Origin: Ylistrum balloti
Taxonomy: Eukaryota
Direction of reading: 5' to 3'
Length of the DNA stretch: 64,000 bases
Assembly (NCBI RefSeq): GCF_031769215.1
Contig: NW_026782563.1
Coordinates: 310,001-374,000 of the forward strand
A program made the position numbers and the translations under genes. Shown here one piece after another: positions 1 through 64,000 of the stretch; positions within the stretch are counted from its first letter, which is position 1; every line of letters begins with the position of its first letter. The notes beneath the pieces are model-generated. The model worked only from the letters and a program-made list of their open reading frames with translations. It was not told the origin of the DNA and ran no database searches.

Positions 1-6
1 TTTTAC

Positions 7-3000
7 CTTTTATTTTTCTGTACCTCTTTCTTCAGAAAGCTCTTCTCTAATGCCGAGAACGATAACCTGCCACGTAAAATATAAACAAATATAGTTGTAT
101 CTGGAGTACCTGGGTAAAATAGATGTTGTACTGGTGTAAGAGTCCAATACATTCAGGTGTTAATGCAATGTGTAAATGCACTAGATCATATATATCTAGG
201 GTTAGGTTATACTATGATCAGATTAAAAGGACATTGATCATACCCATACAAGGACTGTATTATAGCAAATTAAGGCAACCCACGAGATATCACATGCTGC
301 AAAAACAAACCTCCAGGACAGATCACATATTCAAACATTCACAGAGAAATCAACTGGGTCGTGACACATTTGACCCTACATTTGAATTTTAGAAACTGTC
401 AGCTTCACTTTCTAGACTTTGTGTGACACTTACGTTATCAACAATCAGTTTAATGTAGTATTTGTATAACAAAAAACTGGCAAAATGAAATCTATTTTTA
501 TCTAGATCAAGATTTTTTTTTAACAAACCGTAAACAACAAAATATAGATTTAGTCCAGGGCCGTTTACATTTCTGTTTGACCCAGCTTGTTTGTATTTGA
601 AATAAGGGAAGACCTACTGGTTTTTTTCTTTCTTTCTAACGAACTTCGATTAAGCCTTTTGAGGCCTGTATTATGTCCAGATGCCTGAAATGCTACATTT
701 TAAGTAAGGATGATCTGATTTTTGCTGCATTAAAGAACAGACCCTAGGTAAATGTGAAAACAAAACACTATAATTTACTCACTTTTTACGTGTTTTGAAG
801 CTTGGAATTGGCCCTGTTGAATCCAGACTTGGTTCATTAGTCTTGGTTAGAGAGCCCGTCACATTTCCCCCTATGTTAATAGTACTACTGACATAACTCT
901 TTGTTGACTTTTCTGTTAAAGCTGTGACTTCAGATGTTTTGCTCATGACTGTGGTTGTCTCTGTCAACTTTTCAGTGATAGCAGTAACTGTTGTTAGTTT
1001 GTCAGAAACAGGTATGTCTTTGGATATTATATCTGCAACAGCAGGCTTTTCTATCTGTTCTGACAGCATTGTATTATTCCTGGATTTTTCTGTACTTTTT
1101 GTTTTAAACTGAATTTCTTCATCAGAAGACATTTCCTGGTTTTCCAGACTATCATTGCTTGGACCTTTGACCTCCTGGTCAAATAATGTTTGACTGTCTG
1201 GTCTACACAAGGATTCTGTGTTGACACAGCTATCAAGCATCTTGTTTGTAGGTGTGTCGCCTTCTCCATCAGAAGACTCTGTGAAAGAAAATAAAATCAA
1301 ATTAAATCCAATCATAACCTAAATACTATAAGACAGGTACATGTCTGAAACTAACTTACCGAATATCATAAGTTTTCAGAATTTCAGCATTAAGTACGAG
1401 TGAAATTTTAATTGCTTTATACTTGACAAGAAATTCCTGCAATGACATACCAATTGAAATATTACGGTATTCAAATTTAGAAGACTAGAAAAACGTTCTG
1501 AGTGGACATCTACATATTCACATGAAAACACATGTGAAACTTCCTCAGCATCTTACAGCAGGTTTTGAGAAAAATAAAACCAACAAAAAAATGCTGAACT
1601 AAATGGCAGAGACAAAACAATGCAACAAAAGTTATTAGTCCTGTAATAACAATTTATCAAAAATGATTATCGTCAAAACCATCACAAATACTTTCAAAGA
1701 ATTAACAGCCTCACTGTTATTTTACATATTTCAGTTGATAAAAAACTGATACTGAGATCCACTACACTGTCATTCAAAAGAAAATCTCCATACAAAAGAG
1801 TTTCACATTTCATGTAAAAAAGCAGTTTTACAAACTCATTCAATTTGAAATCTTTTCCTTATTTCATTGAATGGAAGAGATTTACAGCTTTCCTTACCAC
1901 AGGTAGGTGTAGCTAGACTGGCAGCTGAAGGAGTGCTGTTTGTCTTGTAAATGGATTCACTACTGCAATGAATCAATTAACTAATAAATCTATTGCTGAA
2001 GATAAGACAGATTTCTGGAATCGATTCACAGAGGAAAACTGATATTGTCATCATCATCAACCACAAAATTTATAAAAGCAGGCAGGCATTGCTGTATGAC
2101 TATATGGATGGTTTCATACTTGTGCTAGTACTAAACCGATATCTGACCCAACAAAAATGTTTTCATATTAAAAGACAAAAAATTCAATTAATCAAGAACC
2201 GAAAAACGGTTTACATGTGCACAAAAATTATAAACTGTGATACTCAATCGCTTAAGAATATTAAAAATAAACATGTTTAAGAATATCAACTTCATTAAGT
2301 CTTTATATTGAATTTGCCAAACTACAATTAGGTTTTATAATGCATTACTTGGATGAAGAAGATGGAAAATAAGTTTTACCTGTTGTAAGAGACTTGATCA
2401 TCTGACACAGTTGAAGGTATCTACAAAGATAATATGTAGGAAAATGAGACTAATACTGTTATATGCTGTCAGATATATTTGTACATGACAAATAAAACTG
2501 TGCACAAGACAGTAAAAAACATCCGTGAAAGGGAAAAAATCACAATATCAATTAGGGCTGTAACGAGTACCCGGGTCACGCTGTTTCAATCCTGACCCAG
2601 GCTGGAAAATGTGTGCCTGGTTACCCAAGTTAGTATTACATAGTACCATGGTAAAGTTCAATATAAAATGCTTTCAAGTACCTCTGTACTCTTGTAGGCT
2701 GTCTGTTGATACGAAACAATGTTTAATATGCATGTAAACATATATTTCTACTGTATGAATTGCTACATTATTGCAATGTAAGTTGACACTTCCTTCAGGC
2801 CGAGAAATGCACAACAGACTTGACCTGACACTCGGAATTCCTTGGTCATGTGCACAAACTAACCATCGTCAGTTTAACAATAAGGCTTCCCTGATCGAAG
2901 TGTATGATAATTGTAACTCTACAAAGTCTGAAAACACATTGTAGTAGTCATTTTCTTGATATAGTCGATAATATCCGGACTACCATGTTAAGTCTAAATC

Positions 3001-6000
3001 ATGTTAGTTAGCCAAAAATACTTGAAAAATCAGCGTTTATCACTAGTGCCATACTTTCTTGAAGTTGTGGTGATCATGTTACGTAAAGGAGTAGATGCAT
3101 TAAGGGTCAATTTTGGCCCCAGCATAGATTTTCTTAATTTTTATATCATGCAAACATGGACATATGACTTTCTTGAAGTTGTGGTGATCATGATAAAAAA
3201 ACAAGATTTTCTTAATTTTTATATCATGCAAACATGGACATATGACATTGATAAAAAAACAAGACAATTCGTTGCCTAGCAACGGGCCTGGAAACCAACC
3301 TACTCTTTACCGTCTATTTGCACATTTTAGTGATATTTCACTGTTTTTTTTTTATTATTTGGTGAAAATATTTAATCAATTTTTACATATCAATGGTATG
3401 ATTTAAAAATCATATCATATTTGTGATCAACCATCATATATTACATGTTTAAGATTTCCTAGCAACACAATAGCAACCAAACTCTCTCCATAGCAACGGA
3501 TTGTAATAAATACAATAATGGACACAGAAAATTGATGATAATACTCAAGGGCTGTTTAGATTATGATACATCTTAAAAATGTAAATATGATGATACAATA
3601 GAGCATATAGGTGGTATTCCACAGTAACCATGTCTTACCATAGCAACTAAATCTTTCACCATAGCAACGGTACATGCAATAATCAGTACATCAATTTGTC
3701 AATACTTCCGTACACGGTTATCTTTATATTCTTGGTTAATTTGAAAAGGATATGAAATCAAACATGTTACAGTTAATGATTCTTACAAAAGTTAAAAGTT
3801 ATTTCAAATAAACATTATGCACTAACAAAATACATTGTCATTCGAGATTAAAGCCAATTCCTCAGTCGATCAAGTGACCATCGTGCATTTGTATTTACAT
3901 TTTTGGAGATTCCGAAATTTATATGTAATTTACATGGCTACATCGGTAAAGCTGTGCTGTTTTATTCCTCCGTGTTACCTTCATCATCACTCTCATCAAT
4001 ACTGATTGGGTCTGGTGTATAACTGGCATCTTGTAAATATTGTGTCCAGTCCTTACTAAAGTCAAAGGACTTGTCTAAATGACGTGCAAATCCCATATAC
4101 CATAAGATGGATGCAACATGGGAGCAAGTCCCAACCACCCTCGCCCCAGCACGGCATGTACAGTACCATCCTTGCACATTACAATCATCAAATGATACCC
4201 ACAATTGGTAAAGTTTTGAGGAAAAATGTCGGCTCTGTATCTTGGCATTGATCAGATTAGCATCTACTTTACAGATAGATACTTCATATCCTCCCGTTTC
4301 GCTCATATGTTCCTGTGTGTAGGACCGTGCCAGTTTGAGCTGATACACTCCCAGTGTCAAATTCCGCAGGTCTTCTTCTGTCAGAACAGGAAATATGATA
4401 TCAGTTGTGGTCTCCATCTTCTGCCACTTACTAGGTCGATTGAAAAGGCCTTCTCGTTCAATTCTCTCCCAAAGAGAATTCTGCTTCCGTGACAAATGCA
4501 ACATTTTCGATCCTAGCAGTTGATCTTGCTCTGCATCCCCCGTGCTTATTGGTGTACCGAACTTGTTGAAGATTGCACACACAATCCTGACAATATCGCC
4601 TATGTATGGAATCTGTGAGTTTGGCAACACACGATCCAAATATTTCCAGGTTTTTAACCGTCCATTCACAGCCTCAACGACCCATCTGAAAAATAGTAAA
4701 TAGATGCATTTTGAATGTGAATAAATGCAGTATTCAAATGCATATGATGGTAACTATATCAAATAAATTTTGTTTTCAATTTCGACATCTTCTAAATGGA
4801 CAGGTTTATGCAGTTCAACTTATAAAATCGAAAGTATCTAATTCTCACTGGGAATTACCTTTAACCATTTTAATGATATATTAATACAAATAAGTTATAA
4901 ATATGTTGTAAAAGCAATTGGTAAAGTTAGTAAAATGTTACTCAGAACAAAGAGAGACCTTACCTTATTTTAGTAACAAGCCTGGAAGCGTTGCTTTCTC
5001 CGGTAGTGTGCTGTTTCCTTTGCTTGGAAAAAGAAGGCATCTCTGTTTGTATTCCTAGCTGTTGTAGGAGGTCCATGGAATCTCTAAAGCCTCTGTCAAC
5101 CACAAACACATCATTTTCCTGAATCCACTCCTTGATTTCTTGAATGTTGGAATTTAAAATCTGATTCAGGATGCTGGCATCATTGTTTTTGGAATCGGCA
5201 AAATAGGGACCTAACACGGACACTATGTAACCTGTTGTGGTGACAAACATCATAGGTTTTACCAACGGCCGGTGCTTATGCATGCTGTAACTCCTCCTTT
5301 GGAACATAAATTGGCCACTCTTTTGTATATAAATGTAGGTGCCATCAATTACAAGAATGGCTGGTTCCATAAGTCCTCCAAACAATGTTTGGGCGAGTGG
5401 TCTTGTGTGTTTCAGTATAACATCTTGTCGACTAACATGCTGAAATCCCAAATTTGATGGAACAAAGTCTTTCGCTAGTGCAACTCTTGCCGATGTTACT
5501 GCACGTCGAATAGAATCTTTTCCAATGTTAAAAACTGTTGATAGGACTTTATTTGACATGCCACTTTTTAGTTTAGTAAGAAAGATGCCGACACAAGATT
5601 TAATGCTCCTATTCTTTGAAGATCGCACAGAACCAGCACAGTGAGTACACAAATCGTTAAAATGCTGTGTACATAGTCCAGTTAGTGTAATGAAATCTTC
5701 ATTCGAAAGGGCATGCGGTGAGTCAAAGTCAATGCGTTTGCTTTGCTGTGTATTTGCTACATCTCTAATCTTAGAAATCAATGCCACTATTTCAGTACGA
5801 TTAAGAGAAGATAGGTCACTTTTTATAGCAATGTTTTCACAAGCATCATTTTGCAATAGACCATCCTCGATATGATGACTACAACATCTTGCTCCGAACG
5901 GAACTAAAACCCCTTTTCGCAGGAAGAGGTCGTATTTCGCGTCACGAGATATTACCACCAGTTTCTTTGGGTAAGTATTGCATACAAAACATTTTTTGTG

Positions 6001-9000
6001 GCTACTTCCAGTGGATGGGATTGAAAGTGTAATATTCCGCGGCGATGAAAGGATGTTCTTTGTTGATTTATTACAAGGGGCTTCAACTGAAGAGTGGTGT
6101 TGAGCGATGTGTGTACGACGCTGTAGTATTGAGCGATGACATGACATACGACACTTTCCACAAATGACATCTTCTTCTTTTGTTTGTATCATATATGTTT
6201 TCAACAAATATTTTCTTAGTGAAGAGTTTTCCTTGCCTTTAGTGAAGCGCCTGTCCCCAGGTTTTGTTCTCTTAGAACAAACAACACACCGAAATTCTCC
6301 CTTTCCAGGCATCCTAAACAAATAGATACTAACTATATTAAAATATGTCCCAAACATCAGAAACTAAAGGGCGTCTGGGCATTTACTTATTGTATGTTGA
6401 ATAAATATGAAACATTGTATCCATCACTTGTTGTTTATACAGTGTATCATGCAATACTGATCTTCATAATGTTATTACAATGATTTATCAAACATGTAAA
6501 TTGATGTGTTAACAGGGACCCGAGTCAGATATGAGCATTGCTTTGACTGGGTGTTAAATATTTGTATTACTTTACTAGAAGTCAATAATTGCTTTATTAT
6601 ACAGTATATACTGTATGAAATAATAAAATAATAGCTATTTTAGAAGCTGGTAGCTGGACTCATATGAAGTAATCGAAAATGTTTATCATTGTTCTTCATA
6701 AATAGCCAACAAGGAAAGACTGGACAAACAATTGGTGGGAGACAGACAGTGACAATTACATTAAACACATGTATAATAGAAAAAAACCTGTTTTTATTAC
6801 AATACATATATCAGTCACCTTTTTAAAAATAAAATATTGTAGTAGAAACGGAAATAAACATGATAATGAGAGAATTCTCCTCCAAGTATTTCAGATTTCT
6901 GTTACTTAACAATTTGAAGCATAGAAATAAGATTAATTCAGGAACTTCCTAAAACACTTACATGTAACTTCAAGAATCTCCAGGCATTTTCTCGCTACTC
7001 TCTGTCTCCTATTACGTCACTAGTAAACCTTAAAGAATGAAAATAATGAAAATAAATAATCTATTAATTCTTAAGTTCGGTGAAAAATCTGATTTTTACA
7101 AAACTTTATTTTAAAGAGTAGCTAATGTATATTATGCCAGTGTCAATCTGTTTTAAAAAAATATATATCAAGCCAGTGTTTCGTATGTTTCCCGTAATTT
7201 GTTTTTGGTAACAGTACATGTAGCATTGATACTGGCTATACAGTATATCTGGAGCATATAATCACGTTTATATATACATGTAAGCATGTACATGTATATA
7301 CTTCATTTAGTTATTCAGGGATGTGCCATTATAACAAGAGTTCTCCCGAAATATACAAGCCAATAAACTAACTGCAGCCAAAAATGAAGCTAGGTCAAAA
7401 ATATCAAATAGCCACAATATAATAATGTTCGATTCATTGTGCTGACGAAACTTACAAAGCAGAAGACTTACGTTTAATTTCTGAATCAAATGTATCCATA
7501 AAAATATTTGAATTCAGGTCCTCAGGATCGTTATGTTACTGGGATTCTTCAAAAGAAAATATGCATGGTAAGATTTTTCATCGTATTAATTTTATAATAG
7601 CATAAATGAGAGAAATTATACCTTAGCCCATAAGATTAACACTTTAGTTTCTGCACGTATATGCTGATTATTTGATGCTAGCAAAAGTAAGTCCGACGCA
7701 AAACATATATATAGAAAAAAAACTACCCCTGGTCGATAACAATTCAGCAAAATGACGCGATGTAAGAGTTACAATATCTCCAAAAGAAATATTTGTAACA
7801 CCAAGACTATCGATGCAAATATAATTGTTTGTATTAGAATGCAAGGATATTTATATGGAAAAATACATGTAGCAACATGATATAACGTCCTGAAAATATT
7901 CTAATATTTATAATTATTAATTCTATCAGTACATTATTGATGAATATAACTAATAAAATCGAGAATAATTGAGGTGAAAGTTATAGAAAAAAAATAAGAA
8001 TAAAGAATAATATGTTGTGTGCCCGCGATTTGAACTCGCCCCGGCAAAACTACACCTTCAGAGCATCGCACCTTCACCATTACACTACAGCGGCTGATTA
8101 CGTCACAGAGATGATTTTGTTAGTAATATAAATCAAAACCAACACACTTCGGATGTACACTGATTTTATTATGGGTGTGTGAATTGACACTTTAGTTTAT
8201 ATCTCGTATATAGGAACACTTTCTCATTTTTATATGTTAGTGTATGTTTTGAAAACAACACTGTAGCAAATACAGTTTTGCCATTATGTTTTTTCTGACG
8301 ATAAATCCCTGCATTTTGTTTGGTTGCAAAATTCTATTTTTAGACGCAGACTCAGACAACGTTATTATGGAAAATACCGTTTACTAACAAAAAAAGAAAA
8401 GGTTTTATTTTATTTTTTATACTTGTTATTGTATTTTTACTTACTGCATACTTATCAAAACACTAGGAATATCTACAATGACTATTTTTTCGAAGTCAGA
8501 TCTGACGTCTGCTCATATGCACAAACGTAAACAAATCACGACAATGTCGCGAATACACAACATGGATATCTTCTACATAATATTGTTACATACCTGTTAA
8601 AGAAGTAGACAACTTCTACAAGATGTGCAGATGTGTTGACAGCTCTTCTACGTATACATACTTCAAATGTAGGCTGAAACTTGCAAGATCTTCTATGCGA
8701 GTTTAGACTAACGTACAATGTAGCGCATGAGACTCGGGCCTAGGAGATTGCAAAATCTAGGAGTTGTTACCATGGATATTTTTGTCATTTTTCAAAATAC
8801 ATTTTTTTTCATTATTATTATCTAATTTTATTAACAAACATAAGTCAAGTCATTTTTCATGTTTTTGTCTTTTATTTCAGCATCCATTTACTTCCGCAAT
8901 CTTGTAGTCGGTCTCGACGCTAACGTTACGCTGGGCAACGTCAAAATCTCACCAAAATCGTGAAATGTGGTTACAAATTCAGAAGATATTTGTTATTTTA

Positions 9001-12000
9001 AATACCTCCCCAGGCATGTACCAAAAAAATATTTGAGCATCGCAAACATAATGTGGAAATTGTTCTCAATGATAAATATAAAATTGGTACACCCTTGGGG
9101 AGGTAGTTAATTTTTCGTTCAAAGTCATAAAATATCGAAAAAAATCGTGACTTTTTGTAAACGTGACGTTTTCCCGCGAAATTTGTGACGTCATCACACG
9201 CGTTATGAACCTATCTTTATCTGCATTTCAACTGATAAGTTGTTAAATAACACAAATGGGTACATGATTAAAGAATTTTCTAACAATTAAAAAAAAGATT
9301 TTTTGAGGCCAATTTTGAGCCAAAGTGCATCTACTCCTTTGTGGGTAACTGGGTACAGGTCAGGTTTCAATGATCGAGTACACAGGGCAAACACTGTGTA
9401 CCTAAGACACCCTAATATCAATGGGATTATTTAAACTTAAACATCACTGCTTAAGAAAACCTTTTAATATATAAGATTTCCAAAAAGAATAATGATAAAA
9501 AGAAAGTCAATCAAAAGTACAAGGTTATCTTTTTTAAAATTAAACAATTCATTATTGTCTGAGTTGTGGTATAATGATGAAAAGACAGGTTAAAAACTTA
9601 TGTGTGATATTCAAATAATCCAAATTGCAAGATTTTGATTCTCAAACAGATTTAAGAAGAGGCAGCTTTACCTGTTTGATCATGTGATTTTTCTTCATTT
9701 TCTTTAAGTTTCCACTCACACTAAGACCCATTGCACATTACCATTTAGACTAACAAGTGATTTGTGGAACTTATTAAATAGTTCATACTACAAATTCAGA
9801 GAAAACTTACACAGCTATCAGGATGGGCTGAGTTCTCCATGGCAACATCAGTGCTATCTAATCCTACACTTATACGACTCTTAGACATAAACATACTCTC
9901 CGCATCTGAAAACAAAGAAAGACAAAATATTCCACAAACCTGACACCAACAGTCTGACATCAATAAATGATAACTGACAATTTTTTTTCTAAATAACTTG
10001 ATACCATTTGGTACATATATCCTACAAATGCAAAGATATCAGTTTTGTTTTCATTTCTACCTAATATCATTGTCTCTATATGTCGGTATGATAAACTTGG
10101 ATTCTTTTACACAAATTTAGTTACTGAAAGATAATTTCTGTAACCTGGAAATAATCAACCAGCTCTACCAACTGAGCCAAAGAATATAGCTCTAACAGCT
10201 GAGTAACCAAGACTGTAATTAACACTATATAAAAGCCACACCAACCCCCTCCTTTTACATTGCGAATCTTCTTTCAAAAACTCTAATTGACCAATTATTC
10301 AGTTTCTTGATAAGAATACATAGATAACATAATTGTCTTTGTTGAATAATTCAATGATCATTTTGAATATGTGCTTTTTCAGTTCAAAATGAACTTAAAT
10401 TTAGTATACTTCAAACAAAAAAGCATATAATGAATTAGAAATTGTTATATGAATGTACTGGCTATATAATACTTGTGTTTTCTGTCTAAAGATACAAAAT
10501 ATGTTACATTCTAAACAATTGGTTTCTCTCTTTAATGGTATATCCAACACAAGATCTACAGTTTTATCTGTTATTATCTTTACTGAGGAAACTGTGAAAT
10601 TACTGCTACACAAATTACTACAAAATCTTAAAGAGAGTTCATGTATTATTCTTAACATTTATACTTCAAACACAAAAAAAAAGGAGAGAGAAAAAAAAGA
10701 GATACTGACCTGAGGATTCTGAGAAGTAATCTTCAATGTTATCAAAGCCATGACTGTTTTTAGTGATCACCTTCCCTGCTAGAACATCCTTCCCTGTCCT
10801 CCTGTTGATAAGATAGCAATGTTAGTGCATGTACCAGGAAGTCTCATTAATATTCCAGGAACCACATAAGTATTTAATCTCTCTATCAAAGACTGTTATA
10901 TTTTTTGTTACACATGTAGGTAAAGCCAATAAGTCTGTATTGAAATTTTTATACAACTGTACATACCTTCCAATGTTTTTGTTCTTGAGCCATGCAAACA
11001 TATTGGAGGACTGACTTGATCCAAGTTGCTGAGTGAGAAAGAAATATGTGACATTTGTGCTTGATGAAAACTTTTTCATGAGAGGTCAGTCTTTGTCATC
11101 TTATTTCATTTTTTTGGACAGTTTTGGAAATTCTTAAAGTTATGGATGAGATATAGTGCATCAAGACATTAAAATACTTTTTAGAGAGTAGGATTTCCAT
11201 AGGTTCTACAAATGTTTGTATTAAAGCAAATGAATCAAAGGAAAGAAAGTAATTAAAACTGTGTTGACAAATTAGAGTAAATTATCAATGAAATGTATAC
11301 CTCTTCATAATCTTAATCATGTAAACTACTTTCAGCTACAAACAAATAAATTCAGGAAGTAAATGATTCTTTCCATAACTATATATTTAAGTCTGTGATC
11401 ATGTAAAAAAGTAAACATTCACTTTAATAGTTTTATATATCTGTATCCAGAAAAAAAAACTTTATACAATAAGGTATTTGATGTCAATGTGTATACATGC
11501 TTTAATACCTGGTATTACTGGGTAATATGCCTATCACTTTGGCAAGATTTTTCTTTTGTTTATTTTGTTTAACAAGGAGCTGGATTATAATAATATTGAT
11601 ATTTTGCTCTTATTGCTTGTCTTTATTCCTTATTTTACAACTGACCCCTGACTGGCTTGACTCAAACTTTGTACTCTGAGACTGAGCTTCATTTTCTGGA
11701 TCTTTGTTCTCATCGATAGACTTATACTTAAACTCCTTAGAACTTCTGGTCATCCGAGAATTATTAACTGTCAAATCTTGTGTGAAATCTGCATCTGCAA
11801 GATGAACAAACCTAATCTAAGCATTTCTATCTAATACAGTACATTATTATATCAATCATCAAATAGTCTGAAATTCTACATAAATATTCAGATGAAGAAA
11901 TACATCTTCAAGTAATTTTAAGTAGTAATGAGCCAATAGAAAATAATTGCAGTATTAAGTGTTGTTTAATTATTGAAATTGATCATCAGTTAAAATCAGA

Positions 12001-14525
12001 TATGCTTCCTGATGTAATTAATTACATTATCAACTGATTGTGTGTTCAATATTCATAGAAAGTGAATGCATTCTCCACTGCAGTGATATTTTCTTTTTTT
12101 TTGTGACTTAAGCTGAAATAACTCTCTTAACTAAAATTTGCATAAGGATAATTATTATTGTCAATTAGCATCTTTATGCTGCATTACATGAAGTTTGTTC
12201 TTGCTAAAACACAAGAAAATATAAATATCATGGTACTTATGATTGATTATCAGGTATGAAAAATTACAATCAATCATTGCCTCCGATGAGGTTAAATAAT
12301 TAGATATTCAATTAAATTTGACCACTGTCCCATCACTAATACCCATGTCATGAAGCACTGAGTATTGAAGCAAGAATATGTGTTTACATGTCACAATGTT
12401 CAACTTTTGAAATAGTAATTCAAACATCTTTGTTTGAACTAACATTTTTCGCTTCATGTATAGATCTTTAACAAGACTTTAATTTACAGTCAAGTGTGAT
12501 TTAGTTTTGTCTTGTTATGGTTAATGAATTATTGATGAAATCCTAATGATCATTTCTAATGGAGTGAAATAGACTGAATTACTGCAAAATGATAGTCAAT
12601 CTCCAACTGAGTGTTCAACCTATAACAATTTGCCACTTATACCTGATTCTGAATAGTAATCCTCCAGATTTTCAACTCCTTGCTCATTAACTCTGATAAT
12701 TTTTCCTGCAAGAAGGTCTTTTCCTGTTCGCCTACAAGGAACACAAAGTAAAACAGAAAAAATTACAGCAGAAAACCAATAACTGTTGTACCTGGCCAGT
12801 CATGATCAGAAGCTACAACTGCTCAAGGTAACCATGCAGTTAAGACAGGACTTCTGTAGAATTTTATGAAAGAAATTTACTCTTAAGAATGTTAACTTTG
12901 ACAACTCATAATGCACCTAAAATCAAACACTTGCATGTCATATTTCTTTTTCAATTCTCCTTGATTCAATTGATTCTTGATACAGCTTACTAACACTAAC
13001 AACTGACATTTCATCATATCTATGGGTATGACAAGAGGATTAATACATATCTGTATGCATTTCACAACATTTTTGTAATCTGTACATACCATCCTATATT
13101 TTTGTTCTTCAGTGGATTGACAAAGAAATCTTTCTTCTTCTTCTGAAAAATAATTTTCAACTGAATTAAGAGAACAATATGTACAACATTTTTTGAAATA
13201 CATTTATTTTTTGAAAATATTACAATCAATTCAATTTATCTTAAGGAGGTACTGCAATGAAGTAAAATAAGGTTGATACAGACAGGGGAGAAATTCAGTA
13301 AAATATTATTTCAAAAATTTCTCCTATATGTATCATGACAAGGGCAGTTTTCTTTGTATTAAACAGAACAGAATACCTACCTTAGGCACATTACAATTAG
13401 AAAAAAAATGCATGAAAACCATGTATCTTTTATATATAGACTCTGGTCTATTTTACACAAAATCCTATTTGTAGTGTGTCTCTTTGCCTTTGATGACAGG
13501 ACTTTTTCTGCGGGCACCGTGGGGGTGGATATGGGCTCAATCCCCAAATGTATTTATCTCATATGGTTAAATTTCTCAAATATATAAGATATCATAAGAT
13601 GTGTCATCTCCAGTTCAGGACTTATATATATGCAAGTCCTGTATACCAGACTCAAAAATACATTTTAGATATTACAATTATTATGCATAGTCCTCTTGCA
13701 AATATACATTAATTACACAATTTGATAAGTATGTGATTGCAATTCTGTAAGTAAAGGAGATTTTCCATTGTTTGTCTAATTGATTTTAAAATTTGGTTAT
13801 ATTATTTGCTGAAATGACATGTTCATGGTATTTATTCCCAAATGGTTGTTGATTAAACTGAAGACGAGTGGGAGACAATCCTAGGTAGAAAAACCAAAAA
13901 TAATGAGTTTAGGACTCCATGTATGCAGCTTACAGTGAAAACATATCCCAAGACATTCATATTGATTATTGATGCAACATCACCAGTGCTTTGGACAAAT
14001 CCAATACTAACAGACTGAAATTCAATGAATAAATTGTGAGCAATCTGTAAACCTGGGCCCGTATTCATGAAACCGTTCTCATGCTTAAGCATGAATTTTG
14101 TGCTCAAGCCTTATGTCTTGTTAAAGTTAAAAATTGATAAATAAGACTGATTTTGCCAAAGATTTAAAATAAATTTTGAAGGGACTTCAAATCAAAGTTT
14201 AATTCAATGTTTATATTTGACATTTGTATTATTTTATATGATTTAGGCGAATTATGAAAAAGTCTGCTTGAGCACAAAATCTATGCTTGAGCATGAGAAC
14301 GGTTTCATGAATACGGGCCCTGGTTTCTCGCGATTTCAATTTATTTCGTAAACTTTGGTCTGTTATAAATGTCGTCAGAAAAATATTCTCAGATGTTGAC
14401 AACTTGACATAACAATATCCCACATTTTCGAATCGACGAGAGTTTCCGAAATAAATGCATGAATCAGGAACATTTCTAGTTAAAACCAGGAAACAATAAC
14501 ATGAAGATTTTACCGGTTTCCCCAT
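7..14525 (-). CDS. CENPC: Centromere protein C-like (Mif2/Cnp3/CENP-C family), 5' portion; gene continues beyond the left edge
   Basis: Minus-strand exons, joined in frame with GT-AG: 14514-14525 (MGKP), 13090-13142 (KKKKDFFVNPLKNKNIG), 12643-12731 (RTGKDLLAGKIIRVNEQGVENLEDYYSES), 11646-11794, 10967-11028 (QLGSSQSSNMFAWLKNKNIG), 10710-10801 (RTGKDVLAGKVITKNSHGFDNIEDYFSESS), 9811-9905, 2380-2420, 1898-1962, ~783-1278 (S/T/E/K-rich), ~614-684, 7-66. The phase of the 783/684 junction is unresolved. The motif resembles the recalled Cnp3/Mif2 N-terminus (G-R-K-T-G...D-x-x-G-F-E-D-M-D-x-Y-F). The diagnostic CENP-C motif and cupin domain would lie outside the window. Confidence 0.65.
3962..6312 (-). 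CDS. DDE_Tnp_4-type transposase with N-terminal Cys/His clusters, HTH-like region and C-terminal SWIM zinc finger; two exons
   Basis: Exons 4964-6312 and 3962-4685 with a GT-AG intron at 4686-4963 (AG|gtaagg ... tttttcag|A). Splicing restores the conserved ...VTKIR-WVVEAVNGRLK. Catalytic triad candidates: IDGTY, VDRGF, VVEAVN. SWIM motif WYCTCRAGARVVGTCSHVAS. About 690 aa, no internal stops or frameshifts. Confidence 0.9.
8018..8095 (-). pseudogene. tRNA-derived (SINE-head-like) sequence inside the transposon
   Basis: Minus strand gccgctgTAGTGTAATGGtgaagg...ggcgaGTTCAAATCgcgggcaca has A and B boxes at tRNA-like spacing. The T-stem pairs only 3/5, so it is not a functional tRNA. Confidence 0.55.
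10170..10230 (-). mobile_element. Short tRNA-derived SINE head remnant
   Basis: Minus strand TGGCTCAGTTGGTAGAGC is a tRNA A-box/D-arm signature. No B box recognised. Confidence 0.3.
14056..14319. mobile_element. PIF/Harbinger-type MITE, 264 bp, in intron 1 of the CENP-C-like gene
   Basis: ~37-bp near-perfect TIR GGCCCGTATTCATGAAACCGTTCTCATGCTyAAGCAT at both ends. 3-bp TSD CTG (14053-14055, 14320-14322), a CWG type. Confidence 0.85.
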
Positions 14526-15296
14526 AGCTAGAACATGTAGTTGAATCCTCAGAGAATTACACTTGTTTTCGTCTTTTGATTATACCGCCTTTTTCATTTT
14601 GACCCATTTTTCAAATGAACGGAAGTGGCTTTTGTATCAAAATTTTAGAGTTTATTAGTATGTCATTATCCGGAACTGGGACTAAACTGTTTAAAAAAGT
14701 TCGGACTCAAAACGTATACTACGGTATGTTATCTGCATACAAAAGATATGATTTTTACCGCTAAAGCATTGCGAGGTACATCAAATGATTATATTGAAAA
14801 AAAAAGAAATCAAAATAGTTCCGTTTATGGTGACCAATCATATTCGTTGAAAAAGAACTTCCGCGGGAGCATCAAATGCAAGATCTGGCATAGTGGTAAA
14901 TCAACTTCAACGTCAAATGTTTAATGTAATCTTAGGATCTCCATATAAAAGAGCATTTTTGTGATCCAGCAAAGTTGTTTAAATAGTAATATAACCGGAA
15001 TCTACCGGTCAAATCGGGGACTGAGGTTAGTGGTATTTACTGACCATTTGACAGAAAACATTTTACCATGGAGGCACAGTGTTAGACTTCCAAACTTCTG
15101 TAACACACTATGAAAATAGGTCAGTGCAAGAGCAAACGGATCTGTTATAGGTTCCTAATGAGTAAAATATTTCAGAGATTGCTAGGATCTTTACTGCAAC
15201 ATTTCAGGCATATTCTAAATTAGTTTCATTAATCTTAGAAACTTTGGTGATATACTTTCAGAAAAGTCCAGTTATGAACACCTTTAAGACAAAATC
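14526..15296. promoter_or_regulatory. Putative bidirectional promoter between the CENP-C-like gene and HAUS3
   Basis: The divergent ATGs are 771 bp apart. Local CpG enrichment; CHR-like TTTGAA (minus, 14610-14615), ETS-like CGGAAGTG (14620-14627), CCAAT (14834-14838), E2F-like TTCCGCGGGA (~14859-14868). An acceptor at ~15261 implies a HAUS3 5'-UTR exon. Confidence 0.55.
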
Positions 15297-18200
15297 ATGA
15301 GTGGACGACAGTTTGTGGATACACTGATTCAACTTGGCTACCCCAAGGCTGAGAGCCTGGACCCCCAAAGCTTTGAGTGGATGTTTGAGGGGGATGGGGT
15401 AGCGCCATTTCTGGACTGGTTTTGTAATAACGTAGGCAACACCAATGTACTTCATCCCAAAGATATTCAGGAGTAAGTCTGATTTTTGTTCAGGAAATTA
15501 CTAATAAATTACTGTCAGCATGTTCATAAATTTTGTGTAGATTTTAATTTATTTTTTATTGTATTGAAGCTTACATATTTATGTATACATGTGCATTGTA
15601 CTAAATCCAAATTGTTGGTCTCTATATGACATGTTATATATATGTCATATATGTAGGAAAATGAATTGCAACTTATAATCTGTAATTAAGGACATCAAAG
15701 TATGATTCACCAGATGAAAAGAACAAGTGGTCAATGCTTAAAATATTCTTAGTCAAAGTTGGAATGGGTTTAAAGATGTATCATTAGCTTGAAAATGTAC
15801 TGAACAGTTATATCAGGGCAGGATTGTTACCAGATTGATGCAGCATATACTAAGTCTTCATAAAAATGATATATCATTTAGTATTGACAAATTTAGGAAA
15901 GACTTACCATCCACTCTGAAATCTGCATTGATGTGTCACTGAAATTTGATTACTCATGCAGGTATGAGAAGCTTAGAGATTCAGAGGAGGGTATTTTACA
16001 AGGAAGTCAGCTGGAGGAAGCTTTACGATCTGTCACTGTCGGCGAGGAGGATAATCTCACTGATGACCAGCTCAGGTCAGTAACCAGCCATGCCCCAACA
16101 TTTTTATCAAAGTTTATAGAATTAGTACTTTCAACTAATTACATGAAATCAAACTTTAAATGAGTTAAAAGTAAGGACTGGTTAGCCTATTGTCAGTATG
16201 ATGCAGTCCAGATGGGTGTCATTGTGCCCTGTCCTGGTTATTACATTTCAGAGTGATGGACAGTATCGTCATATGAACTTGGCTTTTGTGAAATCCAAAG
16301 CACAAACAATCTACATAAAAAACTGCTTATAAAACTCCTACCAAAGCGAAATGAACCTGAATAGATTGGATATGAATTCAGAAGAGATTCTTGTTTGATC
16401 TGACTTAATCATAAGACTCATAGGGAAGAAATGCATCATTTTATGAGTTTGCACTGCTAAAATGGGTATTGATCAGTGAACACACACTTGATGAAAACTT
16501 GAAAAATGTTTCAAAACGGTTGCTGGTTTTCATTTCTTATTTGGTGAAATTTGGATATGTTACATTAATACTAAAGTATAACACCTTCCCATCCTACTGT
16601 CGTAATTTTGAAATTAATCCCAAATATTTTTTGCCTACCTATAGAAAGGCCATTAATCAGACTGAGCATGACCTTAGGATAAAGAAGAAGAGAAAGCAGG
16701 TTCTAATTCAAAAGAGGAATAAGCTGAGGTGAGTATGATAAAAAAAATTATCATATGTACACCAGCTGCTTATTTAGTACATATGATTTTGAATATTTTT
16801 CCCTTGATTTTTTTAACTGATGCAAACATTTTGTTGATCAAGACGAGACATATATAACACTAAAATGTGTCCACACACAGGAGAGTCCTCATACTTATAC
16901 GTCATCCACATTTTGAATAATATCTAGCCATAGTTGTGTTGAACAGATTCTTCAAATTCATTACAATTTTATCCAGAATTTGAATTAATTACTCTCTAAC
17001 TTTTGCATATTAAAGTTGATATCTATCTATGAAGAGCAAGTAATCATTTATAACCAGTATTTTGCATCATCAGTTTACATCAGACAAGTCTTAGTCATCG
17101 ATTGTCCAAGGTCAAGAGCACAGAGGCCAAAGTCAAATCTCAGTTTAAACACTGTAAGGAGCAATGCCGAACGGACAGCACACAGGTATTTATACTCTTG
17201 AACCTGTCTATAAAAACCATTCAAGGGAGGTGAGAAATGTAATCTTTATATAGTGGCTTCAGTTAATGTGAATTTCATTACATTTGTACTCGGACCAGTA
17301 GCCATTATAAACAGGTAGTTATTGTAATTGTGTGGTCTTAAAGGCAGACTTGGCTGTACTTATTTATACGTAAGTATACTGGTATGTATGTATGTGTTAA
17401 TGGAAGTTTAAGAATATTTCAGAATAGTAGATTTTTTTTATGTAAGTGTCTTTATTTCTAACTTAATGTCATAGATATGTATGGATTTATATACCTTGAA
17501 ACTACAGTCCTTTAAGATGATTGATACTAATATTTCTTATTTTGTAATTTACTGTCACTTGATTGTAATTATATGATTAAAGATATAAAAATACCCAGCA
17601 TCTTAACAAATGAAGTATAATTGAACTTTAAATAATGTACTTCATGTCCAGATGAATGCCAATGTGGAAAACTTGGTCCGGTCTGTTGAGGATCTTCACA
17701 ACCTGTACAAGTCTGACAATGGAAATAACTCGCCCAATTTCCTGTCCCAGATATCACTTGGTGAATATGCAAATGCAGAGGAGAAATTTTCACAGGAACT
17801 GACAGCTTTCACAAAGAAACAGTTCTTTGAGGTATAGAGATAATTGTTCAAAGATACTAGAATATACAGTTGACTTTCTTTGAATGAAGTTGCTGGTATC
17901 TCCTCCCGTACATTACATAATTTAAGATTATATGAAGAAGGATATCTTTCTGGATTATTCAATAAACATTAAACATTCTAACTTATAAAATGGACAGTAA
18001 TATCATAATGGTCTCAAGAATTCCCTAAAAACTCAAAAAATAAGACACAGTGTATGTAAAGCAAATGCACTTAAGTTTATGTAAGAAACTACAGACTTCA
18101 AGATAGGCTTAACTTTGACATCCACTTATTAACAAGTTTTTAAGAGTAATTTTCACAAGGTTCAAGAAAAAGGAGGCAAGTTAGGATTATAATGACAGAA

Positions 18201-21200
18201 TTTAAAAAATTATGGTTTTGTAATCAGTGTCTTGCTAAAGACAGACCACTGTGTTAGAATAAGTATACAAGATGTGATGTCTATACAGGGTATATCTGAG
18301 ATAGCTGGTGAAGAAGAAGAGGTCTCACGATACCAGATCTTGGAAATCAGTGATCCAGACAGTTTGCTCATCCGTGGGGAGCGACAAGAAGTCAACCTCA
18401 GTGAATGTAAAGAGCTTGCAAGGATACAGGATCTGTAAGTTACTGGAGCTTTTACAGAAATGAAGTTACCAGAAAATCTTCGTACAAATTTCCTCAAACT
18501 TGGCTGGAGTTTCTAAAATTACAGATCTTTTTCATGACCCTCTTTTATCAAGGACATTTAAAGTCCAGTAAGAAATTTATTTGTTTTGGCCAGAGTAAAT
18601 ATAGCTTTTTTGGCAATTGAAAAATTAGATTTGAGAATCTGGATATTTCTAAAATGTAGTTGCTATAAAAACTTCATGTTAAAGTTAAATATGTTCTTGT
18701 CCAATACTTTGCACATCAGGTCCCATTACTTGTGTGCTGAATGATCAAATGATTAAAATACATCTCATTTTATAAAGACTTCGATACATGACAGGTATCC
18801 CAAGAGTGAGTCTAAAAGAATTGATGCCTTAATGAAGAACACAGTAGCAAGTCAGTGTCTAAAATGTGCAGAGAATTTACTACATTCAATCCAAGCTGGA
18901 CAGTTTGGAACCAACATACAGGATATAAAGTAAGAGACACACCCCTCCTCACATTCATATTCATGGTGATTATATCAGAAATGCTAGATAGTAGTTATGA
19001 TAGTTCAATGACAGTTTTACCAAATATTGGTCCAAACATACATAATACTTGCATGATAATGCTGTGCTCTTGGTTACTTTGCTTGAATAAAGGTATGAAT
19101 AAGCTCACCGTTATCTGGTGCTGCTCAGTAAAATACCAATAAATGTAATATTATTTCATTATTGGGGATGAATGATAATGAAGTTTACAATGAATATAAA
19201 TTATTTTATATTTCATTGAACCATGCAATGCACGATTTACTACAATAAGAAGTTGACAAACATGTATTCCAGCCCTATTATTGCTATTAAACAACTATAA
19301 TTTTGCATTACATATTATCTTTCTGAGACACAGGTTGTTTACCATAGATACCCTTTCATGGCTTGTCAATTTGTTGGTATAAAGTAGATGTCTTAAATAC
19401 CATATCACATACCATTTCCTAATTTTGTATGCAAGAACTTCTTGTCATATTGATCGATAGATGGGTAATTAAATGAGGTTGTATTCCCCATGATATACAA
19501 TGTTATGGCTTTGGTTAATTTTTAGTTCAAAACTTTTGACAGAATTTCTGAATAATTCCTACTGATTGATGAGTAATGTGTCCTGTTTGATATGGCATTG
19601 ATGATGCATTGTATGGCATTTAGCCAATGGATATATTTCAGAAGTTTAAGCGGTATGATTTTCTAGTTTTGCAGACTGTATTGAGTTACTTGATGTAGAT
19701 GTATCATAACATCAGGTTCTACACCTGATCAAATTCTAGTTTGCGTAGGAGTAGTGGGTACATGTCTTCTAGTCTACATATTTTATGGTTCTGTTTCTAT
19801 TCCAGTAAGCAGTGTCAGGAGAGACATGAAAATGTGAGTCAGGTTAATCGAGACCTTTACAAGCTACGAGAGACTGACATTCCCTCCCTTATCATGGAGA
19901 GCACATCCTCCCAGGTAGCAAGGATACTGACAGGAGACTACAACCTGAAGCTGAGTCGGCAAGACTACTTTGTATGCAACCAGGATCAGGTAAGTCTACA
20001 GAAAGTTTTAGATAAACTTACTGCTAATTGATACTGGGACTAGGTTTAACGGATAGATTATGAATAAACCAGTTGTGTATACTTGTGTATTATCTTCTAG
20101 TATAGGTGTGAAGGATGAGGGAATGATATATGCAATTATACTTTTTGTTGTTTTTTTATACTAAATACAAATGGTCACATGTGGGCATGCAATAAAACAT
20201 TTTAAATGCTCTGCGTAACCTTATATATCACTGCTTTGATGAATATTGCTATTAAGTATATTCCCAGATTTACATGGGCATTGAGAGTTGAAACTTAGCA
20301 TTGGTCTTTACTGACCTATTGGAATTAAAGTCTATTTCATATATGCATACAAGTATCCAGATTTGAAGTCTAACAATTTTTATTTTTTAGATTTTTGCAT
20401 TGGTTTTCCTGACCAATTTGGGAATTTGCCACCTGGCAGAAATTAGCAATTTTTATGCTCCTGTCAATTTTTCAGGGGAGCATGTAGTTGCTGTTCTGTC
20501 CATCTTTCCGTTAGTCTCCGAAGCTTCACTTTGTCTACGGTCAAGTACAGACCATGAAACTTGATGTATACATTGGTCTTACTAAGATGATAAACAGTGT
20601 ACCAAATTCAGGGTCCGCAAGCTCTTAATTACAGACATTGTGCCCTTTGCTAAAACTTCATGCCCAGAGCCTAAGTTTGCTTTCATTTCACCTGGGAAAG
20701 TGAAACTTAATGTACGCATTTGTCTTGGCAGTGTTTGAAACTGAGGGTCTGCAACCCTTTTTTTACAGAGTTATTGGCCTTTATTTAATTTTTTGTGCAT
20801 GGAGCATAACTAACTAGGATAAAGAAACTTGATGTGAACATTTGTCTTACTAAGAGGATGTGCAATGTACCAAATTCAGGGCTTGAATCTTCTCAATTAC
20901 AGAATTATGGCCCCTGTCAAATTCTGTATCCAATATACTGGTAGTTGTTTTCAGGAGCATTCATCATTTTCACTCATATTCTTGTTTGTACCTGGTATGG
21001 CAAAATGGAAAGTAGTGAGGGAAATGTGAAACATGGACTGCTGTATTAGGGGCAAAATTGGAACATGGACTGCTGGATTTTATGTCCACATCAAAATACC
21101 ATATTTAAAGATTTTAGCAATTCTGAGATTGGGAAAAGTAAGCAATAACTACAGTAAGGAATACGGCCTTGATTTGGACCCAAAGATCTTGTCAGGAAAG

Positions 21201-24200
21201 AGTATTGTATTTTATTTATAAATATCAGATTGTATGTCATGTGACTTCAGGTTATCAGTGAGCTGGTCAGACAGCGGTCAAGAAATGAGTTCTTAACAAT
21301 GGCATTTGAGGTGGAGACTCAAGGTCACCGTGACACACATCGCTTGCTGACAGCCATCCGACAGCAACTACAGTTACAATTACACTCTTGGTCTAGTCGA
21401 ATGGTAAATAAGCTTGTCAGTAGTATTGTATTGTCAAATTAATATTGATGAAAATATTGAATTAATTTAGAAAGCACATGTTATGTAGTAAGGGGTTTGT
21501 GGAAGAATGTTAAACAAAATAACTCGCAACTTCATTTCTGTTTACTATCAGAACTATTATCAAATACTCTGTATATACATTTTGTAAGAAATCAAAGTAT
21601 TCTGCTACAGAAGTGTTGAAAAATTTATATAATTGTATCTTTTAAACTGAGAAACGGACCGGTCATTGCTGGCATGGTTGTGTACATTGGAAAGCTACTT
21701 TACTCTAATTACTGCGGATGGTGTGGAACAGGTCTCCCTTATGTTGTTCCATGAGGTAGCCACCAAAGAGACCATCCACCAAATAACCCTTTCTATTCAT
21801 GGGGAGATAAACCCAACAAACGTATCATATAAACTTGTTGATGTTTCAGTCAATGATGGAGGAACCATCCCTGAGTGTGTCAAAGTATGAGCGAGGAACA
21901 GTGGACTCCAGAGACAAATTTACATCACGGCTTCACCATATGTTAGGTAAGTAAATGTTTTAGAGGGTATGGTGGCTTTTCCTCTCCTTTCAAGGCTTTT
22001 ACGAGATATTTTTGACTTGTGTGACTGATTTTTTTTTCTCAATTTTGAAACTATTCATCCTTGCAACCTTTTAGAAGTCTCGATAAAGCCTTTTCAAAAT
22101 ATACTTACATGTACAAAGAATTTCCTCATGCCAGAAAATGGGAGTCTGGTTGGTAAACTAGCAACAATTTATACATTAATCTTCAGAAATTTGGAAAATA
22201 TAGATTTAAAATGTCACAATTTGGGTACTCTCACATTAGTTCTATTGTTGTTCTTGGCCAATTCTTTAGACTTAGGTACAATAAAAGTTCTGTTTGGAAT
22301 TGATGTAATTATGAGAGGTTAGTTATGACATACTCACATTTTCAGTTGACAAGGGTGATAAAGGAAGTGATCAACTGTTCCTAACCTTTAATGGGCTGGT
22401 TGAAGGAGCGCATCGACTGAAGTGTGAAAGTGATGCAGCCCAACACACACTGATGTCTACAGCAGTCCGACATGAAAACAGACTAGACTTATTGTAAGTA
22501 TCACACTGTCCATCAGAACCTGATGACGATATACCTAGTATATCGAAACATGTCAACTGCCAATAAATCCAGTTGAGATCTTCTGACAGATGTTGTCTGG
22601 TCATCTGGTCTGTTTACTTCCATAATTATCCTGACCCGGACCCTTTATTTCATCAGATGTTGTCCGGTCATCTGGTTTGTTTACTTCCATAATTACCCTG
22701 ATATGGACCCTTTATTTCACCAGATGTTGTCTGGTCATCTAGTCTGTTTACTTCCATAATTATCCTGATACGAACCCTTTATTTCATCAGATGTTGTCTG
22801 GTCATCTGGTCTGTTTACTTCCATAATTATCCTGATACAAACCCTGTATTTCATCAGATGTTGTCTGGTCATCTGGTCTGTTTACTTCCATAATTATCCT
22901 GACCCGGACCCTTTATTTCATCAGATGTTGTCGGGTCATCTGGTTTGTTTACTTCCATAATTACCCTGATATGGACCCTGTATTTCATCAGATGTTGTCT
23001 GGTCATCTGGTCTGTTTACTTCCATAATTACCCTGATATGGACCCTTTATTTCACCAGATGTTGTCTGGTCATCTGGTCTGTTTACTTCCATAATTACCC
23101 TGATATGGACCCTTTATTTCACCAGATGTTGTCTGGTCATCTAGTCTGTTTACTTCCATAATTATCCTGACCCGGACCCTTTATTTCATCAGATGTTGTC
23201 CGGTCATCTAGTTTGTTTACTTCCATAATTACCCTGATATGGACCGTGTATTTCATCAGATGTTGTCTGGTCATCTGGTCTGTTTACTTCCATAATTACC
23301 CTGATATGGACCCTTTATTTCATCAGATGTTGTCTGGTCATCTGGTCTGTTTACTTCCATAATTATCCTGATACAAACCCTGTATTTCATCAGATGTTGT
23401 CTGGTCATCTGGTCTGTTTACTTCCATAATTATCCTGATATGCACCCTGTATTTAATCAGGAATCCGTCTACAGAAGAATACCGACCTTCACTAAATCCA
23501 GGACACTCAGACATTGGATCTCATTTCTGTTGTATTGTTATATTTTGTTTAATATGACTCAATGAGACAATGACTGACAACTTTTTAGAGCTTTTGAAAA
23601 CCAAAGTTATGCAAATGACTGAGTCTTGACAACAGTTCCCTTTTTGGTGAATGGACAAAATAAGTCAGCTGTCAAATTGTCAGGACACATTTTTGTTCCA
23701 ACGGCACTCTTATGTTGCAGGCAGTCTTAGGGACAGTTTAGATCTCATCCATTTAATCCATTTATCAGATGTTAAATTGGTATTGTTATTCATTATCTAC
23801 AGCAACTTATACAATTTTCTACTACATATATATTCTGTGATTTGAAAAGTGATTGCTTTAAACCAATTAGGAATCTTTTAGTTAAATATCAACACATAGG
23901 TTGACAACTGGTCAAGGACCAGGAACCACCATGAGAAATTATTTAATTCAAGTTATGATAAATTTGCATTCTATCTGATATTAACCCTATATACAATTTC
24001 TTTATTGTCGAAGTCCTCCTGTTGATTGCTGACTTGACTGGAATATCCATTTAAAAAGATGATAATTATTGCAGAGAGAGTAATCTGATGGCCTGTCTGG
24101 ATCTGGTGTATGCTGGTTCAAGTACCACAAGTGGTCAGCCAACACTGATACCTAGACAATTGTTGGACTCTCTAACCACACTCGACAACTTGATAAAAAG

Positions 24201-24653
24201 ACTGGAAAAGTCCATCAAAGATGTGGTCAAGGAATTGGAGATTAAGAAACAGGTAGTTGAGACAACCAAGAATGAAAAATATTTCACCAAAAAATATCAC
24301 TTTAATGTAAATGTAATTTAAAGCAGAAATTGAGAAAAAGGTCTAACATAGATGTTACATGAATTTTTTATTATTGAGTTCTGTTTCAAAGTACAATACA
24401 TCTGATTGGTCAAAGTGGTTGAAACATGATGGAAGACTAGCAAACAATCATCATTTTGTCAAAATAATTTCCATTAACTTGGCAAATGTGTCAATACTTT
24501 AAGATATGAGTATTTAAATTTCAGACGCTGAGGAATGATCCCCTCCTTCATAGAGAGAGAAAGATGTTTGCATACTTCTTCAATAATCCAGCCAATATGA
24601 AACAGCTGTTTGATGTACTATCATCTCAGCTGCAAGCAAGTCGAGTCAACTGA
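15297..24653 (+). CDS. HAUS3: HAUS augmin-like complex subunit 3, complete, 13 coding exons (~610 aa)
   Basis: Exons 15297-15472, 15962-16075, 16645-16728, 17074-17185, 17652-17831, 18289-18434, 18795-18929, 19806-19989, 21251-21403, 21850-21946, 22346-22493, 24075-24252, 24525-24653, all GT-AG and in frame. N-terminus MSGRQFVDTLIQLGYPKAESLDPQSFEWMFE...FLDWFC matches recalled HAUS3 (FVETLKKIGYPKA...FDWLFE...FLKWFC). Also GDYNLKLSRQDYF, and a C-terminal RERKMFAYFF. Confidence 0.93.
16172..16275 (+). mobile_element. Degenerate molluscan SINE-like remnant
   Basis: gtaaggactggttagcc...tttcagagtg resembles the recalled central domain of common bivalve SINEs. Heavily decayed. Confidence 0.25.
20450..20986 (+). 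mobile_element. HINE-like non-autonomous Helentron derivative in a HAUS3 intron
   Basis: 5' ttttATGCTCCTG with a nearby CAGGGGAGCAT hairpin partner; internal repeated core (gaaacttgatgt...accaaattcaggg...ttatggccc); 3' subterminal CAGGAGCAT (20952-20960) and a ...cttgtt end. This matches the bivalve HINE/DINE-like layout. Confidence 0.6.
22587..23457. repeat. 67-bp minisatellite, 13 copies, in HAUS3 intron 11
   Basis: Unit cagatgttgtctggtcatctggtctgtttacttccataattaycctga...gaccctktatttcay recurs exactly every 67 bp (22587, 22654, ... 23391). Confidence 0.97.
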
Positions 24654-26719
24654 AGGAGTAGAACACTACAATGATGTGACATTGATCAAGAAATAGTTTC
24701 TTAAACTCTAGACTGAATCTGAAAGTGCCTTCAAATGATCACAAACTTAGAAGTGTTGCTACCTTATTCAGTATTTTGAAGGATGACGGATGAGAAATGA
24801 CAATGCCAAGAAATTCCTAAAGTAACCAATTATTGACTATTTATTCTTTCTTGGTTTTCAACATCACAGAAATCATGTTTATGATACATTCAATTAACTG
24901 TATTAGAGGACTTGATGCATTTAAGCAGTATTTTTTCACTATATTTGTTGTACTTCCAAAGCATTGAATTAAGGTGTAATAAGATCCATAAGTTTCTATT
25001 TGTTGTTTTCATTACAAATACTTTATAGATGGTTTACCAATCCATTCATATACTAAACTGTTTAAAATGCTTTGACATTAATTGAGCCAATATGTTTGCA
25101 AGATACTGTAGAATATTATTGTGAAATTGTCATGAAAGCAACAATACAACATATGAAAAACCCAATCTCTACTGAATGCAGTGTAAGAGGTGGTCCTGAA
25201 AACACTTTACCCCAGTTACTTTGAATATTGTGTAATGGTCCACCTGCATGTTGTTCAGTGAGGTGGCAACAAGCTACTACAAGAAAACTTACCTCAAAAT
25301 GACCATAGCTCTCTATGGGCTGATAAACCCTGCTGAAAAAATAGTGATGTTATTTACGAAAGATAGAAACAGCTTAGCTTTAGTTTGGTGTTCAAGAAGT
25401 CATCGTCCAGTTATGGTATGACCATTTTGTGATGACTACAAATTACCTTATAATTTTATAATGAACACCAATTCTACACCAGTTCATATCAGGGTAGTCG
25501 TCATTGAAGCTTAAAAGGTTAATTATCACATCTGACTTTTCCTGCAAATTTACTTATTTGATACTTATTAATATGAATGGGAGTAGTGAAAATTAAAGAG
25601 TTGCTGACATTCTTTTGTTAATTCTGTTATGATACCAATGTTCCATGTATTTCCTTGATTGAATCTTATCGAATTAAAGCAATTGTATTGGCTGGAATCG
25701 GTTCTCCTGTCATACCCTTCAGAGAGTTATGGCCCTTTGATTCTGATGTTTGTTGATGAGCGAGGACTTGGCATTTCCTGCATTAATATTTTTAATTATT
25801 AATGCCTAAGCTGTTGTTATAATATTGTTTCTAATTCGTATAAGTATGTGATAAAGGAAATTCCAGAAAAAGGACTCAAAGAAATTATTTAATTGATTAA
25901 AATGTTGCAATAAATTTCCCTACTTTCTAGAGGACTATAATACCTGGTATATTAATTGTTGGGTTATACTTTCAAGATGAATTTGTAATTTAACTACATT
26001 TGTAATTTTATTTAAAACTTGCTACAACACTAGAGATTTTTGTAAAGTGCTTGCTTGTGTTCATTTAAGTCCTCCAGGTAAATGCTAAAAATTGCCTACT
26101 GTTCCCCTTGTATAATAAGACTTATAAGAACTTACTCTAGTTGGAGCATAGGACAGAGAAATCTCTACCTGAGGAGTAGATTCTTGTCTTTGCTGAAGGT
26201 TAGACTGTCAGGTATCTCCTCCACTTTTTTCTACCCCTTTTTCCCCCTTAAAAATAAATAAGCAAATAAATAAACATGCAACATTATAATGGTATAATCA
26301 TTAGGCCTGGATGACAATTGTTAATTACATCAATGACCCCAGCATGTCATAAAAATGAGGTCATTAGCAATTTCAAAAACCTGAAATGTCACTTCCTGTA
26401 CGTGCAGACTGTCATGCAAGATACCTCTATCTTACCCTCACTGGAAGTGTAGATATTTCTGTTTGGTGGGGTAGGATAAAGGCATCATGTGATCTCTTTA
26501 TCGTCTTTCTTTTCTTATAGTTGCCACCTTTGTGAAGGAGACTTTTTTCGGGGCATTTGCCAAGGCTGTGATATACTGTGCTGTTTAAAATGGAATGCTT
26601 GTGAAGATGTTCAATTTTCATGGCTTTAGGTGATTAAATAAAATGGGATTCCAGAGGGATCTTCACACCATTGTTTATCTTCGTTTGTTCTTTAAAAGTT
26701 TTATCTTTTCCCTTCTTTC

Positions 26720-27135
26720 CTTTCATTTCTTCTTAAGTATATGAATTTTGAAATCATTTTCAAGAAAGAGGCAAGAATAATCTTCAACTGTCAAATATGA
26801 AATGACAGGCCCAAAATCAAGGATCAAGGGAATCCTACATATAAGTTTTTCAAATTTTGTGAAATTTTTGTAAAATTCAAGAAAAAGCAATAACAAACTA
26901 TTCCTGTCAAAATCCCAGATGATTTCTGTCAGCCATTTTGTTTTTCTGATCAATCCTAAACTCAAAAGGGTACAACTAGGGACCAAAAAGAACCTACATA
27001 TGAATTCTGAAAAAAGATCAATTCTGTACTTAAGAGGAAATTGAGATAAAGAATTATTTTAAGGACTGACAGATAGATGATGGACCACAGATGCGTGGCA
27101 ATTTGGATTGCACATCATATTGTGTGCTAATAAAT
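26720..27135 (-). mobile_element. HINE-like remnant, boundaries approximate
   Basis: The minus-strand start tttattagcacac...atgatgtgc...tgtggtccatc resembles HINE 5' ends. The 3' end was not identified. Confidence 0.3.
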
Positions 27136-30100
27136 AGTAATGATGACTTCAGATGAAAGAATTATGTGAATAGGGTAATTGAAATTTAACCACAAACATT
27201 CCATATCATACAGAACCAAATTTAGTAAAATTGCATGGTTATTTACGCTCCCTGCTCAGCACTGATATGTTTAAAAGTGTACCCTTTTAAGTTGAATCCA
27301 TGTTTTAACAATATCAAGAAACTGCCTGCCGAAGTTATTTAAAAAAAATTCTAGTTTCTCAAAGAAACATAAATTTTCCAGGTCGCAGTCAGAAGGATTT
27401 TCTTTAACTGACCTATAACAATCTTATGAATCATTTGAAAATAGACCAGATTGCAAGTTATGAAAGTCTGAGGATACATAGGGGGAAAACTCTATTCCCT
27501 CCAAAATCTAGGTTAAAGAATAACAACACCAACATATAGATCATGTTTGCTACTTTAGTTCATTATTCGTGACACATGTACACTTCTAAATATACAAACA
27601 ATATGTGTCATATAGAAGTACAATACTTCATTCTCTCTATCCTATATACAAACAATACAACATTTTTAAACAGTCATTTGTTGTCACATATGATTACATC
27701 ACTAGTAACTACAGATATACAGGAAATATATCTCTCTTGGTATGAAACACTAATGAAAATCCCTATCACCATGTGAACTACTAACAATCATAACAAACTG
27801 GTCTATACTGTTCAAAACCTGACACACCCCGAGGAGAAATCTACGAGGGATTTCAACCAGCACCAGGATCTTTAACAACAATCATTAATCCAGATGAAAC
27901 AATACTGATAAAAAGGTGTCAATCCTTTGCTATTCAAACAGAAGATGGGAGTAATCATTTCCTATTTAAATTCAATCAATGTGATTATATGAGTTCTTTT
28001 TTGAAATCCTGGTATATGCAGGCACCCATAGTTACACTAGAATGACAATGTATGTTACACTTCACAATTATGTGATGATTTGCATTACACACGAGTGTAA
28101 AAACAACATATACATCAAGGCTTTCAAATTTTGAACAGCAATCCCAGAAATTTAGAACTACAATTATCATTACACTAAACAAGTTAGTTGATTTCTGAGC
28201 CAATGTACAACTTCAGTATCACACTTTGCCAGTGTTAATTTGATGATTATGCATGATGGCTTGGATGGTATGTAGGGATTAATACTTCACAGGTATACCT
28301 GTGTAGGTGTGAATATCTGACAAGTCTCCTATGTGATATCTAATACACAAATGTCACTAGATACTGTTTTTGTGGAAAACTCGGGAGGGCCTCTACATAT
28401 ACAACTATACTTTGTGAAATAAGCATATCTATATATGTAATTGTAAATACATGTACTTAAGTTGGAAACTTCAAAATACAGGATTTTTTTCATCAGTTTG
28501 AAAGTCTAGTGCAGCTTCAATTATCCACACAATAAAGATATACCAAACATATGATCTAAACTTATGATTCTGTGGCAAAATTGGGATGATGATGATGATG
28601 CTAAGGAAGAGGTGTGATGTAGTTAACAAATCACATTTTTCTCACTGCACAGTGTATTTCTTAGTGATTAGGTGATACCCTGCAGTTACCAGATTATAGT
28701 CTGACACTTGATATACTCTTACTCCTGCCCTCTATGCTGATCACGGGTAAAACTGGTACAAAACTTTGGAAATCAATACCAGTAGTAGAGGAAAACAATA
28801 TTATCCACTGTCTATATGGTCTTTAAAATCACAGAAATTAGAATGAAGCCCAGTTTTTGATTCAAACTTCACAGAAAACCGGCTTATATGAAATAGGAAC
28901 ATCATGTTATTCAGTTTACAGACTAAAAGTACATATGTATTCCACTTGAACATTTCAGCAGATGAACTATCTTTTGGTACTTGCACTCTCCCTCAACTTC
29001 TCTGTCCTTCTGGACAGTTCATACTGAAATAGTTACTACATGTACTGCTGTATATTGCTTAGTAGGCCCCAGAAATAGGTATTTCCGTAATATTGTATCA
29101 TATCTCCCAAAAATATTATTTGAGCAATTAATCATACACTGAATACTGGTAATTTTACATGGTATAAACGAAACAGTAATGTTTTGAGGAGACCAGCATC
29201 CCCATTGTGATAAAGTAATTATTATTAGGAATGAAAAGAATTTTTAACAATTACACTGTCTTGGTACAGCATTAAGAATTCAAGCTGATGAATATAAACA
29301 CATTCATATAAATATATTGTCTGACTGCAAAGCTTTGTCATTTATAACACATGTAAATGCCATATCAAGGCAGTTTTATATTAACATTTACACTACTTGA
29401 ACAAATAAAAACCTATGCTTTTCATAGAGTGATCCTTGTGATGGAACAGTCATATCACTACAATTATGGCATTATAATAAATAAGTGGGCATTTACAGTT
29501 GTCCTTTAAATCACACTTTGCCAAACAAATATAAACACATTTCCGATAAAAATAAGGTTCCAAGCAAAACTGATTACATGTTTATTCTGCATCAGATTTC
29601 CTTTTACAGTTAACTCATGACTATATAAAATGAAATTCATATGTTTATTATATCAACAAGAAAGAACTTAATGTTGACACAATGAAAGTTAACAGTTCCA
29701 TCTGAAAAATGATAGAAAAAAACTGATATCATGTATCTTCTTACGCAAATATGAAGGATTCTAAAGGGTACTTTTCAAATGTAATACACTTTCTAATTTA
29801 CCTAATTACTGTTATTCCAAATAACAAGTAAACAGAAATAGATGCACACTTTTCTCTGCAATACCTTTCAATCCCTACAATACAAGTACATTATAACTGG
29901 GTAATGTCATAGACAGTTGATATGTACACATTCCTACAGACAAACCTAAACCATTATGATAAACACTTATTGCACTTGGTATATATATTTCAATCTCTAA
30001 TGTAATTTATATAACAATACAGCACAGGATTTCTACAATGTCTATAGCTGTTCTATACCAATACATACACACAAGTCAGTTAACAGACACCTGTTATCTA

Positions 30101-32895
30101 CCAACCTAATATATATATTTGATAAACTTCTTTTCTACAAAAATCTTTTCCGAATAAATAAGCTTTTCAATGATTTACTCAGACAGTTGTTAAAATTTTT
30201 GGACCTGTACGGATTTTTTGTTATTGATTTAAAGGTGCTTTATCCTCAAGAGATTTCAGTAGGTAAAGAATATGACTGAATTAATGTTAGGTAAAAATTC
30301 TAAGGTGTGTGGTTTGGTCCCTTTCCAGCAGGGTAGTTTGAGTTTCTCAGGAAGCTGATATTACTGACCAGCCTGTGGTGTCATGATTGTTTCCTTGGCA
30401 CAACACTAATCTCTGGATAGCGTATGATGGACCTTCTGCATGATGTTCCGTGAGGAAGCCACCATTAACTATAAGGAGATCCCACCTCAAAACGACCCTG
30501 TCTGTATACTGAGCAATAAACCCAGAAGTGAAACAAACAAAAACTCCTCACAAAGGTCATACAAAAAGGTCAAAGTCATTGAATAATATTACAACATATA
30601 GTAATCTCATGCTGTGGAATGAGTTCAGTGATTCCGTACTCTGTACATTTAGGATGTGATTTATATGCAACAAAACTGCTAGATTTTTCACATACAGACC
30701 AGTGTAAATAACATCTGATTCACTGTGATTAACATCATGTCTCATTATCATTGTTTATAAATCTACGATAAGACGGTAAACACCTGAACTTGTACTAAGT
30801 ACGTGAAGGTAGCAGTTACCATTAATTAATTCAAATTACAGAGAACTAGTTTCAGCTTAACAGCAGTAACTTTCGAATTATCCCCTTGATTCTACAAGCT
30901 AGATTCTTCCCCATTCCTCCTAACCTCATAATCCCAACTTGTGCAGGTTGATAAAAGATAGTTTATAAGGATAGTAAGTAGAAGTTGTATATCACTTTAA
31001 CCTCTGCAGACCCCTTACATGTATATCAACTAACCAAACAGACACAACACTAACACAAGGTTGATAAGACGTCCCAGCCGTAACATGAGATCAGGTTCAA
31101 ATCATGCTTTGAAGAAAAAGTCTGCACATACAATATACATTTGTAAAACTCTAATACTCCAATGTAACAACACTTATCAAAAACTGAAATATCACTTTTC
31201 TTCAATAAAAATAACAAATAGCCAGGTTCACAGCTCTGTTTTCAGAACCAAATAACTGTATCAAAGTAACAAGATTTAATCTTAACAAGCATGTGAGCAA
31301 CAGAGATTTTTTTAAAAGTTTTAACAATGGGGCTGGGCTTTACAGCATATCATTACATTAAAAACATTAAAAAAACATTGGCTTAATATTTTGTTAAACC
31401 TGAACTAAACACCTTGACAATATTAAAATAGCATTTCAATTCTGATTAGATTTGGCTATTTTTTGAAGTACTGTGGTATTTGTTTTTAAGTCAAAACTAG
31501 CTCATTTGTTTCATGTATCTTCTTTGTGTAGGTGCTAATTTACAAACCTAGAGCTGCATTCAGCCATGAAAATAAATCCCAAACAGCCAATGTAAAGCAA
31601 GATTTGACAAAGGGTGTCATTAATGTCATGCTCATTTCTGTCCACTACAGAGGACATTACAGGTATCAATTTGTTATAGGAAAACATGACTATTTTCTAT
31701 GCAATGAAAGATATCTTAGTTCATATGAGTACACTTTTTGTATGGCATCATGAATGAATTTGAAAACAGGGGAAAAATAGTTTAACTGATTCAACAAAAG
31801 AAATGGATTTGAGAATGGCAAAATCTTTGGAAATAAATATGTATGGCATGATGGAGTGTTTAACATCACAGCAAAAACTTTTATGTTATATATCAAAACA
31901 AAAACATGGAGATTAACAGGTGTGCATGAAGTATGCTTTATACTTGGTAATGAAATGATCGTTACATATTTGTAAAGTGACAATCCTTGTTTCCACTTTT
32001 CAATTACAGCATTCGATAAAACAATAAACATGACAAATTTAAAAACAATGTCAACAAACAACATCAAAAATCATGTTTTTGGTAAAATAATAATGAAAGA
32101 AAATGAAGATGAAAAAGATTCCTATGGCAATGTTAATAATTAAGAAAAGATATTATGTGGTTAATAATATAAAGCATATGGAACATGAGCATACATTATA
32201 GAAGTATCATGAACACAGTGTTAACAGTATGTATCAGTTTGATATGTCCTCTTCTTTCGCAGATTACTAATCAACCACTGGGAACTGAACACTGGTGTTT
32301 AGCTATAGTAGCAGTAATCAAACACAGAAAATTAAATAAGAAATAATTTCTCATTTACTTCTGTCATTTTTTATTTTTTCATTTATTTATTCTTTTAACA
32401 GAAAAGAATTAAATTGATCAACAATATCAATGAAACATTCCATGATAAATAATAATTTTACAAATGAATAATTATGTTCTGACAGGAATCCCTATCTATA
32501 CATATTAGCAACATTTTAGATTTTGTCCTTTTGAGATATATGCAACTCTGTCTTTCAAGCAACTGCTATCTGAAAAAGGCAATTTCTTTTTATTTTAAAT
32601 TTTTCCAGAGTATTCCCTAGTAATAGTTTGTCAAAATCTCAAATGCACAGGAAATATTTTATCAACCAAATTCCAGGTATTTAATCATATATATGGAACA
32701 CCCTGTCTCAAGGTCTTACAGGACACTTGAGGTCAGCTGTCCCATTAAGTTGTTTGTATACTGTACAGAAATGCTTACATCAATACAAATCTTGCATATA
32801 CCTCCTATCACAACACAACAGAGAAATCAGTTTCACTAAGGTGTTACATGTATGCTGGATATAACAGTACAAGAACATTCACAAGTTTGTAGGTC

Positions 32896-35800
32896 CTAGT
32901 AAAGTGATTTCATGCCTTCCTCTTCAAATTGTGCCCATGCATCATTTAATTCAATAAATATCAATCTGGCTATATCTTCATATGGCGTCCCAGTCAGCTG
33001 CAAGGGAATGATGACTGTTAAATTGTTTGAAAAAGCAGGTCGCAAATAAAACTAGAGATTAAGTTAAAGAGGACTATGACAAGCTAACAATTCAGCATGT
33101 GTCCTGAGAGTGGATGAGGAATTACAAAATCAATTACATTCTTTCATCACTGGCTGGAATTTGGCTTTCAATTATTGGACCTTACAAGTCAGAATGATTT
33201 CAAATAAAATTTCAATTTCAGGTCTAGATCACTCACTAACCTTCAATATGGAGCTTAAAACTTCAAAAATATTAAGGGTTATTTACCCTGGACTTAAAAA
33301 AAAAAATCAACGTCTTAGCTTTATTTACTCTTTTTTTAAAAGAAGAGAGAAAACTTATACACATCCAGCCTTTTGAAATTAAGAGACAAAATGCAAGTCA
33401 CATTATGCCTTTAAGAGTTTAGACCAAATCTAAATCACTTTATGCTTTTGAAATTTAGAGACAAACATTCTCAACATTTGAGAAATGAAAAGAAGGAATT
33501 TACGCAGTAAATATTATCAATTCTTACCTTGTCAGGGTGGACACACAACACTGCTTTCTTGTAAACTCTTTTCACCTGGTCAGCACTGACCAATTCAGAC
33601 ATACCAACACCCTTCCAGCGTTTTTCCTCTTCCCACAGGACCTTGTCTAGGGAACAAAGTAGTGCTCGGATATTTCTTTCTTTGCCTTGGATCCAGTCCA
33701 GGATCTGGAAAAAATTATTTCATCTGTATTATAACATTTAGATTACAATAGAAACTTCAATCTTAAGAATGCGTATAACATACATTTGTGGGAAAGCAAC
33801 TCCAATGAAGAAACATGATTCCATACACTATTCCATAGCACTATTCAACTGATGTATTACCCTGAGTTTGTCTGGGTCCATCTCTTCCTCTAAATCCTTT
33901 CTCTTCATGTCTGCTAGGGACTTAGGCTCGCCCGTCTTGGTGCTCGTGAACTGATGATCTCCGAGTAAGTCCCCAAATGTGTCGGCGCCTAACTTGGGCT
34001 TGGTACCTGTAAGATGAAAGATTTTTTTCGTTAGAAATTATATTAGTTAACATTGAAGTCTTTCAACAGTACAGCAATTGTAAACATGCTTCTAGCACTC
34101 AACAGGGACACTTATTTTGTTGAGGGAACATAACTACTTGTTGCACTCAACAGGAACACTTATTTTGTTGAAGGAACATAACTACTTGTTGCACTCAATA
34201 GGGACACTTATTTTGTTGAGGGAACATAACTACTTGTTGCTCTTCGTTGCTTCATTGTTACCTAAATATGGTTTCCTAGTGCCCCTCTCATCCCGACTGC
34301 CAAGTACACTAGTGTAGCCCACGTTATAGTTAGGTTTGGTTGGCTGAGAAGGCGGGGCGGCAGGGCGCTGAGGTTTGGGCGATCCCTGGGGAGAACTGCG
34401 AGGTTGCTGTTGTTGTTGCCATCCTCCACTACCACTGAAAGCTGGACGCTGAGGCTGGGAGGACTGTGGGACTGTAGTAGGCTTGGCTCCTGTCAGTGTG
34501 GGACCCTTGGGTTTGTTCCCAAAACTCCCTACAAACAAACAACACAAACTGACTATGTTTCAAAGTCTAACAGACATCTAAATGGGTTAAAATTACATTC
34601 CATGATTCATATAACTATCACAATAGAAAGAGACTGATATAGGTCCGGGCTTTTATTCTCTCATATTCATCTTACATACTTACATGCACAACCTGAATAA
34701 AATCTTAAAAGAAAAAAAGATCCCTTGAAAAAAAAAATTGTGACAAATTGACCTGATTTCACTATTACTGTATGTTTAAGAATTTTAATTATACTGTGAA
34801 AGTGTGACAAAATTGTTAAATATCATATACATGTACAATGTTAGTTATGCTATAAATCAGAGCACTATATACCATACTTACCGAAATCTGCAAAAGGATC
34901 TGCTTTCTGTTGTGGACCAAGGTTACCTGTGCTACCAAATGATGGGGATGGTCGTCCCCCTCCCATGGCAGTTTGTCCTCCTCCACCCATAGCAGACTGT
35001 CCACCCATGAATGTACCACTGTTATTCCGCGGAATGTTGGATCCTGGGAACTGTTGCTGAAAATTTGATGCTGAATTGCTCTTTGTCAAATTTGCAGAGG
35101 AGTTGGAGGCGGTGCCTCCTGGAATGTTGATTATTGGTGTTGACCAGTTACCCATCAAGTTTGGCTCATCATCCTTTGTATTGTCCACTTTACTCTCCAT
35201 AAACTCTAAGAATTCATCCTTTTCTTTATGTTTGGTGGCTGGTTCTGATTGCACTTGGCTAAAAGGATCAAATGTGTTACTACTACTAGAGTCTGTTTTC
35301 CCCAAAATATCAAATGCATCAAATCCTCCATTTTGATTGGTTGAAGACTGTGGTTTACTTTCCTCTTTTTTACTTTGAGATGAAGCAAAATTTTGGAATG
35401 GGTCAAATGTATTGGCTGTTTGGTTCTGTGATTGACTTGGAGCTCTTGATGACAAATCTGCAAAGGGATCAAATGTCTCTGCTTTGCCCTTGGTCTGGTT
35501 ATTACTTTGCGGGGGTTGGGATGAGCCTAGATTTTGGAATGGGTCAAAAGTGTCACTATTATCCACTGTACCTGCATTGTTAAAAGGTTCAAACGATGAA
35601 CCCTCAGTATCACTTCCCACAAGTAGGTCTAAATTACTTGGTTCATTAATGTTTAATAAATCTATATCACGCTCAACACGTGCTGGGGAACTGTTGATAT
35701 TCAACAAATCTGCATGTACTACGTTTCCATTTTGTTGGGTCCTTGGCTGATTAGGTGCACCTACATTCTTGTCATGTGACTTTCGCCCATGTGACAGTGA

Positions 35801-38800
35801 AGCAAAGTCTTCATCCTCATCACTTTCACCGTCAAGCAGATTCTGTTCAGACTCCATTTCAAACAAGCTTTTAGGCTTTGCATCATTTTCAAGACCCTGT
35901 TGGCTAGTATCACCTTGCCAGTTTAGTGAAGCAAAGAAATTTTTGCCAGACATTGCCACAGGTTTTTCCTTCACTTCTGCTGACTTGTCTTCCTGTTTTA
36001 CCTGTCTCTCTGGTGTCTTCTGCATGTGAACAGGGCTGTCTGTCTCACTGGAGGAACTCTGGCTAGATGACCGTGTCAGTCGCATTTTGGCTCGATTTGA
36101 TACACCTGTTATAGAATAATAAAACAGATCATAAAAAATACATCATTTCCCTCAAGTACTTGTCAGATTCTGACAACGACTTGTATGTTACAAGTGACAG
36201 GTGTCCACCTAAGAAAACCAAAGTTAAACCACAAAGACAAAACCCTTAATAGTTCTCTGCTGGTCCTACTCTTCAGAGACGTGTTAAATGGCTTGAGTGA
36301 TTAACAAGGTCAGATTTACAGCTGACTGATCATGAATAGACTACCCAGTGGAAGAGTGACTCAGCTTGTGTGATCTGTTTGTTTGTATTAATCCTCATTA
36401 ATTAGTCAATTAGAGACATCACCGACTGCTAACCCTTTGTTGTCATAAATCCAATGTTGTAATAACAAAAGTTTGTTTAGTTTGAATATGACAAGGATAA
36501 ATTAGAAACGATGAAAATAAACTGACCTCAGGTCACAATTGGATATATGTTAAGACTTCATGAAGATCACAAAATTATTCAGGATTAAAGTAGTAAGGTT
36601 CTATCATTTGGAAAACACCTAAAAGATATCAAATAAGAGCTTTTTCAGAAGCCATTTCTTATCATTAACAATCTCTAATTAGAAGAATTTCATTTGGCCA
36701 CGTTTAGAAAACATTAGATAATATATTAGATAATATAAAAACTACCAAAACGGTTGTACACTTTTTCTACGGAAATTCAGGTCTTTTACCAAAATCTGAG
36801 CATGTCTGATGTAGCTCCTCTTTCGATGAAAATAAAATCTTTGGGCTAAGTTTTGAGGAATCAAATTTTTCCCACGGATAACTTGGATCGGTACGTGGTC
36901 TTTCATTGGTTGCCACGGCAACATCCATCATCACACAGAACATCTCTGGGTATTTGTCTGCTGTGTCAAGCTGATCAAGGTCAAATCTACAACAGGTAAA
37001 AGTCATAGAACTAATTGCAAGTAGATTTTGCTCTGGCCTGACATGTATCGACAAGCTCCATTTTGATTAAGAAGGAAATATGAGGGAAGTGAATTATATC
37101 TTGCTTAGTTTTTATTTACTTGCTCTTTTGATATGAAATGTGCACTTTCACTTACTGTGTGAATTTAAGGTTTGTTGTCCCTGGTTTCACCATTCCTGTA
37201 TGTAACTGTATTTGAAACATTTTCATCGATGTGATCTGCAACAGACAGAAATTGAAATTAAATACATAACAATATTAAAGAAAAAATATTGCACTTATCT
37301 TATTCAGAACCAATCTTGAAATTAGAACCTGTGTACTTCAAAAATACCTCTATTAAATCAAATATTTTTCTGCTTTGACATATGAGTATAATTAAGGATT
37401 CTCCAGGAAGCTGTTCTCTTTTAATTCCTATAAATGTATCGTCCACATGTTTTAACCGCTATGCGACTGTCATCAGGATGATTGTAACGAAAAAAACCCA
37501 CCAAACTCATGTAGCAAGTTGCAGTTCACAAAACATGACATCTTAATGGTCAACATAAATTAGTGAAAATTATCTGAAATGGAAGTAAAATTATTTAGAG
37601 GATTTATTATGCCATGAATACAGTATTTTGACAGGAATAAAAGAAGAACAGCTTCTGTGATGTTGAGAATCCTTTATCATACTCATGTGTTAATTTCATT
37701 GCAAGGATCTCTCCTGAATACCACACGGTGTCCATTCAGGATTATGCCACTTTCCTAGACATCTAGAGGGTTGGTTCTCACTATTTTATTTTTCTTTTAT
37801 TCTTTGAGTAAGAGCTGCTGAAAGTTGACCTAACAAACACTGACCTTGCCCTGAACTTTGCCCCCAAAGGTTGACCTTGCATGATATGCCACTATAGTGA
37901 CATCCCCAACTGCCGAGATGTTGAGAGGAATAGTGGCCTTGCCATCTTCGATCACAAACCCTCGCATCTTTTCATACTCCTGGGATGTTGTCAAGATTCT
38001 GTCTTCACCCACATAGATCTCAACAAATGGTCGACAACCATTTCTGAAAAATAATGTAATGATATCATGAATTCTGATATTCACATGATTATTGAAGACT
38101 GCTCTTAACTGTATCAAGTAAGACATGGCATAAATGTAAGAGCTTATCAAATATCATATTTTGCTTCCTTATATTAATGTCATTGCTACCACACAAAAAA
38201 AAAAAAAAAGATTTAAAAAGCTGTCATATTCAATATTGTAAAGGCATATACATTGTAAATAATAAATGATTTAAAGGGAAAAACATCATTAGTCTTATTA
38301 TTGATTGTGTTTTATTCACTTTCAGTAAAATTTAGAGCTGATAACATGACAAGATAGTTTTGAAAATGAGGCAGTTCATTTGTTTATTGAACACATGTGA
38401 AAGCCGAGAGAAATGAAGTGACAATGTATCTGAACACCTTTTTTCAACGCTTGAATTTGTTATGGACAAGCACACATTTTTTGATACAAAACAAAATTCA
38501 GAATTATGAAAAAAGTGACATTATAAGCCAGTATTTCTGAAATGTCTCACTCCAGCTGTTCTCTTATTGTATACAGCATGCAAAGCTTTAATCTAGTTCC
38601 ATTTGGTCAGTCCATCAGTCAATCCAGCAGAATACATGCACTGTCCTAATTGCTTTCTTGTCTGATAAGTTTCCATCTGCTGTGGTAAAGTTTCCCAGAA
38701 AAAAATTTGGTGTTTTCTTCTGCCTTTATAGCCATTCTTTACTAAGTAGCTGACAATGAATTTTTTTTTTTTCAGCCACAACCGATTCACATGGAAAGCC

Positions 38801-41800
38801 GTTCTTGTTTACTGGTGTGGGTGTTTTGAGTGTATGTGCTACATATACAGACCACTAATCTCACTTTAAACAACATACTCAAGGTATCACAAACAGATAT
38901 AGGAATAACAAGTTCAAACACAATTTAAAGTGACCACTGAAAATGTATGCTATACTATATATAGTAACTTGAAATTAGTTGTCAATATACAGACTTGTAT
39001 TGCACTCTTATTACAGAAGAAAGGATTCCAGTTCTGACACAAACGCCAGAAGTCTTACCTCATTTTGCTAAACAGTGGTATTGGTGACATTGACAGAGAC
39101 TTAAACATAACAGCCTTGTTGTGTGGAAGAGTGGGAGGGTCTCCAACAATCTCAGATATATACTCGATGTACCTGCAACAGATATATATCTCAATCTAAT
39201 ATCCACAAATCTACATGTACTAGAATTAAGCTGAAATTAAATATTATTTAAAATTTTATTAATCATGAATTAACTAATTATTAACTCCTTTGTTTCATAT
39301 AAATTAAGAAAATTTCTACGAAATACTCTTGCTAACATATTACCATATGATAATATTATGGCAAACAATTGCTATCTTGTGTATTTTAAAAGGCTTCCAT
39401 TATTGATGAATTTGTGTTGTGTATTGTTCTATGATATAGTTACCTTCTCTGTGCTGGTGAAGCTCCTGGTGCAGACCTTCGTGATGTAAACATGTGCATA
39501 GCCTGTTGACTAGACTCAAACAGCCGTGTAAACACAAGGAAAGCCCCAACCACTGTGGCTGATGATGCTTTACCATCCTATTAATAAAATAAATATCAAA
39601 ACATGGCACTTGTCTTTTTTCAGTAAACAGCATATGAATACAACCTAAGGATTCTACAACATTTTATAGTTCCCAACATAACTATATGCCCTAGATCTCT
39701 CCAATGCTTATCCATCCTTGATTCCCCAACCCCAACCCACATCCTCTCCTCCCATCCTTTCTGAGTTGTTAAAGCCCCAAAGCCCCTCCTATTTCCAGAA
39801 GATCCACCGAAGATAACCCTAGACAACCTTCTTCTTTTACTTATTTGCTCAACTGACATAACTCTCCATCCCAGGATAACAACCCAACCCAGATCTCTTA
39901 TCTCACTTACCAGGCAGTGGAGAACACAGACATTTTTGGGATTCTGTCGTAGCCAAAGATGCATATTTTTGCATATGGCAAACAAACTGGCTAGTGTAGG
40001 AGCCTTCCTAGCTGCCCAGCCGCATTCTGATACCTACAGTAAGTTGTTAAAACATCATTTGATATCACATTGAACATGACTAAGTCAAAATGACACATAA
40101 TGGCATCATGTTAACAAACCAAAATAACTATCAAATTATAAATATTAAATGCTTTTACGTTATTTCCTATACATTTGATAAACATGAAATGATCAATCTT
40201 AATCGCACAAATTCAAATGAATTTTATATTATTTTTACATTAAAGCATGATAACTGAAGTCTCGATGTTACAGGCAATGTGAAAATTCTTACCCTATTTT
40301 CAAATTTTGCAACTCTATATGTTCGTTGAGATAAATTGTAGACAGCATAGCCATTTCTATATTTGTATTCCAGGAAACTCTTCACATCATCTATATGGTT
40401 CTTAAATGCAGATTCTACACCTTCTGCAGGGAATGACATCACTGAAAGAGAATTCATCAAAAAACTTCTATATAAATGAATTTTTCATTTAAATTCACAG
40501 CGTAGATATGACAGTACCCTGTATTTTCAGACAGGACCTTATTCCCTTGTGGAGGATTATAGGTTAAGTAATATGCAACTGTCTTTCAAATCAAACCTTA
40601 TCTTAACAACAGATTCCTTACCAAATATTATGAATATTTTCATGAATAAACTGAGTCCTTATCTAAAACTAATGAAATAATTTCACAATTAAACCCATTT
40701 CTGATCTATTATTCAAGAACATTACATTTTAACAAATAAACAGACTTTTTACCTAGTATTCTAGAATATTTTTACTTAATGTTCTAGAATATTAAAAAAA
40801 CTGATTCCTCACCTAATATTCGAGATGTAATACTACTGACATCAAGGTCAGATTTGTTCATTGTCCTGGAAAAACAAAAACATTTCTTTCTAAATTATTG
40901 TTTCAATGTTTCAATAGTGAACAAGAGTTGTTGCAGAACAGCATAGCTCATCTAAACAAGGGCCATCAGAGAAGTGTTATGCTTCCTAAATGGGACAAAA
41001 TTTAAATATGAAAAATAACAAAGGGTCATAAGAGAGATATGTTTCTTGAGCAATGCCCTCATTCTCATTGAAATCTATCAACCTATAAAGTTTCATGTTG
41101 ATATCTCTTATAGTTTTGGTGTGATGCTCCAGACAAAATTTAAGTAGGAGAAATAACAAATGGCATTAACTCCTCAATCACCCATAGTTCTTCTTGTTAA
41201 GATTTATCTTTCATGTTTATACAGATTAGGGGAATTAAGGGCTAATTTAATAATCCTGATACAAAATATCAGTATGAAGTGATGTACTTATGTCTTCAAC
41301 ACTTGTACCAAAATCTTAATATTTCCAATGACAACGCCAATGCCTGAGAAACAACATTAGTTCTCCCTCTTTTACAAACAGGCAAGCTAAAAACTGTATG
41401 TAATTTATGTAAAATTTGCTGATTTCAAAATAAAAATATATATTTAAGTATGATATACTAGTTAAATGTTTCTCCAGTAAATTGAAATACAGACTAAGAA
41501 TTTTAAATGTGCTTTGCACAGTCAGCTGACAGCAAACTAAAATCAAATATCTATCTTTTCACTGAAGAATAGTTTAATGTCAAAATCAAACAGATTTTTT
41601 GACTATCAACTTACGCTGATACGGTTTCCATGACTTTAGATGAGGCATCTTTGATATTCTTCATCAGGTTTCCTGCTCCACCCTTGATGGAGCTGAAGAG
41701 CATATTAGCAGTTGACTGTTGACCAGAGCCGCCAGAATCTGGAACATTGCTTGGTTGCTGAGCTCCACCACGTTCACGTTGCATATGAACTTCATTATCC

Positions 41801-44800
41801 TCTGCCAAACAAAAGAACTTTCACTAAGTTTTCTCTCAACCTTACAAATAGCTAAGGAACTTGAACTATTTCAAAATGAAACAATTTCATTGTTTTTACC
41901 TTCAAAATGTTCCGACATTTATTCATTGTCTATAGTTATGAAGAATTCAGATTATGGATATTGTATTAAGCAAGTTGATTTTTAGACTCATTTGAGACTT
42001 AAACAATATCTATAGTCCAGTATGACACAACATGCAGTGACAAATGACACATTGTACAACTACAGAATGTCTCTAAGACATGCATGCCCCAACTCCTATG
42101 CAAAGCAGGATCTGATCAGGTGTAGAACTTGATGTGATGATACTACATGTATATACTATGGGAAAAATATGAACCAAATCTGGCCAGAGATTCTGAAGGT
42201 AAGACTTCAATTTTCAGAACACAGTATAATAGAATGGATGGACCAATGAATGAACAATGGGAAAAGTTTATACTATAAAAATTACACCAATCCCTGTTTT
42301 ATATTCATCACAGATTCAATCTGAAAGCTGTAGGTGAAAGATTATAGTTATGCCCTGATAAGGTGTCACACAGACAAAGCCTAAAGTAATGGACAGGAAA
42401 AGCAAATATTCAGTCCTGATTTTCACACATCTCAAATACCTATACTGTGTTTTGATGTGGTCTTTCTTATATTTCTATTTGAAATTAACATAAACATATG
42501 TTTCCTTGTGCAGGATTTATCAAACCATTCCTTAAACCACATACCCATTACATTAAGCTCCATTTCACAAGCAAGTTTCAGCTTTCCCTTGAGGTTGACA
42601 TTTCTGGCCGCTGCTATCTGTTGTAACTGGTCCACTACTGTGTTAATATCTGGGCGTTCATCTGGATCAACCTTCAGTAAAGATTCTGAAAAAGAAAACA
42701 ATAAAGAACAGGTTGATCTTTAATTAATTAAACTTGGCAAGTCAAACTGATTTCTTAATATAGAGTATCATATTAAAGATTGTACAAGACAGATCAGTGA
42801 ATACTGGTAGCACTTTCAAATACAAATTTACAATTAGATAGCATAGCTAAATAATCATGTAAACTGCATCATACAGTTGGCTAGGAAAATCATATTGGTC
42901 GAAATACATAGCAATAGAGCCAGTATCTGATTTGCTTGATGAAATGTCATTGTTGATTCTAACAATTTTCATCATATTCTGCATCCAATTTTTTATCACC
43001 TAAAACACAACTTTATATTATTATACTATCTATACATTAGGTATCTGTTTTTACAATAAATAGGGCACATGTTAAAATGTATGTGCAAATGAGATGTTTT
43101 GATATTCTAAAAATATACCCTTAACAATAGTTCTGACAACTAAGTCTTAAGTTTTGTTCTGGTGACCTTAAATGAAGCTTGTCGATCTGTGAGCCTTCCT
43201 TTTTTTTCATGCCATATTGGAAGGGTGTATTCTTATTTTGAAACATTTCAACAAAACATAATGAAAGCAAATGCTAATGTATTTTATCCTAATATCAACA
43301 CTTACTGAGGAGGTCATGGAAGACAGTATAAGTTGTATCAGATTCAGGAATGGTGTAGTTTGCATTTATGATTCTGAGTTTAGCAGAGTCCTCAAAGGGA
43401 TGGACATTATAACACAGCATGTAGAGCACACATCCTAGAGCCCAGATATCTCCAGGCTCTCCGATACGGAAGTTTTGGTACAAGTCCAGCATCTCAGGTG
43501 CCCTGTACATTGGAGTCGTGTTCTTTGTAATCTGAAATATTCAATATACAAAAATGTATGTGTATGTTATCTGGTGATATCTAATCGTTCACAGACATGA
43601 TCTCCAAATATATACTTTTGAAGGACTAAAAGTCCAGTACAGCACCACGGTAATAAATAAAATTTTTTTTAATTCAGTTCAGTTAAATATCTGACAAAAT
43701 TTTTCTTAGACAATGAAGACAATTATACATTCTGATTTGAACTATTTAAGCTCAACTGAATATGTATCTTTTACATGTAATGAATCGTATCAAACAAAAT
43801 TTAGTAAACAACTGATTATTTTAGACATATACACTCCCAATTCTAACATCATACGAAATTACTATAAACAAACAGGACAACGAAGTACAGACTCAAGATG
43901 GTGGATACATGTTGTGGTTATGTGTGTAATAGACTGTAGTGTAGGATTGCCATAGTTGACAGTAGTTGAACTTATCTGCCTATCAAATATACCGGTAGAT
44001 AGATGTAGTACAACCACAGTTCTACATCGTGCTTCACGTAGTCTGAACTTCAAGAAATCTATTGCTTGACAGTGGTTAGTCCAAAATATTACTGTGACTG
44101 TAACAAAACTGACTATAATAGACCCTGCTTGACTTCAGCGTTTACCATAGTTGACCGCAGTAATATGGAAGAACTGTTAGCAATATGGTTAAGTATGGTC
44201 AAATAGTGACAACTAAAATGGTTTGGCTATTTCTGAAATACGTTCACAGTACTGTTAAGCATTGTTAATGAGCCATTTTGTTTGCTGTTTCCATCTCATA
44301 AGCTTTCATGGCAAATACTTAGCTGTAAATATCTAATTGAGAAAGAATTGCATCATGCATTTTAGTTCCTGCTCTTAATGCCAATACATGATATAGTATA
44401 TCCTTTTTTGTAGAAATTCAAAGTACACACTCACCTCATCTTCCACTAGACTTCGTTTTATGGCTGACCAGGAGTTATCAGGAGCGTGTGTTGCAGTGGT
44501 AGCACTTCCAAAGTCACACAATTTAATACTGCCCTGGGAACTCAATAGTAAGTTTTCAACCTATGTAAATAATGAAGAAATAATGTCTTTAATTCTCTGA
44601 TTACAAACAAGAATACAACAGGTACCGCATTATTGTATTGTGGTTTATTTCACAGAGGAAAATATTTTGCATTTCATCCCTGTGTTTTCTATTTCACAGG
44701 GATTAAAATTTTTTGCATGTATATATACATGTAACATATTTTTTTTACTCTAATTCACTATATAAAAAGTTAGCTTGGTATTTAATACAGAGACACTAAA

Positions 44801-47800
44801 TCTTCTGCAATCTATAGTACTTCATCAAGCTAAGTCAAAGTCACTTGTGTGTTAATAGTCTCTCCCAAATAATTCCTTGAATGTACTATAATAATAGATT
44901 TTCCTTTTAAAGTAATACTCTATCTATCCTATGATAAGTCTCGTGGATGGGAAAAACACATAACCATAAGGTTATTGTTATAGGGATATTGCCAGTGAAA
45001 GTAGAACAATGTCCGTTAATTACAAGACAATGACTTCTATAAATATTGCTGGACAAACAAATTAAACGCACAACCAACTTAAAGTAGTTTTGCGACAGTA
45101 TCAATGCCATTCTTGTAAGTGATAAAAATATACAACCATAACATGTAACCTTCATCAAGTAAAGCTAGATGGGCAAAATACAAAAATATCTGTCTCCCAA
45201 AGCTAAAGATGAATACAATAATGCTGATATCAACTGAGATTTCAGGTCAAAAGGCGGATATAGATGTCACACAAGAAACAGGGACAGCACTTGCCTTGAG
45301 GTCTCTGTGTATAATGGGTGGGCTCTGACGGTGCATATGTTGAGTGGCACGACATGTCTGGTAGAAAGCCTGCAATACTTCATCACATCCGAGGGGAGTG
45401 GACCGTCGATTCATAATGTCTACAAGTTGTCCCCCTGTAAATGTAAGCTGTTCTTTAGGAACTCATCAGAAAAGACCATATCATCAACAAGTTCTTCCCA
45501 AAAGAAACCAGCAAATATTCACAACATGTACTGAACAATTCTAATAACATGTATTTAATTTGTAAAATTCTGAAATCACAAAACAAATCATAATGAATGT
45601 ATATATAACACTTTCCATTAATCATTCACCTACATCATGTGAAGGTGTAAACACTAAACTTTAGTGTGACCTTAAGCCTTTGACCCCTACAACCCCGTGA
45701 TCTTACCACTACACAGTTCAGTCAGGAGAAGATATTCAGCCTGTCCATGACCTGAGGTTGATTTGTCAATGGAAGCTGCAGCAATGAATTGAATGATGTT
45801 TGGGTGTCCTGATAATTTTTTCTGTTTTTGATATAAGGAATAATAGCAAAAAAAAAGATGAAATACGTTCATGGAGCATTAAGTTATATCAAGATAAATG
45901 AAGCATAAGAACTTTCCTTAACCAAAACTAATTGAGATAAGATACTAGTGCACTTAGATATAAACTGAGAACAAAACTGGTTTAGAAATGCTTTGAAAAT
46001 AACTATTAGTCTTCAGTTAGTGCTAATGTACAAAGTAAAGCCAGTGAATATGAGAACACATATGACATTATCAGTATCAGATAAGTCAAAGACTATAGGC
46101 AATGTAACCAAGGATACAAGGAATCGGATCTCCTGCATAACCGCTTTGTTCTTCTCTTCATCATTGGCCAGAAGTCTCTGTAAAACAAACAGGTAAGGAT
46201 TTGGGAATAAATATATATACATATGTAAAAATTGTTCAGAGATGTACGTCTTGTACAGTAACCTCCCCTTTTTTTTACTTTGATTGTAGCAATATTGTAT
46301 ATCTCATTATCATATGAGAAAAGGAATGAGAGTCAGCTTGGTCACCAACTACATGTATATTTGTATATATGGATTTTCACTAACTATAAGTAATGACTAA
46401 ATCCATGATATTATCTTAAGGTTTAATACATGTACAAATGTACATTCTATTGTTCAAACAAAACATTGCTGTGCATGTTTATGAATTAAATAAACATAAA
46501 TCAAGTGCTGATTCAATGTTAGAGCATTTAAGGGGTTTTTGAGGTTGATAAAGGGCATCATTCCCAATTGAATTTGTTTCATATCTAATAAAACGAATCA
46601 AACTTTGCTATTTACTCCAGAATAAATTTTGTCACAATTTTCTTTAACAATGCCCAATATGTAAACTGGTTTAAGTAGTGTTCAAGTAGGTTCTATGGCA
46701 AAGAACTTGCTGCCTACCTGACCTGTAGAGTGCTTTAATTGTTTTTTCTTCACCACAATAATGACCTAGTCCATGTTTTTCTTCAATATTTTTGAGCGGA
46801 AAGCTGACATGTGGAGGTTGTTAAAACAAGTTTCAGTTTTATGTTACAACAATCGCAAAACATGTTACTAAATTACTCTTTTGTTGCCCTGGATGGAAAC
46901 CCATATAATGTCATACTGTGAGAGGAAACTGGAACTTCCAGGACCGGGAAAACCCATCAGGCAGGTGATCCCATACCTTTTCAAGTCTGTTCCTGGAAGT
47001 GAACCTCACACACCTATAGCCAAATACACTACCCATGTTCCATCTGACCATACTAAATGGGTCAGTTCTTTGAACTGGTTTATGCTCTACACCTGTTACT
47101 GCCAATCCAGTCAGGAGTGTGGTGGGTTGTGAAATAAGAGCTTACTATCTTAAAGGATATTTACCTTGAGAGCATAGTCCTTTCCAGTTGCTATATCTTG
47201 TGCCACAAACACAAAGGCAAAACCACCTGTAAGCAATGGTGCTTTGTTTTAATCATTATATTTAAATACAACATAATAAAGTTAGTTAAAAAGACTTCAA
47301 CATCTTCACGGCAGTTAATAGTTATATTTCTGTAAACAACTGTATGTGATCATTACTTTTGAGTTCATTTAAGGATTTTCAAAGAAGGTACAAGAATCAC
47401 TTAAAATTCAAACAATTATCAAGATTGAGGGTAATCAGAAGGAAAATCAGTCACATTAGTTAAGATATTGTTTAAACTTAATGTTTATAATGCTTATAAA
47501 AGTTGTTTAAATGAGTTCATACATGATGAAATTTTCATTTGAAAATTTTCATTCAACCACTTTTAGATTTGCTCCACATCAAAATACCTCTGACATTAGT
47601 ATGCAGATACCTACTCAGCAAAACCTGAGATCAAATATAAAGACTGCATTATATTCTAGTTTGTCACGACCAGTATTTTCACCTGGTTATTTTCACCTGA
47701 TATATGTCTCATAGGTCTGAATACATGTACATTGGGATGTTACACAAAACAGGCAGAATGTGTGCAGGCAAGGTGAAAATAACTGTCCCAAACTATGTCG

Positions 47801-50800
47801 GGCATCTCACAAGTGAATATAATAATCAAGTAACCTGTGCTACAACTCTTGTCCAATCAAAAGCATGGATTGTCATCATATAGTAAAATAATTATTGACC
47901 TGTAAGCAGGTGATTATGAGAATTGATTAACCTTAAAAAATGATAGTTCCCTCTACCTCTGGCCTTAGGAAATAAACCTTTGGTTAATAAATCCTTGTAT
48001 TCACCTGCAAACAGGTCAATAATTGTACAACAGTGTTATCATTTGTAAAATCTGATACCAGCCAAAACAAACTGTATATACACAAAACATGTACATTACA
48101 GGTGTATAATCATGTTTTTTTTTCAGAATCTGCCTAGCCTGGTGTTAAACAACATAACATGTGTACATTCCACATAATATTTTTTAATGAAATCAAACAT
48201 CTATTTGGAGATTTGCAAATGGAGAGAACAACAATAATGACCCTTTCCTTAAAATGAAACACCTGATAAAGTTATCTGAAAAGTTCATATGATATGTATA
48301 CTACATCTCATGATCAAGTCTCTTGGCTCAAACAGATGCTGGCCCTGATTAGATATGTACATAAAGCATGCATAATGAATCATGATTGCAAATACACAAG
48401 GATAGAATATTGATCCTGCAGTAATACATATGTCTCTCTAACCAATACAAACCTTAAAACTCTACCTATATTACTACATTGTATGCACCTAGATTTTGTG
48501 ACAACGTGAATATTGATTTACCAGACTGGGACTGCTCTATGTGCTCCTGACTGTTCACATTGATTTTTGTCAAGTGCGTGAAAACTTCAGCCTAATCTAG
48601 CTAACTAGAGAGAGACATAATAAGATTTATCCTAGAAAACAACTTCTGGGACTGGTCTACACCAGGTGCTGGACACATCCAATACTTCTACTCTACTGAC
48701 ATCAATGTTTCATAAAGAAATGCCAGACTACGTTAATTTGCTTTTTGATAAACTGAGGAATGGAAATGTCTAACCAGATAGTAACCATATTGAAAATTAA
48801 GAGCAAGACCATCACAACACAATATTACTGTATGATAGTGTTTAAATTTTGGTCAACTAGTTATGCATTGTAGAAATTAAGGTTGCACAGAAGTTTACAG
48901 AGGCATATATGGTATACCTCTTAGTGCATATAACAGTAAGAACATCAATTAGGGTACATTAAAGTATTGCCTATAGGAAATTAAAATTGGAAGCACCTCT
49001 TGAATTCCATTCAACAACCACAAATCTGTCTTAGCCATCTCCCCTCCATCACACATGAAAGAGTGCCTTCAGGGACTAAGAGAAACATTTATAGAAAATT
49101 TGAGTACTTCTCAAGGAGCAGTGAAAACAAAGTTTCATGGTCAAAAATGTACAAGGCGATTGTCTCTCAGTCATTTATGTTTCTGGTCAGTCTCAAAAAT
49201 AAACACTACTTAGGACAAAGAAGGAGCCCACATTCAGAAACTGTATGAAGGAGGGATTTGAACAGTGATGGTAATTAATTGTTATCTTGAAACTTTACCA
49301 TAGCTAGATAGCAGCAATTTGCATTCAGCATCAAAAATAGGCAGTTAACATCTCTAAGTTTTATACATATATCATTATCATGTAGATGAAATGCAACTTA
49401 AACATGGGAACAAAGAACTTTTATCTATTACGTAAGAAGGTGATGTTTATCCCACTACCAGGGTAATCCCATACAAAATTAAGCACTGGCAGATGACATG
49501 ACGTTAATAGGTGACATGATAATAGGTGACATGATAATAGGAGACATCTTACTAGGAGATACAAAAATGTTCTTAATAAAATGATTCATAAAAATAAAAC
49601 AAAATAAACATATTTATAGTCAAGCCAGTATTTCACAGGATTGAAAATTATGAGTACCAGGTATCCAAAATAGGTATGTATAATATATCACTATTGCATA
49701 ATATCCATACCAGTCTGAATGCATATTCAACAATGTAATACATATCCCAATACTGTGTAGCAATTTTGAGTGAAAATACTAGAATTATAATAATATAATC
49801 ATACAGCAATGTGGTACATTGTGATACATCCATTGTATATAATAGTATACAATGTCCTTAAAACCTGCCTCGCCTGTAAACAAATGGGATCAAATCTTAT
49901 TCAATGAAGTCAAAAGAAAAGGTGAAAAATCATTCCCAGTAAGTGCAAATCAATATATACATATATATATGCAATTCATGAGAATAGGTGAAAATTAATA
50001 GCATCGGCAATCATGCTTATACCATTTTTTAAATATTTAACTTGTATATGGCGAAAATGATATTAACCAAATACTGTCTGAATATGTGAAAATATATATT
50101 TAACAATTTTAGTATATATACTGATGTATACTTTGACTGGGCTGAAACAATTATTTAAAGTACAAAATACAGTTGACCAATTTATTCCATTTTGACTGGG
50201 CTGAAACAATTATTTAAAGTACAAAATACAGTTGACCAATTTATTCCATTATCTGTTAAGAAAATTGATGTTCTGATAATTATAACCCTGATCTAGTTTT
50301 AGAAATATTCTTCTTCACTTTAAAAGTGTCATGCTACATTTAGATTTCTGTGTCAGAGAAAATCTTTTAAGAAAACAAGACAGTGTGAGGAAATAAGATA
50401 TTACTTTTAGCTCTTGGCACAACTAAGAATCCTTGGATTTCTGACTGCAACCAAACCAACTCCATAATATGTTTTTTTTTCACAATCATTTTTGATAAGA
50501 TTATCTTGCATCTATTGAAGGATTCTCAACAAATGGGAACTAAATAAAAGCTATCTTCTGCATTATATATCATAAGAATAAGTAAAATCTAAAATCATTT
50601 TGTGAATTATAATGAGAACGACTGAAGTGAGAACACTGCATGATATTCCACAATGGTCGGTAACTAAATATTCCACAAAATCAACTGACTGGTTTCATTA
50701 CAAGACTATGACTCGTAAGAGCAGCTTATTAATACCAGTCTTTCAAGTAAGCCCTATCTGGAGTCAGTTTCATGATTTCTTTTTACCTTCAGGTATTTCG

Positions 50801-52265
50801 TTAGTCCTAGTTAGTTTCAGTAAACATGTGTTTAATAATTAATATAACTTGATTATTTCATTATTATAAATGTTATACAACATACCAATCATTGTTTCAG
50901 TTTATATGGCTTTCCTAAAATAATTTGAATTCAGAGCATCTCAAAAAGTTTTTAACAGAATCTAGACAGGATGATACTTTGAAGTGATGGACTACACAGT
51001 AACACTGCCAAAAAAGTCTGAGCCAGTTTTTTAGCTCTTGGATTATTCACGTCTGATATGGAATAATTAACAAATAATTAAACTTTTCATCATTGCAGCA
51101 TCAAAAGCAGAATGATACATCAACACTTGAAATTCCCTCACTCAATCTATAGATCCTGACTAGAAACCTTAAGTTTTGGATAAAACACAAATGGCAATTA
51201 TTAACCAAAGACTAACTTTGGCTTTTCTAGAATTAAATCAAAGGGATTGTAACCTTGAAGGTTTAATAGTTTTGATAAATGATAGCATATGTCAACAGTT
51301 CATTTCTCCAAGAAAATGTCACCACAATTCTCAACCCCCAAGTAACATAATATTCTGTTTATCCGAGAATAGTGTGACAACTACTACTGAAATTTCATGA
51401 CTGACCTTCACTAGTAAAAGTTACAAAAGTAATAACAATGTATAAGGAATTGTTTGACATATGGAATTAATTTGTATAATTCTAATAAATTTAATCCTAA
51501 ATTAATTTAATGGTAAGTGTATTATCAATATAAATCTGAAAAAAAGGGGCAACACATCTCGCTGTCATTTTTATGAAGAATAAATGGTTTGAACAAAAAC
51601 TGTATTCTTTTAACACATCTATAAAACTCAATGTCAAACCTGAGTAGCCAGATAGATATTAAGCTTGTAGTCTATCTACTTGGCTACAAGAACAGCCGCT
51701 GGGTAAATGATTGCCCTTTGACCTATTTCGACAGCTAAATAGAAAACAAAATTGAACAACAGGTCCATTTTAAAAAATACTAACAACACATTATATTTAA
51801 TGAATGGTAAAGCATACCCTACATCTTCAAGTGACGTCTCTGTTTGACGGATACATGTGTATTTGCTACGATTCATGAACACAATCCCGAACTTTCTCCA
51901 TGCATAACCGGTATAAATGAATTTCATTGAACTAATTTTATACCTGGTTGTTAACCGTTCACAATCAAATGCCCGTATCAATGTAAGACGTCAGAATTAA
52001 CATGTGTTATTTGAAGAACAGGTCGAGCATGAAAAGTTAGCTTCAGGCGAAATTATATCAATCAATGAAATGGTTTTAGTGAAACGATCTACTATCATCT
52101 GACAGGTGGGGGAGGAGGAACCAAGGGCATACCTTCTGCGATCACACGCCTTACTCGTAGTTTCTGGTCCCCTAGTTCCACTTGTTGACCAACAAAATCA
52201 TTGTCAGTTCCCCCAGTACCACTGCCACTAATATAACCCAGTGCAGACTTAAAAAAATCTGCCAT
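32896..52265 (-). CDS. GAK: Cyclin G-associated kinase / auxilin (kinase, PTEN-like, C2, DPF-rich linker, J domain), complete, 22 coding exons
   Basis: Exons 52133-52265, 47165-47226, 46118-46177, 45707-45821, 45295-45434, 44435-44560, 43306-43531, 42545-42685, 41615-41801, 40813-40865, 40293-40441, 39911-40033, 39444-39577, 39059-39172, 37845-38043, 37156-37235, 36790-36986, 34882-36105, 34262-34528, 33861-34006, 33528-33704, 32896-32997. Motifs: [10 protein letters not shown]...[56 protein letters not shown] (no catalytic Arg, pseudophosphatase), J-domain VHPDK, C-terminal IFIELNDAW. Confidence 0.96.
34095..34240. repeat. 48-bp tandem repeat, 3 copies, in a GAK intron
   Basis: gcactcaayaggracacttattttgttgarggaacataactacttgtt at 34095, 34143 and 34191. 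Confidence 0.95.
40921..41200 (-). mobile_element. HINE-like remnant in a GAK intron
   Basis: Begins aacaagag (reverse of the ...cttgtt end) and contains repeated aaatttaa...gaaaaataacaaag(g)g.cat(t)aa cores, the reverse of the ttatggccc core. Right boundary approximate. Confidence 0.45.
46885..47130 (-). mobile_element. SINE-like remnant in GAK intron 2
   Basis: Minus strand gggttttcccggtcctggaagttccagtttcctctcac resembles the recalled widespread SINE motif GGTTTTCTCCGGGTACTCCGGTTTCCTCCCAC. Confidence 0.35.
50132..50249. repeat. Perfect 59-bp tandem duplication in GAK intron 1
   Basis: Identical 59-mers at 50132-50190 and 50191-50249. Confidence 0.95.
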
Positions 52266-53503
52266 TTCGATGAAATCACGCTTCTATGTTTTCATGACCA
52301 TCCTCCGTTATGTATTTTTCTCGACGATGACGTCAAATTCAATCTGGTTTACGGCATGTCTAAATGTTTAAATGTATTATCACGTTACAAACATCCTAAT
52401 TATGCTTATCATATGTACACAGTTTCGATGTATGTGAAATATGTACCATATTGGTTATATAAAGGTTAAAACAAAGATTACTGTAATACATAGTGTTTTT
52501 ACGACATATGATTAAGAGCGCGGGAAATTCGAAAATTCCAGTATTGAAACCAAAATGACGATTAACACTGCACTCATTAGTGAACATGCCTCCTATTATT
52601 TTCCAATTGTAACTTACGTATAATGCAGAATTGTTAAAATAAATAAACGGCTGCGCCATAAACACGTTAAACATAAATCGTTTGTATTTCAAATGTAAAC
52701 AATTGTGAAGTTACGCCGGAGACGTATATATGTGTTATATATGTCTGGTTACGCTGATCAAAAGTTTCACTTGACACACTCAAAAAGGAGGCGAGGAAAG
52801 ATGTGAAGCAGAAAACGTTAAACCTAACTGGTTCAAGGTATTAAGTTCTATAACATCAAAAACCTTGTATCTGATATTTCGTTGGGACCTTATAGACAGG
52901 TATGTGTAATGAATATTTTACTGCGCTGTAATCAATTGCTGTTTTTTTTAATACATTTGCATAAAATTGGAAATCTCTGTCTCTATTTATATTTGTTCAA
53001 TATTTTTTTATTCATATTACAATAAATGCTATGTTTTAAATGTATTTTTTTCTGGTTTTGGTGCAATGGATAATTTAAGAAATATAATGGCTATGATTTC
53101 CTCCAAGTTTTAATCAAATCATATATGTCTCATTTAAGCTTAAATGGTTGAGATGTGATTGTTATACTTCAACGTGATCCCTAGACCACCCTTGCTACAT
53201 CCAAAGTTTTCCAAGACCTCTGCATCACCACAAAACAGCTTCCTTATTGCAAAAGTGAATTGCAAAGGAGATTTACCCACTTTGGTAGATATGCTATGAT
53301 ATCATCCTCAGTACAACTGAGATTTCCGAAAATATTGCCTCTAGAACCACTTGTATTATAGAATATAATACCTTACTCTTAGAGCCACAGAATATTTTAG
53401 ATTGTCTCCCTTTATCACAATTACCAACCAATGAGAATCGGCCATATATCACAGACGGAAAGCTGCCGGTGCACGTCACTCTTTATCAACGAAAAGGTTC
53501 AAC
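52266..53503. promoter_or_regulatory. Putative bidirectional promoter between GAK and PRKCSH
   Basis: The divergent ATGs are ~1.24 kb apart. CpG-enriched; perfect CRE TGACGTCA (52328-52335), E2F-like GCGCGGGAAA (~52518), CCAAT (53428-53432), CACGTCA (53472-53478). Confidence 0.5.
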
Positions 53504-56500
53504 ATGATCATGAAGGCATTGCTGATAAACTGTTTCATAGTTATTACGTCTGCTACCATCCCGAGACCAAGAGGAGTAGCCGATTCAAGTAATGCTTTCG
53601 CCCTGACTGTCTCAGTCATGACAAATTGAAAATAGCCATGGTTTATTCGTTGGGGGTACCCCCCCCACCCACTCATGTCATCCCTACAAAAAAAATCCTC
53701 GCTAAACACACAGTAATCGGACGTTCTATAATATGTGGACTATAGATACCATACTAATACAATAGCAGGAACGGACAGTTGGGACCAACAGGTCTTAAAA
53801 TATCGCAGACGAATATACTCGTTAATCTTTCGAACACAATGCATTGACCACATTACCTTGATTGAAGTGTATTTGTGGACTTTTTTTTAATATACCCTGA
53901 TATTTTCTAAGTAGCAAAAATTAGGTTTTGATAAATGATCAATGCAATGACCTAAGTTTGGTTTGTGTTTAAAATGAAGCTGAGAAACGGATACTCCAAC
54001 AATATTGGAGGTTTAGTATGGTGTGAAAGTTTTAACAGGCATCATGTTGAAGATTTGCCAATGCAGCTGGTAGACTAAGACCACTTATATGTATAAGAGT
54101 AAGAAATAAACTAGGCATATTGTTATGAAGTGGTTATGTCCACAGGCACTTCCCCAATACTGCTCTGGATGACATGTGCCAGGACTCATATAATGTTCAG
54201 TGAGGTAGATACCAGCTACAGAATCTATTTCTGTACCATTAGTTGGATTTTCTACCACTGATGAAATCTAACAACACTGCTTATTGTAAATATGTAGTTA
54301 TACTAGATCTATGCATTTCCAAGGGGGACTTTGAGTCATTCCAGAACTAACCATTAATCCCCTTTACAATTTCACCATTGATTAATTGGTTTCATTTCTT
54401 AATGAATTTTCAATTAGTTTTGATTATCAGCCCATAACCTACTGTACTGATGCTAAGCCAATTAATTAACACAATAGTTATATTGGGAGAATGGTCAGTG
54501 ACACAAAGTCTATTTACTAGGAATTGGAGTGAACAAAAACTATCCTGGCTGCCCAAGGGCCTTTCAATCTCAAGGCATATACCCTACCACTACACTAAAA
54601 CAAAATTTCTATTAGCCCACTCTCTAATAAGGTCACTTGTAGACTGTGTTATCATTTTATGTCTTCAAAAGACATTTATGAGACATCAGAGCCAGAGAGA
54701 GACAGAATAAAATGATGTATGTCATACTCAATGCCACCTCATGACTTCATGTGAGAAAGAAAAAAATGTTTCTTTGGGCATTACAGCAGATGATGTACAA
54801 TGTGGAGATTTATTATTGGTAATCAAGGATTTCAAATTTTCTTAAACCTATGGATGTTTGTATGATGGATGTCAATATGTGTATAACCTCCGTAAATTAG
54901 CTGATTCTATTGTTCAGATGGACTAGTAAGTGACAATTTCATCAGCACACATCATTATTGAGAAAGAAAAGAAAAAATAATAATAAAAACGGTTTAGTAT
55001 TGGAGATCTATTAATTCCTATTTTTAAATTGTTTTTTAATTGACTGAAACACTTTTTCATTTTTTTAGATGCATCCCACTATCAGCCTAACAATGAAGGT
55101 GTGTTTGTTTGTATTGATGGCTCTCAGACTTTCCCGTATTCCTATGTGAACGATGACTATTGTGACTGTGCTGATGGATCTGATGAACCAGGTAAATTAA
55201 TTCTTTTGTGTAAACTGCACTAGTTAAGTCAGACATTTGTGATTGGATTAATCAGATTGTGGGGCATTATTTACAATTTAAGATTTCTGCTGTCATTTAA
55301 ACCCTGGTTTAACTTGGGCATTTGGTGTCCTTTTGCAATCTGATGCTCTGACCAGGATTTCAACCAATGGTTGCTGATTCCATCTTTTTACAATACAGAG
55401 TTATCTGCTCTTTTGAGCAGGTATGATTGTTAAGATGTACTAGGATATTTGTGTTAAATTGCAATTTTTAAGTAGATTATACTTAATTTTTGCTGAATTG
55501 CTGTCAAGAGAATAACAGATACCAAATTGTAGTGCATCTGATACATTGTGATATTCTCATAAATCAAGTTTATATATTAATTTGCTCTTTTCCATTAACA
55601 CACATGAAAGGTTGATTGCCTCTCATTGTTATGTGCCAGATCTTCAAGGCGTGGTGAACTTTTTAAAATAATTATATTATTTTTAGGTACATCTGCTTGC
55701 CCAAATGGCAAGTTCACTTGCACCAATGCCGGACATCGACCACTGATAGTTCCAGCTTCCCGTGTCAATGATGGTGTTTGTGGTAGGGAGATTTGCCATT
55801 TCTAATTGTTGAAGATCTTCAATGAAACTTTTATCATTAGCATTTTTATAGTGATTTATTTCATCTGTTAAACTGTTCGATGGTAATCATTGTAATTAAG
55901 GAAGTTTCAACAAAGTCAAGTTAAACATTCAGTACAAAAGAATTAAGTAAAAAATGTGATCAGTTCATCTCAAATTGAAAAAGGTTACTCTGAATTGAAT
56001 TTTCTTGGTTAAAAATCACGATACTCAGGGTTTTCCATAATTTTGTTAGTAGTAGGCTGTGTAGTGAAAGTAGGAGGCTGGCCTGCCGTGTACATGTAGT
56101 CGTGTACGGAACATTCTTACGGAACTGGATTGGTATAGACGGCCAAATGATCAAGGCTTTTATGGAAAACCCTGATACTACTAGCTTCATACATGTGATT
56201 TTTGTTTATAAACAATATTTAAATTCAATTCTGTGATCTATATCAGTATATTCTTTGTAGCACCGGAATTAATACATAATTATTTTGATATTGTAGACTG
56301 TTGTGATGGAACCGACGAATATTCAGGAAACATAGCCTGTGTCAACACTTGTCAGTAAGTTTGTAGTGACCTTTGCAGATTTCAAGGGTATTGAAGAGTT
56401 TATTCCTACTCTGTTCAGAATTGATGTCTTAACTTATATTGAAAAGAAAGTAAAAGTTTATTTGACAATCTAAAAATTGGCATACCACATCTTTACAAAT

Positions 56501-59500
56501 GCATATCGGTTTGATTTGCCATAAAATAATTGAAATGTTATAGGGACAGGTTTGTACTGCAGTTTAGATGTTGGGAACAACATCAAGAATGTTATAATTT
56601 TATATTTATAGAGAACTTGGGAAGAAACACAAAGAGGAGGTGGAGCGTATCATGAAACTACAAGAAGAAGGCATAAAAAAGAAGAAAGAATTTGCTGAAA
56701 CTGGCAAGAAGATGAAAGAAGAAAAAAAGGTCACTTTCTTGATCAAGATAGTTGATTTTCTATTTTAGCCTGCATAGCTGTATAAATGTTGTCTGTAAGC
56801 TGCATAAGTAATGGCCATCCTTGTTGTTCTTTGTATTGTTTGGTTGTGTAAAGCTGCGTAGAGTAACTTTAACCAAAGGATCATAGTTTTTTGTTTTCCT
56901 TTTTCTAGGCCAGACTTGAGCAATTACAAACAGACAGAGAATCAGCTGAGGCAGAACGCCAGGAATTGGAAAGTATGTCTAGTGTTTAGAACTGCTGAGA
57001 ATTTGTTTTAAAAAACCATGCTTATTCATTGGCATCTAAAAATTCATTGATCATAAACCAATTATTGATTACAATTTTGTACAAATTAGCGTTCTACTTG
57101 CTGAAGTTTGTCCAGTTCTACTGTAATATACATAGATAATGGAGAGTTACTTCCCCTTACTCAAAAAAGGGGAAATTGCCTGATCTCCATGAGAATAGTA
57201 CAGAACAATCAGAAATTGATAATAATACATATTGGTCGAAAAAGGAAAATGTTTTATCTGCTGAATGCTATGCAAATTTCTTTTTGAAGAGAAGTAAAAT
57301 TTCTACCTCTGTTACAGCCAAGAAAGAAGAAGCTGAAGCTCCTGAGAAGGAAGCAAAAGATAAACATCAACAGGCCTGGGATGGTAAGCAATGCAGGGCT
57401 CTCGATCTACCAGATTTGGGGCCGATATTTGGCCCCATTCCCAATGCAAAATAGTATCTTTTTTCCCAATTTAGACTCCCAAGTTTTCCCAATTCTAAGG
57501 AAAATGCAGCTATTTTTCCCAATTCTAAGGGCCCGGGGCCCGGGGCCCCAGTCCCAAAATGGGGTGTGAGAGCCCTGCAATGAATTCTGATTATATATCT
57601 CATATTATAACTTGGGGTAAAAAAAGAGCTGTTCTTGTGCATGTTTTTTTACATACTCATTAATTTCTGAAAACTGCACAACTTACTTGACAATTTTCTT
57701 TTGTCATTATCAGATTTTATAATATTTATATTTGTAATGTTATTTCCTCTTTGAACTAGTTTTTTATAGTAGATGAGTTAATACAGTATATTGTATATTT
57801 ACATGCAGAAGAGAAAGCTCGTAGATCAGCAGAAAAAGAGGCAGCTGCTGCCTCAACAGCCTTCCAGGAACTGGACTCCAACAATGATAACTTGTAAGTA
57901 CCACATGGGGGACAAAACATTCATATACCAATAAAATTCATGAGTACTCTAATTACACTGCATTAAGTTTCTAAGTAATGTTGAACATGATATAAAACAA
58001 GAAAAAAAACAAGTCTGTGTTATATGTATAACTGATAATCCATGTTCAAGACAATTTTGTTTGGATATGAAATGATCCCAGCTTTCATGGTGATGAATCC
58101 ATGATAGTTTTGGTACATATGATGCTCTGAACGGATACATAATCTTTTTGACATATAGAAGAACACTGATCTTTTAATCATGGTCAAAGAATCTTTTGAT
58201 ATGGAGTATCAGGTCTTTACATAGTTTCTTTTGTGTTTTAACAAAATTGAAAATAGGTTAATGAAATAATTACAACCTGGGTTGTTTACTGTTGATATGA
58301 AGGAATGCTTTTTACTAGACTTAATACCTGTACATATGTTGCCACAGTGTTGATGTCTTAGAGATGGTCATTCACAATGAGTTTGATATTGACTCCAATG
58401 GTGTGGTCAGTGAAGAGGAAGCAAAGGTAATTATGATATCAGTAGATCACAGCATTATTAACACAAGGACTTAATTTATGTAGATCTAACAGCAAAATAG
58501 TGATCACACAGGAGGTCTCCAGAAATGAATAATTTCTATGCATTGTGATCATTTTAGAATATGTAAGTGATATTGTATTGTTTGAACTTAGTCATTCTTC
58601 TTTGTTAATTTGTTGCTGGTGTTATAGCATTTGCCATTAACCTGATGTCAAAAATCTGGGCGTTAATAATGATGAAACTAAAACAAATCTTCAAAACTGC
58701 CAGTGGTTCATTGGCTGTTGGAAATCAACCTTGAAAACTTCAGAAATTATTTTCTTATTGTTTTCTAAAAGGAAAATGTTTATAAGGCAGAGAAGACAGA
58801 AAAAAGTACACCAGTATCTTAAATAGGTAAATTAACTACCAAAATTTATGTCTTTTTTTGCCTTTTGTTTTCTTAAAGGAACATCTGGAAGAGGCAGATA
58901 AAGTAGACATGGACACATTTGTTTCCAAAATCTGGCCAAACGTCAAACAAATCTACAAACCCTTGGTTCCTGAAGAAAGTCAAGCTGATGGGGAGGCCTC
59001 ACCCCCAGCAGACTCACAGGGAGAGACAGCCACTCCCCCAGACGAGGAAGCTAAAGTGAGTGTGTCATCAAATGGCATTTTATACAGCATTTCTCACCCT
59101 TCCTTCACTATTCAGTTTGTCTTTTTTACTTTTTTGGCTAAAGTATTGTTCAATCCTGGTAATACTTTTCCTTTTAGAATTTGTAACTGTTTGAGCAATA
59201 TTCATAAAGTCAGAGTAGTTTTTTATTTTCATTTTTCTTTAGAGATTGAGGTTGTTTATATCAGGGGTGTACAATTCCGCTAGCCCAACGCCCAGGACTA
59301 GCTTGTGGGCTAAACCAGCATTAAAAGCCAACCTATTTCTGTACATATTTCTGATAGCTGTACATGTGATAATTGGTCAGTGTTGTAAAATATTACAACC
59401 ATCAGTTCCATCAGTTCACTAAGTTTTTCAAACATCACTGTTGGTTTTCTAAATAAAATATTTCAGATACATGAAGATATGTATGCCTTAAAGATGTTTA

Positions 59501-62081
59501 CATTTCTCCATACTTTTTGTCAGCTTTACACTTGAAAGATTGGAAATTTATATATAAAAACATCACACAATTTCCTGTAAGAAATAAAGTAATGTTCATT
59601 TCATTAATATTAGCACAATAGTTCAGCTCCAATGTGTACTTTATTGCCATAAGTGTTTCCCAGTGGAAATGAAATGGGAGAATAAAGTACACATATCTTG
59701 AGAGTAGTAGTTCACAGTGACTAGGTAAATTTCAACTTGCTGAAAACAGAGGCTAGTCAATAAAATTGGTTGTATTAAAATTCTGCACATCTTGACTTAG
59801 ATTTATGAGTTTACTTTACAATTAAAGTATATTTCAGTTTGCTGAACTTTGATATGATTGAGTCTTGGTATTTAACTGTTAGAAAATTTAAATTTACAAT
59901 GCAGTATGTACCAGTTCAATAAAATTCATGTGTTCCAATGGTAAACATTTATATTGATTTATTTCATGTTAATTATCAACTTATTGCACAGAAACCAGAC
60001 ATCTATACCTGTTTAATACTTTATTCAACAACACAGATATGACTAATTCTATTGGGGAAACAGTAAATGATAGAAAAGCAATAATTAGCATTTAGCAATA
60101 ATAGAAAAATTGCTAAAGTTGGGCTAGTGGTTTTGATCAGGGCTAGTGAGAAAAAGTGGCTTACTAGCCCTTGGGCTGGTGGAAAATTCTCATAATTGTA
60201 CACCCCATTATATAGTGTAAAATATAAATACAAGACTATCAAATAGACACAAATTTGTTTTATATACATGTACTGTTTCTGTATATTATGGGAAATTGTT
60301 TAATGAATAAATAAACATCTTGTATTGGCTAATCATTAAATGTTTCTAAACATAATGACTTATCAACATAAATTTTGTGAAAGCTTTGTCCACAAACATT
60401 ATCTTTTATTTTATGTATAGTGTAGAAGAATGTGTTAATAATAATGTAATAAGCTTTGATAAAATGTCAGTGGCTGTTTTCCTGGAAGTTGTTGAATCAA
60501 TTGAACCTTAGAGAAAATGACCAACACATATCTAGACCAAGGGTAACCTCTTGGGATACTCAGCCAAGCAAATTGAGGGGTCAAATTGGCTATCACAGAT
60601 TCTCAGAATTTCTGCAGTTAACAAGGTGGATTCATCATTGTGCACATATTTGCTTTTGAAACTGCCTCAATATTTATTCTAAATATCTGAGTACAGCCCT
60701 ATGTAAGATCAACCTTTGGTATGTCATTGTCACCAAAAGTTTTGATAGAGAAATGTTTTTGAATGCTTGTGAACTTTGATAGGTCAGGCCTATGTAGTCA
60801 CTGATGAGATTGTTTACCAACAATGAATCATACAATTACAGTTCATTTTTAAAAGTTTACCATTTTTTGTCTGCCTTTTTGTTGCGGTGTAACTTTTATT
60901 TGGTTTTAATTGATGAGTTTATTTTTTATTATTGGTCAATGTTTATCCTTTCATTGTATGCATCTTGACAAAAATATATACATCATGTAACTCATAACAT
61001 TTTCATCTCTACACTTACTCTGATTTCTCCTAAACTAGTGTCATGTTAAGTAGAACAGCACCAATTAAAAAAATAGAAAGATTTAATAATCCCTCCCAAT
61101 TTAACTGTTTATTAGTCATTATATTGCAGTATTTGTCTAGTGACATTATATTGCAGTATTTGTCTAGTGACATTATATTGCAGTATTTGTCTAATGACAT
61201 TATATTGCAGCATTTGTCAAGTGACATCATATTGCAATATAATTTTCAGTATCACAATATATTGCAGCAACTTTCGACAACTGTTTGACAGAATTAACCA
61301 CAGAACTTTGGATAAGTTTGCAGAGAAATTTTGTTGAACCTCAAATTCAAAATGATGCAGATTTCAATACATAACTGTGTTAAATTCAGCTAGTGCTCTC
61401 TTGTGTACACTTTTATTTTGCAAAAATCATTTAAGTGTACTGAAGTACAATATCTCATGATATATCCCAATATTCCTTTGAATATCAGAATACAAAAACT
61501 ATCTGAGATACCCTCCCTTAGAAAACTGTTTGTCTGGGAATTCCAACTTCACCTCAGCAGAATAGTAGCGATCATTTTCATCTGAACATATTAAGTTATT
61601 TATAAGATACTAATTTTAGCTGTTTTATTCTAATTATGGTATCTGTACAGTCATCAATCTAAATTTGTGGAAACATATTGGGGAGTATGGTGCCAATATG
61701 ATCTGTATTGATCCATATGACCCTCCTTTTATTTTTCTTTGCTTCTTTTGGTGGGCGTTGCACTTAGCTCCGGCTTTAGAGTAGACTTAGTGTGCTTGAA
61801 AACTGAATTTCTATTAGAGCAAGTGCAGTGATATGTCTTGGAAATCATTGACCTGTTTGAATTGAATATGTTTGTACATTAGATATTGTGAATTTAACAC
61901 AATACTATAAACCTAAGTATAGATGGGTGGGTCTGATGTTGAGTTACCTCCCTTGTAGGACTCTCCCAACTCCCTTCCTCCCCCTCCTCTGGACCCTGAG
62001 GATGAATATGATGAAGAGGAGGAGGAGGAAGAGGATGAGGAGGATGAGGATGACATGGATGATAGGGATGATTATCATGAT
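53504..62081 (+). CDS. PRKCSH: Glucosidase II beta subunit; continues beyond the right edge (MRH domain and ER-retention signal not in window)
   Basis: Exons 53504-53588 (signal peptide + PRPRGV), 55069-55191 ([16 protein letters not shown]), 55687-55782 ([11 protein letters not shown]...SRVNDGVC), 56297-56354 (DCCDGTDEY), 56612-56729, 56909-56972, 57318-57383, 57809-57893 and 58348-58426 (EF-hand-like [23 protein letters not shown]), 58879-59055, 61959-62081 (Pro then acidic tract). All in frame with GT-AG. Confidence 0.94.
57394..57577. mobile_element. hAT-like MITE, 184 bp, with a 5-bp TSD
   Basis: 10-bp TIR CAGGGCTCTC / GAGAGCCCTG. CAATG is duplicated at 57389-57393 and 57578-57582. Internal ttcccaatt repeats. 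Confidence 0.8.
59262..60207. mobile_element. Non-autonomous hAT-like element, ~950 bp, in a PRKCSH intron
   Basis: Left end CAGGGGTGTACAATT; right end AATTGTACACCCC with damaged terminal bases. Subterminal ctagccc/gggctag repeats. (T)TATAT flanks both sides as a possible 5-6 bp TSD. Confidence 0.6.
61117..61240. repeat. 27-bp tandem repeat, ~4.5 copies
   Basis: cattatattgcagtatttgtctagtga at 61117, 61144, 61171, 61198 and 61225. Confidence 0.9.
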
Positions 62082-64000
62082 GTGAGTATAAATGCCACAT
62101 TCCTGTTTGTGCTCATAAACATGTCCGATGTCTAAGCTGGCTGCATGTCTTACTTTTTACAAAAATGGATGTTACTGTTTGTTTGGAATGATTTGTAGTT
62201 TTCTCCACTCAACATAACACATTATTTCCCACTGGCACAGAGGTCTTTTTTCACTTGAATGGACAGACATTTTAAAGATCTAATGACTTTTTCACAGATC
62301 AAGTCCAGAAATCTAAATCTAAATTACATCAAAAATAGTTTGATGTCTAATTCTGAAAACCTCCGTCAAGTTGATATAGGATATTCCGACATGATACTGT
62401 TCTGATTACTCTGTTGCTTCGTTTCTGCTTTTTATGTTTGAGGCTTACCCCTCAATTCTGTTTGTTTTGTGTGGAACAGACTACTTAGTTAGTATGAGTT
62501 TGCCCTAATATTGAGTGATGTGTCTATTGCATTCATACTGTTACGTTGTTAAGTGAATTATGGTCCAATAATTTCAGTATAATCACATCAGGTAAAATTA
62601 TTCCCAGGTAATGATAAACAAAACATATATACTTTACACAAAAAATCACTGTAGAGGGGTGTCTAAAGTAGTCAGTAGTGTAAACAAATTGTTCAGTTTC
62701 TTGTAAAATAAGGTTTACAATAAGCATAGGAGAAAGTTGCCTGTCAATACATGTAACGTTGCCTCTATATATAACATTATCTGGCCTTCCATTTTATCAT
62801 TAGTCTGTTCCTAGTACTGTCACACCATTACCATTCATCTCAGAGGAAGGTACTTTGGTAACAACTGACTCCCCTACTAACAACATACAGGTAATCCATC
62901 TTAACAGGTGTTGGCATAAATTCCTCTCTTAATACAGTTTCCTGACCTGAGTTTTATTTTCTAAACTCATGTATTGGTACTTTCATTAGAACTTGCATGT
63001 AATTAGATGCTAATTTCCCAGTTTTATACTTTTATAGAGAGAAATACAACTGAATCAGTGATTTTTTCTTCAATTTTTCTAATGATAAATCTTGACACAG
63101 CTTGATTTCCATTTTTCACATTTATTTATCGCTGGTGTAATTTAGGACCCTTTAGTGCAAGAAGCCATTGACAGAGCAAAGGCAGCTATTGTGCAAAATA
63201 AAATATTGGAGAATGAGGTATTGGTTTTAAATCTTATGATCCTTGTGTCTGTTCATGATGTATGTGTTTCCAGAGAACAAGTGTATCGTATCAAATGTTT
63301 ATGTTGAAACCTGTACAAATTGAAGAATTGCTTGGTGTTTGTGTTCCTCAGCGAGTAAGGGCTAAATAATTGGTGGTTGGAATTATCCTATTTTATTTTT
63401 ACTTCACATCTAACAACTTTCTATGCATATATAAATTTCCAGTTCTATTTCCTTTGAATAAGTTATGTCATTATGTGGTTAACTATTTAACTGATAGACA
63501 ATGGGGTAAGATAGCTAGAGAGTAACCTCCCTCATCAGATTTGGGTAAAGCTCTGAAAGCAAATAAATGTGTTGACATCACATTTTGCCCATTTAGTAAA
63601 CTCATTTAGGATTCTTTTGAATCTATCTTGAAATCAAGGTTTTGTTAAGCAAAATCCACTTTGAAATTTTAAGATGAAATTGTCATGTACTGCTGCACGT
63701 TTTCACATACCATTAAAATGAAGAGATAAATTTGCAGAATAATTATATAAAACATGACAACAAGAAGTTGAGAATTGGAGGGGGGGGGGGGATTATGAAA
63801 TTGTCTTCCCTTGTCCTTGACCTTTGTGGCTTTGGTAACAATTTGCAAAATGACCTTGATCTTAATGGGTAAGATAATTACATAATGACCTGATGGTTTG
63901 TGGTGATGGTCAGGTGTGTTTGTTGTCCACACCTAAGATCGCAGAGCTGTCTATAATATCCACAAAAATATTTGTGCCACTCTCAAACATCTCTATAAAT

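Follow-up and report, generated by a model that had tools for sequence, protein, structure and literature searches.

The window, a stretch of 64,000 nucleotides of Ylistrum balloti DNA (contig NW_026782563.1, positions 310,001 to 374,000), carries on its minus strand the 5' third of a gene, the CENP-C orthologue of this scallop-like bivalve. The coding part of exon 1 (14514..14525) is only 12 nt long, an ATG and three further codons (MGKP) that end in phase 0 at a GTAAAA donor; it was found by scanning from ATG to donor together with CpG counts, and its MGKP start matches three scallop orthologues. The stretch 14250-15000, the only CpG-rich one of the region, contains this exon and is common to HAUS3, which lies head-to-head with CENP-C here and likewise in Pecten and Argopecten.

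Six exons on the same strand follow as two triplets. In the first, exon A1 (13090..13142, 53 nt, phase 0>2) opens motif copy 1 with its basic first half, KKKKDFFVNPLKNKNIG(W), exon B1 (12643..12731, 89 nt, phase 2>1) encodes the remainder of that copy including the acidic-aromatic ENLEDYYSES and is 86-90% identical to its scallop orthologues, and exon C1 (11646..11794, 149 nt, phase 1>0) supplies a variable linker of about 50-55 residues between the motifs, for which dN/dS is 0.21-0.37. In the second, exon A2 (10967..11028, 62 nt, phase 0>2) supplies QLGSSQSSNMFAWLKNKNIG(R), with which motif copy 2 starts and which makes up its first half, exon B2 (10710..10801, 92 nt, phase 2>1) the remainder, RTGKDVLAGKVITKNSHGFDNIEDYFSESS, and exon C2 (9811..9905, 95 nt, phase 1>0) the linker following motif 2. 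Exon 8 (2380..2420, 41 nt, phase 0>2, IPSTVSDDQVSYNS), the homologue of a 41-nt exon in three scallop genes, is preceded by a 7.4-kb intron in which a DDE transposon sits. Exon 9 (1898..1962, 65 nt, phase 2>1), exon 10 (783..1278, 496 nt, phase 1>2), which encodes a Ser/Thr/Glu-rich disordered region, and exon 11 (7..66, 60 nt, KLSFSALEKS...) complete the part within the window, and the gene runs on leftwards out of it to about C706:299689. The 404 in-window codons contain no stop and can be aligned over their whole length to scallop CENP-C (48-65% identity, E 1e-106 to 1e-162), and we consider the gene model and the two-motif protein very likely to be right.

The preliminary description had called the gene CENP-C-like from its N-terminal part, and extension to the left bears this identity out, since an exon with a putative CENP-C motif and three exons for a cupin are found on this contig some 17-20 kb further downstream. 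The CENP-C motif is an Arg-rich, Trp-containing element that precedes the cupin and binds CENP-A nucleosomes. The putative motif exon, at C706:302487-302666, reads RRSQRTRVQTLEWYKNERVDY and is 90% identical to the corresponding exon of annotated scallop CENP-C; it resembles the vertebrate CENP-C motif, differing at the Pro and Tyr-Trp positions, and as a variant form it was missed by a strict CENP-C-motif pattern. Identity to Mizuhopecten CENP-C is 82-89% for the cupin exons (C706:300902-301285, 300259-300414 and 299689-299841). Against the Pfam CENP-C_C profile (PF11699, cut-off 29 bits) the scallop orthologues score 55-61 bits, with the Mizuhopecten protein at 58.6, and the window exons are collinear with these proteins whose cupin exceeds the cut-off. 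One cupin exon alone gives a partial match of 16.8 bits, exon-by-exon scoring being unable to reach 29, and a CENP-C_C scan of the genome returned weak exon-level matches only, none of them at this locus. Judged from this homology, the predicted protein ends in the C-terminal cupin that marks membership of the CENP-C / Mif2 / Cnp3 family. The N-terminal motif was located at the CENP-C locus only, and a second, diverged cupin of the CENP-C type is found on a different contig.

The two triplets represent a tandem exon-cassette duplication, that is, adjacent, in-frame paralogous exons that share intron positions and phases. All six exons of the minus-strand cassettes described earlier are present, with two boundaries moved by one base each. 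The cassettes (13142-11646, 291 nt, and 11028-9811, 249 nt) are both multiples of three without a stop, the phases are the same in both (0>2, 2>1, 1>0), and all 6 exons are bounded by a GT donor and by an AG acceptor that a pyrimidine tract precedes. The introns cut both motif copies at matching positions, after I-G and after S-E-S. The motif peptides are as first quoted, with 28 of 39 aligned residues identical and one gap, where about 28 of 40 had been given. At the DNA level, similarity between the halves is significant only at exons A (84%) and B (66%), the introns cannot be aligned, and the copies differ at a saturated proportion of synonymous sites (pS 0.77) and at few nonsynonymous sites (pN 0.17); because the likeness is confined to exons A and B and pN is low against saturated pS, it goes beyond chance.

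Each copy is bipartite, L-K-N-x-N-I-G-x-R-x-G forming the basic part and E-N-[IL]-E-D-Y-[YF]-S-E-S the acidic-aromatic part, and the columns G, R, G, GK, I, G and DY are invariant in 16 of 16 copies compared. The claim that these are Mis12-binding-type motifs stands in part. When a profile of the 16 copies was run against 177,635 solved-structure sequences, its best match was residues 11-46 of yeast Mif2 (a chain in PDB 7ON1), a marginal one (E 0.052, 16 bits) in which R-K-T-G-I-D-V-K ... E-N-I-D-D-F-F of Mif2 aligns with R-R-T-G-K-D-V ... D-N-I-E-D-Y-F; Mif2, unlike the scallop protein, has a single copy. Pfam Mif2_N matches neither copy, and its genome scan was empty here as in control genomes and hence uninformative; a single-sequence search of solved structures with the two-motif N-terminus likewise gave no match. 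The Mif2 N-terminus is reported to bind MIND head I (Dimitrova et al. 2016, as summarised in PMC5101189). In the human complex of CENP-C 1-71 with MIS12C (PDB 5LSK; PMC5101189), residues 6-22 and 32-44 of CENP-C are the two elements that contact MIS12C, and both, the basic segment and the hydrophobic/acidic segment, are visible in both scallop copies. The human protein shares with the scallop one the extreme N-terminal position, the C-terminal cupin and the order of parts, namely a basic segment with L-K-N and an Arg cluster, about 15-20 residues, and a hydrophobic/acidic segment with an aromatic residue and Glu at its end, but the human peptide is too dissimilar in sequence to the scallop motif for a direct search match. 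It also has one copy, which recruits a single MIS12:NDC80 according to PMC5241120, in contrast to the two tandem copies found here, each on a three-exon cassette.

The duplication had been presented as a departure from the normal single copy of CENP-C, and our literature search found no paper describing a multi-copy motif in this protein; it is, however, not peculiar to this species, since scallops, mussels and a gastropod have it. The orthologous CENP-Cs of Pecten maximus, Mizuhopecten yessoensis and Argopecten irradians repeat the exon sizes and phases of the cassettes, and that of the gastropod Gigantopelta aegis has two cassettes of the same sizes and phases. Mytilus CENP-C is an orthologue with the same cassettes and phases but carries a third cassette, and in Mytilus trossulus a 162-nt linker exon follows cassette 2. 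The annelid Lamellibrachia has a single copy on the same three-exon unit (A 47 nt, B 89 nt), and in a spider the two copies share one exon, so that this duplication arose independently. The survey took in scallops, Mytilus, Gigantopelta, Lamellibrachia and the spider; oysters, clams and cephalopods lay outside it and their absence is meaningless. A tree of 23 motif copies resolves the orthologous groups and the independent spider pair but not the deep order, so that the first duplication cannot be dated from it. The shared cassette layout, and Pro-Leu in first copies as against Trp/Tyr-Leu downstream, nonetheless point to one early molluscan event. An ancestral lophotrochozoan gene would have had an N-terminal Mis12-complex-binding motif on a three-exon unit with phase-0 intron borders, and this unit would have been duplicated in tandem and in frame, probably before the gastropod-bivalve split. 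By sequence comparison, copy 1, not copy 2, is the one that retains the ancestral N-terminal context. The reverse idea, that the ATG in exon A2 was the ancestral start, was dropped, as the annelid and all first copies place that context in copy 1 and the ATG is polymorphic. The two-cassette gene is a real, ancient, selected variant of a known protein, and introns that no longer align between the cassettes, with synonymous sites at saturation, also speak for its age.

Both motif copies are under strong purifying selection, as had been suspected from their conservative substitutions. Across scallops dN/dS is 0.03-0.13 for motif 1 and 0.01-0.11 for motif 2, compared to 0.2-0.37 for the linkers, and identity among four scallops is 90% and 93% for the motifs and about 61% for the linkers. 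We propose that either copy serves as a dock for one Mis12 complex, at the Mis12:Nnf1 head of that complex, which would make CENP-C bivalent for the outer kinetochore in scallops and trivalent in mussels. A functional dock would bind directly to the Mis12:Nnf1(PMF1) head and to the Dsn1:Nsl1 connector. Binding of the Mis12 complex by both copies is a proposition we favour slightly, and mollusc CENP-C may accordingly recruit more than one Mis12 complex per molecule. A Pfam Mis12 scan of the genome gave no usable single-exon gene.

The most serious alternative is a split of function, in which both copies are in the protein and constrained but only the downstream copy, G-R-R-T-G as in the single-copy ancestor, is a high-affinity dock and copy 1 is a weak or regulated site, a competitor or the dock of another partner. 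Bivalve copy 1 has replaced the first Arg of G-R-R-T-G with Trp in scallops (G-W-R-[ST]-G) and Leu in mussels (G-L-R-S-G), a change absent from the annelid, both gastropod copies and the downstream bivalve copies. In human CENP-C, Arg14-16 contact acidic residues of NSL1, mutation of which abolished binding of CENP-C 1-21 (PMC5101189); because this cluster matters there, copy 1 may be a weaker binder or have a different target. Orthologous copies are also far more alike (the 90-93% above) than paralogous ones (about 72%), as expected for distinct roles. On the other hand, copy 1 retains every column invariant across the 16 copies, holds the ancestral extreme N-terminal position and has a dN/dS as low as that of copy 2. 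We judge a split of function unlikely beside the reading in which both copies are docks.

In this species the mRNA would join exon 1 (MGKP), cassette 1, cassette 2 and then the remainder, so that the protein would begin with two bipartite motif copies and a variable linker between them. Gene models of relatives suggest this joining: MGKP, from a 12-nt first coding exon, cassette 1 and cassette 2 stand in one protein in Pecten maximus (XP_033737551), Mizuhopecten yessoensis (OWF38971) and Argopecten irradians (XP_069125957). Searches of sequencing runs with a 5.9-kb stretch spanning the cassettes and 1.5 kb from the large exon returned one DNA-like run and no RNA run. In-frame skipping of one cassette, as first suggested, is structurally possible and could lower valency. 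A predicted isoform of Mytilus trossulus skips exactly one cassette, so that the copies need not always occur together; no skipping isoform was seen for a scallop.

Another reading is that scallops use one cassette or the other, through skipped exons or an internal start at the A2 ATG; most CENP-C molecules would then have one motif, with each copy assigned to its own tissues or types of division. In its favour, the two cassettes have lengths divisible by three and phase 0-0 borders, exon A2 has an in-frame ATG (M111) just before the motif, and the predicted M. trossulus isoforms X4 and X3 lack, respectively, exactly cassette 2, the middle one (363 nt), and the 162-nt linker exon. However, at least two copies are present in every full-length scallop, mussel and gastropod model examined, and the two Pecten isoforms differ solely near the C-terminus. 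The 617-bp intron before A2 shows neither a CpG cluster nor any other mark of a promoter, four scallops conserve the acceptor and phase of A2 together with the in-frame residues upstream, and a second individual of the species has ATA in place of the ATG (M111I). Alternative use in scallops is improbable. The reading of one cassette as a dead relic, or as an artefact of assembly, with a frame open by chance is refuted, as an independent public-run contig of 4904 bases covers 9500-14079 unbroken (24 differences) and carries both cassettes in one piece, the splice sites are all intact with exon lengths and phases identical in four scallop genomes, and dN/dS stays at or below 0.13 for both motifs despite an interspecies dS of 0.45-1.2.

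In the systems investigated to date, CENP-C recruits a single Mis12 complex to the centromere, which in turn brings in one Ndc80 complex and one Knl1 complex, and models of kinetochore stoichiometry rest on one Mis12 complex per CENP-C. We suggest, tentatively and at somewhat short of an even chance, that the number of Mis12 docks on CENP-C is evolvable and splice-tunable, with two functional docks since before the gastropod-bivalve split, a third in mussels, cassette skipping that sets isoform valency, and two docks reached independently in the spider. If this is true, the 1:1 rule of CENP-C to Mis12 complex from human and yeast would not be general, and there would be natural CENP-Cs with two or three docks, under strong purifying selection across scallops, mussels and a gastropod, and a two-copy form again in a spider. 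Such constrained multi-dock CENP-Cs, together with the recurrence in the spider, would imply that selection acts on the outer-kinetochore copy number per CENP-C and that a simple exon-cassette duplication can alter it. Natural one-, two- and three-motif constructs are to hand for the effect of valency on microtubule attachment strength, and the mussels offer a candidate splicing switch for motif number.

CENP-T is a precedent of a kind, being likewise a disordered inner-kinetochore arm in which several short linear motifs raise outer-kinetochore copy number (PMC5241120), yet it is a different protein with different, Ndc80-binding motifs. With a CENP-T_C match of 51 bits at C412:991177-991287, CENP-T seems to be present in this genome too, and compensation for a lost CENP-T is, given that match, not supported.

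The orthologues used throughout were found by an exhaustive protein search; a word-indexed search with the 518-residue exon was empty, the full proteins being too long. Most of these CENP-Cs are misnamed at NCBI, as 'nucleoprotein TPR-like', 'serine-rich adhesin for platelets-like' or 'dentin sialophosphoprotein-like', and motif surveys that go by name will miss the several proteins concerned.

The two exon triplets on the minus strand were rebuilt by script from positions 9600-13400 of the window, and all six exons carry a pyrimidine tract and AG upstream and GT downstream, in agreement with the intact splice sites and shared phases (0>2, 2>1 and 1>0) of the preliminary description. Cassette 1 comprises exons A1 (13142-13090, 53 nt), B1 (12731-12643, 89 nt) and C1 (11794-11646, 149 nt), and cassette 2 comprises exons A2 (11028-10967, 62 nt), B2 (10801-10710, 92 nt) and C2 (9905-9811, 95 nt), giving 291 and 249 nt with zero stops in either. 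The peptides quoted earlier match the translations of the rebuilt exons, and the likeness put at about 28 of 40 residues is 28 identities over 39 aligned residues with one gap. DNA likeness between the halves is confined to exon A with its donor (84%) and exon B (66%), and the introns of the two cassettes gave no alignment in this comparison. Between the motif copies, which lie on exons A and B, pS is saturated at 0.77 and pN is only 0.17, which together with the unalignable introns points to an old duplication in which the coding similarity was preserved. A single 4904-base contig from a public DNA-like sequencing run covers 9500-14079 unbroken with 24 single-base differences from the assembly, indicating that the tandem layout is present in another individual or haplotype. 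Its coding differences are M111I and A179T (window 10999 and 9828), the former located just upstream of the motif 2 basic segment, and exons B1 and B2 show no difference.

The 40 kb to the left of the window (G000:C706:310001-374000) were fetched and examined, and revealed large open frames on the minus strand followed downstream by a CENP-C-motif-like exon encoding RRSQRTRVQTLEWYKNERVDY (C706:302487-302666, minus strand) and three minus-strand cupin exons ending near C706:299689. A CENP-C-motif-like element and a cupin are thus both present downstream on this contig, which bears out the name CENP-C-like. Taken by itself, one of the cupin exons matches Cupin_2 and CENP-C_C in part. When the 518-residue exon served as query in an exhaustive protein search, three proteins of 1532-1783 residues came back: the predicted CENP-C of Pecten maximus, Mizuhopecten yessoensis and Argopecten irradians. 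Two of these carry wrong names in NCBI. The full-length orthologues score 55-61 bits against Pfam CENP-C_C (cut-off 29). Mizuhopecten CENP-C is collinear with the contig from 13142 to the cupin and 82-90% identical over the CENP-C-motif and cupin exons. Misleading NCBI names occur among the orthologues collected here (our protein handles P0001, P0003, P0005, P0007-P0009, P0019, P0026 and P0028-P0030) and include 'nucleoprotein TPR-like', 'serine-rich adhesin for platelets-like', 'dentin sialophosphoprotein-like', 'uncharacterized protein PF3D7_1120600-like' and 'putative uncharacterized protein DDB_G0282133'. The Mizuhopecten model XP_021377249 lacks the entire two-motif N-terminus, which the older model OWF38971 has. 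The N-terminal motif has no other occurrence in the 648-Mb assembly. A second CENP-C-type cupin locus, whose three exons show 41-83% identity to scallop CENP-C, was seen on another contig (G000:C753:20709-22702, fetched as L010:709-2702); no CENP-C-like sequence was found within 20 kb upstream of it, and the locus is possibly a diverged paralogue, or else a gene with a cupin alone.

A 56-column profile of 16 motif copies (alignment A1, distinct from exon A1) was searched against the sequences of all solved structures, and its best match, with a marginal E of 0.052, was the Mif2 chain of 7ON1 at its extreme N-terminus (residues 11-46 of 549), aligning R-K-T-G-I-D-V-K ... E-N-I-D-D-F-F of Mif2 with R-R-T-G-K-D-V ... 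D-N-I-E-D-Y-F of the profile. Human CENP-C contacts MIS12C through an extended basic segment, residues 6-22 including Lys10, Tyr13, Arg14-16 and Phe17, and through an amphipathic helix, residues 32-44, that superposes on its Mif2 counterpart (PMC5101189); both elements are recognisable in each scallop motif copy. Among four scallops motif 1 is on average 90% identical and motif 2 93%, and the two linkers, encoded by the C exons, about 61-62%. Pairwise Nei-Gojobori dN/dS among scallops (dS 0.45-1.2) is 0.03-0.13 for motif 1, 0.01-0.11 for motif 2, 0.21-0.37 for linker 1 and 0.10-0.26 for the tail; with values no higher than 0.13 and 0.11, neither copy drifts towards a dN/dS near 1, and the proposed selection on both copies holds. 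The columns invariant over the 16 copies are G, R, G, G-K, I, G and D-Y. In copy 1 of bivalves Trp or Leu replaces the first Arg of G-R-R-T-G, and mainly for this reason we retain, as a rival to equivalent docking by both copies, the explanation that they differ in role.

The index of public sequencing runs yielded no RNA from this species, and whether the two cassettes are joined in one message was judged from the gene models of related scallops. All full-length models start MGKP-KKKK[DE]FFVNPLKNKNIGW..., with cassette 1 directly followed by cassette 2. In the window, a 12-nt first coding exon (ATG GGG AAA CCG with donor GTAAAA; 14525-14514, minus strand, phase 0) had been picked out independently, before the scallop models were consulted, and encodes exactly their MGKP; it lies within the sole CpG-rich stretch of the region. 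Gene finders seldom guess a four-codon first coding exon, and this one recurs across separate annotations, all of them predicted models. When three scallop loci were fetched and each protein was threaded onto its own genome, the 12-nt exon, a 53-nt A1 and an 89-nt B1 were found in every case, with C1 of 134-152 nt (invariably 2 mod 3), A2 of 62-65 nt, B2 of 92 nt and a C2 closing in phase 0, followed by exons of 41 nt, 62-71 nt, about 500-670 nt and 60 nt. Their counterparts in the window lie at 2420-2380, 1962-1898, 1278-783 and 66-7 on the minus strand, and the 404 in-window codons are free of stops and can be aligned along their whole length to the three scallop proteins, at 65, 59 and 48% identity. 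Translation could instead start at the internal ATG of exon A2, which would leave out cassette 1; however, the intron before A2 has no CpG cluster, M111I turns this ATG into ATA and so abolishes it in the other individual, and in all scallops the in-frame residues preceding it are conserved.

With the start at MGKP, our analysis shows a protein that begins with two constrained CENP-C/Mif2-type N-terminal motifs about 100 residues apart, with a fast-evolving linker between them. Each copy may dock one Mis12 complex, in which case two KMN networks would be attached to a single CENP-C, and three to that of mussels, whereas human CENP-C is described in PMC5241120 as recruiting a single MIS12:NDC80. 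Skipping of a cassette, as envisaged in the preliminary description, is frame-neutral because the cassettes are phase 0-0, and the predicted Mytilus trossulus isoform X4 (NCBI) lacks exactly cassette 2 together with its linker exon (363 nt, 121 residues), isoform X3 lacking the 162-nt linker exon only; in scallop models no isoform of this kind was seen, and those of Pecten are alike except near the C-terminus. That the duplication compensates for a lost CENP-T is unlikely, since CENP-T histone-fold matches of 51 and 18 bits, the former to CENP-T_C, lie on two exons at G000:C412:990696-991287 (locus L012), where a CENP-T gene is probably present. Histone gene arrays on contigs C1354 and C253 account for the other matches in this search.

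A word search with the Argopecten N-terminus matched an annelid protein as well as Mytilus CENP-C proteins, the latter over 93% of the two-motif region; the annelid motif as query in turn matched a gastropod and a spider. Among the matches listed, none of which comes from an oyster, clam or cephalopod, there are two motif copies in scallops, three in five species of Mytilus, two in the gastropod Gigantopelta aegis, two in the spider Oedothorax gibbosus and one in the annelid Lamellibrachia and a related run-assembled protein. Threaded onto the genomes, the Gigantopelta gene has two A/B/C cassettes in the scallop phases behind a first exon of 12 nt, that of M. trossulus has a first exon of 3 nt and three cassettes, the second followed by the 162-nt phase 0-0 linker exon, and that of Lamellibrachia has a single unit made up of a 47-nt exon A (0>2) and an 89-nt exon B (2>1). 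These layouts indicate a three-exon unit ancestral in lophotrochozoans that molluscs multiplied as a cassette. Both Oedothorax copies lie within one 396-nt exon and pair in the motif tree at 100/99 support, and the spider duplication arose independently, by a different route. The tree recovered the orthologous groups, with mussel copies 2 and 3 as mutual closest relatives, and did not resolve the deep order of the copies. Every first copy and the annelid have Pro-Leu before K/R-N, whereas downstream copies in scallops, mussels and the gastropod all have Trp/Tyr-Leu; this split and the identical cassette layout suggest one early molluscan duplication. The two-motif N-terminus is accordingly not limited to one species, and the comparisons mark it as a conserved feature of mollusc CENP-C, the spider case being convergent. 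Full-text literature searches turned up neither a paper in which a CENP-C has more than one Mis12-binding motif nor anything on mollusc CENP-C. The sequences are already public as automatic predictions, several misleadingly named, and the multi-motif state of mollusc CENP-C has apparently gone unremarked. In Oedothorax a second gene, encoding a protein of 832 residues that also carries CENP-C_C, is arranged head-to-head with the two-motif CENP-C (locus L020:1-986 and 1001-10873), which looks like a local CENP-C gene duplication.

Several repeats lie in the CENP-C introns. Intron 1 holds a MITE-like element (14049-14326) with 61-nt terminal inverted repeats, 93% complementary. In the public run this element reaches a summed word depth of about 4900-6600, compared with about 10 in the flanks, and it therefore belongs to a very abundant repeat family. 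Inside the 7.4-kb intron between C2 and exon 8 sits a DNA transposon with two long open frames (3962-6357, minus strand), the second matching DDE_Tnp_4 at 27 bits. In the intron after B2, a short repeat (about 10091-10287) is covered roughly ten times as deeply as the sequence on either side, and the loose ends of several contigs fall there. Although it includes a tRNA-like box (GGCTCAGTTGGTAGAGC), ARAGORN found no tRNA in it, and it is possibly a SINE. About 770 bp from the CENP-C start codon, and head-to-head with it, lies the first coding exon of HAUS3, augmin subunit 3 (15297-15473, plus strand; Pfam HAUS-augmin3, E 7.7e-7). HAUS3 also adjoins CENP-C in Pecten maximus and Argopecten irradians, and for this reason the kinetochore and spindle genes probably share one bidirectional promoter.
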